A stretch of DNA of 64,000 nucleotides from Eledone cirrhosa (Eukaryota). The position numbers were made by a program, and so were the translations under genes. How positions within the stretch are numbered: position 1 is the first letter of the stretch; each line of letters begins with the position of its first letter. Positions 1 through 64,000 of the stretch are shown here, in pieces. Below the pieces are notes generated by a model. That model searched no databases, was not told the origin of the DNA, and saw only the letters and a list, made by a program, of their open reading frames with translations. The stretch lies in the NCBI GenBank assembly GCA_964016885.1, contig OZ024740.1:284518001-284582000 (forward strand). The letters are read 5' to 3'.

Positions 1-1195
1 CTCTCCTACAATATCTACGAACCTCAAAGCGTAGGAGCTCGTGTCTCGAACAAGTCTATCTGCATGAAACAGATAAGATCGTGAGAGTTAGGAAGGAACT
101 CTTCGAGAGATATTCCCTGTGTGATAAACAAAAGCTCACACCCAGGGAAGTTGCTCAGCAGTATCGCAGTGAATCCATGGATGAAAAACTGCATGGATAT
201 GTTGCCAGGAAGCTCCAGAGTGAGAGTAATATAGATAAGGAAAGTAGTCTATCGTGGACCAACAGCCGCTATATTGGCTCCCACTTTGAAGGATACGCTT
301 TTGCAATCCAAGAACAGGAAATCAACACGAAATACCTGATTCATAAAAGAGATAGGGATGCAGGCAAAATACCTAGATGTGATACAAGTGCAGACTCTGC
401 AGAATTAACATCGAGGATATCACCCATGTCATCAGCAGCTGTCTAAAGATGTCATCGCGGTACTATCTACCTATGAGGCATGATGTAGTGTCCAAAACAC
501 TATACAATGCAATCTATAGAAAATATAGCCCCGATAATAAACTCATTAAAAGCTACAGCAATGTGGAAGACATACATATATATAATATGAAAGAGTACTG
601 GTGGAATGTTCCAGTAAAAACCCCAATAAAATGCAGGCATAACAGACCAGATATTATGATATGGGACAGGGAAAAGAAGGCATGTACAGTAGTGGAAGTT
701 AGCTGTCCAGCAGATGCCAATATAATATCAAAGATTAGCGAAAAGGAGAATATTTATGCAGAACTGATGAGAAATCTGTAGATACTCCACCCTGATTATA
801 CCTTCAGATTTATGCCTGTGATTATTGGGGCACTGGGATATGTTAGTAACTGCCTCAATACAAATCTTGAGAAGCTAGGCTTCACGGGAACAGAAAGAAC
901 ACAACTAGTTAGGAAATTACAAGTACAATCCATTAATGGAACAGTAAAAATATGTGAAACATTCCAAAAATGTTGCATCTAATAACTGCATATACACATG
1001 TACAGATACTAAGCATATACACATGCACACATACAACTCAAAACATCCACATCCACACATACAATAACATCCATATCTACACATGCATGCATGCAAACAT
1101 GCATATATATCTAACTAGTTGGTGTTGTGAGAGTCTTGTGTCTATGTTAGAAACCGGCTCTCTCTCTATTGGCAAAAATTTGTGAAATAATAAAA
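1..1195 (+). mobile_element. 3' end of an R4/Dong-like (RLE-endonuclease) non-LTR retrotransposon, decayed
   Basis: Joined reading gives FAIQEQEINT..KCRLC..EDITHVISSC (CCHC knuckle, frameshift near 385), RHDVV, HNRPDIMIWD..VVEVSCP..K and PVIIGALG (PD-(D/E)xK RLE domain). There is an in-frame TAG at 779-781, the ORF ends near 983, and the 3' UTR ends in aataataaaat. Confidence 0.88.
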
Positions 1196-1519
1196 TCAGA
1201 ACATACATACATAACTCAGTCATGTTGCTACAATAAGAAGTTCACTTTCCAGTCACAAGGTCCTGGCTTCTAACCCTACATTTGTCCCTGTAAATAGTTA
1301 TTTCTCCAAAGTTACTCACACACTTAATTTTATATGCTGAACATTTGTGAAATTATATCCTAAAAATAAATGATTAAAATATCATTTTTTATGTTTAATC
1401 ACTTCCACATGTCAGTAATCAATATAAACTACAGGGTTTCTTTTATGCAAACCATTAATATATCAAAACATAAATTTTCCATTTTGTGTGATTATTAACA
1501 TATCCAGTTATCCTGGTAT

Positions 1520-1905
1520 ATATGACCCACACTGTAAAGGGGTTGTGATGGTGACATACAAAAAGTGCCCAGCCCATACTGTAAAGTGGTCACGACAGTG
1601 ACACAACAAAATGTGCCCAGCCCACACTGTAAATTGGCCGCGATGGTGACATAGCAAAAAGTGTCCAGCCCACACTGTACAGTGGTCATGATGGTGACAC
1701 GCCAAAAAGCACCCAGCACTCACTGTAAATGAGGTTGGTGTAAGGAAGGGCATCCAGCTATAGAAACCAAGCCCAAATCAGTTCTGTATGTGCAAGACAT
1801 GGTCACCTGACCTAGCATTGCCCACAATAGGACAACCCATCTAACCCATGCTAGCGTGGAAAAATTGACATAAAACGTTGATGATGATGATCATGACGAT
1901 GATAT
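1520..1905 (+). mobile_element. RTE 3'-UTR-derived element with about four 48-bp units and a (GAT)n tail
   Basis: Repeated cccagcccacactgtaaagtgg units, then ggttggtgt(t)aggaagggcatccagc, acccatgctagcgtgga and gatgatgat. The same 3' UTR follows the RTE ORFs at 12000-12357, 16020-16322 and 62160-62463. Confidence 0.8.
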
Positions 1906-2714
1906 GGCATACCAATTCTAGTTTCCATAGAATAAATGCTATTGCTCACAATATTGACAGCATGGGTTCATTAGTTTGTTATAATGATTATAGTATGTAG
2001 TTATCTCCCCTCACTTACCTCTCATAGCCATAAGAGGGTTTCTCCAATTGTTTTTCAGTTGTTTTGCAATTCAGTTATTGCCCTTTTATTTTATTTTATT
2101 TTATTTTTTTCCAAGTATAAATTTGACTGCAATTATTTTTTACAGCCATCACTGCTCAAAATAAAGTACTTCTTTGGAAAAGTTCAGCAAAATATATATA
2201 GACACTTAATAGATTCGATATTATGTGAGATAATTATGTGAGGTAAAGCCTTTACCATGAAAATATAATAGTATATATAGAGTAATGTAATGTTAAAGAG
2301 TTAATCAAACATTCTTTGAAGGAAAGTCATAAACTAAATATATAGAAACGTGTGTATTTTTGCAATAATGAATTCTAACATAGGCACAAGGCCAAATAAT
2401 TTGGGAGAGGGTTTAGGCAGTTATATTGACTCCAGTACTTGACTAGTTACTTTTTTTATCAACTCTGGAATGATGAAAGGCAAAGTTGACTTTGGCAGGA
2501 TTTGAACCTAGAACATGTTACTAAATATCAGACAGCATTAAATCAGACAATCTACTAATTCTGCTATAAACAGCTTTTTTCTTCTTTGTTTCTATGTATT
2601 TTCCTCCTCTAAGACTGACTAAATAGATATAAGATCTGTTAGATGTGTATTTATTGTGGGAAGTTGATTACAGCTAAGAGCTAAGAGACTAAATATTCAA
2701 ACATATGCTTCAGT

Positions 2715-2925
2715 GAAAATCACACAAATGCACACACACATACACACATAAACACACACACACACATGCACATGCCCACATGTACACACATACACATGCA
2801 TGTACACACACAATGTACATATACACATACATACCCACATGCACACACACACACAGCGTGTACATACACACACATGCACACACACACACACACAATGTAT
2901 ATACGCACACTCACACACAAGACAC
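2715..2925. repeat. (CA)n-rich degenerate microsatellite
   Basis: Direct reading of the sequence. Confidence 0.9.
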
Positions 2926-3109
2926 GTACACCAGAAACATTAGGTACAGAGAAACCTCACTTCTAATCTTAGATTTGGTTAACTTCCATTTCTTCAAGAG
3001 TCCAACATTTTGTTGGGAAGCTCGTTTTATTTATTTCCACTGAATGGAAATATGACTCTTATGTAATGTTGCATTGTAAAGTGGGAGGGAGAGAGAACTA
3101 GGTTAGGGA

Positions 3110-3142
3110 AAGGGAAGAAGGAAGGAAGGAAGGAAGGAAATA

Positions 3143-3174
<32 letters not shown>

Positions 3175-3270
3175 AGGAAAGAAAGAAAGACAGAAAGAAG
3201 GGAAAAAGGAAAGACAGAAAGAACAAAAGAAAGAAAGAAAGACAGATAGATAGATAGACAGATAGATAGA
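3110..3270. repeat. (GAAG)n/(GAAA)n/(GATA)n compound microsatellite
   Basis: Direct reading; mirrored by (GATA)n/(GAAA)n at 9201-9305. Confidence 0.9.
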
Positions 3271-3959
3271 TTTCTTTATTAGCCACAAGGGCGCACAAGA
3301 AAAGGGGACAATACAAAGACATGCCGGGGATTTTACATACAGTCGTGTAAAAAATATAAAAACAAACAATTACAACAATCGAAATCTCCAATAGGGGGGA
3401 GGCGCCACAAATGGGTTGTTTAATACCCCGTAGATAGAACAACCCTCAACTTCAGGAGCGTGTTGTGCAAGTGCTCCTTTCTTCCTTTTGCTCTCTTCTT
3501 CAACCTACAGGCTTATAAACAGAGAAGGCCCAATCACTCGGGCCATTTTTGCTTCATTCACCCACCTTTCAGTAAATTTACTGGGGTGCAGTACCTCTCT
3601 CTCCACCCTGATTCTCCTTCTAAAGTGATACTTAAAGAAGGGAATCAATTGTTGTCCGGAGAGAAAGGCATCTGTCCTCAGTCCTCTCAACCTCGTCCAC
3701 CATATAACTTCTTTCACCATAGCCACCGTACAGAGGAAAACCGCCTCTCTTTCGTTTTTGAAAGAGGCTGGCGGTTTGATCCTTACTATGGACTCGGCAG
3801 TCAACTGGATTTGTCCCATAAGCGACAGCAGTTGTTCTGCATAGTTCCACAGGTCAGTTACAATTGCGTGCAGGACTGTTTCAATGTCCTGCGCGCATCT
3901 TGGACACGTCCTCTTGGAAGGATCCCTGCCGGGGCGTCCATGCCTGTAGATCTTGTCAC
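3271..3959 (-). mobile_element. 5'-truncated Tx1-clade LINE 3' fragment (second subfamily)
   Basis: ORF 3505..3819 (EAVFLCTVAMVKEVIWWTRLRGL..FFKYHFRRRIRVERE..F.ERW) is homologous to the ORF2 C-terminus at 4272-4523. The 3' end AATAAAGAAA runs into (TATC)n. Confidence 0.85.
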
Positions 3960-4271
3960 AGATAGATAGATAGATATGTTTCTATAGATAGATAGATAAC
4001 TTTCTATTTATTTGCCACCAGGGCATCAAAGATTGGGACAAATACAAGGGGGGAGTTTACATACATTTCAAAGGACGTGTAAAAACATATAACAAATCAA
4101 ATTCAACAATCGAAGTCCTCAATAGGGAGGGGGCGTTGACGTGGGTCGCACACAGCCCCGAAAAAATGTGCAACCCTCCTCCTCAGGAGCACAAAGAGCG
4201 GGTGCTCCCTTCCTCTCCTCCTCCTTCTCCTCTCTCACCTAGGGGCTGTTATAGAGAGAAGGCCCATTCAC

Positions 4272-7200
4272 TCAGGCCATTCTCGCCACTTTCACCCACC
4301 TTTCATAAAACTTGCTGGAGTAGAGCACCTCTCTCTCCATTCTGATCCTTGTTCTAAAATGGTACTTGAAAAAAAGGACCAGTAGTTGGCCGGAGAGAAA
4401 AGTGTCTGACCTCAGCCCTTTCAACCTCATCCACCATACAACCTCTTTCTCCATAGCTATCACACAGAGGAAAACCACCTCTCCTTCGTTTTTTGAAATG
4501 GGGAGGCGGTTTGATCTTGACAATGTACTCGGTGGTCAACCAAATTGGTCTCACCCGCGACAGTAGTCATTCCACATAGCCCCACAGGTCAGCAATGCCC
4601 GGGCAGTATACGAATGCGTGTGCGACGGTTTCCTCGTCACGCACGCATCTCGGACAGATCTTCTTCGAGGGGTCCCTACCCGAGCGCCCGTGTCTATAGA
4701 GCTTGTCCTGAACGGGTAGAGCTCCTCGGTAGCACTGCCAAGCCAGGGACTTTTGGAAGTTGTCCATCAGTCCCGGGCCAAACGTTCTACCGACTGGCTA
4801 GCTCGTCTTCCTCCATGCCCAGAGCCTCTCCGAGAGCGTCGTCGCACTTGCTGCGCACCGACCCTCTATAGAATATTGAGGTTGAGTCTCCACTGATTGC
4901 CAGATCCGCTTGCCAGAGGGCATGAGCGCCTGGGCACATTCAATGTGCCAGTCGCCCACTTTTCTCGGTCTTTGCTTGACCCAGGATTGCAGCTCGGTGA
5001 GTGAGACGAGTCTCGGAAAGGCTCGCCTCACAAAAGGAGCCCACACTGGCTGACCGGTGAGGAATACCTGGAGGTGCCGTAGCCTTAATGCGTGTCTACG
5101 CATCGTCAGCCACGGCACCCCCAGCCCTCCGTTCAAAGGGTCTTGACAGCAGATGGATCTTCTCACCAAAGGGGCCTGCTTCTTCCAAAGGAATCGGAAG
5201 AGCGCGTGTTCCATTTTGGCGAGCGTTTTTGCTGGGCAAGGCACGACGGTCAAGCGGTAGCAGATGACGGATGCTATATAAGTGTTCGCCACCTCCGCTC
5301 GACCTTTCAGGGATAGTTTACAGTCGGCCCACTTCTGGGTGAGTGCAAACACCCTGCCCATTACCTCGTCCCAGTTTTTCTCCACCTGGAGGTCCGGTCC
5401 AAACCAGACCCCGAGCAGCTTCACTCGTCCCTCCGTCTAGCGTCCGACGACGCCGTCGGAGGGCATCGGTTTGCCTCTCCACGTTCCGAGTTGCAAACCG
5501 ACGGACTTGTCGCGGTTCAGCTTGGCTCCTGTAAACCTTTCGTATTCCTCCAGTAAGGTGCCGATCTGCCCGATTTCCAAGGCGCACGACACCATTACTG
5601 TCACGTCATCAGTGTAGGCGACACCGCTTTCCCGGTTCCAAGGGGATTCCCTGCAACAACTCCAACTCCCGCAGTAGTGGCTCGAGAGCCAGCACATACA
5701 GAAGAGAGGAGAGAGGTCATCCCTGTCGGATGGATCGCACGATTTGGAATGGCTCCGGGTTCGTTCCCTACCCACTCTACGATGTATCGCATGAGGTGGA
5801 GGTTGTCGTGTATGGACCTGGACAGGATTGCGCATGTCTGCGCTTCTCCTACCAGGTTCCCGACGACAAACGCCAACCTCTTCGCTAACACCTTGGCCAA
5901 AATCTTTAACTCTGTGTTTAGCAGAGTTATGGGCCTGAAGTTATCTATGTCATCTCCCTTGTTCTTGTCCTTCCTCACCAGCGTGACTACGCCCTTGGTC
6001 ACAGAACTGGGAATTCTCCCATTCTGTTGCCAGTTGCAGTAGACCGCCTTGAAGAGATCGGAGAACAAGTCCAGCATCGCTACATAATGTTCGTATGGTA
6101 GACCATCGAGACCGGGAGATTTGCATTTGCCGCATAGGCTCAGCGCTTCCCCTATTTCAGCGGCTGAAATCGGCCTTTCGCAGGACTTCGCCTCCCCGTC
6201 CGAGAGCCGCGGCAGACCGTCGAGGTATGGACCGAAATCCATGGCCTCACCCAGCCCATCGCCCCTCCCGAACAGTCGTGCAAAGCGCAGGTTCAAGGAT
6301 CACACGTCCATCCTGGTCCTTCAAAGACCGAATCGTGGACTTTTTTCCACTTTTTGCCTCTGTCACTCGGGTCCAGCTAACAGCTTTGGCTCCCTCATTA
6401 CCCAGAGCACGTTATTTTACTCCTGACAACACAGCCCTCGTGCTTCGCGTCAAAGAAATGGTCTAGGGCCGTTCTTGACACCAGCACGCCGGCCACATTG
6501 CCCCTCCTAATCGTCTCTTCTACTCTATCTATCAATTCCCTTTCAGTTCTATTCCTATCTGATGCTAATTCCTGACTAAAACCTATCGATCTAATTTCTT
6601 TCTTGAGAGAGCCCCACCACCTGCTGTTGACAATTGGCCCCGTCAACCGCTGCTTAACTAGAGTACTAATCCACTTACTGTAAGCTTTGTTTGTCGGTAA
6701 GGACAAGTTTAGCTTCCAGTAACCGGGTCCTTGTCTATGGGTTCTATCAAGGTTGACCACTCCGGTCACCAACTTGTGATCCGAATAGTCAACCATGAAC
6801 ATTCGTGGACAGCTTAATATGTCCCTATCCTTATTTCTAACTAGGAACCTATCTAGGTACAACCTAGATGTTCCGCTAAGATTAGTCCACGTCCACAGTG
6901 GCACAGTCGGAAAATCTAGTCGATATCTATCGGCCAGATCAAATCGGCTGATTAACCGTTTGAGGATGTTACACCCCCCCTCTATCGGAACATACCCCTA
7001 CATAGACTCAACGTACATCCAGGATACCATTCCAGTCCCCCACTAAAAGCAAGGAGCGAGACGTTCCCAGAAAAGTCTCTAGGCATTGGAAGAAGTCCGG
7101 TCGCGGTGTCCCAGATGGGGCATACGCTGCCACCAGCCTGGAGGCTCTACCTTCCCTACTGCCTACGTCTAGAACCACCAGTCGACCCTTCGGGTCCAGG

Positions 7201-7457
7201 TGTACCTTCCGTGTTGCGAGGCCCAGGTGTTTTCGCAGCAGAACGACCACCCTGTCCCCACGCCCTGGCTGACAGAGAGATGCATAGATCTCAAAGTCGT
7301 CGAAGACGGGGGCCAGTTGGTGCTCGCTGCTGATCCTGGACTCGCAAATAGCTATCACATCCATTCTGTGCGACCTGAGGTCATTTAAGAGTTTGCCCTG
7401 CTTCCAGGACATCCCCAGGCTGCGCACATTTAAACATCCAACTCTTATAACAGCCAT
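4272..7457 (-). pseudogene. Tx1 ORF2 (endonuclease/reverse transcriptase), multiple frameshifts
   Basis: ATG at 7457 (MAVIRVG). Collinear track ORFs 7008-7667, 6398-6904, 5601-6296, 5437-5835, 4798-5424, 4567-4767 and 4272-4523. Confidence 0.88.
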
Positions 7458-7479
7458 GTTGGTGGTGAAGAGTTTAGAG

Positions 7480-8996
7480 TGGAGAAAAAGGAAAAGACAC
7501 CTACCTGTCCTTCTCCTGGGGACCAGGCTGCACAATTTCCATGGGGTGTCAGTGGGGTTGTTTGGTGGGGTGGTGGTTTGGGATGTGGTGGGGACATCAG
7601 TGTGTGGTGGGGTGGGGGTGTTTGGTGGGGGAGGGGTGTCTGGGGTGGTGGTGGGGAAATATTTCAAGAGGACGCGGTTGCTAGGTCTAGTACAGGGGTT
7701 CCCCCACGTCCTCGGGAAAGTTCTGTTTGAGCATTGCGTAGATGTCCCTTGGGACCCTAATCAATCATTTTTAAATGCAGTTTAGTTGCCGCGTTGGTGA
7801 ACATTTTCCCTTCGGTTTCCACCGAAGGGTCTTTGTCTATTGTTTGCACAAGTGTTTTGTTGTTTGTGTTGATGTATGTATACTGTTTTTGTTGTGTTGT
7901 GTTTGTTTTTGTTTGTTGTTCTTGTGTGTTTGCGTTTTGTAGTATGTGTTATGTTTTCGGGGGGGAGGGGGTTGTGATGTTTGTTCTGGTGACCACTTCT
8001 TGAACAGTGGTAGCATGAAGGCCGCCTGCCCTCAACAGAAATGTTTATGAAGGCGACTCCATCCAGGGACACACGCTGCAGTATTCTTGCTATCCGTTCT
8101 GGTCTCATTTGGACCAGAACTTCAAGGCTATTGCCACCGAATACGCCCCCGGTGGATTCCTCTATCGAAAGGATTGTGTCCTCATCTTCTAGGAATCCTG
8201 TTAGCACCCACCAAATGCGAGCATTTGGCCTGATGCCCGAGATTCTTATCTTTTGAGTTCTTTTCCCCAAATATGTGGGGGAAAAGGTGTATGCTTTGGA
8301 TACAATTGGCGACACAGAATATTTCCGTGCCGCCAATTCATCTTGCATTAAAACAGATATGCTTCCATACAGTTTCCCTTTGTGTATGAAAGCGATATCC
8401 TTCCAGGCACTACTTAGGACCAACTCAATTTCGCTTTGGGACAATTGAGCCGGTTTCCTAGTCGTGTTCAAAACTGTCCTAAAGATTACGGTCCTGAGGA
8501 CTGTGTCCCTTCTAATTTCTTCGGGGGAGGTAATTGTGAATTCCCCACCTTCCCCGAAACTTACACAATTCCTTGCTTCTTTCAGCAATTTCTTGGCATT
8601 CGAGATGTCCAGTGCCTTGTAAGTCTGCGTTTCTCGAACCGCCTGTGCGAAGGAGACTGCAGCTGTGGGTCCGTTTTCTTTTGTATTGTTTTCATTGTTG
8701 TTGTTGTTATTCGTGTTGGTTTACTTTTTTCCTTTGTTGGTGTTGTCATTATTGCTGTTTTTGGTTGTGTTGTTATTGTCATTGTTGCTGTTGTTGGTTG
8801 TGTTGTTATTGTCATTGTTGTTCTTGTTTGTGTAATTGTTACTTTTGGGGTTTTCACCCATTTCTACAATTTTTTCTTTTGATTCCATTGTGTCTTTTGC
8901 GGGAGTGAGGAGGGAAGGCTTACAGCGTTGTGCTGCTACCTTCTCTCTATCACTTTCCTTGGGGGGGGTGGCATGAGTCGTATTAATGGCGTCCAT
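7480..8996 (-). pseudogene. Tx1 ORF1 (gag-like, zinc knuckle, low-complexity N/T/P-rich linkers), disrupted
   Basis: Probable start MDAINTTHATPP at 8996. ORF 7782..8588 contains CYHCSRSGH and lies upstream of ORF2. Confidence 0.7.
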
Positions 8997-9200
8997 TGTC
9001 ACTAAACGACTTTTTATCGACAACTTATAACTATTAAATTTCGCCCCAAAAAGGGGCAAAATTTATTATACCCAACGTTTGCAGGCCCAGGCGAGGGGTT
9101 AAACACAACAAATAACAAATTACTTAAACAAACCTACTGCTTCTCGTAATAAATTCCGACAAAATGCAGGAGCGAAACAAAAACACGTCTATCTTCTCCG

Positions 9201-9251
<51 letters not shown>

Positions 9252-9260
9252 GAGAGGGGG

Positions 9261-9303
<43 letters not shown>

Positions 9304-9540
9304 AAAGAGAGAAGTCAAAAAGTAGTTGAATAAGATGAAACAAATAATTAAGAAAGGAAAATGGAAAATAGAAAATGAAAGGAAAACAAAAGGGAGAAAA
9401 AGAAAGATGGAAAGAAGAAGAAAAGAAGGAATGAAAAGAAAGATCTATTTACTTCTCACATTGGCACAAGGTCACAAATTTGGGAGGATGATGTATCAGT
9501 GGTTGAATTGACCCCAATACAAGCATGGTACTTATTCTAT

Positions 9541-9870
9541 GTGAAGGTGCATGGCTTAGTGGTAAGAAAGTTGGGCTTACAATCATGAGATAGTAAGTTC
9601 AATTCCCGGACTGCGCCGTATGTTGTTTCCTTGAGCAAAACACTTTATTTTGTGTTGCTCCAGTTCACTCAACTATAGAAATGAGTTGCGACATCATTGG
9701 TAACAAGCTGTATTGGCCTCACCCTTTCCCTTGATCAAGATCAGAGTCGTGGAAATGGATGACTGGTATGCATGTGCGACTGCTGGTCTTCCACAAAACA
9801 CTTTGCCTAGGAGAGGGAATTTTCGAGGTGCAAATCCCATGGTCATTTGTGACCGAAAGGGTCTTAAAAA
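9541..9870 (+). mobile_element. tRNA-derived SINE with CORE-like domain (family B)
   Basis: A box TGGCTTAGTGG, B box AAGTTCAATTCC, then tgtttccttgagcaaaacact..ttgctccagt. Related copies at 17648-17730 and 30110-30230. Confidence 0.75.
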
Positions 9871-9889
9871 AACTTATTTCATGAAACCC

Positions 9890-10065
9890 TAGATGAGGAA
9901 CTTTCTTATGTTAAAGCATCATTTTTTGCCCACAATGAATCTAGTTGACTCTCCCCTCCATCTAGTCTCTTTTACTTAGCATGCATCAACTCCATAATCT
10001 ACCTGATCATCCTTTCATTGTGCCTACATTGACAGTACTAGCTCTGAAGTTATGAAGTTCACCAG
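9890..10065 (-). mobile_element. Highly decayed RTE 5' (endonuclease N-terminus) fragment
   Basis: Minus strand reads ASTVNVGTMKG*SG..ETRWRG..., typical of the start of an RTE APE domain. Confidence 0.5.
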
Positions 10066-10561
10066 AAGGGAGTGGGGAAGAGGATGAAAGCTTGAAGAAG
10101 ATAGTGGGAAATGAATTTGTGTAGGTTTTAGTTTTCCATGTATGAAATAAAAAGGAGTGTTTCCATATTCAACTTTAGGAGGCTCAAATTTACCATCTCT
10201 GTAGTCCATTCTTCATATGAAACAACAACCAGGTCTATAACAATGTTTAGGAGGAGTAATATCAGAAATAGTAACTTTTGCAATAAAAATATGGATTATT
10301 GAAACATATTATGGGCTGCTGAGTTTTGATTGGTCCAAATGGCTATGATGGTGCATGGGGACAAGTGTGAGGGAAAATGAATGACTTTAAAAGAAGACAT
10401 AAGAAAAAAAGGAGCTAGTCTCTGTGTGAGAGATTGGGGTAAGAAGATGGGATATTTTTGATTTTCGATTAAGATCATAGGAAAATTACTGATAGGAAAT
10501 AACAAATTTTGAGACCTGAAAAATAGTAATGTATATAAATGGACTAGACTAATATATATGT

Positions 10562-12357
10562 ATAGAGAGAAGCATTAAATTAATTGACCAGGTCATGAAG
10601 GTCACAGAAAGAGTTATACCGCAACTAATCAGAGAGCGAATTGATCTAGATGAAATGCAGTTTGGGTTTGTGTCAGGTAAAAGTGCCATGGGTGCTCTTT
10701 TCCTTGTACGACAACTACAGGAGAAGTACCTAGCTAAAAGTAAACCCCTATACTTAGCTTTTGTTGACTTGGAGAAAGCTTTTGACAGAATCCCATGCCC
10801 CATTATCTGGTGGGCTCTCAGAAAACTAGGTGTTGATGAATGGCTTGTGAGAGCTATACAAGCCATGTATAAAGAAACAGTCAGCAAGGTTAGAATTAAC
10901 AACGAATATAGTGAAGAATTGAGCATAAAAGTTGGTGTTCATCAGGGCTCTGTCCTTAGCGCCCTCCTATTTATTATTGCCCTTCAGGCTATAACAGAGG
11001 AGTTCAAGACCGGCTGCCCATGGGAACTTCTATATGCAGATAATCTAACGCTCATAGCTGAATTAATGGTTGAACTAAAGAAGAAATTCTAAACACGGAA
11101 GCATGGCCTAGAATCAAAAGGCCTTAACATTAACTTGTCTAAGACTAAAGTTCTAGTATGTAGGAAGGAAAATAGGGCACAGGTCCCCTCTGGGAAATGG
11201 CCATGCTCAGTGTGTAGGAAAGGAGTAGGCAGAAACTCCATTTTATGTCCCAAATGCAAAGTATGGGTGCATAAAAGATGTAGTAGGATCACAGGTAAGC
11301 TAACTAAGAACATAGATTTTATATGTGGTCGGTGCTCAGGTGCAATAAGTAGTAGCAAGTGCCCACAGGATACTAGCTCCTTCCATTGCCCAGATGGTTC
11401 TATAGAAAGAGTGGACACCTTCCGTTACCTGGATGACAAAATCAGCAGTGGTGGAGGGTGCTCTGAAAGTACAGTAGCTAGAGTCAGAACGGGATGGAAA
11501 AAGTTCAGAGAGCTTATACCACTATTGGCCACTAAAGGTTTCTCTCTAAAAATGAAAGGCAGACTGTATGATGCCTGCATAAGAACAGCAATACTACATG
11601 GCAGTGAGACATGGGCATTGTGTGCAGAGGATCTGCGCAGACTGGAGAGGAATGAAGATTGCATGCTCCGTTGGATGTGTAATAGTAATATACGTGACCG
11701 GCAAAGCATAAATGAACTAAGTGAGAAATTAGGAATAAGAGGGATCAGATGCTTTTTACTTGAGAGAAGACTACGATGGTATGGTCACGTGATGCACATA
11801 AAAGACGACAGCTGTATAAAAAAGAGCAGGGCGATCAAAATTGATGGTAGCTACGGAGTAGGCAGACCCAGAAAAACCTAGGATGATTTGATAAATTCCG
11901 ACCTTACACACTTACACTTCTCCAAGACAATGTCACTGGACCGAGATCGTTGGGGCTATGCAGTAAGTACAAAGCGAAACCTACAGTCAGTAGGCACCTC
12001 TTAATCAAAAATACATCCCCATCCCACTATCCCTACCCCCACCCCCATCTACACCACCACTTTCTCTGTAAAGTTATGTTGGTACTACAACATCCCGTCC
12101 TTAATAAATGAGGTTGTGAAGGTCTCACAACAAAAAAACACACAGTCCACGCTGTAATGTGGCCGTGTAGGTAACACGGTAAAAACCTCCCAGTCCACAC
12201 TGTAAACGTGGTTGGTGTTAGGAAGGGCATCCAGCCGTAGAAAACCTGCCACACAGTCCTATATGAGCAAGACAACCAAACTTGCCTCAAGTGGGACAAT
12301 TCCCGTCTAAATTCATGCTAGCGTGGAAGATAGACGTTAAATGATGATGATGATGAT
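10562..12357 (+). mobile_element. 5'-truncated RTE LINE (RT C-terminal half, 3' UTR, (GAT)n tail)
   Basis: MQFGFVSG, AFVDLEKAFD, GVHQGSVLS, LLYADNL, LHGSETW, RLRWYGHV, GRPRKT, with in-frame stops; the tail is at 12342-12357. Confidence 0.93.
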
Positions 12358-12366
12358 AGTATATAC

Positions 12367-12406
<40 letters not shown>

Positions 12407-12667
12407 ATGTGTGCGTGCGTGTGTGTACATGCGTGTGTGTGTGCATGTGTGTGTGTGTGTATAATACAATAAAGAGAGACAAACACAGATATATACATAT
12501 ATGCATTCAAATTACAATATATACTTTTGATAAATTGATCTCCTGTGCTTTTGTTGAGCTTTTATATGTTGAATGGATCTGGCTGTTATTTTTTAGTAGC
12601 TTACGTTCTATTTGACCTGCTAGGCACGCGATACCACGTGCCTTTTCTCTCTCTTAACACACGTCTG

Positions 12668-13046
12668 GATTGGCAGTATCGGTAGAGGGTCGGACGCCAT
12701 GCTTTGACGTATAGAGTTACGGCCCTTGCCATTCTGAGTTCAAATCCCGCCGAGGTTAACTTTGCCTTTCATCCTTACGGGGTCGATAAAATAAAGTACC
12801 AGTAATGCACTGGGTAATTGCTGGCCTTGTGCCAAAAGTAGAAACAATTATTTAGTCTTCTAATCGGTAGAGGGTCAGACGCCATGCTTTCTAGCATAGT
12901 TACGTCCCTTTACGATCTGAGTTCAAATCCCGCCGAGGTTGACTTTGCCTTTCATCCTTACGGGGTCGATAAAATAAAGTACCAGTAATGCACTGGGTAA
13001 TTGCTGGCCTTGTGCCTAAAGTAGAAACAATTATTTAGTCTTCTAA
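12668..13046 (+). mobile_element. Two tandem copies of young tRNA-derived SINE family A (~185 bp)
   Basis: A box TGGCAGTATCGG, B box GAGTTCAAATCCC, central gcctttcatccttacggggtcgataaaataaagtaccag, tail gtagaaacaattatt. The second copy is flanked by the direct repeat ttatttagtcttctaa (12848-12863 and 13031-13046). Confidence 0.9.
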
Positions 13047-13076
13047 GGAATTTATAGTGGAGAGATTACTGGCCTG

Positions 13077-13157
13077 AACATCCATTGAAGAGCATTGGAT
13101 CTTTAACTCTCTTCACTGAATTGCCGAAACAGTTCTACCCAAAGCTGTCTGGATATT
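13077..13157 (+). ncRNA. Degenerate type I hammerhead ribozyme motif
   Basis: aacatcca-TTGAAGA-gca..tgcc-GAAACagtt..agctGTC-tggatatt. Stems I and III pair; core C3 is T and stem II is imperfect. Confidence 0.55.
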
Positions 13158-13429
13158 GATAGTTATCATAATCGGTTTTTAAATCTTAATTTATCCTTTT
13201 AATGGAGTCTTGTGAACCTTATTATCTTTAGTCAGTATTTTCTTCACTCTGGCATTTGTGATTTGAACGCATATATGTATATATTTGTGTTTGTCTCTTT
13301 TTATTGTATTATAAGGCTCGTAAAATTTTTTCCTGAGCTATTTTGATTATAAGGGACTAATGTGAGTTTTTAACTCAATATACGCTTTTGATATATATAT
13401 ATATATGTGTGTGTGTGTGAGTGTGTGTG

Positions 13430-16322
13430 TGTGATGGCTATGATGGTGTCCATGGAGGTTATGGGTTTGGTACTAGAAATGAGGAAGGCTTCTGCATCCT
13501 GGAATTCTGTGATGCAAATGACCTGACTGTCTGCAACACAAACTTCAAAATACGTGACAGTCATTGGATCACATATAGATCAGGGGGGCACACCAGCCAG
13601 ATAGACTTTATCCTTACTAGGAAACGAGACAAAGTGTCTGTTTTGAACATTAAGTCCCTCCCTTGCAAAGAATGCGCCTTCCAACATAATTTAATAGTAA
13701 GTGACCTTATAGTCAGGGCCAGACGTAATTGCCGGCAGAGGAATACCTTAAGAAGAAGATTATGGAAGTTGAAGAACCCTGCAGCAGTAACAAATTCAAA
13801 GGCATATTACGTGATGCTTTTGATAGTAAGGAAGAGCAATTAGAGTCATACAATATAGAGGAACAGTGGGAATTCCTGAAAGTTAACCTGTTGAAGGCGA
13901 CTGATGAAATCTGCGGCTGGAGCAGACTTCAGGCAGGAGCAGAGTGACATGGTGGTGGAACAGTAAGTTGGAGGAGTCCATCAGGGGCAAAAAGCAGGCG
14001 TGGAATTTCCACGTCTGCCATTCTTTCCACTGGAAAAAATAGCAGGACGGGGATAGTAGAGAACACTATCGGGTAGCTAGGAGAGAAGCTAGACAACAAG
14101 TATACCTTGCAAAGAGGGAAGCAGAGGATAGTAAGTTCGAACATATTCTACAACGGGAGGACCAAAGACGTGAGATATTCAGGATTGCGAGGCAATGTGT
14201 CAAGGAGAACTGTGATATTGTCGGGGAGACGTGTATCCATAATGACGATGGTGTACATGCCCTCACTGATAGTGATAAGAAGGTAGCTTGGAAGTGTCAC
14301 TACGAGGGACTACTGAATGTGGAGAATGAATGGAATAAAGATAGTCTGCCCCATATTGATCCAATAGAAGGACCAGCTGTGCAAGTTAATGGTAGTGTAG
14401 TAAGTAAGGCAATCAAAAATATGAAGACAGGCAAGGCAGCTGGGCCTTCGGGGATAGTTGCTGAAATATTGAAGGTATCTGGAATGGGACATACTATGGT
14501 CACCTGGATAGTAAACCAAGTAATACAGAATGGGGTCATACCAAATGACTGGCATAGCAGCAGCATCATCAACTTTTACAAGGGCAAAGGAGATGCCCTG
14601 GATAGAGGAAACTATAGGGGTATTAAATTAGTTTACCAAATCATGAAAGTCACAGAAAGAGTTATTATTCAACTGATTAGAGACCAAATTGATCTAGATG
14701 AAATGCAGTTTGGGTTTGTGCCAGATAAAAGTACCATGGGTGCTCTTTTCCTTGTATGGCAATTACAGGAAAAGTACCTAGCTAACAATAAACCCCTCTA
14801 CTTAGCTTTTGTTGACTTGGAGAAGGCCTTTGACAGAGTCCCACGCACCTTAATCTGGTGGGCTCTTAGAAAACTAGGAGTGGAAGAATGGCTTGTGAGA
14901 GCTATACAAGCCATGTGTAGAGGAACAGTCAGCAAGGTTAGAATTAACGATGAATATAGTAATGAATCTAGTATAATAGTAGGGGTTCACCAGGGTTCCG
15001 TTCTTAGCCCCCTCCTGTTTATTATTGTCCTACAGGCTATAACAGAGGGGTTTAAGACTGCCCATGGGAACTTCTATATGCAGATGATCTAACTCTCATA
15101 GCTGAATCCATGGCTGAACTAGAGAGGAAGTTCCAAACATGGAAGCATGGAGTTGAATAAAAAGGCCTTAGAGTCAACTTATCTAAGACTAAGGTTCTAG
15201 TGTATGGAAAGGAGAATAGGGCACAGGTACCCTCTGGGAAATGGCCATGCTTAGTGTGTTAGAAAGGAGTAGGCAGAAACTCCATTCTATGTCCCAAATG
15301 CAAACTATGGGTACATAAAAGATGTAGTGGGATCAGAGGTAAGCTATCTAAGAACGTAGATTTTATATGTGACCAATGCTCAGGAGCAGTAAGTAGCAAG
15401 GACCCATTGGATAATATCTCCTTCAACTGCCCAGATGGTTCTATAGAAATAGTAGACACCTTCCGTTACCTGGGTGACAAAATCAGCAGTGGAGGAGGGT
15501 GCTGTGAAAGTGTAGTAGAATGGGATGGAAAAATTTCAGAGAGCTAATACTGCTGTTGGTCACAAGGGGTTTTTCTCTAAAAATGAAAGGCAGATTGTAT
15601 GATGCTTGTATACGAATGGCGATATTACATGGTAGTGAGACCTGGGCATTGTGTGCTGAAGACTTGCGTAGATTAGAAAGAAATGAAGCTTGCATGCTCC
15701 GATGGATGTGTGATAGTAATGTGCATAAATGAATTAAGAGGGAGACTAAGCATAAGAGGTATCAAATGTTGTGTTCTGGAGAGGAGATTGCGTTGATATG
15801 GACATGTGATGTGTATGAAGGACGAGAGCTGTATAAAAAAGTGCAGGGCAATGAAAATTGATAGAAGCTGCGGAGTGAGTAGACCAAGAAAACCTGGGAT
15901 GAGGTGATAAAATTTGACCTTTCCCACCTACACCTCTCTAAGACAATGACACTGGATTGAGACCTTTGGTGCCATGCAGTTGTACAGAAGATCCGACTGC
16001 CATTGCATACAAACCTACAGTCAGTAGGCACCTCTTAACTCAATGTACACCCTACCCCATCCTCCCTCTCCCGTTCTGTGCACTGTGTCTATGACACAAC
16101 AGTCCACACTGTAAGGTGGCCGTGTAGGAAACACGGTGAAAAGGCTCCCAATCCACACTGTAAATGTGGTTGGTGTTAGGGCATCCAGCTGTAAAAAGAA
16201 CCTGCCAGAGACACTTCCGTGCGAGCAAGACATGGTCTTCCGACCATTCCCACATCAAATGGAACAAAACCATTTAACTCATGCTAGCATGGAAGATGGA
16301 TGTTAAATGATGATGATGATGA
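13430..16322 (+). mobile_element. 5'-truncated, decayed RTE LINE (part of APE, RT, 3' UTR, (GAT)n tail)
   Basis: HGGYGFGTRNEEG..SQIDFILTR, MKTGKAAGPSGIVAE, YRGIKL, FVDLEKAFDRVP, GVHQGSVLSPLLF, with many stops and frameshifts. Confidence 0.93.
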
Positions 16323-16737
16323 TATATATATATATATATATATATAAAGCTATTCAGTAATATTGTTGATTACTGGAGGTGGTACCAATATAAGCATTTG
16401 ATACTATATTATAGTGTATATATTAAGTGTGATATGACAAAGTTTCACTTTAAAATGTTTTTATAGTATATCGACCATTAGATATGTTTCACAGATGATT
16501 GGCTCGAAATCTACATCAATGGGATAGACCTGACTCCAACATCAATCTACTTCTCTGATGTGTGGACTCAATCAAAACATTTACACATGCACTCAGGTAC
16601 CAAATCTTCATTTGGTCTGTGTCTCACATATTTCAATCCATTGCTTCTAAAAATTGAAATCTTCATCATATTGTTTCAGCTGTCTATCCCTTATGCTATC
16701 TTACTCACAAAAGATGTTTTCTTCTCTGAAGAATATT

Positions 16738-17458
16738 CAGGTATGGGTTTTGTCCAGGTAGGGTATGGTCCCGTAAATTCCTGATGGAGTTGTAGGGGCA
16801 CCATATTAACACACAGTGTTTCTTTGGCATGTTAAGCCTAGTGGCACCCATTCCTCCCCAGGCTTGAGTACAATAGATTTCTTCCAGAGAAGGATAGAAA
16901 GAGTGAGAGAGAGGAAGTGAGAAAGAAATATATAGGAAGAATCGACCCCAGTACTAGACTGGCACTTTCAACAAACAACCAAAAGACTTAAAATTCCCAA
17001 GAAATGCCATATGTCAATATGGTGCCCCTACAATTCCATCAGGAGTTATCTTGTGACTCTAAAATCTGCCAGTTGAAGACTGCGCATCAATATGAGATAT
17101 TTTTCTCCACAAAGTTCAATCACCAACAGCAGAGTTTAGATAGCAAAGATCAAGTCCAGTCCATAAGTTGACATTATCAAGCCATCGTTTTGGTTGCCGG
17201 CTTCTACTTCTCTTACCAGCCAACCTTCCTTCCAGGCATAACCTACTCACACCACGAGTTGATCTTTTTATATGACCGTATAGTTTGAGTTCTCTTGACT
17301 TGACAATTGATGTAATTGGTCTAAGTTTGATTATGTTGAGCAGCTCACTAATACAGATATGGTCGCTGAGCTGCTTACCAGTCATAAATCTCATGATGTG
17401 GTTCTGGAATGTAGAGAGCTTCTGAAATGACCATAACTGGAAAAAAAACCCATACCTG
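16738..17458. mobile_element. Foldback/MITE-like element with long inverted arms; right arm split by a LINE fragment
   Basis: caggtatgggtttt.. pairs with ..aaaacccatacctg. cctgatggagttgtaggggcaccatatt (16780-16807) pairs with aatatggtgcccctacaattccatcagg (~17016-17043). AATATT flanks both ends. Confidence 0.65.
17050..17428 (-). mobile_element. 3' fragment of a different RTE/BovB-like LINE
   Basis: KSRELKLYGHIKR..LCLEGRLAGKRSRSRQPKRWLDNV is a typical RTE C-terminus. Confidence 0.8.
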
Positions 17459-17589
17459 AATATTTCAGGTATTCTTAATTAAATTCTCTACCAAAGAATT
17501 TGTTCTGTACAGTTCTATTGCCTTAAGTAACCCAACTAGCTGCTAATGTTTGCTGTATTTATATTGATGTCATCAGTTAGAATTAAACT

Positions 17590-17977
17590 AATGTGAAATA
17601 AAGTGTCTTGCTCAAGAAAACAACACATCACCCGGTCTAAGACTTGAACCGGGTGATGTGTTGTTTCCTTGAGCAAGACACTTCATTTCACATTGCTCCA
17701 GTTTACCCAGTTGTAGAAATGAGATGATAGGGACCGGGGTCCATATCATTCCACTGCAAAGTGGTCGTGGAGGTGCCACGGCAAAAAAGCACCCAGCCCA
17801 CACTGTAAAGTGGACATGTAGGCACCAAACCAGAAAAGCACCCAGCACTCATTGTAAATAAGGTTGGTGTTAGGAAGAGCATCCAGCTGTAGAAATCAAG
17901 CCAGAATTAGTTCCCGTCCCTCCCTTGCAAGCAGGGAAAAGCGGACGTAAAATGATGATGATGATGATGATGATGAT
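17590..17977 (+). mobile_element. Composite SINE: CORE-like body + 48-bp units + RTE tail, with a 5' foldback
   Basis: Family B body at 17648-17725, two 48-bp units, ggttggtgttaggaagagcatccagc and (GAT)n. 17590-17636 is an inverted copy of 17648-17694. Confidence 0.72.
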
Positions 17978-19432
17978 ATGTTAATTATCCTGCTCACTTG
18001 TTTTACTTTTTCTTCCTGTTCTTTTTGTCATTTTTACTGTATCACATTCTTTAAAGTATTAACAAACCTTTGTTAAACCAGATTTTGTTGTATTTTCTTA
18101 TAGTCTTTTGGTTGTTTATTGAAAGGTGAACATTATTCTTGAAGTATTTGTTATGGTTTAGATAGTGTCTGATCTTTCCTAACACAAATGGTCATAACAA
18201 ATGATAAGGACATGTTCAAATATAAGTACCATCAACATTTGATCGGATAACAGAAATGATCTGATTGTACTTCCCTGCAGATAGGCAGGATCTTGTCTCA
18301 ATGCTGATTGAATCCATAGTAACAAAATTACATATTTACTCCCACATATCTGAGTTTTACTTAACCTTAGTTTTATAAGTATCTGTTTTAGAGTAAATGA
18401 AATATAAATTTTGAAGCAGCATAGGCCAGAGAACATTAAAATATTCTTTAACTCTTTCATTACCTTTTTTTTTTTATCAAAGACACTGCCTATGGTTTTC
18501 AAAAATAAAAATTAGAAATAGTGAATAATTTGTAAGAATTATTCACTAGTAATGGATTGGGAGGAAACATAATATCACTAATGGTGTCACAGGTGTGTGG
18601 CGAAAGAACTCTGAGAGACTATATTTATATCTATATTTTTTAACTGTTGATCAATCGATGATAAACACTGATTGCCAGCTGAATTAATTATAGAAATATT
18701 AAATATACTGAAGCAAAAACCAACCCAAACTAAACAGTGAGTGTGTTTTATTATATATTTCTGGCGATATTAAAATAACATGACCCTCCCCAAATATAAC
18801 AATGTTCTCATTATTTAGTTGGTATTTCGAACATAATTTAACAAAAGTGCTTGCATTAAATTATGACAAGTTTCAGATGTATATAAAAACATTAAAATAA
18901 GCAACTTTGTATTAAAAAACCACGGTTGGTTTCAGGCTATTTGATATTAAAAATGTTAAAGATGATTAAAAAATAATTCTGAGGCATAAAGCCAACAAAC
19001 AACAAGTGTATAAGAAAGTGTTCAGAATATTTTGGCCACTAGTGTATGTTTTGGGTACATGCTGTGAGTAAATAACTTGTGTGAAGTAATAAATATTGAT
19101 AAAGTAAATTCTCAATAAAAGGTGTTGTCTTTATGAATCAATAAGTAAAAATATTTTTATAACAAACATATTTACTCACACACACATATGTCTGTATACA
19201 TTTATAGGAATAAAAAAACACAAAACACTTAGTGGCTTCACTTTACACTCACAAATAAAGAAATATAAATACTATTATATATACAACATGAGGTTGTAGA
19301 TTGGTAGAATTGTTTGAGCATCAAACTAATTGCCTTGTGTTACTTGTTCTGGCTCTTTGTATTCTGAGTTCAAATTTCAGTGAGATCAACTTTACCTTTC
19401 ATCCATCAAGGACTGATGAAATAAAGTATCAG

Positions 19433-19661
19433 TTAACCCTTTAGCATTTACATTACTCCATATATACTATTGTATTTTTGTGGTAAAGGCTTTATTTTAC
19501 ATAATTATCTCACATAATATGACATTTATGAGATTTTGATATTATTTATTTTAAGAACAATACCTTAACGTCAGTATGAGCAGCCAGTTATGGCCAGTTT
19601 AAACAGAAAGAGGTGAGAGAATGCTGGCTGGTTATGGCCGGTTTAAATGCTAAAGGGTTAA
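19433..19661. mobile_element. piggyBac-type MITE (~220 bp)
   Basis: TTAA-CCCTTTAGCATTTA...TAAATGCTAAAGGG-TTAA, inserted in the TTAA of an older SINE (19300-19725). Confidence 0.88.
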
Positions 19662-19725
19662 ATAGTGAAGATGGTTTAACTAAGCTCATCCCCTCAAAAT
19701 TCTGGCCTTGTGCCTATGCTAGAAA

Positions 19726-19804
19726 TCTATATGTAATATAAAAGAAAGATGTTTATTGGCTGGTTAGCTGGCTGGTTGGCTGGTTGAATCACACAAAAAC
19801 TAAA

Positions 19805-19841
<37 letters not shown>

Positions 19842-20466
19842 CCATACACACACAAATAAGAGAGAGACACAAAGAGAGAGGCAGAAAGAGAGAGATAAGC
19901 CGTTATACAGAGAGAGATACAATTAAAGTGTTTGATATTCAGAGAGAGTAACATACTATGAAAGTCTAGAAATGGCTTAAACTATAGATCTTTTGATCTA
20001 TAGAAAGGTTTAACAATATTGCATTAGCTTTTATAAATTCGTTTGACAGTCTTTGATTTTATAGAGCAAAGAAAAATTGATACTATTTGAAATTAATCTA
20101 CCCTCCAGCTTTTATCCATATACTACTTACAGACCATACTAATGAAGCTAAACACTTCAGAAGCAATGTTATGCAGTATATTGCTGTGTTTCAGATGACG
20201 TCATTTGGAGCTGAAAAAGATCATACTGACTATGGTTATTTCACAACATTTAAAATCCAAGGTCAATGCTACCATTTAATCGGCAGTTTACTCTCCCAGC
20301 CTAATAAGGGAGTTTTATGATTGTTTTTTTTTATGTCTCTCTCACACACACACACACACATTACAGTCTCACCTCAAACCCAGACAACACATCCAATACA
20401 GTCGTTTTCTCTTTTATCCATCTTCTCTTAACTGTTCTCCCAGACAAAGCCGGGTACCGCAGCTAG
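19726..20466 (+). mobile_element. Non-autonomous Helitron with a Rep N-terminal remnant
   Basis: 5' a|TCTATATGTAATATAAAAG; internal HFRSNV..YIAVFQMTSFG..TFKIQGQCYHLIGSLL; 3' cccagacaaagccggg hairpin followed by CTAG|t; inserted between A and T. Confidence 0.85.
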
Positions 20467-21189
20467 TTATTAGATATACAACATACTAATTATATATACG
20501 CATACTTGTATTTTTTTATAGAGCTGTATTTGCATATATATATATATATATATATGTAAGCCAGAAACAGTTCTGTGTAAGCAAGACACGATCACCTACC
20601 CAACATGCCCCAAACGGGACAATCCGTCTAACCCATGCTAGCATGTAAAAATGGCCATTAAACGATGATGATGATGATATATATATATGTCACTTTGATG
20701 ATATTGTTGTGGTTGTTATTGCTGCTGTTGCTGTTGTTGTTGTGGTTGTTGTTATTGTTGTAGTTCTCTGATATTCTACTATTTTGAACAACAACTCTTA
20801 TCACGCCACACCACTGACATGGCTTTATAGCACACTTGAGTTTCTGATATCAGGTTAATCAACAGGTGACGGACATATATCCCCTCATGTTTACAATTGC
20901 CTGGGTACAGGAATTGGTAGCAGTTTCTTAGACCTCGTGCCAATGAAACACAACACACACTATCTGAGAGACATTTACTATTAAACTTGAAATATCCATA
21001 AAAGGTCAAATAACCCTCTAATCAGTAGTAATGGGAAGTCGGATTGATGACAAATGATTGAAGTGGACAAGCCCCAAGTGGTGCTAGATAGAGTCTTTTA
21101 CCAAGATTCATATGTTAACCATGCTGGAGGTAACTACACCAAAAACATTTGCCTGGAACATATTGCAGTATAAACAATAACATAATAGC

Positions 21190-21755
21190 TGTCTGACGAA
21201 GTTGATACCATTGCAAAAGCTAGTTCACAAATGTCCCAGCTTCAGTATTCAGTGATCAGAAGAAGGGAGGTAGGAGTAAAAGCCAAACTTGCTATCATCA
21301 ATTCGGTTTTCGTGCCAACCCTTACCTATGGTCAGGAATTTGGGGTAATAACCAAAATAATATGATCTCGAATACAAGTGGCCAAAATGGAATTCCTCCG
21401 ATGGTTCTTTGGAGTAACATTACTTGCTAAAATGTGTAGCTTGGAGATCAGAGAGTGACTCCAGGTAGAGCCGCTACTTCTCAGAACTGAGAGATCACAG
21501 CTCACGTACTATGGCCATATGGTTAGAATGTCGCAGGAAAGAATCGCTGGACAGATTTTACAAGCAAAACCAACTGGGGGTAGACCCCAAGCAAGATGGT
21601 TGGATAACATCCATGAGCTTGACTGGTCTCACTTGGGATCTAGCTTGATCAGTTGGAGACGATTGCTTCTGACAGGACTAGCTGGAAGGAGTGTTTCAGG
21701 ACTCTGCCCCCACGACCCTCTCAGGAATAAGTGGAGAAAGAAGAAGAAGAGAAGA
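21190..21755 (+). mobile_element. RTE (Expander-like) 3' fragment with (GAA)n tail, third RTE family
   Basis: KAKLAIINSVFVPTLTYGQE..SRIQVAKMEFLR..RSQLTYYGHMVRM..GRPQARWLD, ending in aagaagaaga. Confidence 0.8.
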
Positions 21756-22611
21756 TACCATTGAAATGCTTATAACAACAATGACATAATCAATATTCTT
21801 CATTTTATACAAAAACTCCAGCATACATAAACCTGCATGATTATATTACAGTCTGGAAACTATACTATGTTGAGTGCTATGTTGAGTGCATACATAAGTG
21901 TTAGTTGATCAACATGAACAATTGGGAAACAATTACTGATTGATTAACACAAACGGACTAAATATATATATATGTAAATAAGCAAACAGGATCATCAAAT
22001 ACATAAATCTGAACATAGATACACCTAGAACAAATGCAAAGTAATCACTGAATGTCCCTATACATAAATAATACACTCCAAAAACAAAGCCATTAATAAA
22101 CGAAACACCCAGTGAATAAGACCATCAAATGCCAAACTCGTAACTAATACACTCATTAAAACAAAGCTAATTACAAACTAAATCTCTATACTAGATCTAA
22201 GCCATCATCCATAATTCCTACCTCAGACCTCCTCTATATTTCCTGACTCATACTCTGTAAACCCAACTACCAACCTGCTCTAAATATGAATATAGGAGAG
22301 ACAGACTTTTTCAAGCTGCAGCTGTCATATAACTAATGTCATGTCTAAAAATAAATAATAAATAATATTTATTATATTTAATGGGAATTTAGATCAATAC
22401 AATGCTAAAAGCATAGAAACCATCACAACTATTCTGACCTTGTGGCCTGCAAAACTGCTCAAAACATACAAAAAGAACATGTTTCAGTACAAACTTAAGA
22501 AGATATGTTCGCAGGACAACCATACCCCAAATAAGGTTGATAGCGATAAAAGAAATTTAAGAAGTTTAAAAATTTAACAAATATAAATATATATATATAT
22601 ATATATATACA

Positions 22612-22840
22612 TATCCAGGGGGTTTAACTTTGAGTTACTGCAGGTTCACCTGGGAGAGCACTCGATGTTTAGGTTCACTTCTGTGATGAGGTGTAGAGCT
22701 ATACAGAGTGTAATATATTGAAAGGATAACAAGGACGATTGGTTACTCCTTCATTATATTTATTGGTAGGTGACGCGCGTTTCGCCACTGATCAGCTCAA
22801 GGTTCGATCTGTATCGATCTGACCCGACTCAATGATGTAT
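22612..22840 (-). mobile_element. Truncated (TA)n-flanked Penelope-like terminal repeat with the 3' half of a hammerhead
   Basis: Minus strand ggcGAAACGCGCGTCacctaccAATAAA. Shares agagcactcga and aaaggat..aacaa blocks with 55965-56140. Confidence 0.5.
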
Positions 22841-22884
22841 ATATAAATATGTATGTATATATAAATATGTATGTATATATATAT

Positions 22885-25800
22885 ATCATCATCATCATCA
22901 TCATCAACGTTTAACGTCCGTGTTCCACGCTTGCATGGGTTTGGACGGGGGTAGTCCCACTTGAGGCAAGAGTGATTGTCTTGCTCGCATAGGACTGTCT
23001 GGCAGGTTTTCTACAGTTGGATGCCCTTCCTAACACCAACCACATTTACAGTGTGGGTCTGGGAGGTTTTTACCGTGTTGCCTACACGGCCACATTACAG
23101 CGTGGACTGTGTGTTTTTTTGTCGTGACACCTACGCGATCTCATTTGTTTCGGCCTGGATGGCGCGGCACCAACATAACTTTACATAGAACGGGGTGGTG
23201 TGGATGGGGTGTGGGGGGGGGGGGGGGGGGGGGTATTTTGTTAGAGATGCCTACTGGCTGGAGTAGGTTTTACTATGTATTTAGGTAAGGCGGGTCTTCT
23301 CTGTTACTGAGTACCGCCAAAGGTCTCGGTCCAGTGACATTGTCTTGGAGAGGTGTAAGTGTGTGAGGTCGGAGTTTATCAGCTCGTCCCAGGTTTTTCT
23401 AGGTCTGCCTATTCCGTGGCTACCGTCTATCTTTATTGCCCTGCACTTTGTTATACAGCTATCGACTTTCGTGCGCATCACGTGTCCATACCAACGTAGC
23501 CTTCTCTCGAGTAAACAACATCTGATCCCTCTTATTTCTAATTTTTTCCTTAGTTCGTTTATGCTTTGCCGTTAACGTATATTACTGTTACACATCCAGC
23601 GGAGCATGCAAGCTTCGTTCCTCTCTAGTCTGCGTATATCCTCTGCACACAATGCCCAGGTCTCACTGCCATGCAACATTGCTGTTCGTATGCAGGCATC
23701 GTACAACCTGCCTTTCATTTTTAGGGAGAACCCTTTAGCAGCTAATAGTGGTATAAGCTCTCTGAACTTTTTCCAACCAGTTCTGACTCTAGCTACTGTA
23801 CTTTCAGAGCACCCTCCCCCACTGCTGATTTTATCACCCAGGTAACAGAAACTGTCCACTATTTCTATAGAACCCTCTGCGCAATTGAAAGAGCTAGTAT
23901 TTAGTGGGCACTTGCTGCTACTTATTGCACCAGAGCACCGGCCACATGTAAAATCTATGTTCTTAGTTAGCTTACCTGTGATCCCACTACATCTTTTATG
24001 CACCCATACTTTGCATTTAGGACATAAAATGGAGTTTCTACCTACGCCTTTCCTACACACCGAGCACGACCATTTCCCAGAAGGGACCGCCGCCTTATTT
24101 TCTTTCCTACAAACTAGAACTTTAGTCTTAGCCAGGTTAATTTTAAGTCCTTTTGATTCTAGGCCGTGCTTCCATGTTTGGAATTTCTTCTCTAGCTCGG
24201 CCATTGATTCCGCTATGAGTGTCAGGTCGTCTGCGTATAGGAGTTCCCATGGGCAGCCGGTCTTGAACTCCTCTGTTATAGCCTGAAGGGCAATAATAAA
24301 TAGTAGGGGGCTGAGAACAGAGCCCTGATGGACGCCAACTTTTACGCTAAACTCTTCACTATATTCGTTGTTAATTCTAACCTTGCTGACTGTTTCTTTA
24401 TACATGGCTTGTATAGCTCTCACAAGCCATTCGTCAACGCCTAGTTTTCTAAGAGCCCACCAGATAATGGAGCGGGGGACTCTGTCGAAGGCTTTCTCCA
24501 AGTCGACAAAAGCTAAGTAGAGGGGTTTACCTTTAGCTAGGTACTTCTCCTGTAGTTGTCGTACAATGAAAAGAGCGTCTGTGGTACTTTTGCCTGACAC
24601 AAACCCGAACTGCATTTCATCTAGGTCAATTCTCTCTCTGATTAGTTGTGCTATTACTTTTTCCGTGACCTTCATGACCTGGTCGATTAATTTAATGCCT
24701 CTATAGTTACTCCTATCTAGGGCATCTCCTTTACCCTTATAACAGTTAACGATGATGCTGCTATGCCAGTCCTTCGGAACAACCCCATTCTGTACGACTT
24801 GGTTAACTATGCGGGTGACCATGGTGTGTCCCACCGTGCCAGATGCCTTCAGCATCTCAGCAACTATTTCCGAAGGCCCAGCTGCCTTACCCGTCTTCAT
24901 ATCCTTGATTGCCTTACTTATTATACTCCCCTCGACTAACACTGCTGGTCCCTCTATTGGGTCGATATGGGGGAGACTGTTTTTCTCCCATTTATTCTCC
25001 TCATTTAGTAGCCTTTCATAGTGACACTTCCAAGCTACCTTCTTATCAGCGTCGGTGATGGCAAGTATGCCATCATCGTTAAGTACACACTTCTCCCCGA
25101 CAATATCACGGTTTTCCTTGACGCATTGCCTAGCAATCCTGAACACCTCACGTTTTTGGTCATCGCGTTGTAGAACATGCTTGAACTTTCTTTCCTCAGC
25201 TTCCCTTCTTGCTAAGTACACTTGCCTCCTAGCTTCCCTCCTGGCCACTTGATAGTCTTGTCTACTTCCCCCATCCCGCCATACTTTCCAAGCCTGCTTT
25301 TTGGCCTTAATTGACCCCTCCACCTTACTGTTCCACCACCATGTTACTCTCCTCCTGCCTACAGGCCTGCTCCAGCCACAGACTTCGTCTGTCGCCAACA
25401 GCAGGTTTGCTTTCAGAAATTCCCACTGTCCCTCTATATTGTCCGACTCTAAATGTTCTTCCTTACTGTCGAAAGCATCAAGTAATATGGTTTGAAATTT
25501 ATTTCTGGCTGTGGGGTCCTTTAGCTTCCATATTTTTCTCCTGAGGATAGTCCTCTTCTGCTGTCGAGTACGTCTCGTCCTGACTATGAGGTCGCTAATT
25601 ATCAGTCTATGTTGGGAGGTGCATTCTTCATGGGGGAGGGATTTAGTGTTTACAACAGACACTCTGTCACGTCTTCTGGTAAGGATATAATCTACCTGGC
25701 TTGTGTGCTCCCCGGATCTATAGGTGATCAGGTGATTGTCACGTTTTTTGAAGTTAGTGTTACAGATAGTTAGGTTATTTGTATCACAGAATTCCAGGAT

Positions 25801-26065
25801 TCTGGAGCCTTCCTCATTTCTAGTACCAAACCCATAGCCTCCATGGATTTCGTCGTAGCCGTCACAATGTTGTCCAACGTGACCATTTAGGTCGCCTGCA
25901 ATAATTATATAGTCACTGTCGGATATTTGGGAGGTAGTTAGCATCAGTGTCTCATAGAATCTGTCTTTTATAGTGCTGGGCAGTCCGGATTGGGGTGCGT
26001 ACGCGGATATTACTGTCACCGTAGTTCTATTGAGGACAAGTCGTATTTTAATTATTCTGTCGTTC
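22885..26065 (-). mobile_element. Young RTE LINE lacking only the endonuclease N-terminus
   Basis: Open from about 26065 to 23281 except for one nonsense codon at 23572-23574 (other copies have GAA/GAC there). Motifs ISAYAPQ, IAGDLNGHVG, SQVDYIL, SQHRL, QGSVLSPLLF, LLYADDL. 3' UTR and (GAT)n tail end at 22885. Confidence 0.96.
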
Positions 26066-26166
26066 AAAGACGCCGACAAAGGAGAAGCTCTTCTCCTTTG
26101 TCGGCGTCTTTTCTCGCCCACCCGAGGCTGCCCTTTGGCCCCATGTAGCCTTAGTACCCCCACCAC
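23572..26166 (-). pseudogene. RTE APE-RT polyprotein ORF (864 aa; first ~34 residues are non-RTE read-through)
   Basis: ORF track; RTE homology begins at about NDRIIKIRLVL. Confidence 0.9.
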
Positions 26167-27244
26167 CCCCTCCCCTAGTCTATGATAGATTTGGCGGACT
26201 CCGCCCTTTATAGCAGTTGGCTTAGACCCCGGATACTTGCCCCCTTTTTCCGACCGCTCCCACTATTCTCTGTGCCCTCTATATTTCTTAGTGGCACTTA
26301 TGCCTTATTTTTTCGTTTCAGTATTTCTTGCTTCGCTTTTCTTCTGGGCGGGGTGGATTCTGAATTTATTTCTCCGTATTCTACCTTTATTTCGTACGAA
26401 CTTTCATGTAGCTTGTTTTAGATCTTTTAGAGTTAGCATTAGTATATATTTTTCTCGGGACTCAGAATTATTATCTCATACAAGTTCACTTTGCTGCACT
26501 GGGTCGTTGCTGGCCCGGGATGGATACCTTTATTGTTTATTTTGTGGTAGTCTCTTTAGTATTTTGGCCCCTTTTGTTGACCCGTCACCGTATCATTTAC
26601 GTACTTATACCTCTTAAAAGGGTCCTTGCCTATTTCGTCCCACCTAGTTCTTTTACTTATTTCGTTATTTCTTTATTTATTTATTTCTTTACTTCTTTCT
26701 TTCTTTCTTTATTTTATTCTAGCCTAACAATAGCCTGAGACCTAGGTCGTAGAATTTAATTTACTTTACTTTTTTCTTTACACTTATTTGCTTTTCTTCA
26801 CTCTCAGTATTTTTTCTTTCCTATATATTTCTACCCCCCATTGTTCTACCTACCGTTCCGACTTCCTCCCCCTCCCCCTCCCTGTATCTTCTTTGACCTC
26901 ATGCCCAGCTGTAGCTGGCACTACCAACGCTTGATTGGGTCTACTCCACCCCCTCCCCTCTTCTCCTACTGGCAGGTTTAGCCACCATCTCCCCTACTAA
27001 TTTGCAACCACAGAATTACTACTGATTTTTGACAATCACTTTGACCATATATGGAATTACCCCTTGAGAAGATCGGCTATTTAAATACCAGGATAAATTT
27101 TCATTTAGTCCAGAATTAGCCGTCGAAACGGCTTGAGCTCAGCTGTCGGGGTCTTACTGGTTCCTATTACCCACTCTACTACCTCAAGTATTGAGTACTT
27201 TGGTGCGTTATGGTCCACCTGGTTCCTTACCACATTTCCTTTGT
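26066..27244 (+). mobile_element. Non-coding T-rich Penelope-like/retrozyme-like element with a hammerhead near its 3' end
   Basis: Begins with a 22-bp perfect foldback, carries a hammerhead at 27059-27152, and ends at (TA)n 27245-27267. Confidence 0.55.
27059..27152 (+). ncRNA. Type I hammerhead ribozyme, U3-A8 core variant
   Basis: acccc-TTGAGAA-gatcggcta..tagccgtc-GAAACGGC-ttgagctca-GCTGTC-ggggt. All three stems pair; predicted cleavage after C27147. Confidence 0.72.
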
Positions 27245-27481
27245 TATATATATATATATATATATATGGGATAACAAGTTATCATTATAGGTAATCCAGT
27301 TAGAGGTTGTGAGTACCCTGTATTGTGGATAGTTTTAACGTACAGCTTTGTTTGACTCAACAATAGGTTTCCATCGTTAGGTAGCAAGTTCGCGAGAATT
27401 CCTATGCAGGTTGTACTTGGAGTAATAATAGTGAAAGATTGAAGAATAACATGGTCGGCTGTACAAAAAGGTTTTATTTCT

Positions 27482-27594
27482 AGTATTAACAATTGTTTCA
27501 TTGATCAGATGAGTCTAAAGGCCGCTAACCACTCGAAGTTGCATCACTCGACCTTAAATACAGTGTTTACCTCTGATCAAATCATCGGAATACT
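27482..27594 (-). ncRNA. Degenerate minimal hammerhead with long stem II
   Basis: Minus strand agtatt-CCGATGA-tttgatcaga..tctgatcaat-GAAAC-AATT-GTT-aatact, followed by AATAAA; U4 is replaced by C. Confidence 0.6.
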
Positions 27595-27659
27595 GGAGGT
27601 TTTACATATGGCATTGGTATTTATAGATACAACATAGAATCAAAACAATAACATCAATA

Positions 27660-28106
27660 ATTATTTCTTCTTTTGGCACAAGGCCAGCAATTACTCAGTG
27701 TATTACTGGTACTTTATTTTATCGACCCCATAAGGATGAAAGGCAAAGTTAACCTCGACGGGATTTGAACTCAGAATGGCAAGGGCTGTTACTCTATGCA
27801 TCAAAGCATGGCGTCCAACCCTCTACCGATACTGCCAATTCACAATAACATCAATAATAAAAGATAATAATAAAGAAGTAAAGAAGTTAGAGTGAAGATG
27901 TAAAAATAAGTAAAAAAATAATTGTTTCTACTTTAGGCACAAGGCCAGCAATTACCCAGTACATTACTGGTACTTTATTTTATCGACCCCGTAAGGATGA
28001 AAGGCAAAGTTAACCTCGGCGGGATTTGAACTCAGAATGTAAAGGGACGTAACTATGCTAGAAAGCATGGCGTCCAACCCTCTACCGATACTGCCAATTC
28101 ACCGCC
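27660..28106 (-). mobile_element. Two copies of SINE family A (27660-27842, 27920-28106)
   Basis: Reverse complement of the 12668 consensus. Confidence 0.9.
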
Positions 28107-28619
28107 TTTAAAATAAGTAAAAAAATAATAAGTACAGAATACGATTGCTGATAATAGTGGTGGTGGTGGTGGTGGTGATTGAAGTTACAGTGGTGAGTAA
28201 GTGTATGTGTAAAGACGTGGTGAGGGTAGAGATAATACTAACATGAAACGAAACCTGAGATACATACATACTAGTGGTCAAATCTCAGAGGGTTAGAGTA
28301 GAAAATAAAAAAATAATAACAAAAGACAGATAAAAGATAATAAATTAAAAATTGAGAGGGGAAGAGATACAGGACAGGAGACAGAGAGTGGGGGTGGTGA
28401 TCCGATGATACATGTGGTAAATATTTGGCAAGCTGATTGTCTTATCTTAATGGGGGTGATGTGACTTTAGAGAGAGAGAGTGAAAGAAAGGTTAGGAGAT
28501 TTATGATATTGATTTAGTGACCAGTTGTTCAGTTGACAGCTAATAACAGTGGGGTGGAGTGTAGTCAGTACATTAGAATCTGGGTGGTTCTGTTTGAATT
28601 TTGAGATTGCTGGATAGAA

Positions 28620-28800
28620 CCATGTTGGTTTGAAATTTGCGAACTTGGTAGCTGCTTTGTGTCTACAGAACATTGATCGTTCTATTTTGTTGTTAAGCAG
28701 CATTTTATCATACTTTAAAATATGGAGCAGCTCCATATTGCAAAGTCCGCAGTGGGACATTCCATTTTTGTAGGCCCTTGCTCCCGATAATTTGGCAGCT
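28620..28800 (-). mobile_element. Penelope-like element ORF C-terminus (after the GIY-YIG domain)
   Basis: ARAYKNGMSHCGLCNMELLHILKY..LLNNKIERSMFCRHK matches the Y..G..C.LC..E...I...LN...E....CRH pattern of invertebrate PLEs. Confidence 0.7.
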
Positions 28801-28844
28801 GAAGGACACAAACCAGGAATATGGGATTAGCTGGTCGAAATTAT

Positions 28845-29032
28845 CAGGATGATAGTGCTGATGATGATGATGATGATGATGATGATAGTGGTGATGATGA
28901 TGATGATGATGATGATGAGGATGATGGTGAGGATGATGGTGGTGGTGGTTGTCGTGGTCGTGGTCGTGGTCATGGTCGTGGTGGCCGTTGTGGTAGTCGT
29001 GATGGTGGTGGTGAAGATGATGATGATGATAT
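28845..29032. repeat. (GAT)n/(GGT)n compound microsatellite
   Basis: Direct reading. Confidence 0.9.
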
Positions 29033-30897
29033 ATTGTATAAAGTGTTTGGCAATGGACAATGTATAATAAGATATTCTTTCCTCCAATGTGATGTTAAAT
29101 TTAACATATCTAATATACACTGAATATACATTTAATATGTATTACTATTTTTTGTAAATTAACAGCATTGAAGAGTTAAAGTGTGGTAAAGCAGTGACAG
29201 TGGTAATACCAGGAAAGGTAGTAGTATCAAATTACATAATACTAGCAACAATACTATTAGCTGCTGTGGTAGCTGTTGTCACACAGAGAGGTTGATATTC
29301 TGAAGTTGATATGTCAGCCTATGATCAGATATTGTTTTAACACAGAGCAGATTACTAACCTTTACATCACACAACTCAACAATGTCTGTTCCTTGTAGAC
29401 AGATAGGGGGTTATTTGATTTCAGAGCAGCCAATAAAATAAACAAATGGTATTTCAAGAAGTAGTATCAGATATCTAAACAGTTTCTGTTCCACTGATTC
29501 TCTCCAAGAAATATTTGACAAAACAAAACCAAATTATATTCCTGAAGCAAAATCTTTTTTTTTCCTACTTTTTTTTTCTGTTTTGGCAGGTAGGAAGCAG
29601 TCTAATCCAGAAACTTAACCAACAGAAAAGTTTTAAGCATTTCAAGTACTTTAGAGGAATAAAAAATTAGTATTATGTTAAGAACTATTTCTTTTAAATG
29701 TGAAAAACTTTTACTTCAGGTCAAACATACTTTACTGGAAAAAGCTTAATATTTTAGTGCTTTCCATTATTTGTAATGTTCATCTTGTGGTAACCTTGAC
29801 TGAGTAGACCTATGATCAAAGGTATTCCAGTCGTAATCCTCCTATCTTTCTGTATATCAAGAATCTATATACAATATCTGTTTTTTAATTGCTAGAGTAC
29901 CAATACAACATGTGTTATGAATAAATAAGTATACAGTGTGGTTGGTGTTAGGAAGGGCATCCAGCCGTAGAAAACCTGTCAGATAGTCCTATATGAGCGA
30001 GACACGGTCACCCGACCAACCTTACGTCAAGTGGGACAACTCCCGTCTAACCCATGCTAGCATGGAAGATGGACATTAAGCGATGATGATGATAGTATAT
30101 GTATGTATTTGTGAAGGCATCTGGCTTAGTGGTTAAAGAATTGGATTCACAATCATGAGGTTGTGATTTTGATTCCTGGACTGGGTGATGCATAATGTGC
30201 TTGAACAAGACACTATTTCACATTGCTCTTTCTGTCAGGGGTTGCAACCAGTAGATATTATCAGCAATGGAAAGACCAATAGAAGCATTATTTCCTTGGT
30301 CCAATTTGATGAGTTCCATTCCACTCAGTAAGTGAATTAGATCTGGGATCTTGTCAATTAATAAGAAATAAAAAACAATGTGTTTATTATCACTGTGAAA
30401 TTAGTGCCTTATGAAAACCACTTCAGCTGCCTGAGATGGGAACTGGGGTGACTGATTTTGTTATTGCTTAATGATCCATCAAGATGTGCTTACCACTCTT
30501 ATCCAGGGTACCCTTTTTTTAAGACAGTAGGATGGCATTTCAAGGAGATTTTACAATTTCTAGTAGGGTGAGCAACCACATAGAAGCTTCAGACAGTTCA
30601 GTCAAAATGTAGTGGAACCAAAAAATAGTAGAGTGCTAGGCTAACAACTTTTCACTATCTAGTTCCATATAACTTTTATATCCTGATTGAAAATCAGGAT
30701 ATGCTCCATTTTACCTTTTATTCACCCATGGGTTATAAAATATTTAGTCAGATTAACATGGGCATAGCTTTATGGTTAAGAGGATTGTTTCATCACCACA
30801 TTGTTCTGGTTCAATCTCACTGTGTGACATCTTTGAAAAGTGTCTTCTACTATAACCATAGGTTGACATCTACTGTGCAGAAACCCATCATATATAT

Positions 30898-30898
30898 A

Positions 30899-30933
<35 letters not shown>

Positions 30934-30934
30934 T

Positions 30935-31025
<91 letters not shown>
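30898..31025. repeat. (TG)n(GA)n microsatellite
   Basis: Direct reading. Confidence 0.95.
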
Positions 31026-31027
<2 letters not shown>

Positions 31028-31636
31028 CTGTATGTGTCTGTGTGTCTAACTGTTTGTTTGTTGCTCTGTCAGTATCCCTGCTTTTCTTTATGACTTCACT
31101 GGTCTAAAACCAGTATTTCTGCCTATGTCATATCACTTTATTTCCCATAACATAACAGTTCAACAAATAGAGATCGATATAAGTATTGGATTGATATGAT
31201 TAGCTAAAACCCTTAGAGGTGAAGCCCCAGACTGGCTGCAGTCCAATATCTAAAACTAGTAAAAGAAGAAATGAATAAAAGAATACTATGGCTGATTCAT
31301 TCAACTGTACACTGTACAAATGTGTGGCCTTGTGCCAACATTAAAAAAAATAATCATTTCTGTTCAGATTTTAGTAAATTCCTACTCTCCAGGTGATGTA
31401 ATTTGTACTAGATTTTGAGCTAATGGTAACATACAAGTTAGAAGTAATTAGGGAGAGATTTGAGAACTGTTACTTACACCTGTTGGGAATAGAAACAAAA
31501 ACCTCTTAACTTATTCAAAGAACCAACTATCTAAAATATGTCTATGATCATGTATGAAAGAGGGAAATGCATGCAAAGTATCTATGGCAACTGGATATAA
31601 ATGGGTTGTGTATGATCCACTATGATTTGAATGCAG

Positions 31637-32116
31637 CATAGCTGAATGCTTAAGAAGTTCATTTCACAATGATGAGGGTCCAATGTTCAGTCCCATAATC
31701 AGGCATTTTGGGAAAGTGTCATTCACCATAGCTTCTGATCAACTCACGTATTGTGAATTGATATAAATGGAGAAAGAACCCAGCCCACACTGTAAAATGG
31801 TTGTGCAGGTGTCACGACAAAAAGCACCCAGCCCACACTGTAAAATGGTTGTGTAGGTGTCACGACCAAAAAGTACCCAGTACACACTGTAAATGTGGAT
31901 GTGTAGGTGTCACAACAAAAAATCACCCAGCCCCACACTGTAAATGTGGTTGGTGTTAGGAAGGGTATCCAGCCGAAGAAACCAAGCCAAAATCAGTTCT
32001 GTATGAGCAAGACATGAGCAAGACATGAGCTGGCTTGTCTCACAACAGGGCAACTTGTCTAACCCATGCTAGCACGGAAAAATGGACATTAAACATTGAT
32101 GATGATGATGATGATG
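31637..32116 (+). mobile_element. Decayed tRNA-SINE head fused to about four 48-bp units and an RTE tail
   Basis: Head resembles 30762-30870 (aagtgtc.tc.ac.atagc), then cccagcccacactgtaaa units, ggttggtgttaggaagggtatccagc and (GAT)n. Confidence 0.65.
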
Positions 32117-32321
32117 AGAATCTGTTTGGAAGCCCATCGCATAGATTTCAAAGCTAAAGTTAGCATACACCATGTTCTGTGGGATCTTGATAAGGATTAC
32201 ATTAAGGGTACAGTGGAATACTCAGCCACTTACATGTTCATTTCAGAAGTAGGCTACTTTATTGACCAAATAACTGGACACATTGTCAAAATTTCATTCA
32301 TCTTTACTATGATATGCAGTC

Positions 32322-32532
32322 TTAACTCTTAAGCATTTAAACCAGACATATCTGGCCAGAATTCTCTCACCTCTTTCTGTTCAAACCAGCCATAACCAGT
32401 TGCTCATACTTATGTTAAGGTATAGTTCTGAAAATAAATAATATCAAAATCTCATAGATTCAATATTATGTGAGATATTTACCACCAAAATACAGTAGTA
32501 TATATAAAGTAATATAAATGCTAAAAGGTTAA
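32322..32532. mobile_element. piggyBac-type MITE copy
   Basis: TTAA flanks and degenerate TIRs; same body as 19433 in the opposite orientation. Confidence 0.8.
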
Positions 32533-33061
32533 TTTAATATAATGTTTGAACGCACAAGCTGAAAAAATGAAGACCATTAACAGATGTATACAGAAGACAT
32601 GGCTGCATATGTTTGGGAATAGGTGATACGGTCTGGATAAAAAATATTGCCATGAGTTAGTGATGGATAATAGATGCAATAAAAGTTAACCAAGAAAAAC
32701 TAGGAAAAGAAGTAGTTTGTCAAACCTAAGAACGCGAGGCCTCAATGATGAAATTATGTAAGATTTGAGATTCTTAATAAGCTGTTGCAATGAAGACCTA
32801 ACCAACCCAGGTCAAGGGGCCTGGTGGTGAGTGATAATTGTTCAAACAATGCTCAGCTGGCTTAGAAACAGCTACTTTCACAGAGCAACCAATCCCACAT
32901 CAAAAATATTGCTCTCTGTCAGTAACACATGACTGAATATGTGTGCATAAGTTTGTTTATTTCTCTGTGTATATGTGTGCGTATGTGTGCATGTACATGT
33001 GTGTATGTGTGCATGTGTGTGTGTAGATGTGTGTGTGTGCGTGTATGTGAGTATATGTGTT

Positions 33062-33141
<80 letters not shown>

Positions 33142-33323
33142 TGTGTGTGTGTGTGTCTGTGTGTAATTTATCATAAGAAGGACATGCCTAATTTGTTCAA
33201 TGCTGTCAAAACTATATATGACCCAATAACTGCATCACTTCCTTAAAAACAACAGAAGGTTTAACACTTCCTAAGGATCAGAATAGGATCTGGTTAAGGT
33301 GAGTTGAACATACTTACAGCTGC

Positions 33324-33593
33324 TTAACCCTTTAGCATTTAAACTGGCCATGTCTGGCCAGAATTCTCTCACCTCTTTCTGTTCAAACCAGCCGTTCATA
33401 CTGATGTTAAGGTATTGTTCTCCAAATAAATGGTATCAAAATCTCATAAATTTGATATTATGTGAGATAATTATGTGAAATAAAGTGTATACCATGAAAA
33501 TACAATAGTAAATATAGAGTTATGGAAATGGTAAAGTATATTCCATGAAAATACAATAGTATATATAGAGTAATGTAAATGTTAAACTGTTAA
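33324..33593. mobile_element. piggyBac-type MITE copy with an internal ~50-bp duplication
   Basis: TTAACCCTTTAGCATTTAAA start; ccatgaaaatacaatagta occurs twice. Confidence 0.8.
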
Positions 33594-34143
33594 TCAAGAC
33601 TCTGGCGCAGACCACCGCCATTTTGATAAACTGCCTGAAATTCCTTATTCCTTCCATCTCTGGCCTCAGATTACCTTGCCACCATCACATGAATATACTC
33701 CATTTGCAATAAAGCTTAAGGGTTCAAGATAGGACTATTCAGATCTCACTGTTAAAAGAGTACATATATCAAAAAGGCTCAAAAAGACTCTTCATTTATG
33801 TCAAGGGCATGACAACCTCTCTAGTGTTGGTAATCTAAATGATAAATGCATCCAGTGCACTCTGTAGAGTAGGAATTATGTAAGCAATGACCAGGCTTCT
33901 GGCCCATTTGAGAGGTCAGTAGCTCCAATTAAGTACTGACTTGGTGTGTGACGATTTAATCCAACCCATGCTAGCAGGGAAAACAGACATTAAATAAGGT
34001 AGGTGATAATGATGATGGTGATGAGGATGACAATGATGATGATGATGGTGGTGGTGGTGGTGATGGTGGTGGTGGTGGTGGTGATGATGATGATAATATT
34101 ATTTCAGTTATGAAAGCAAGAGAGTGTTGTTAAAGTGCTGGGC

Positions 34144-34372
34144 TTAACCCTTTAGAACTTATATTACTCTATAATTACTATTATATTTTCACAGTAAAGG
34201 CTTTACCTCACACAATTATCTCACATAATATAGAATCTATGAGATTTTGATATTATTTATTTTGAGAACAATACCTTAATATCAGTATGAGTAGCTGGTT
34301 ACAACCAGTTTGAACAGAAAGAGGTAAGAGAATTCTGGTTGGATATTGCCGCTTTAAATGCTAAAGGGTTAA
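34144..34372. mobile_element. piggyBac-type MITE copy
   Basis: TTAACCCTTTAG..GCTAAAGGGTTAA. Confidence 0.85.
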
Positions 34373-34625
34373 TAAAGGGTTAATAAATATTGTAGAATAT
34401 TTGCTTACATCCCTTCATGCTGTGAGTTAAACTCTACCAAATTCGACTTTGTTTTACATCAATAAAGAAAGTATATATTGGAGTTCAAACCATTTGTCTA
34501 TGTCTTCTTTTCTTAATTGTAACCTAGTTCACTATATAATTAGATATACTGGGTTGATACTATCATAGTAATTATATCTACCCAGTTTGTTGTGTATCAG
34601 TTAATGTTTATTATTTGTGACATCT

Positions 34626-36097
34626 AGTAGGCACCTCTTAACCACTATACCCCAGCCCCTTACACTGTGAACAAAACATATTCAGCCCACACGGTAAAGT
34701 GGTCGTTTAGCTGTCACAAAAGGCACCCAGCTCACACTGTAAAGTGGTCATGTAGGTGTCATGACAAAAAGTACCCAGCCAACACTGTAAAATGGTCGTG
34801 CAGGTGTCACAACGAAAAGCACCCAGCCCACACAGTTTACAGTGGTCATGTAGGTGTCATGACAAAAAGCACCCAGCCCACCTGTAAAGTGGTTGTGTAA
34901 GTGTCATGACAAAAAGCACCCAGCCCACCTGTAAAGTGGTTGTGTAAGTGTCATGACAAAAAGCACCCAGCCCATACTGTAAAGTGGTCATGTAGGTGTC
35001 ATGACAAAAAGCACCCAGCCAACACTGTAAAATGGTCGTGCAGGTGTCACAACGAAAAGCACCCAGCCCACACAGTTTACAGTGGTCATGTAGGTGTCAT
35101 GACAAAAAGCACCCAGCCCACCTGTAAAGTGGTTGTGTTAGTGTCATGACAAAAAGCACCCAGCCCACCTGTAAAGTGGTTGTGTAAGTGTCATGACAAA
35201 AAGCACCCAACCCACCTGTAAAGTGGTTGTGTAGTTGTCATGACAAAAAGCACCCAGCCCATACTGTAAAGTGGTCATGTAGGTGTCATGACAAAAAGCA
35301 CCCAGCCAACACTGTAAAATGGTCGTGCAGGTGTCACAACGAAAAGCACCCAGCCCACACAGTTTACAGTGGTCATGTAGGTGTCATGACAAAAAGCACC
35401 CAGCCCACCTGTAAAGTGGTTGTGTAAGTGTCATGACAAAAAGCACCCAGCCCACCTGTAAAGTGGTTGTGTAAGTGTCATGACAAAAAGCACCCAGCCC
35501 ATACTGTAAAGTGGTCATGTAGGTGTCATGACAAAAAGCACCCAGCCAACACTGTAAAATGGTCGTGCAGGTGTCACAACGAAAAGCACCCAGCCCACAC
35601 AGTTTACAGTGGTCATGTAGGTGTCATGACAAAAAGCACCCAGCCCACCTGTAAAGTGGTTGTGTTAGTGTCATGACAAAAAGCACCCAGCCCACCTGTA
35701 AAGTGGTTGTGTAAGTGTCATGACAAAAAGCACCCAGCCCACCTGTAAAGTGGTTGTGTAAGTGTCATGACAAAAAGCACCCAGCCCACCTGTAAAGTGG
35801 TTGTGTAAGTGTCATGACAAAAAGCACCCAACCCACACTGTAAAGTGGCTGTGTAGTTATCATGACAAAAAGCACCCAGCCCATACTGTAAAGTGGTCAT
35901 GTAGGTGTCATGACAAAAAGCACCCAGCCCACACTGTAAATGTGGTTGGAATTAGGAAGGGCATCCAGCTGTAGAAAGCTAGCTAGAAACAGTTTTATAT
36001 GTGAAAGAGATGGTCACCTGACTCAACTTGCCTCAAATAGGACAACACGTCTAACCCATGCTAGCGTAGAAAATGGACGCTAAATGATGATGATGAT
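34626..36097 (+). repeat. RTE 3' UTR containing an expanded 46-50-bp tandem array (~27 units)
   Basis: Starts agtaggcacctcttaa (start of the RTE 3' UTR); unit tcatgtaggtgtcatgacaaaaagcacccagcccacactgtaaagtgg; ends with the RTE tail and (GAT)n. Confidence 0.9.
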
Positions 36098-36107
36098 CTT
36101 AGAGCAA

Positions 36108-36499
36108 TGGATTGGCAGAATAATTACAGCATTTAGTTATTAATGCTCTTTACATTTTGAGTTCAAATCCAGCAGTGATTTGAAAATCAACTTCATTTTT
36201 CATCCTTCTGGGGATTGATAAAATAAAGTACCAGTTAAGTACTGGGGGGGGGGGATATAATTAACTTTCTCCTACGCCGAAACTGCTACCCTTGTGCTTT
36301 ATTTAGAAATCTGGATTGGCAGTATCGGTAGAGGGTCGGACACCATGCTTTGCAGCAAAGAGTTACGGCCCTTTATGGTCTGAGTTCAAATCCCACCGAG
36401 GTTAACTTTGCCTTCCATCCTTACAGGGTCGATAAAATAAAGTACCAGTAATACACTGGGATAATTGCTGGCCTTGTGCCAAAAGTAGAAACAATTATT
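36108..36499 (+). mobile_element. Old and young SINE family A copies in tandem
   Basis: ggattggcag heads at ~36109 and ~36313, each with a B box and the core block. Confidence 0.85.
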
Positions 36500-36847
36500 T
36501 GTGATATCTTTTTAATTGATGGCTGCTGGTTTTTATATTATTAACTGACATTCTAATTAATTAACATTATTCACTGACAACCTTTATATTATTAACTGTT
36601 GTCATTAACTCATAACTAACATCTTTTAATTATCAACTGGCCTCTCTTTAACTATTAAGTAACATCATCTTTTAATTACTTGCTACCATATTTTTAAATA
36701 CTTACAGACTTCTTTTAAATAACTGTATGATGTTACAGTGAAACTAAAGTGCAAAAAATGTACTCTTACAGACATATCTATTGCATATTAAGATGGCAGT
36801 TGAAAACTATGATGTCATCACAACTGCAGCTGCTCCTGTTGTTGATA

Positions 36848-36891
<44 letters not shown>

Positions 36892-37811
36892 GATGTTGAT
36901 GATGACAATAATGACCATAACTATGACAATGATAATGATCATCATCATGGTTATGATGATGGTGTAGAAAATACTGTTCAGTATGCTGTGTTTATAAATA
37001 GTACGAAAAATAAAATAGAATGCAAAATAGATATAAATATCATGAAAGTTTATTATTAGGAACACATCTTGAATATTTAACACTATTGCTATTAACTTTA
37101 TCCTTTCTGTTTCTATCTACATTACATTTCAACTGAGCATCATCAGGTCGGATATCATTATATATCTTACATATTATTGCATGCCATACCATTTAAGTAT
37201 CTCTGCATTGTTGATGGTATTTCCTCATTGTTCCTGAAATCCTCATGGGAAGGAGAAGGGAGAGGCTTTTGCCAGTGAGGTTGATTAATGTGGAGAAAGA
37301 GTCCTGAGTTCAATTCCCACAATGGTTGGTCTTCAAAGCCTCTGTATCTATGGCATAACTGTGTAGAAATGATTGGAGATTTGGAGAGAAATGTAGTTGT
37401 CACATTCTGTTGCAATCTGTCTTGGTACATTCTCTCAGTGTGTAAGGGATGCTACATGGCCTTTGGTGAGGTTTCAATCCTGACACAGAATTTAAACTCA
37501 GAATGCAAAGACCCAGAACAAATATGATGTGGCATCTCATCTGACATTCTAATAATGTTGCCAATCCATCATTCTGGGTTGGTACTTTATTTATCAATCA
37601 CAAAAGGATGAGATGCAAAGTAGTCCTTGGAGGGATTAGAAATCTAAGTGAAGAGATCCATATCAAATACTGCAAGGTATTCTATCCAATACATTGGATA
37701 AAGTAGTGCTAGGTTCCCTCTACACCAGATAACGTTAGGATGACCAGATTTGGACTGCCTTTCATCACAAGTCTGCTTCATCAGGGCTGAACAGAGGCTA
37801 AACAACAACAA

Positions 37812-37900
<89 letters not shown>

Positions 37901-38533
37901 CAAACAAAACCACATAAACAGATCTGAATTTTTCTATTACTAGGATTTTTTCAACACGCTGGTGCGTATGTGTATATGTGCATATACATACATTTATATG
38001 CATGAGTATATAAATACAAATGTGCAAAAAACACAAATACACTTACAAAAAATACACACTCAGACATACATTCACACAAACACACACATACATTCACACA
38101 AACACATACACACATACACAGCATAACAAATGGAACGCCAGCCACTGTTTTGCTATAGTTTTTTCACACACACACACCCTACCTTTCTTTTACACACACA
38201 TACATTGATGCTGGTAAAAGACATAAAGAGAGAGGAGTAGTATGAGTTAGTCAATCTACTCCTCTCTCTTTACGTGTTATGATAGAATCACAGAAATTTA
38301 TATATAGATTGAAAGAGTAACAGAAACCATGAAACACCAGACATTTTATCTTGCCATCTGAGTTCTAATCTCACTAGTCACCTTAACTTACTATTTCTCC
38401 AAGGGTGTGATGGTAAACAAAGTACAAGTTAGATATTGTGTCTATATAAAATATGTTATATTTACAGTACTTGGTGTGAGTGCCATGGAAGCAAGTTGTA
38501 AGCTCCAAGCAAATTCTGTCTCTCAATCAGTCA

Positions 38534-39923
38534 TACTCTTGGGTCCAAAATAATAGTGGGAGAAACGAACGGGACAGGGGGCGGGAGGGTAGAATAAGTG
38601 GGGGAGTTGGAAAATTGGTAATTTTTCTAGGTTGTCTCTAGATTTTTTTTAAAAACCAGAATTAGTCATTTAGTTTACATATTGAGATCCCAACCCATCC
38701 TATCTGAACTAATTAATGGTCTGACACATTTTTTTTATCCAAATATAATTATATACAGCCGCTTGAATTAATGTCCTGAATTCTAGAAATTCAGCATGTG
38801 GCATTAGATTTAGTTTCAAACATCTATCTAAGGCGGGTAAAATTCCCGAGATCCATGGACGAGTTCTCTCCAGCGGTCTCTGTCCCTCATTATCCCAAAA
38901 GTCAGCTCAAAAGTGACACAGAGGAGACTGAGGTTAGCTGGACATGCTCACCGACATCCAGAGTTGACATTGCACTCAGTGCTCCTTTGGGAGCCCCTAC
39001 ATGGACACACTAGAAGAGGAAGACCAAGGTTAACGTATGTTGATGCCCTAAGGACAGACACTGGTCTATTGGAGTTTCAAACATTTGAACCTTTAACCCT
39101 TTAGCATTTACATTACTCTATATTTACTATTATATTTTCATGATAAAGGCTTTACCTCACATAATTATCTCACATAATATCGGATCTATGAGATTTTGAT
39201 ACTATTTATTTTGAGAACAATACCTTAATATCAGTATGAACGACCAGTTACAGCCGGTTTGAACAGAAAGAGAGAGAATTCTGGCTGGATACGGCCGGTT
39301 TAATTGCTAAAGGGTTAAATGATTACACCTAGATGAAAGAGTGTTTCCAGCTTCATAATATGTTTCTTGTGAATTGTTATCTAACCCAGCAAAATGTTTA
39401 ATTCAGTGTGAATCTGGACGAAAGGTTCCAGAAAATCAATAGTGTACTTAGGTAATTTAATGAAAAATTAATACTGTCAAGTCCCAGATAATATAGGGAT
39501 GGACCTATCAGGGGAGTTGGAATAAGGAGGGAGTTGTAATAAGCGAGGGGCAGGTGTAATAAGTCGGTGGGGGGGGGGGGGGCAAATAAGTGGTGAGGGT
39601 GGAAAATTGGTAATTTGTCTAGGTTGTCTCCAATTGATTGTTTTAAAAACCAGAATTAGTTGTTTAGTTTTGAAACCTCAACTCATCGTATTTATTTCAT
39701 AACATATGGGATTTCTAGTAATGTTCTTTTTTGTCATGTATAATGTTTTTTAATGTATAAAAAAATGAATTGTCACAGGAATGCTACCATTTGAAATAAA
39801 ATTTCACTGGATTAGTAAAATTTTATAAGCAGAGAAGTGGGGCTTGGAATATAAGTAGGGGTTGGAAAAAATCTGAAAAATTAATAAATGGTGGAGGCAG
39901 GCATTGTTCGAGACTCGAGAGTA
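38534..39923. mobile_element. Old TA-flanked non-autonomous DNA transposon with nested RTE-like fragment (38880-39075) and piggyBac MITE (39093-39318)
   Basis: Left end tactcttgggtccaaaataat versus right-end reverse complement tactctcgagtctcgaacaat. Internal duplicated block ggaaaattggtaattt.tctaggttgtctc..aaaaaccagaattagt. Nested RRLRLAGHAHRHPE..LLWEPLHG..RGRPRLTYVD. Confidence 0.5.
39093..39318. mobile_element. piggyBac-type MITE copy
   Basis: TTAACCCTTTAGCATTTA..GCTAAAGGGTTAA. Confidence 0.88.
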
Positions 39924-40110
39924 TATAAATAAATGTGTACGATTTAAATATTGAAAAATCTTTAGTAGAGAAAATTATAATTTTATGACTGAGTCCTTAT
40001 TTAAAGAATAAATATTTCAAATACTTGATGTCTATATTCTGGAAGAATAAATGGTAAAACAATTCAAATTGTTATTTTTGATTCCCTAAAAAAACAGCTG
40101 AGTGTGTGTG

Positions 40111-40161
<51 letters not shown>

Positions 40162-40318
40162 GTGTGTGTGAGTGTCTGTGATTGTGTGTCTGTGTATGTG
40201 TGGGTAAATATATGTGTGTATATGTATATGTATGTGCGAATGCATGTGGGTATATGTATATATATGTGTGTGTATGTGTATGTGCATGTGTGTGCATGTG
40301 TGTGTGTAAATGCATGTG

Positions 40319-40355
<37 letters not shown>

Positions 40356-40575
40356 AATTAAGTTAAAAATGTACATCCACATATGTATACTGAAATACTA
40401 GTATGCATATGAATACACACACGTGTACATATGTAGATGTACCGAGTTTTTCACTGGACACTTTACTGTGAGTGTCCAGCTATTCTGTATGTAAACACAC
40501 AGACAAACCGGTTTTTAGAGTCATACTGGTTTTCGAGGAAACACCTTTCCTCTATTCTCCAGAAAGCCAGACAGG

Positions 40576-40620
40576 AATATTGGACTAGTTTCGATGTTGT
40601 TACATCTCATCAGCAATATT
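40576..40620 (-). ncRNA. Canonical minimal type I hammerhead ribozyme
   Basis: Minus strand AATATTG-CTGATGA-GATGT-AACA-ACATC-GAAAC-TA-GTC-CAATATT: perfect core, 7-bp stem I, 5-bp stem II, palindromic ACTAGT stem III; predicted cleavage between 40583 and 40582. Confidence 0.88.
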
Positions 40621-40784
40621 TACCTATCTTCCGGCCTTTCTAGAGAATCGTAAAAGCACATATCGTTATATGCTTTTTCTATGAAAATTAGTAGTGGGCA
40701 GACTAATTTGCATAGAGCGTGAGTACGTACCGGTTCAGCGGAGACGATAAAAACAAATAACGAAACGAAATTAAATTTTGTTTC

Positions 40785-40848
<64 letters not shown>

Positions 40849-41019
40849 TTGTATGTATGTGTGTAAATGCATGTGGGTTTATGTATATATATGTGTGTGC
40901 ATGTGTATTGTTTATATCTACCTCTGTAAAGTATGTGTATATTTATGAAGTGTGTATATATATGGAAGGTGTGGTGTATCAATATGACTGAGCATCTGTG
41001 TGTATGTCGAAGATGCAGT

Positions 41020-41740
41020 ACTTCATTCTGTATATCTAAGTGTGTATCTGTGTATGCATGTGTATGCATTTGTTGGTGTGTTTGTGTGTGTGAACTTCTT
41101 TGCATAGATGTGTGTATGTGTGAGCTTCTTTGCATAGATGTGTACATTTGTTGGTGTATGTGTGTGTAAGACCTTCTTTGCGTAGATGTGTGTATATGTG
41201 TGTATTTGTGTGTAAGAGCATCTTTGCGTTGATGAGTGTATGTGTGTGTTTGTATGTATGTGTGAGCTTCTTTGCGTAGATGCATGTATGTGTGTGTATT
41301 TGATGGTGTATTTGTGTGTGTGTGAGCTGCTTTGCATAGATGTGTGTATGTGTGAGCTTCTTTGTGTAGATGTGTGTGTGTTTGTGTGTGTTTGTGTGTG
41401 TTCGTGTGTGTGAGCTTCTTTACATAGATGTATGTATGTGGATGCATTTGATGGTGTATATGTGTGTGAGCTTCTTAGCATATATGTGTGTATGTGTATG
41501 TTTGTGAAAGTGTATATGTGTGTGAGAGCGTCTTTGCATATATGTGTATGCGTGTGCATTTGTTGGTGTATATGCGTGCGTGAGCTTCTTTGCATAGATG
41601 CATGTATGTGGATGCATTTGTTGGTGTATATGTGTGTGAGAGCTTCTTTGCATATATGTGTATGTGTGTGCATTTGTTGGTGTATATGCGTGTGTGAGTG
41701 CTTCTTTGCATGTATGTGTGTATGTGTATGTTTGTGAAAG
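41020..41740. repeat. Degenerate TG-rich minisatellite (gtgtgagcttctttgcatagatg motif)
   Basis: The motif recurs about 12 times with variable spacers. Confidence 0.8.
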
Positions 41741-42195
41741 AAAGTAATTTGCACTTGACTCTGTCTTTTAAATCAAACTACTTAACGAAGTAGCATCACC
41801 AGAGCGAGAGCTGGCTTCACAAGACAGCATGTCTCTTTCATCTTTCTCGGTCTTCTCTTCTTCATTAATCGAAAATAACATTTTTTTCTTTTAATACTAT
41901 TTTATGTTGTTACATGCTTTTTTTTCATTTATGTACAGGTGTTATTTTTTTTTTTTTTTTTCGTGGGGGGGAGGGGTCATGTTTGGGTGTTGGCAGGCAG
42001 AGTAAGGCAGAGCAAGGAAAGCACAAAGTGGAACAAGACAAGAAAAAGCAGAGAAGGGTAACACAGGGTAGCATAGAGAGTAGAATAGGTTGATGTGTGC
42101 AGAATAGATGAAGTATGATGCATGAAAATAAATAACTAACATTTCTTCTATTACAATGGATCCTTTTTGTAAAACATAAACAAAGATAAAACTGC

Positions 42196-42196
42196 A

Positions 42197-42248
<52 letters not shown>

Positions 42249-42358
42249 CGTGTGTGTGTATGTGTGTGTGTGTGCGCGTGTGTGTGTGTGTGCGTGTGTG
42301 TGTGCGTGTGTGTGTGTGCGTGTGTGTGTGCGTGTGTGTGTGTGTGTGCGTGCGTGTG

Positions 42359-42412
<54 letters not shown>

Positions 42413-42669
42413 CGTGTGTGTGTATGTGTGCGTGTGTGCGCGTGTGTGTGTGTGCGTGTGTGCGTGTGCGTGTGTGTGTGTGCGTGTGTGTGTGTGTGCG
42501 TGTGTGTGTGCGTGTGTGTGTGTGTGTGCGTGCGTGTGTGTGTGCGTGCGCGCGTGCGTGTGTGTATGTGTGTGTGTGTGCGCGTGTGTGTGTGCGTGTG
42601 TGTGTGTGTGCGTGTGTGTGTGTGCGCGTGTGTGTGTGTGTGTGTGCGCGTGTGTGTGTGTGTGTGAGC

Positions 42670-42700
<31 letters not shown>

Positions 42701-42711
42701 TGTGTGTGTGC

Positions 42712-42750
<39 letters not shown>

Positions 42751-42772
42751 TGCGTGTGTGTGTGTGTGCGTG

Positions 42773-42826
<54 letters not shown>

Positions 42827-42880
42827 CGCGTGTGTGTGTGTGCGTGTGCGTGTGCGTGTGTGTGTGTGTGCGCGTGTGGG
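42196..42880. repeat. ~680-bp (TG)n/(TGCG)n alternating purine-pyrimidine tract
   Basis: Direct reading. Confidence 0.95.
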
Positions 42881-42995
42881 GGGGGGGGGGGGGGGCGTGT
42901 GTGTAGGTTATTCTGTTTTGTAACCCTAGGTCAACCATATTCAAGCCGACCATGAAAAAAGACATTCTGCACACAGCCATCACATTTGTTTAGAA

Positions 42996-43976
42996 CAGAG
43001 GTTCTCAAAGTGGGTGCTACTGCCCCCCCCCTCCCCACAGGGGGCGCTGAGGCATAAGGGAGTGCTAGAGATGATATAATATATTAAATATCAAATGATA
43101 CATATTATATATAAATCATCATCATCAACTACACCTGATGTACCCCTTCCATACACATGCACACACGTGTGTATCATGACCCGTGCACTGTTCATTTTAC
43201 TGATGTTTGTGCATTGCCCTATGTACTGTACATGCACTTTTTTGATGAGTTGTGGTGCACCTGGGCACTGTACACAATATTTCATTATTGTTATTATTAT
43301 ATCATGACTCATACACTGTTCATTTTCCTGACATTTGTACATTATTCTATGTACTATACATGCACCTTTGATGAGTTGTAGTGCACCTGAGCACTGTACA
43401 CAATAATTTCATTATTATTATTATTATTATCGTTTAACTGCCATCTTCTACGCTAGCATGGGTTAGACGGGAGTCGTCCCACTTGAGGCAAGGTTGGTCG
43501 GGCGACCGTGTCTCGCTCGTATAGGACTATCTGTCAGGTTTTCTACAGTTGGATGCCCTTCCTAACACCAACCACATTTACAGTGTGGACTGGGAGCTTT
43601 TTACCGTGTTACCTACACGACCACATTACAGCGTGGACTGTGTGTGTGTGTGTGTTTTTTTGTTTTTTTTGTCGTAACACCTACACAACCTCATTAGTTT
43701 GGACTGTATAGTACAATAATATATAATATTTATTTATACAGAGTATATATATAAATTATTATATTTAAATTAAAACTTTGCCTTTCATCCTTATGGGGTC
43801 GATAAAATAAAGTACCAGTAATCTACTGGGTAATTGCTGGCCTTGTGCCAAAAGTATAACAATTATATTTAAATTAATTATTTTATTTATTATATATTAT
43901 TTACAATTTGCATGTAGGCAAGTCTCTCTGGAAATAGGGGAGGGGGGCAGTGGTCCCAAAGGTTTGAGAACCTCTG
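42996..43976. mobile_element. hAT/Charlie-type MITE with nested insertions
   Basis: TIR CAGAGGTTCTCAAA..TTTGAGAACCTCTG; 8-bp flanks gtttagaa/ctttagag (6/8). Contains a ~128-bp tandem duplication, an RTE tail (43430-43700, minus) and a SINE A 3' half (43775-43866). Confidence 0.75.
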
Positions 43977-44364
43977 CTTTAGAGGTATTCATAACTTTTA
44001 AGACTATATTATCAGTATGACTTTCCATCTTTTTAGAATGAGAGTGTGATTTTAGGAAAATTTGGCTTCTATTTCTAGTAAGTTGACCGGCCACATGGTG
44101 GCTTCTTTATTGGCTTGACAGAAATTGATTTGTAAAGGTAAGAATAAATTGGTGACTGTGGATATGCATGTACATTTTTTGTTTGTTTGTGTGTGAGTGT
44201 ATGTGTGTGTGCACATGTATGTGTGTGTGTGCACGTGTGTGCGTGTGTGCGTGTGTGCTCACCTATGATATAGGAAGATTTGAGGGGGTGGCGGGAAGAA
44301 GAAGAAAAATAGTTCTTAGTTTCATGTACTCACTGAAGCCCAAATATAGGCAACACAGGAAAAG

Positions 44365-45494
44365 AAATGGTGGGGTGGTAGTTGTGGAGGTGGTGTTAGT
44401 AGTTGTAATATTGGTAGTTGTGGTTGCGGTAGTGGTTTTTGGTGATAGTTATGGTGGCGGTAGTAGTGGTGCTGATAGTTATGGTGGTGGTGGCGCTGAT
44501 AGTTACGGTGGTGGTGATGGTAGTGGTGCTGATAGTTATGGTGGTGGTGGTAGTGGTGCTGATAGTTTATGGTGGTGGTGGTGCTGATAGTTATGATGGT
44601 GGTGGTAGTGGTGCTGATAGTTTATGGTGGTGGTGGTGGTGGTGCTGATAGTTTATTGTGGTGGTGGTGGTGGTGCTGGTGCTGGTGCTGGTGGTAGTGG
44701 TAGTGGTGGTAGTGGTGGTTGTGCTGGTTGTGGTGCTGGAGGTGGTGCTGGAGGTGGTGCTGGATGTGTTGATGATGGTAGTTGTGGTTGCGGTAGTGGT
44801 TTTTTGGTGATAGTTATGGTGGTGGTAGTAGTGGTGGTAGTGGTGGTGGTGATGTGAACGGCAGCAGTGGCAGTGTTGGTGGTGGTGGTGGTGGGGGGGG
44901 GGGAGATATTGGGTGGTGATTGTGGCGGAGATGGTGTCGGTGCTGGTGATGTGAGAATAATGATACTAGGTGTGATGGGGGTGTGGGGAGTAATAATGGT
45001 GTTGTTGTGGTGGTGGTGCTGGCGCTGGTGGTGGTGCTGGTGGTGGTGGTGCTGGTGGTGGTGGTGATGGTTGTGGTGGTGATGGTAGTGGTAGTGGTGC
45101 TGGTGGTCGTGGTGATGGTGTCAGCAGTGGTGTTGGTGGTGGTGGTGGTGTCGACAATGGTGGTGGTGGTGGTGCTGGTTGTGGTGGTGGTGGTGGTGAT
45201 GGTGTCAGCAGTGGTGTTGGTGGTGGTGGTGTCGACAGTGGTGGTGGTGGTGGCGCTGGTGGTGCTGGTTGTGGTGCTGGTCGTGCTGGTGCTGGTGCTG
45301 GTGGTGTCGGCAGTGGTGGTGGTGGTGGTGGTGGTGGTCTTGCTGGTTGTGGTTGTGCTGGTGCTGGTGGTGGTGGTGGTGATGGTGATGGTGTCAGCAG
45401 TGGTGGTGGTGGTGGTGGTGCTGGTGGTGGTGGTGTCGGCAGTGGTGGTGGTGCTGGTGGTGGTGGTGGTTGTTGTCGGCAGTGGTGGTGGTGC

Positions 45495-45525
<31 letters not shown>

Positions 45526-47550
45526 GGTGGTGGTGGTTGTTGTCGGCAGTGGTGGTGGTGCTGGTGGTGGTGGTGGTTGTTGTCGGCAGTGGTGGTGGTG
45601 CTGGTGGTGGTGGTGGTTGTTGTCGGCAGTGGTGGTGGTGCTGGTGGTGGTGGTGGTTGTTGCCGGCAGTGGTGGTGGTGCTGGTGGGGGTGGGGGTGGT
45701 GGAGGAGGTGGTGGAGGAGGAGGTGGGGGTGACTGCAGCAGTGATATGGAGATCATGATGTAACTTAAAATAAAGCTGATAGTTTAGAATGCAACAGTGA
45801 TGGTACCAAACGGCGGGACAACAGCCATGGAGATGGTGATGTGGTAGTAGCCATGGTGATGTTGGTGAGGTTTGATGGGTGAGGATTATGGTGATGGGAG
45901 GGGGGGGAAGCAGAGGTAATGGTGATAGCAATTATGATGGTAAATGGTAATGGTGGTGATGGTGGTGGTGGTGGTGGTACTGGTGGTTGTGGTGGTTGTG
46001 GTGGTTGTGGCAGAAGTGGAGGTGGTGGTTGTGGTGGTGGTGATGGTGGTAGTGCTGGTGGTTGTGGTTGTGGTGGTGGTGCTGGTGGTTGTGGTGGTTG
46101 TGGCAGTAGTGGAGGTGGTGGTGGTGGTGGTGGTGATGGTGGTAGTGCTGGTGGTTGTGGTTGTGGTGGTGGTGCTGGTGGTTGTGGTGGTTGTGGCAGT
46201 GGCAGAAGTGGAGGTGGTGGTTGTGGTGGTGGTAATGGTGGTAGTGCTGGTGGTTGTGGTTGTGGTTGTGGTGCTGGTGGTTGTGGTGGTTGTGGCAGAA
46301 GTGGAGGTGGTGGTTGTGGTGGTGGTGATGGTGGTAGTGCTGGTGGTTGTGGTTGTGGTGGTGGTGCTGGTAGTTGTGGTGGTTGTGGCAGTAGTGGAGG
46401 TGGTGGTGGTGGTGGTGGTGATGGTGGTAGTGCTGGTGGTTGTGGTTGTGGTGGTGGTGCTGGTGGTTGTGGTGGTTGTGGCAGTGGCAGAAGTGGAGGT
46501 GGTGGTGCTGGTGGTTGTGGTGGTTGTGGCAGAAGTGGAGGTGGTGGTTGTGGTGGTGGTGCTGGTGGTTGTGGTGGTTGTGGTGGTTGTGGCAGTGGCA
46601 GAAGTGGAGGTGGTGGTGCTGGTGGTTGTGGTGGTTGTGGCAGAAGTGGAGGTGGTGGTTGTGGTGGTGGTGCTGGTGGTTGTGGTGGTTGTGGCAGTGG
46701 CAGAAGTGGAGGTGGTGATGCTGGTGGTGGTGATGGTGGTAGTGCTGGTGGTTGTGGTTGTGGTGGTGGTGCTGGTGGTTGTGGTGGTTGTGGCAGAAGT
46801 GGAGGTGGTGGTTGTGGTGGTGGTGCTGGTGGTTGTGGTGGTTGTGGTGGTTGTGGCAGTGGCAGAAGTGGAGGTGGTGGTGCTGGTGGTTGTGGTGGTT
46901 GTGGCAGAAGTGGAGGTGGTGGTTGTGGTGGTTGTGGCAGTGGCAGAAGTGGAGGTGGTGATGCTGGTGGTGGTGATGGTGGTAGTGCTGGTGGTTGTGG
47001 TTGTGGTGGTGGTGCTGGTGGTTGTGGTGGTTGTTGCAGAAGTGGAGGTGGTGGTTGTGGTGGTGGTGCTGGTGGTTGTGGTGGTTGTGGCAGTGGCAGT
47101 AGTGGAGGTGGTGGTTGTGGTGGTGGTGATGGTGGTAGTGCTGGTGGTTGTGGTTGTGGTGGTGGTGCTGGTGGTTGTGGTGGTTGTGGCAGAAGTGGAG
47201 GTGGTGGTTGTGGTGGTGGTGCTGGTGGTTGTGGTGGTTGTGGCAGGGGCAGAAGTGGAGGTGGTGGTTGTGGTGGTGGTGATGGTGGTGGTGGTGATGG
47301 TGGTGGTGGTGATGGTGGTAGTGCTGGTGGTGGTGGTGCTGGTGCTGGTGGTTGTGGTGGTTGTGGCAGTGGCAGAACTGGAGGTGGTGGTTGTGGTGGT
47401 GGTGGTGATGGAGCTGGTGGTGCTGGTGGTGGTGGTGGTGGTGGTGGTGGTGGTGGTGGTGGTGGTGGTGGTGGTGGTGGTGGTGCCGGTGATGCCGGAG
47501 ATGCCAGTAATGCCGATGGTGGTGGTGGTGCAGGTGGGGGGGGGGGGGGG
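44365..47550. repeat. Complex (GGT)n-derived trinucleotide satellite region with higher-order units
   Basis: GGT/GCT/TGT/GAT/AGT triplets; sub-arrays at 44450-44660, 45060-45690 and 45950-47480. Confidence 0.9.
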
Positions 47551-48014
47551 ATACGGGGTAAAAACAAAAGATTGGAACATAAGACTTTGTTTCTATTTTA
47601 TTTATATCATCATAATTATTATCATCATCATCATCATCATCACCATTTAACGTCCATTTTCCCATGCTAGCATGGATTGGACGAGTTGTCCTGTTGTGAG
47701 AAATGGTGGGTCAGGTGACCATGTCTTGCTCATACATTCATTTATTTGTTTACTGGTTTCAATCTTACTCTCTCTCTCTCTCTCTCTTTACATGATAAAA
47801 CACGCCCAGTTCACTCTGCAATGTACCAATGCTGGTGCCATGACAAAAATCACCCAGTCTACCCTGTGAAGTTGTTGGTATTAGGAAGGGCATCCAGCCA
47901 TTGAAAACCAAGCCTCATAGGAGCATATGAGCAAGATGTGGTCACCAGACCTGTCTGACCTCACAACTTGACAGCCTGTCAAATCCATGAAAGCATGGAA
48001 AATAGATGTTAAAA

Positions 48015-51000
48015 TGGTAATAATATATACATATGTGGGTCTGTGTGTTTGTATATTTATAGATACATGCTACATATATGTCACACACACATTGGTAATA
48101 ATATATACATATGTGGGTCTGTGTGTTTGTATATTTATAGATACATGCTACATATATGTCACATACACATTGGTAATAATATATACATATGTGGGTCTGT
48201 GTGTTTGTATATTTATAGATACATGCTACATATATGTCACATACACATTGGTAATAATATATACATATGTGGGTCTGTGTGTTTGTATATTTATAGATAC
48301 ATGCTACATATATGTCACATACACATTGGTAATAATATATACATATGTGGGTCTGTGTGTTTGTATATTTATACATACATGCTACATATATGTCACATAC
48401 ACATTGGTAATAATATATACATATGTGGGTCTGTGTGTTTGTATATTTATAGATACATGCTGCATATATGTCACACACACATTGGTAATAATATATACAT
48501 ATGTGGGTCTGTGTGTTTGTATATTTATACATACATGCTACATATATGTCACACACACATTGGTAATAATATATACATATGTGGGTCTGTGTGTTTGTAT
48601 ATTTATAGATACATGCTACATATATGTCACATACACATTGGTAATAATATATACATATGTGGGTCTGTGTGTTTGTATATTTATACATACATGCTACATA
48701 TATGTCACACACACATTGGTAATAATATATACATATGTGGGTCTGTGTGTTTGTATATTTATAGATACATGCTACATATATGTCACACACACATTGGTAA
48801 TAATATATACATATGTGGGTCTGTGTGTTTGTATATTTATAGATACATGCTGCATATATGTCACATACACATTGGTAATAATATATACATATGTGGGTCT
48901 GTGTGTTTGTATATTTATACATACATGCTACATATATGTCACATACACATTGGTAATAATATATACATATGTGGGTCTGTGTGTTTGTATATTTATAGAT
49001 ACATGCTACATATATGTCACACACACATTGGTAATAATATATACATATGTGGGTCTGTGTGTTTGTATATTTATAGATACATGCTGCATATATTTCACAT
49101 ACACATTGGTAATAATATATATATATGTGGGTCTGTGTGTTTGTATATTTATAGATACATGCTGCATATATGTCACATACACATTGGTAATAATATATAT
49201 ATATGTGGGTCTGTGTGTTTGTATATTTATAGATACATGCTACATATATGTCACATACACATTGGTAATAATATATATATATGTGGGTCTGTGTGTTTGT
49301 ATATTTATAGATACATGCTGCATATATGTCACATACACATTGGTAATAATATATACATATGTGGGTCTGTGTGTTTGTATATTTATAGATACATGCTACA
49401 TATATGTCACATACACATTGGTAATAATATATACATATGTGGGTCTGTGTGTTTGTATATTTATAGATACATGCTGCATATATGTCACACACACATTGGT
49501 AATAATATATACATATGTGGGTCTGTGTGTTTGTATATTTATAGATACATGCTACATATATGTCACATACACATTGGTAATAATATATATATATATGTGG
49601 GTCTGTGTGTTTGTATATTTATAGATACATGCTACATATATGTCACACACACATTGGTAATAATATATATATATGTGGGTCTGTGTGTTTGTATATTTAT
49701 AGATACATGCTACATATATGTCACACACACATTGGTAATAATATATACATATGTGGGTCTGTGTGTTTGTATATTTATAGATACATGCTACATATATGTC
49801 ACACACACATTGGTAATAATATATACATATGTGGGTCTGTGTGTTTGTATATTTATAGATACATGCTGCATATATGTCACATACACATTGGTAATAATAT
49901 ATACATATGTGGGTCTGTGTGTTTGTATATTTATACATACATGCTACATATATGTCACATACACATTGGTAATAATATATACATATGTGGGTCTGTGTGT
50001 TTGTATATTTATAGATACATGCTACATATATGTCACATACACATTGGTAATAATATATACATATGTGGGTCTGTGTGTTTGTATATTTATAGATACATGC
50101 TACATATATGTCACATACACATTGGTAATAATATATACATATGTGGGTCTGTGTGTTTGTATATTTATAGATACATGCTACATATATGTCACATACACAT
50201 TGGTAATAATATATACATATGTGGGTCTGTGTGTTTGTATATTTATAGATACATGCTGCATATATGTCACATACACATTGGTAATAATATATATATATGT
50301 GGGTCTGTGTGTTTGTATATTTATAGATACATGCTACATATATGTCACATACACATTGGTAATAATATATACATATGTGGGTCTGTGTGTTTGTATATTT
50401 ATAGATACATGCTACATATATTTCACATACACATTGGTAATAATATATACATATGTGGGTCTGTGTGTTTGTATATTTATACATACATGCTGCATATATG
50501 TCACATACACATTGGTAATAATATATATATATGTGGGTCTGTGTGTTTGTATATTTATAGATACATGCTACATATATGTCACATACACATTGGTAATAAT
50601 ATATACATATGTGGGTCTGTGTGTTTGTATATTTATAGATACATGCTACATATATTTCACATACACATTGGTAATAATATATACATATGTGGGTCTGTGT
50701 GTTTGTATATTTATAGATACATGCTACATATATGTCACATACACATTGGTAATAATATATATATATGTGGGTCTGTGTGTTTGTATATTTATAGATACAT
50801 GCTACATATATGTCACATACACATTGGTAATAATATATATATATGTGGGTCTGTGTGTTTGTATATTTATAGATACATGCTGCATATATGTCACATACAC
50901 ACATTGGTAATAATATATACATATGTGGGTCTGTGTGTTTGTATATTTATAGATACATGCTGCATATATGTCACATACACACATTGGTAATAATATATAC

Positions 51001-51525
51001 ATATGTGGGTCTGTGTGTTTGTATATTTATAGATACATGCTGCATATATGTCACATACACACATTGGTAATAATATATACATATGTGGGTCTGTGTGTTT
51101 GTATATTTATAGATACATGCTACATATATGTCACATACACATTGGTAATAATATGTGGGTCTGTGTGTTTGTATATTTATAGATACATGCTACATATATG
51201 TCACATACACATTGGTAATAATATATACATATGTGGGTCTGTGTGTTTGTATATTTATAGATACATGCTGCATATATGTCACACACACATTGGTAATAAT
51301 ATATACATATGTGGGTCTGTGTGTTTGTATATTTATAGATACATGCTACATATATGTCACATACACATTGGTAATAATATATACATATGTGGGTCTGTGT
51401 GTTTGTATATTTATACATACATGCTACATATATGTCACACACACATTGGTAATAATATATACATATGTGGGTCTGTGTGTTTGTATATTTATAGATACAT
51501 GCTGCATATATGTCACATACACACA
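48015..51525. repeat. 78-bp tandem satellite, ~45 copies
   Basis: Unit ttggtaataatatatacatatgtgggtctgtgtgtttgtatatttatagatacatgctacatatatgtcacatacaca (26-aa periodicity in the ORF track), with a few 80-bp and shortened variants. Confidence 0.97.
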
Positions 51526-51683
51526 TATATATCATCCTCATAATCATCATCATTATTATCATCTGAGTTCAAATCCCGCCGAGGTTGACTTTGCCTTTCA
51601 TCCTTACGGGGTCGATAAAATAAAGTACCAGTAATGCAACTGGGTAATTGCTGGCCTTGTGCCTAAAGTAGAAACAATTATTA

Positions 51684-54600
51684 TCATCATCATCATCATC
51701 ATCGTCATTACCACTTTACATTTTCCATGCTTGTATGGGTTATATGTGTTGTCTCATTCTAAGATTAGACTAATCAAAAAACCAGTTTCTTTGGCTAGAT
51801 GCCTTTCCTAATGCCAACCACTTTACAGCATACACTGGGTGCATTTTATCATGACACCTTCACTGCCACCTTACAGGGTTGACTGGGTGCATTTTATCAT
51901 GGTACCATTACTATCACTTTACAGAGTGAGCTGGGTACTTTTTATTGTGGTACCATTACTATCACTTTACAGGGTGGGCTGGGTGTTTTTTTATTGTGGT
52001 ACCAATGCTACCACTTTACAGAGTGAGCTGGGTGTTTTTTATTGTGGTACCAATGCTACCATTTTACAGGGTGGGCTGGGTGCATTTTATCATGACACCT
52101 TCACTACCACCTTACAGCGTTGACTGGGTGCATTTTATCATGGTACCATTACTATCACTTTACAGGGTGGGCTGGGTGTTTTTTTATTGTGGTACCAATG
52201 CTACCACTTTACAGAGTGAGCTGGGTGTTTTTTATTGTGGTACCAATGCTACCACTTTACAGAGTGAGCTGGGTGTTTTTTATTGTGGTACCAATGCTAC
52301 CACTTTACAGGGTGGGCTGGGTGCATTTTATCATGACACCTTCACTACCACCTTACAGCGTTGACTGGGTGCATTTTATCATGGTACCATTACTATCACT
52401 TTACAGGGTGGGCTGGGTGTTTTTTTATTGTGGTACCAATGCTACCACTTTACAGAGTGAGCTGGGTGTTTTTTATTGTGGTACCAATGCTACCACTTTA
52501 CAGAGTGAGCTGGGTACTTTTTATTGTGGTACTAATGCTACCACTTTACAGAGTGAGCTGGGTACTTTTTATTGTGGTACCAATGCTACCACTTTACAGA
52601 GTGAGCTGGGTACTTTTTATTGTGGTACCAATGCTACCACTTTACAGAGTGAGCTGTGTACTTTTTATTGTGGTACCAATGCTACCACTTTACAGAGTGA
52701 GCTGGGTACTTTTTATTGTGGTACCAATGCTACCACTTTACAGAGTGAGCTGGGTACTTTTTATTGTGGTACCAATGCTACCACTTTACAGAGTGAGCTG
52801 GGTACTTTTTATTGTGGTACCAATGCTACCACTTTACAGAGTGAGCTGGGTGCTTTTTATTGTGGTACCAATGCTACCACTTTACAGAGTGAGCTGGGTA
52901 CTTTTTATTGTGGTACCAATGCTACCACTTTACAGAGTGGGCTGGATACTTTTTATTGTGGTACCAATGCTACCACTTTACAGAGTGAGCTGGGTACTTT
53001 TTATTGTGGTACCCATGCTACCACTTTACAGAGTGAGCTGGGTACTTTTTATTGTGGTACCAATGCTACCACTTTACAGAGTGAGCTGGGTACTTTTTAT
53101 TGTGGTACCCATGCTACCACTTTACAGAGTGAGCTGGGTGCTTTTTATTGTGGTACCCATGCTACCACTTTACAGAGTGAGCTGGGTACTTTTTATTGTG
53201 GTACCAATGCTACCACTTTACAGAGTGAGCTGGGTGCTTTTTATTGTGGTACCAATGCTACCACTTTACAGAGTGAGCTGGGTACTTTTTATTGTGGTAC
53301 CAATGCTACCACTTTACAGAGTGAGCTGGGTACTTTTTATTGTGGTACTAATGCTACCACTTTACAGAGTGAGCTGGGTACTTTTTATTGTGGTACCAAT
53401 GCTACCACTTTACAGAGTGGGCTGGATACTTTTTATTGTGGTACCAATGCTACCACTTTACAGAGTGAGCTGGGTACTTTTTATTGTGGTACCAATGCTA
53501 CCACTTTACAGAGTGAGCTGGGTGCTTTTTATTGTGGTACCAATGCTACCACTTTACAGAGTGAGCTGGGTACTTTTTATTGTGGTACCAATGCTACCAC
53601 TTTACAGAGTGGGCTGGATACTTTTTATTGTGGTACCAATGCTACCACTTTACAGAGTGAGCTGGGTACTTTTTATTGTGGTACCACTTTACAGAGTGAG
53701 CTGGGTGCTTTTTATTGTGGTACCAATGCTACCACTTTACAGAGTGAGCTGGGTACTTTTTATTGTGGTACCCATGCTACCACTTTACAGAGTGAGCTGG
53801 GTACTTTTTATTGTGGTACCAATGCTACCACTTTACAGAGTGAGCTGGGTGCTTTTTATTGTGGTACCAATGCTACCACTTTACAGAGTGAGCTGGGTAC
53901 TTTTTATTGTGGTACCAATGCTACCACTTTACAGAGTGGGCTGGATACTTTTTATTGTGGTACCAATGCTACCACTTTACAGAGTGAGCTGGGTACTTTT
54001 TATTGTGGTACCAATGCTACCACTTTACAGAGTGAGCTGGGTGTTTTTTATTGTGGTACCAATGCTACCACTTTACAGAGTGAGCTGGGTACTTTTTATT
54101 GTGGTACCAATGCTACCACTTTACAGAGTGAGCTGGGTGTTTTTTATTGTGGTACTAATGCTACCACTTTACAGAGTGAGCTGGGTACTTTTTATTGTGG
54201 TACCAATGCTACCACTTTACAGAGTGAGCTGGGTACTTTTTATTGTGGTACCAATGCTACCACTTTACAGAGTGAGCTGGGTACTTTTTATTGTGGTACC
54301 AATGCTACCACTTTACAGAGTGAGCTGGGTGCTTTTTATTGTGGTACCAATGCTACCACTTTACAGAGTGAGCTGGGTACTTTTTATTGTGGTACCAATG
54401 CTACCACTTTACAGAGTGGGCTGGATACTTTTTATTGTGGTACCAATGCTACCACTTTACAGAGTGAGCTGGGTACTTTTTATTGTGGTACCAATGCTAC
54501 CACTTTACAGAGTGAGCTGGGTGTTTTTTATTGTGGTACCAATGCTACCACTTTACAGAGTGAGCTGGGTACTTTTTATTGTGGTACCAATGCTACCACT

Positions 54601-55170
54601 TTACAGAGTGAGCTGGGTACTTTTTATTGTGGTACCAATGCTACCACTTTACAGAGTGAGCTGGGTGCTTTTTATTGTGGTACCAATGCTACCACTTTAC
54701 AGAGTGAGCTAGGTACTTTTTATTGTGGTACCAATGCTACCACTTTACAGAGTGGGCTGGATACTTTTTATTGTGGTACCAATGCTACCACTTTACAGAG
54801 TGAGCTGGGTGTTTTTTATTGTGGTACTAATGCTACCACTTTACAGAGTGAGCTGGGTACTTTTTATTGTGGTACCAATGCTACCACTTTACAGAGTGAG
54901 CTGGGTACTTTTTATTGTGGTACCAATGCTACCACTTTACAGAGTGAGCTGGGTACTTTTTATTGTGGTACCAATGCTACCACTTTACAGAGTGAGCTGG
55001 GTACTTTTTATTGTGGTACCAATGCTACCACTTTACAGAGTGAGCTGGGTGCTTTTTATTGGGGTACCAATGCTACCACTTTACAGAGTGAGCTGGGTGT
55101 TTTTTATTGTGGTACCAATGCTACCACTTTACAGAGTGGGCTGGGTGCATTTCATTGTGGCACCAGCACT
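51684..55170 (-). repeat. RTE-tail element with a 48-bp array expanded to ~70 units
   Basis: (CAT)n, ttccatgcttgtatgggtt and gatgcctttcctaatgccaacc (reverse RTE tail) lead directly into the unit ccactttacagagtgagctgggtactttttattgtggtaccaatgcta (51818-55170). Confidence 0.93.
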
Positions 55171-55928
55171 TCTATTTTATAACACTAGGGACTGAGAAAG
55201 ACGGTGATGGGAAGTGAGGTGGTGGCTAAAATAAGAAGGGAACAAGTTACATGCTACTTCCTGAGAAACTAAGTTAGGTCATGGGGTTGGATTTGATGAA
55301 AATGAGTAACATCTGGCAATTCATTTAGGAGTGCACTTATTTTTCCATGCTGGCATGGGTTGGATATGAGGTGGGCAGTAAGCATTTGGGTCATATGGGT
55401 GGCCTTGTTTAATGTGAGTGGCAAAGGAAAGAGATTAAGGTGGGGTGATTAGATAATGGGAAAGGAATCATAAGAAAGAGAAAGAGAAGAAAAGAAATGA
55501 AAGAAAAGGAGGGAGAGAGGGATTAAGAGAGTTGGAATAATGTATAGAAAGACTGACAAGACTGAGGGGAAGTGTGTATAGACATTAATATTGGAACAGA
55601 TGGTAAGATATACTGTAAATGCTGGGGTAGAGATGTTGAGATTCTTTCATATTGTTCTGGAAGTACTTAATATGTAATTGGTTTGAAGCAGAAATATATC
55701 TGGAATAGGAATATGCTTTAAAATTTTCAGTTTTAATTTCCTATGTGCAGACATGAGGAGGTTTCTTCTCTTCTATTTAGAATATTACCAAATAGAGTCA
55801 ATATTTTAAACATTTCATTGTGCATAAGTTATATTTGTTGGTATATATTGTTTTCACTGCTATATGTCACTTACTTTAAGGGTCTTTAATTTCTTGATCT
55901 TTCAGCTCTAGATAAGTAGGCAGGTAAG

Positions 55929-55959
<31 letters not shown>

Positions 55960-56182
55960 TAAATTTGAGTATGTGTTGGTTGGTTACTGACACCTCAGTA
56001 TGCAGGGTAGAGCACTCGACAAAGTGTACAGGTGGGTCTGTTTACTCTGGAGTAATTTATGCCACCAGTTCTTTGAGAAAATAACACCATACATCGGGAC
56101 AGGGCATATCAAAGGATTGAAATAACAAAGGTAAACTTTGTTCCATCATTATGTTTTCTTTTGTTTTTTCTGTTTAAGTTCT

Positions 56183-56255
56183 AGCTGTCTGATGAGGTCA
56201 TAGCTGTTGAATAATGGTTATCACCAAAATATATATAGAAGCAAATATGAATAAA
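56183..56255 (+). ncRNA. Degenerate hammerhead-like motif in a (TA)n-flanked element (55962-56285)
   Basis: CTGATGA-ggtcatagc..ggttatcacc-aAAA-tatatata, then AATAAA; G12 is mutated and stem I is poor. Confidence 0.4.
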
Positions 56256-56410
56256 TGAATTAAATTTTAACCTTGTTATTTTTATATATATATAACAATA
56301 TTTTTTCATATATATATATATGAAAAAATATTGTTTTTTAAAAAAACAATATAAAAACTGGAAAGAGGTCGGTGGAGAAGTCAAAACAGCTCAAAATAAT
56401 TTATTATAAT

Positions 56411-56557
56411 AATTGTTTCTACTTTAGGCACAAGGCCATCAATTACCCAGTGCATTACTGGTACTTTATTTTATCGACCCCGTAAGGATGAAAGACAAAG
56501 TCAACCTCAGCGGGATTTGAACTCAGATCGTAAAGGGACGTAACTATGCTGGAAAGG
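56411..56557 (-). mobile_element. 5'-truncated SINE family A
   Basis: Matches the family consensus. Confidence 0.85.
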
Positions 56558-56628
56558 CTATGTTTCAAACAAGCATGTGTACAAAATCCTATTGTGTTAA
56601 AAATAATAATTACGCATGAAGCAAATTA

Positions 56629-58363
56629 CACCGTGTAACAAAAAAATGTTTTCTCTGTTCCTGGCTTGTAATCACTTATTTTGTGTTGCTTAGGTCCCAA
56701 ATAAATTTTTTAAAAAATGCTATTAAACAGTTAAAAGTTTGAGTTTGTAAAAATTCTAAGCTATTCACTAGAATTATTTGTATGCTGGATTTTACATTGT
56801 ATGTAAGTTTAATTTGCTTATGTTAAATGATTTTTTTATATGTTTCAGGTTAAATTAAAATTATAAAATAAAGAGTAATACCTAAAGAAAATTATAAAAG
56901 TGCAATAAAGTATAAAATTGTTAAAAAGTGGATTAAAGAAATTTATTGATGCTGGATTTTTGCACCCTGAATAAAGGGTAAGTTGTGTTTTAAGCATTTG
57001 TCTCCAGGATGAAGCAGTGGAACTTAGTCAAGGAGGAAGTGCAGGTGACAAGTCAGAGAAGTCGACACAAACCTTTCTCAGGCTTTTACACTCTTAGGGA
57101 TGGCCTCTGCTTCTGCCATGACGTGCCTGGACTGTTTGACGTTATTGGGGTGCCGTTTGTACTCAAGGAGTGGCGGCTATTTATAGACAGCTCCACCACA
57201 AATTTGAAGGCTGTCCTCCTCCACAATGGAAACAAGTTCCCGACACTGCCCCTAGCTCATTCAGTCTGCCTGAAGGAAGATTACTACAGTGTGAAAGTCC
57301 TCTTGGAAGCTCTGCAATACAACCAGTACAATTAGAAAATCATTGGATACTTCAAGATGGTGGCTTTCCTGCTTGGACTCCAAGGAGGCTTTATCAAATT
57401 CCAATGCTTCCTCTGCCTTTGGGACAGCAGAGCCACCTCTGACCACTACAAAAGAAAGAACTGGGAGCAGCAAACAGAATTTGTAGTTGGGACCCGGAAC
57501 GTCATGTGGGAGCCACTGGTTGATCCCAGGATTGTGCTTATGCCGCCACTGCACATTAAGTTGGGGTTAATGAAGCAGTTTGTGAAGGCTCTCAACCAAG
57601 AATCAGCCGTTTTTAAGTACCTTCTTGAGTTCTTTCCCAAGTTATCTGAGGCCAAAATCAAAGGTGGAATGTTTGTTGGACCTCAGATAAAGAAGGTGTT
57701 TGAGTCTACTGAGTTCTCCAATAAGCTCAATAGCATTGAGAGAACAGCATGGAACTGTTTCAAGGCAGTTGTTAAGGGCTTCCTGGGCAACTACAGAGCT
57801 GAAAACTACTAGCAACTGGTGCAGGATCTGATAAAGGCTTTTGGCGCCATGGGATGCAGGATGTCGCTTAAACTCCATATACTGGACGCTCACCTGGAAA
57901 AATTCAAGGACAATATGGGCGCCTACTCAGAAGAATAAGGCAAACGATTCCACCAAGATGTGAAAGAGATAAAGCAGAGGTACCAGGGCCACTACAATGA
58001 AAAGATGATGGGGGACTATATCTGGGGGCTAGAGCGGGAATGCAACCTGGACTACAACCACAAATCCAGGAAATCCAGTCATTTCTGACTTGTATAAGTT
58101 TCTGTTATTTGTTTTTACTTGTTTGCTTTTGATAAGCTTGTGTAATAAAATAAATATATATATTCTGTTGATTTAATTATATGAACTGATAAATTTTTAA
58201 AAAATGTGTTTTTCTTGAAAAATATAAAAATTTTGAAATATCAAACTCCTGACTACAAACCCAAACTTCTGATTAAATAATAGTGTTTTTTTTATAATAA
58301 TGGGATATAACAAACCAGTAAATGACACTATGAACCGGGGAACAAAAAATATGTTACACAGTG
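56629..58363 (+). mobile_element. Chapaev/Chapaev3-type (CMC) DNA transposon, internally deleted
   Basis: Termini CACCGTGTAACA..TGTTACACAGTG with ATTA on both sides. Transposase motifs EWRLFIDSS..LKAVLLHNGN, LLGLQGG..CFLCLWDSRA, PPLHIKLGLMKQFVKAL, GPQI, MSLKLH, SEE*G.RFHQD. Confidence 0.88.
57009..58088 (+). pseudogene. Chapaev3-like transposase, single frame with about three premature stops
   Basis: Stops at 57333, 57810 and ~57936; the N-terminus is absent. Confidence 0.85.
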
Positions 58364-58670
58364 ATTATTCAAAGTAATTATCAAATACGGTTTTACATTA
58401 AATAAAGGACAAAAAGATTGTATATCAATATTCAATGTAAAACTGTATTTGGTAATTACTTTAATGTATATATAGTGATAGATATATAGATATATATTTA
58501 TAGATATATATATGTATTTATAGATATAGATATAGGTAGATAGATATGCGCATGTGTAGTTAGGTAGGTAAGTGACTAAACACTTACATGTACATTTAGC
58601 TAGCTACCTATTTCTGTACATTTAGCTAGCTACCTATCTCACTATATATATATATATATACATACATGCA

Positions 58671-58856
58671 GGCGGTGGATTGGCAGTATCGGTAGAGGGT
58701 CGGACGCCATGCTTTCCAGCATAGTTATGTCTCTTTACGATCTGAGTTCAAATCCCGCCGAGGTTGACTTTGCCTTTCATCCTTACGGGGTCGATAAAAT
58801 AAAGTACCAGTAATGCACTGGGTAATTGCTGGCCTTGTGCCTAAAGTAGAAACAAT

Positions 58857-58858
<2 letters not shown>
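58671..58858 (+). mobile_element. Full-length SINE family A
   Basis: ggcggtggattggcagtatcgg..gagttcaaatccc..gtagaaacaatta. Confidence 0.9.
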
Positions 58859-58887
<29 letters not shown>

Positions 58888-59937
58888 TAGCCTACTTCTA
58901 TTCATTATAGTCCTCGAGGCTATAACAGAGGAGTTTAAGACTGGCTGCTTATGGAAACTTCTCTATGCATATGATCTGATCCTTATAGCCAAGTCCATTA
59001 AAGACCTAGAAAATAAATTCCAACTATGGAAACAGAATTTAGAATCAAAAGGCCTAAGAGTAAACTTAGCCAAATCTAAAGTGCAAGTGAGTAGGGAAGA
59101 AGATAGGACCTTGATTCCTTCAGGGATATGGCCCTGCTCAGTATGTAGAAAGAGAGTAGGCATAAATTCCATATGATGTACACAATTTAAATTTTGGGTA
59201 CACAAGATATGTAGTAGGATAATGAGTAAGCTAACAGGAAAGGAAGACTTTGTTTGTAGAGGATGCACAGGGGTAACGAAGGGGGAGATAGCCAGTAATG
59301 TAAGCTTATTCCAGTCACAGGAAGGACTTATAGAAGTGGTTGATAGCTTCTGCTATCTAGGCAACGTAATTAGCAATGGAGGAGGGGGAGCTCTGAGAGC
59401 ATAATAGCTAGAATAAGGATAGGATGGAAAAAGTTCAGATAGCTACCCCCACTGTTGACCACAAAAGGTTTCTCCCTACATACAAAAAGACGACTATGTG
59501 GGAAGTGCAATGCTGCATGGTAGTGAAACATGGGATATGACTGCAGAGGTGTGTATAGACTGGAGAGAAATGAAGCAACCATGCTTCTTTGGATGTGCAA
59601 TGTATGTGTGAGAGAGAGAGGCAGAACTTGGAGTAGTTGAAGGAGAAGCTGGGTTTAAAAGGAATTTGCAGATGTGTGCAAGAGAGAAGAGTGTATTAGT
59701 TTGGACATGGGATGTGCATGGACAATGATTGTTGGGTGAAGAAGTGCCAGAAAATGCCAGTGGAAGGAAGTCACGATTGAGGTAGACCAAGAAAAACTTG
59801 GACAAAGTTTGTGAGAGCTTACCTCAAATCACTGAGACTCACAGAGGTGATGACAAAGGATCACAATGTGTGGAGAGATGCCGTGCTGAGAAGGACCAGT
59901 CCAACCCATGCAAGCATTATTATTATGATGATGATAA
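58888..59937 (+). mobile_element. Old RTE 3' fragment (divergent subfamily, short 3' UTR)
   Basis: ITEEFKTGC, LESKGLRVNLAKSKV, VDSFCYLG, MLHGSETW, with many lesions; ends aacccatgcaagca and gat repeats. Confidence 0.85.
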
Positions 59938-60373
59938 TTTATTTTTCTTTCTATCTACCTGTCTACCTGTCTACCTGTCTACCTATCTATTTACCTATAT
60001 AACTACCAATGTACATACTTTCATATATATATATATATATATATATATCTACCAACCTATATATATGTGTGTGTATATATATATAAAAACGAAAAAAAAT
60101 GAAACGAAATTTCATTTCTCACTCTTAGTACGGCTGTTACTTAAATATAAGCATGTATACGTACATACATATATGTATACAGACATGTATGTATATATAT
60201 ATACATACTACTGTATGTATATATATATACATACATGCACACATATATATATATGTACGTATGGATTCACCGAATATTTATTATAATGCTCGGTGTATTT
60301 GTAAACAAACATCCCGAATTAAACCGTAGTGTCTAGCAACCATCGTTGCTCATTTGTTCAACACTGACAAAGG

Positions 60374-60420
60374 AATGGTGTACTAGTTTCAAGCTTATTA
60401 GCTATCATCAGCAACGTATA
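60374..60420 (-). ncRNA. Minimal hammerhead ribozyme related to the 40576 copy
   Basis: Minus strand CGTTG-CTGATGA-TAGCT-AATA-AGCTT-GAAAC-TA-GTA-CACC. The core is intact; proximal stem I is weak, while the distal arm gttcaaca/tgttgaac pairs. Confidence 0.7.
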
Positions 60421-60814
60421 CCTTCCTGCCAGATTGTTGAACGTCTGAAAGTATATACTTTCCTTATGCATATTAATGGCTGAGTAGCCCAATTTGCATA
60501 TCGACGTATACATGCTTATATATATATATATATATATATTTGCATATCGATGTATACATGCTTATATATATATATATATATATATATACTCTACTACTAC
60601 GGATATAACCCTCCAGTGTTCTACCTTTATATATATATATATATATATATACATACCACATACCTATATTCCTATCTATTGCACCATTTTAGAAACTATG
60701 AACAATTTTTACAAACTCCAGTGAAGAAGTAAGTCTATGTAGTAAATTATATTTTATCCCTGCCCCCATCCACAGATAATATCCTCTCTGCCCTCTCATC
60801 TCTTACTCTCACTT

Positions 60815-60846
60815 TCCTCTATCTCTCTCTCCCTCTCTCTCTCTCC

Positions 60847-60925
<79 letters not shown>
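60815..60925. repeat. (CT)n microsatellite
   Basis: Direct reading. Confidence 0.95.
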
Positions 60926-60927
<2 letters not shown>

Positions 60928-61640
60928 AATTACAGTTACTCTGTGTACCTGTTGATTTGTGTACTTGCATGTGAATGTGTGCAGACCAAAATGAACACGT
61001 TTGCACAACACATACACACACACACACACCCGCACATACACATTCACACACACATATACAATCACACACACACATACAGTCACGGAGACAGAGAAATGAA
61101 GTAAACGAAAATAGCTGCCAGTAAAGTTATGTTTAGATGATACAGCTGATATAAAATCTTAATCCACCGAATAGTTAGAAGCTTAAAACAGCTGCCAAAT
61201 CCACCACGACCACCCCTTTTGTTTGGAGTCCTTTTCTTACTTACTTTCTTTTTCCTCTACACTCTTTCTTTGTTTTATATTTTTTTCTTTTCCTTCACTT
61301 TTTTCCTTTATTTTTTTTTATTTTCTGCTCTATTTTTCTTTCTTGTTTCTATTTGTTATTTTTGTTATTTTTCAGTTGACAATTAGCGGATGGTTTTGAT
61401 GGTTTCACTTAAAACAGACCAGATGCTAAAATTATAGCTGCCGAGAAACTAGAAATTTGAGAATAATAATAATAATAATTTCTAACATAGGCACAATGCC
61501 AAAAAATGTGAGAGAAGAGAACAGGTGATTATATGGAGTCAAGTACTTGACTAGTACTTTATACTATCAACCACAACATTTGAACACAGAACATAAAGAG
61601 CCATAACTAAATACCACAAGGCATATTGTCTGACATTCCA

Positions 61641-62463
61641 GGGTAAGAACGGGATGGAAGAAGTTCAGGGAACTACTGCCACTGCTAGCTGCAAAAGGCT
61701 TCTTCCTTAAAATGAAAGGCAGACTGTATGATGCCTGTATCCGAACAGCAATGTTACATGGTAGTGAGACCTGGGCGCTGAAGGTGGAAGACTTACGTAG
61801 ATTAGAAAGAAACGAAGCCTGCATGCTCCGATGGATGTGTAACAGTAATATACGCGAACGACAAAGCATAAATGAATTGAGAGAGAGACTGAGCATAAGA
61901 GGAATCAAACGCTGTGTGCAGGAGAGGCAGTTGCGTTGGTATGGACATGTGATGCGTATGAAGGATGATAGCTGCATAAAAAGGTGCAGAGCACTAGAAG
62001 TCAATGGCAACCGCGGAGTGGGGAGACCCAAGAAGACCTGGGATGATGTGATAAAAGCTGACCTTACCCAATTACACCTCTCAAAGGCGTAACTGGGTAA
62101 ACCTCTGGCGTCACGCAGTAATACAGAGTACCCGACCTCCCATGGGTATAAGCTGAAGCATATAGACAATATGCCCCCACACCCTCCCGCTGCAAGGTGG
62201 TCGTGGAGGTGCCACGGCAAAAAAGCACCCAGCCCACACTGTAAAGTGGACGTGTAGGCGCCACCGAAAAAGCACCCAGCACTCACTGTAAATGAGGTTG
62301 GTGTTAGGAAGGGCATCCAGCTGTATAAATCAAGCTAAAATCAGTTCCTGTATGAGCAAGGCATGGTCAGCTGACCGGCTACTGCCCACAGCAGGACAAC
62401 CCGTCTAACCCATGCTAGCGTGGAAGAACGGACGTAAAACGGTGATGATGATGATGATGATGA
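61641..62463 (+). mobile_element. 5'-truncated RTE with 3' UTR (two 48-bp units), inserted in an old SINE
   Basis: MKGRLYDACIRTAMLHGSETW..RQLRWYGHV..GRPKKTW; ATTCCA direct repeat at 61635-61640 and 62463-62468. Confidence 0.92.
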
Positions 62464-62509
62464 TTCCAATGATTCTACCAATCCACTCTGTGAAAATAAT
62501 AATAATAAT

Positions 62510-64000
62510 ATTTGTTTCTACTTTAGGCACAAGGCCAGCAATTACCCAGTTCATTACTGGTATTTTATTTTATCGACCCCCGTAAGGATGAAAGGCAAAG
62601 TCAACCTCGGCAGGATTTGAACTCAGATTGTAAAGGGACGTAACTATGCTGGAAAGCATGGCGTCCGACCCTCTACCTATACTGCCAATTCACCGCCGTT
62701 AATAATAATAATATTGGTTTCTGATTTATGCACAAGGCCAACAATTTGGGGTTTGGGGGCAGAGAAAAGTCGACTAAATCAACCCAGTGCATTACTGGTA
62801 CTTTATTTTATTGACCCCCGTAAGGATCAAAGACAAAGCTAACCATGGCACGATTTGAACTTAGATCGTAAAGGACCATAACTCTATGCCATAAAGCATG
62901 TTGGCAGATGCTCCACCAAGAACTGCCAATCCACTGCCCTAATAATAATAAATATTGTTTCTACATTAGGCACAAGGCCAACAATTTGAAGGGAAGGGGA
63001 AAGTCAATTAAATCGATACCAGTGCATGACTGGTACTTTATTTTATCGACCTCATAAGGATGAAAGGCAAAGCTAACCTTGGCAGGATTTGAACTCAGAC
63101 CATAAAGGGATGTAACCACCACCCTAATGATAATAACATTAACACTTTAGCACTTAAACCAGCCATATCTGGCCAGAATTCTTTCACCTATTTCTGTTCA
63201 AACCAGCTGTAACCGACCACTCATACTTACGTTAAGGTATTGTTCTCAAAATATATAACATCAACATCTTGTAGATTCAATATTATGTGAGATAATTACG
63301 TGAGCTAAAGCCTTTACAACAAAAATACAATAGTAAATATAGAGTAGTGTAAATGTTAAAGGGTTTATGGTTTCTGATTTAGGCTCAAAGCAAGAACTGG
63401 ATTGACATGCACAACCAGGTTAGAAGTTGTATCACGAATGGTAGGTGTAGGAATTTGCTAGGGCAGTGGATTGGCAGTATCGGTAGCGAGTCAGGCACTA
63501 TGCTTTGATGCATAGAGTTATGGCCCTTGCCATTCTGAGTTCAAATCCCGCCGAGGTCAACTTTGCCTTTCATCCTTACGGGGTCGATAAAATAAAGTAC
63601 CAGTAATGCACTGGGATAATTACTGGCCTTGTGTCAAAAGTAGGAACAATTATTATTGTTAGCATCACTATGTACTGGTAATTGCTGGAACAAATACTGC
63701 AAAGTGTTTTTCTGATGTGCTAACAATTCTGCCAATGTAGCATTAATAATTTCTAACTTTGACAAAGGTCCCCAAATTTAATAGGTGGCAACTAGTTGAT
63801 CAAATCAACCTCAGTACAAAACTGGTACCTTATTTTATTGCCCCCAGAAAGATGAAAAACAAAGTTGATCTCTGCAGGATTTGAACTAAGAACATCACAG
63901 GCTGTAATAATTGTTTCTACTTTAGGCACAAGGCCAGCAATTACCCAGTACATTACTGGTACTTTATTTTATCGACCCCGTAAGGATGAAAGGCAAAGTT
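62510..64000. mobile_element. Cluster of about six SINE family A copies plus a piggyBac MITE (63139-63367)
   Basis: Minus copies at ~62510-62698, 62714-62938, 62955-63115, 63750-63900 and 63910-64000; a plus copy at 63465-63655; separated by (AAT)n. Confidence 0.87.

Follow-up and report, generated by a model that had tools for sequence, protein, structure and literature searches.

Results

Two retrozyme copies in the window

The window analysed here is a 64-kb stretch of the Eledone cirrhosa genome (OZ024740.1, GCA_964016885.1; 3.0 Gb in 1,796 contigs). It holds two short elements built around a hammerhead ribozyme, one near 60 kb and one near 40 kb (Table 1), and a regular-expression search of the two strands locates the hammerhead core nowhere else. 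The two stretches are very probably single copies of two different high-copy families, A and B respectively, of non-LTR retrozyme, a known kind of element. The family A copy is 91% identical to a natural unit over 60094-60504 (blastn); it is 5'-truncated a few bases upstream of the octamer described below, its 3' boundary was read from the sequence, and it contains no protein-coding ORF, the only long frame over part of it being a low-complexity antisense stop-free stretch. The family B copy terminates at the short one of two preferred 3' ends, running into (TA)n. Family B is the younger of the two, and its 40-kb copy combines fully paired stems with a GUC triplet. In the 60-kb copy, stem I is mismatched at two of its proximal 6 bp and stem II has a U-U pair at its base; this copy is probably a weak ribozyme.

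At the 5' junction of the family A copy (60505-60590), a short piece is duplicated, with the octamer start plus an inverted internal fragment occurring twice and (TA)n between. The window also carries LINE-type retrotransposon fragments with endonuclease and RT frames (3500-8720, 10553-15089, 23575-26262, 59500-59900 and 61634-62089), one of which is an 896-aa open frame on the minus strand at 23575-26262.

Table 1. Features of the two retrozyme copies, in window coordinates
Feature	Position	Strand	Remarks
Family A retrozyme copy	60086..60504	-	slightly less than one ~430-bp unit; runs into (TA)n at its 3' end
Extended octamer, family A copy	60489..60500	-	TATGCAAAT(T/G)RG; AATTTGCATA in the first-pass annotation
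Predicted proximal sequence element (PSE)	60470..60483	-	starts with TCAG, 17 nt after octamer start
TATA box	60452..60457	-	26 nt after TCAG; centre of the palindrome in the first-pass annotation
Minimal type I hammerhead domain	60356..60442	-	long stem I, stem II, GAAA, one-pair stem III with palindromic ACUAGU
CUGAUGA, 60-kb copy	60411-60405	-	
Predicted cleavage, 60-kb copy	between 60381 and 60380	-	after GUA
Two-hairpin module	60266..60311	-	UGUUUR-loop-YAAACA hairpin, then 10-bp hairpin
3' tail between short and long preferred 3' ends	60086..60150	-	about 59 nt; GAAATTTCGTTTC hairpin
Family B retrozyme copy	40351..40791	-	466-bp unit, 99% identical to other copies
Octamer, family B copy	40714-40706	-
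CUGAUGA, family B copy	from 40613	-
Predicted cleavage, 40-kb copy	between 40583 and 40582	-	GUC
Two-hairpin module, family B copy	about 40504-40454	-

A first-pass annotation had described the two copies as sharing architecture but not sequence, with one order of modules on the plus strand and stems that differ while pairing is kept. The motifs it quoted are where it placed them: caccga (60268) and tcggtg (60290), ctggacact (40454) and agtgtccag (40471), gtaaaca(a/c)aca (60301 and 40491), actagtttc (60382 and 40584), tcatcagcaa (60405 and 40607) and AATTTGCATA (60491 and 40705). The common order of modules is real, read from the wrong side: the CTGATGA of the hammerhead runs downwards from 60411 and 40613 on the minus strand, and the plus-strand order is therefore the antisense one. 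The divergence in sequence was overstated, since 161 of 239 aligned columns (67%) are identical between the copies and their alignment scores 176, against 68+/-9 (maximum 94) in 300 shuffles. The two copies are thus diverged homologues. A short palindrome and a stem I arm listed as shared, gaaagtatatactttc and gttcaaca..tgttgaac, occur in the 60-kb copy only, the 40-kb copy having other hairpins at those places, and both elements are longer than the span that had been quoted (Table 1).

Families, copy number and unit anatomy

The shared core pattern of families A and B has 19,604 exact matches in the genome (reversed control, 0). First-look candidates numbered 4,319 for family A (40 scored, 42 matches) and 1,820 for family B (40 scored), with identities of 95-100% in each. 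Units of about 430 bp in A (420-433) and about 466 bp in B (461-469) stand head to tail, and the longest array found has 30 full units. Patterns with the octamer upstream of the core and other stem II starts gave 2,065 and 506 extra matches (control, 0) and revealed older lineages, C-H, while two octamer-less families, I (312 bp; L326, L379) and J (L299), were found incidentally in flanks. Folded as circles, natural A, B and I units reach z scores of -8.2, -8.0 and -4.8, respectively, with a GC of 0.34-0.36. Families A and B are, as part of an overall explanation that we regard as reasonably probable, two members of a diversified superfamily of noncoding tandem retro-elements.

Several further observations concern the genomic setting of these families. 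Two arrays (L421, G000:C1:49583000-49590000, and L284) show a perfect ABAB alternation of units in which neighbours have ~14 differences and alternate units 0, through either rolling-circle copying of a dimer or its expansion at the DNA level. Family F copies recur every ~50-120 kb at G000:C1:143.34-143.79 Mb, which suggests a large segmental tandem duplication, and one copy of the U1 gene cluster (L235:181 region, C2) has a family B element no more than about 1.3 kb away. The octamer-less families, i.e., the 312-bp unit and its relatives (L326:1060-1880, L379, L299 and L045:35-340), share the two-hairpin module and have, 76-77 nt before the core, a PSE-like YCAGTTCCT. Additional hammerhead-bearing repeat families in flanks (L021, L025, L047, L058, L015, L154, L175, L317, L319 and L323) mostly have the short AU-rich stem I typical of the pseudo-LTRs (pLTRs) of Penelope-like elements (PLEs). 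Pieces of family A also occur in four contig runs from organisms A, B and C, whose library type is unrecorded and which are uninformative on transcription.

Covariation of the hammerhead and the two-hairpin module

Twenty-seven representatives, hand-picked from 39 clusters of 189 distinct cores and related to each other, were aligned with MAFFT. Over 13 hammerhead pairs, 80.4% of cells are paired with 63 double-sided changes, a score that 0/500 shuffles reach; relatedness of the representatives inflates this shuffle test, and the better control is to slide the partners out of register, which leaves 27-37% paired. The pair count is lowered by rows G1-G4 and H5, in which the stem III loop is extended and stem I is out of register. 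RNAalifold recovers only 3 pairs of stem II from the raw MAFFT alignment, and the pairs were therefore counted on a named structure. Of 19 representatives (family I and 18 of the 27), 15 retain both hairpins of the downstream two-hairpin module, whose sequences differ between families. Shuffles of this module have a mean of 6.9 and a maximum of 12, and 0/300 are as good. The first-pass proposal that selection acts on RNA structure across a diversified family of ribozyme elements is supported by the hammerhead and the two-hairpin module alike. A reading of GTAAACA as a forkhead site was dropped, the motif being part of a hairpin whose sequence varies across families.

The claim that stems change and pairing is kept applies to the hammerhead stems and fails for the octamer hairpin and the TATA palindrome of the 60-kb copy, where there is no covariation (54% paired, with 500/500 shuffles as high). 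Folded alone, the TATA region has a median z of -0.4 over the 27 representatives. The octamer/PSE region has a median z of -1.6 and reaches z<=-2 in 12 of the 27, with differing pairing partners; RNA structure therefore constrains that region too. For the octamer and TATA modules, promoter elements in the DNA whose primary sequence is conserved are a better reading than hairpins in the RNA. Rfam at gathering thresholds returns nothing in the window, and at E<=10 the 75 sub-threshold matches over 60000-60600 are mostly miRNA models on TA-rich sequence and include no hammerhead family.

Promoters of host snRNA genes

The upstream DNA of 20 of the 48 listed U6 matches was examined. Three distinct host U6 promoters have TATGC(A/T)AAT(T/G)AG at -77, -78 and -79 and a TATA near -30. 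Among the other matches the octamer is displaced by an insertion in two cluster copies, stands at -276 in one and is absent from the rest, and the octamer-less matches look like pseudogenes. In the U6 cluster on C19, L187 and L190 have a ~190-bp repeat inserted at the TATA box, with the octamer displaced to -270. No octamer lies within 130 nt in any of 18 host U1/U2/U5 upstream regions. In the 15 nonredundant U1/U2/U5 promoters, TCAG or a one-base variant is always found at -55 to -58, and a TATA-like run follows 23-31 nt after TCAG in 14; AATTA lies 32-34 nt upstream of the PSE, at about -89, in 14 of 15 host U1/U2/U5 genes, with the TATA-like run near -30. The PSE of the host U6 genes may start inside the end of the octamer. 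The host loci are L181, L182 and L183 for U6, and L209-L230, L261-L267, L273 and L276 for U2, U1 and U5.

Candidate promoter motifs carried by the retrozymes

Upstream of the hammerhead the retrozymes carry a constant series of motifs: TATGCAAAT(T/G)AG, then TCA(G/C) 17 nt from the octamer start, then TATA. The distance from octamer to TATA is 42-46 nt in 22 of 27 representatives and 40 in one, TATA not being found in four, and that from TCAG to TATA is 26-27 nt in most, inside the 25-28 nt of the Pol II snRNA layout. The invariance of octamer and core in lineages C-H follows from the search patterns, which required both. The AATTA found 32-34 nt upstream of the host PSE is absent from families A-H, which have the octamer 17 nt upstream instead; since 0/18 host Pol II snRNA regions have an octamer within 130 nt, no host counterpart was found for its combination with Pol II spacing.

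A matrix built only from the 15 host U1/U2/U5 promoters was applied to the retrozymes, and its maximum over the 27 representatives falls at octamer+17 (mean -2.1 bits, a weak match in absolute terms, versus -28.3+/-4.5; z 5.7, 0/300 column-permuted nulls). With six representatives, one per lineage, the result is similar (z 5.4, 0/300 nulls), while the two window copies alone give no significant match (232/300 nulls) and the PSE part of the matrix alone is borderline (15/300 and 17/300). At a lower pseudocount, scores above zero are seen in only 3 of 20 representatives; p<0.05 is reached by 14 of 20, family B not being among them (p 0.23). In the octamer-less family I, the best of 672 positions scores 8.6 bits and is on the same strand as the hammerhead, 77 nt before the core, the host leave-one-out range being 0.3-29.9; the best site in family J, at -76, is weak (1.2 bits), and several other incidental long-stem hammerheads have no PSE-like site.

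An 8-nt deletion that removes the palindrome and keeps the octamer-TCAG-TATA spacing is present in 58 of 100 listed A copies by hand count, long arrays included, and by script 14 of 30 A loci are deleted and 15 full. Host gene geometry predicts the family A transcription start near 60427, about 56 nt after the PSE. No 5' ends pile up there: in the 63 nt inspected, about 8 of 100 copies have an end, at dispersed positions between -20 and -60, and 3 of 89 A copies have 5' ends 11-13 nt upstream of the core.

Insertion ends and the autonomous Penelope-like family

Families A and B each end at one of two preferred sites followed by (TA)n, with an overlap of 1-5 nt of T/TA between each 3' end and the repeat, as read from the sequence. 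TATATA directly after the long A end gives 2,567 exact matches (control, 0), and among 30 loci each, short and long ends number 11 and 15 in A and 7 and 10 in B. The 3'-anchored family A set consists of the first 90 listed places minus L383, which has the wrong anchor (n=89). Next to 46 of these 89 copies lies an inverted piece of 60 nt or more; 55 extend past the first predicted cleavage site, 13 past the second, and 42 are longer than one unit. Only 4 of 89 have a 5' end within 6 nt of a cleavage site, where no ends pile up. With few ends at that site and many beyond it, cleaved linear monomers are not the main template; both circular and uncleaved multimeric RNA fit the ends. In a post hoc view, the interval 320-399 nt from the 3' end (TATA-to-octamer region) holds 1 of 89 5' ends, neighbouring intervals being well filled.

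An autonomous PLE family is abundant in the genome. Its ORFs have motifs that, on translation, we take to be RT and C-terminal GIY-YIG, it has its own hammerhead and two (TA)n-abutting ends, and L431 holds a pLTR-ORF-pLTR copy. Pfam and PDB sequence searches gave no informative match for these ORFs. In a comparison with 11 PLE-bearing loci, in which one PLE family was sampled in depth, the A, B and C units show no similarity, short family I matches in one flank being the sole similarity found. That a family A copy is the 5' pLTR of an adjacent PLE ORF was considered and rejected, since (TA)n intervenes and the autonomous pLTR differs. Many autonomous PLE copies (L102-L120, L431) have an octamer, TATGCAAAT(T/G)AG, about 125 nt upstream of the hammerhead and antisense to it, which in L102-L120 lies about 1,100-1,310 nt downstream of the ORF; this antisense octamer region does not fit the Pol II snRNA matrix. 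In L138 and L020 the PLE octamer is in sense orientation, probably through rearrangement.

Discussion

The first-pass annotation had put these elements forward as an undescribed system, which is not supported: in anatomy they match animal non-LTR retrozymes, which are non-autonomous Penelope-like elements. All the sequence-testable features that PMC7229834 and bioRxiv 10.64898/2026.07.22.740005 give for the retrozymes of coral, mussel and axolotl are present: the tandem units measure 420-469 bp (312 in family I), and each has a single type I hammerhead motif, no ORF, a GC below 50% and a highly self-paired circular form. A length of 420-469 bp is toward the top of the size range of animal retrozymes, and the one-pair palindromic stem III, the two fixed 3' ends into (TA)n and the 5' inversions set the present families apart. 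Plant LTR retrozymes are different, having type III hammerheads in LTRs with PBS and PPT, whereas here the hammerhead is of type I and the units stand head to tail. With Penelope/Poseidon-type elements and non-autonomous Chlamys such as MRC1 (PMC8557442, PMC11167929), the retrozymes share partial tandems, inverted 5' pieces, an optional tail between RT starts, AT-rich or microsatellite targets and a minimal hammerhead; they differ from them in lacking an ORF, in a tail of about 46-70 nt rather than 30-40, and in their dissimilarity to the autonomous copies compared. In the titles and abstract openings of the open-access literature on octopus or cephalopod retrozymes and on hammerheads with Penelope, no account of this superfamily was found.

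The kind of element is thus known, and the less ordinary part, which the first-pass annotation missed, is the likely self-carried promoter. We consider it likely that the retrozymes carry an snRNA-type promoter of their own, whichever polymerase uses it, and a somewhat better than even bet, judging from the motifs and their spacing, that this polymerase is Pol II. Pol II is favoured because the PSE-TATA spacing is that of U1/U2/U5, because the octamer-TATA distance is 3-5 nt shorter than in U6 and because runs of T5-T6 are crossed. That an invertebrate retrozyme superfamily captured the host snRNA machinery through a composite promoter, with a U6-type octamer, a U1/U2-type PSE and spacing, and a TATA box immediately ahead of the hammerhead, has in our estimate only slightly more than an even chance. 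A self-carried promoter contradicts a 2020 review (PMC7761336), according to which metazoan retrozymes seem promoterless, and has a precedent in newts. In the titles and abstract openings covered, no such promoter appears in any invertebrate retrozyme, and the term proximal sequence element is absent from the retrozyme and hammerhead papers listed. Newt satellite 2 is a hammerhead-bearing tandem repeat with an internal Pol II snRNA-type promoter, as stated in PMC2220036 (citing Coats, Zhang and Epstein 1994). The likeness to this amphibian repeat, whose unit is about 330 bp, rests on that description, and the motifs here match this host's own snRNA promoters and are very different in sequence from those of the newt. 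The same source credits the schistosome satellite with its own internal Pol III promoter, and the present retrozymes are likewise short, non-autonomous candidates for carrying a promoter of their own. tRNA-derived SINEs are also short, non-autonomous and promoter-carrying, but the candidate promoter here is of the upstream PSE/TATA type, not A/B boxes, and ARAGORN finds no tRNA gene in 6/6 retrozyme loci, a scan that degenerate heads could escape.

Could the same superfamily be transcribed from a U6-type Pol III promoter made of octamer and TATA, with multimers arising by read-through of T runs? The octamer and its flanking (T/G)AG do match host U6 and not U1/U2/U5, and T runs of 5-6 occur near the preferred 3' ends of A and B. 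However, the octamer-to-TATA distance of most retrozymes falls below the 47-51 nt of U6 (a range that three promoters define), a three-gene U6 matrix gives no clear peak, long A ends include CCGTT past the T6 run, the 42 of 89 copies that exceed one unit must have crossed such a run, and runs of five or more T are absent from the family I unit; we therefore hold Pol III use to be unlikely. Slightly less likely still are ordinary retrozymes that have no working promoter and depend on host read-through, their octamer and TATA being relics or serving RNA folding or protein binding. This would agree with the low matrix scores, the lack of significance of the window copies and the folding of the region in many families, but it leaves unexplained why a 12-nt U6-promoter motif at a fixed distance from TCAG and TATA persists while the stems turned over, and why a host-only matrix finds the same offset as well as a correspondingly placed site in a family that lacks the octamer.

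A more distant explanation is that the units are detached pLTRs of autonomous PLEs, or a DNA-amplified satellite, with no retrotransposition of their own. Higher-order arrays, namely the perfect ABAB heterodimers (L421, L284), are compatible with unequal crossing-over, and the 2026 preprint (bioRxiv 10.64898/2026.07.22.740005) derives retrozymes from pLTRs. Thousands of dispersed copies with fixed 3' ends, variable 5' ends and inversions speak against it, as do the (TA)n that sets off PLE ORFs beside A copies and an autonomous pLTR hammerhead that differs, with no similarity to the A, B and C units, so that we consider it very improbable.

The reading we prefer is thus a promoter-carrying retrozyme mobilised by a PLE. 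The sequence data establish how many copies there are and how long the units are, their tandem and inverted arrangement, the 3' ends next to (TA)n, the covariation of the hammerhead and the match of the upstream motifs to those of host snRNA promoters. The cycle that we propose from these data, from factor binding through transcription and cleavage to reverse transcription, is as a whole reasonably probable. A POU-type factor would bind the octamer, SNAPc the TCAG element and TBP the TATA box. Transcription, by Pol II more probably than by Pol III, would then begin within the 5' arm of stem I, about 16-28 nt before the catalytic core. The transcript would read through into the next tandem unit, and the hammerhead would cleave it, probably as dimers formed via the palindromic stem III loop, with unit-length circles possible. 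A PLE RT/GIY-YIG protein would then nick (TA)n and start reverse transcription from one of two internal sites, and copying would cross the cleavage site on circular or uncleaved multimeric RNA. Because the copy extends beyond one unit, it would inherit the upstream promoter, which the transcript of an ordinary snRNA gene cannot do. Copying by the enzyme of a Penelope-like element is likely in view of the insertion anatomy: PMC8557442 lists partial tandems, inversions, a tail and a microsatellite bias as PLE traits, and PMC11167929 has the tail set by two internal RT start sites and unprocessed RNA as the main substrate in vitro. A Xenopus preprint reports self-cleavage in only 1 of 9 tested dimers, which counts against this reading, and bioRxiv 10.64898/2026.07.22.740005 calls the retrozyme mechanism unresolved.

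These findings bear on several questions. The snRNA promoter layout of this genome has been defined as a by-product, the conserved two-hairpin module is a candidate protein-binding site, and the ends of thousands of insertions constrain trans-mobilisation by PLEs. For the transcription of animal retrozymes this superfamily offers a sharp test, with a predicted start and three mutable motifs, a naturally occurring deletion in which the TATA spacing is uncoupled from the hairpin, and families with and without the octamer that can be compared. If the composite promoter is real, animal retrozymes would be self-transcribing parasites, not passengers of read-through, and newt satellite 2 would be one instance of a general rule.
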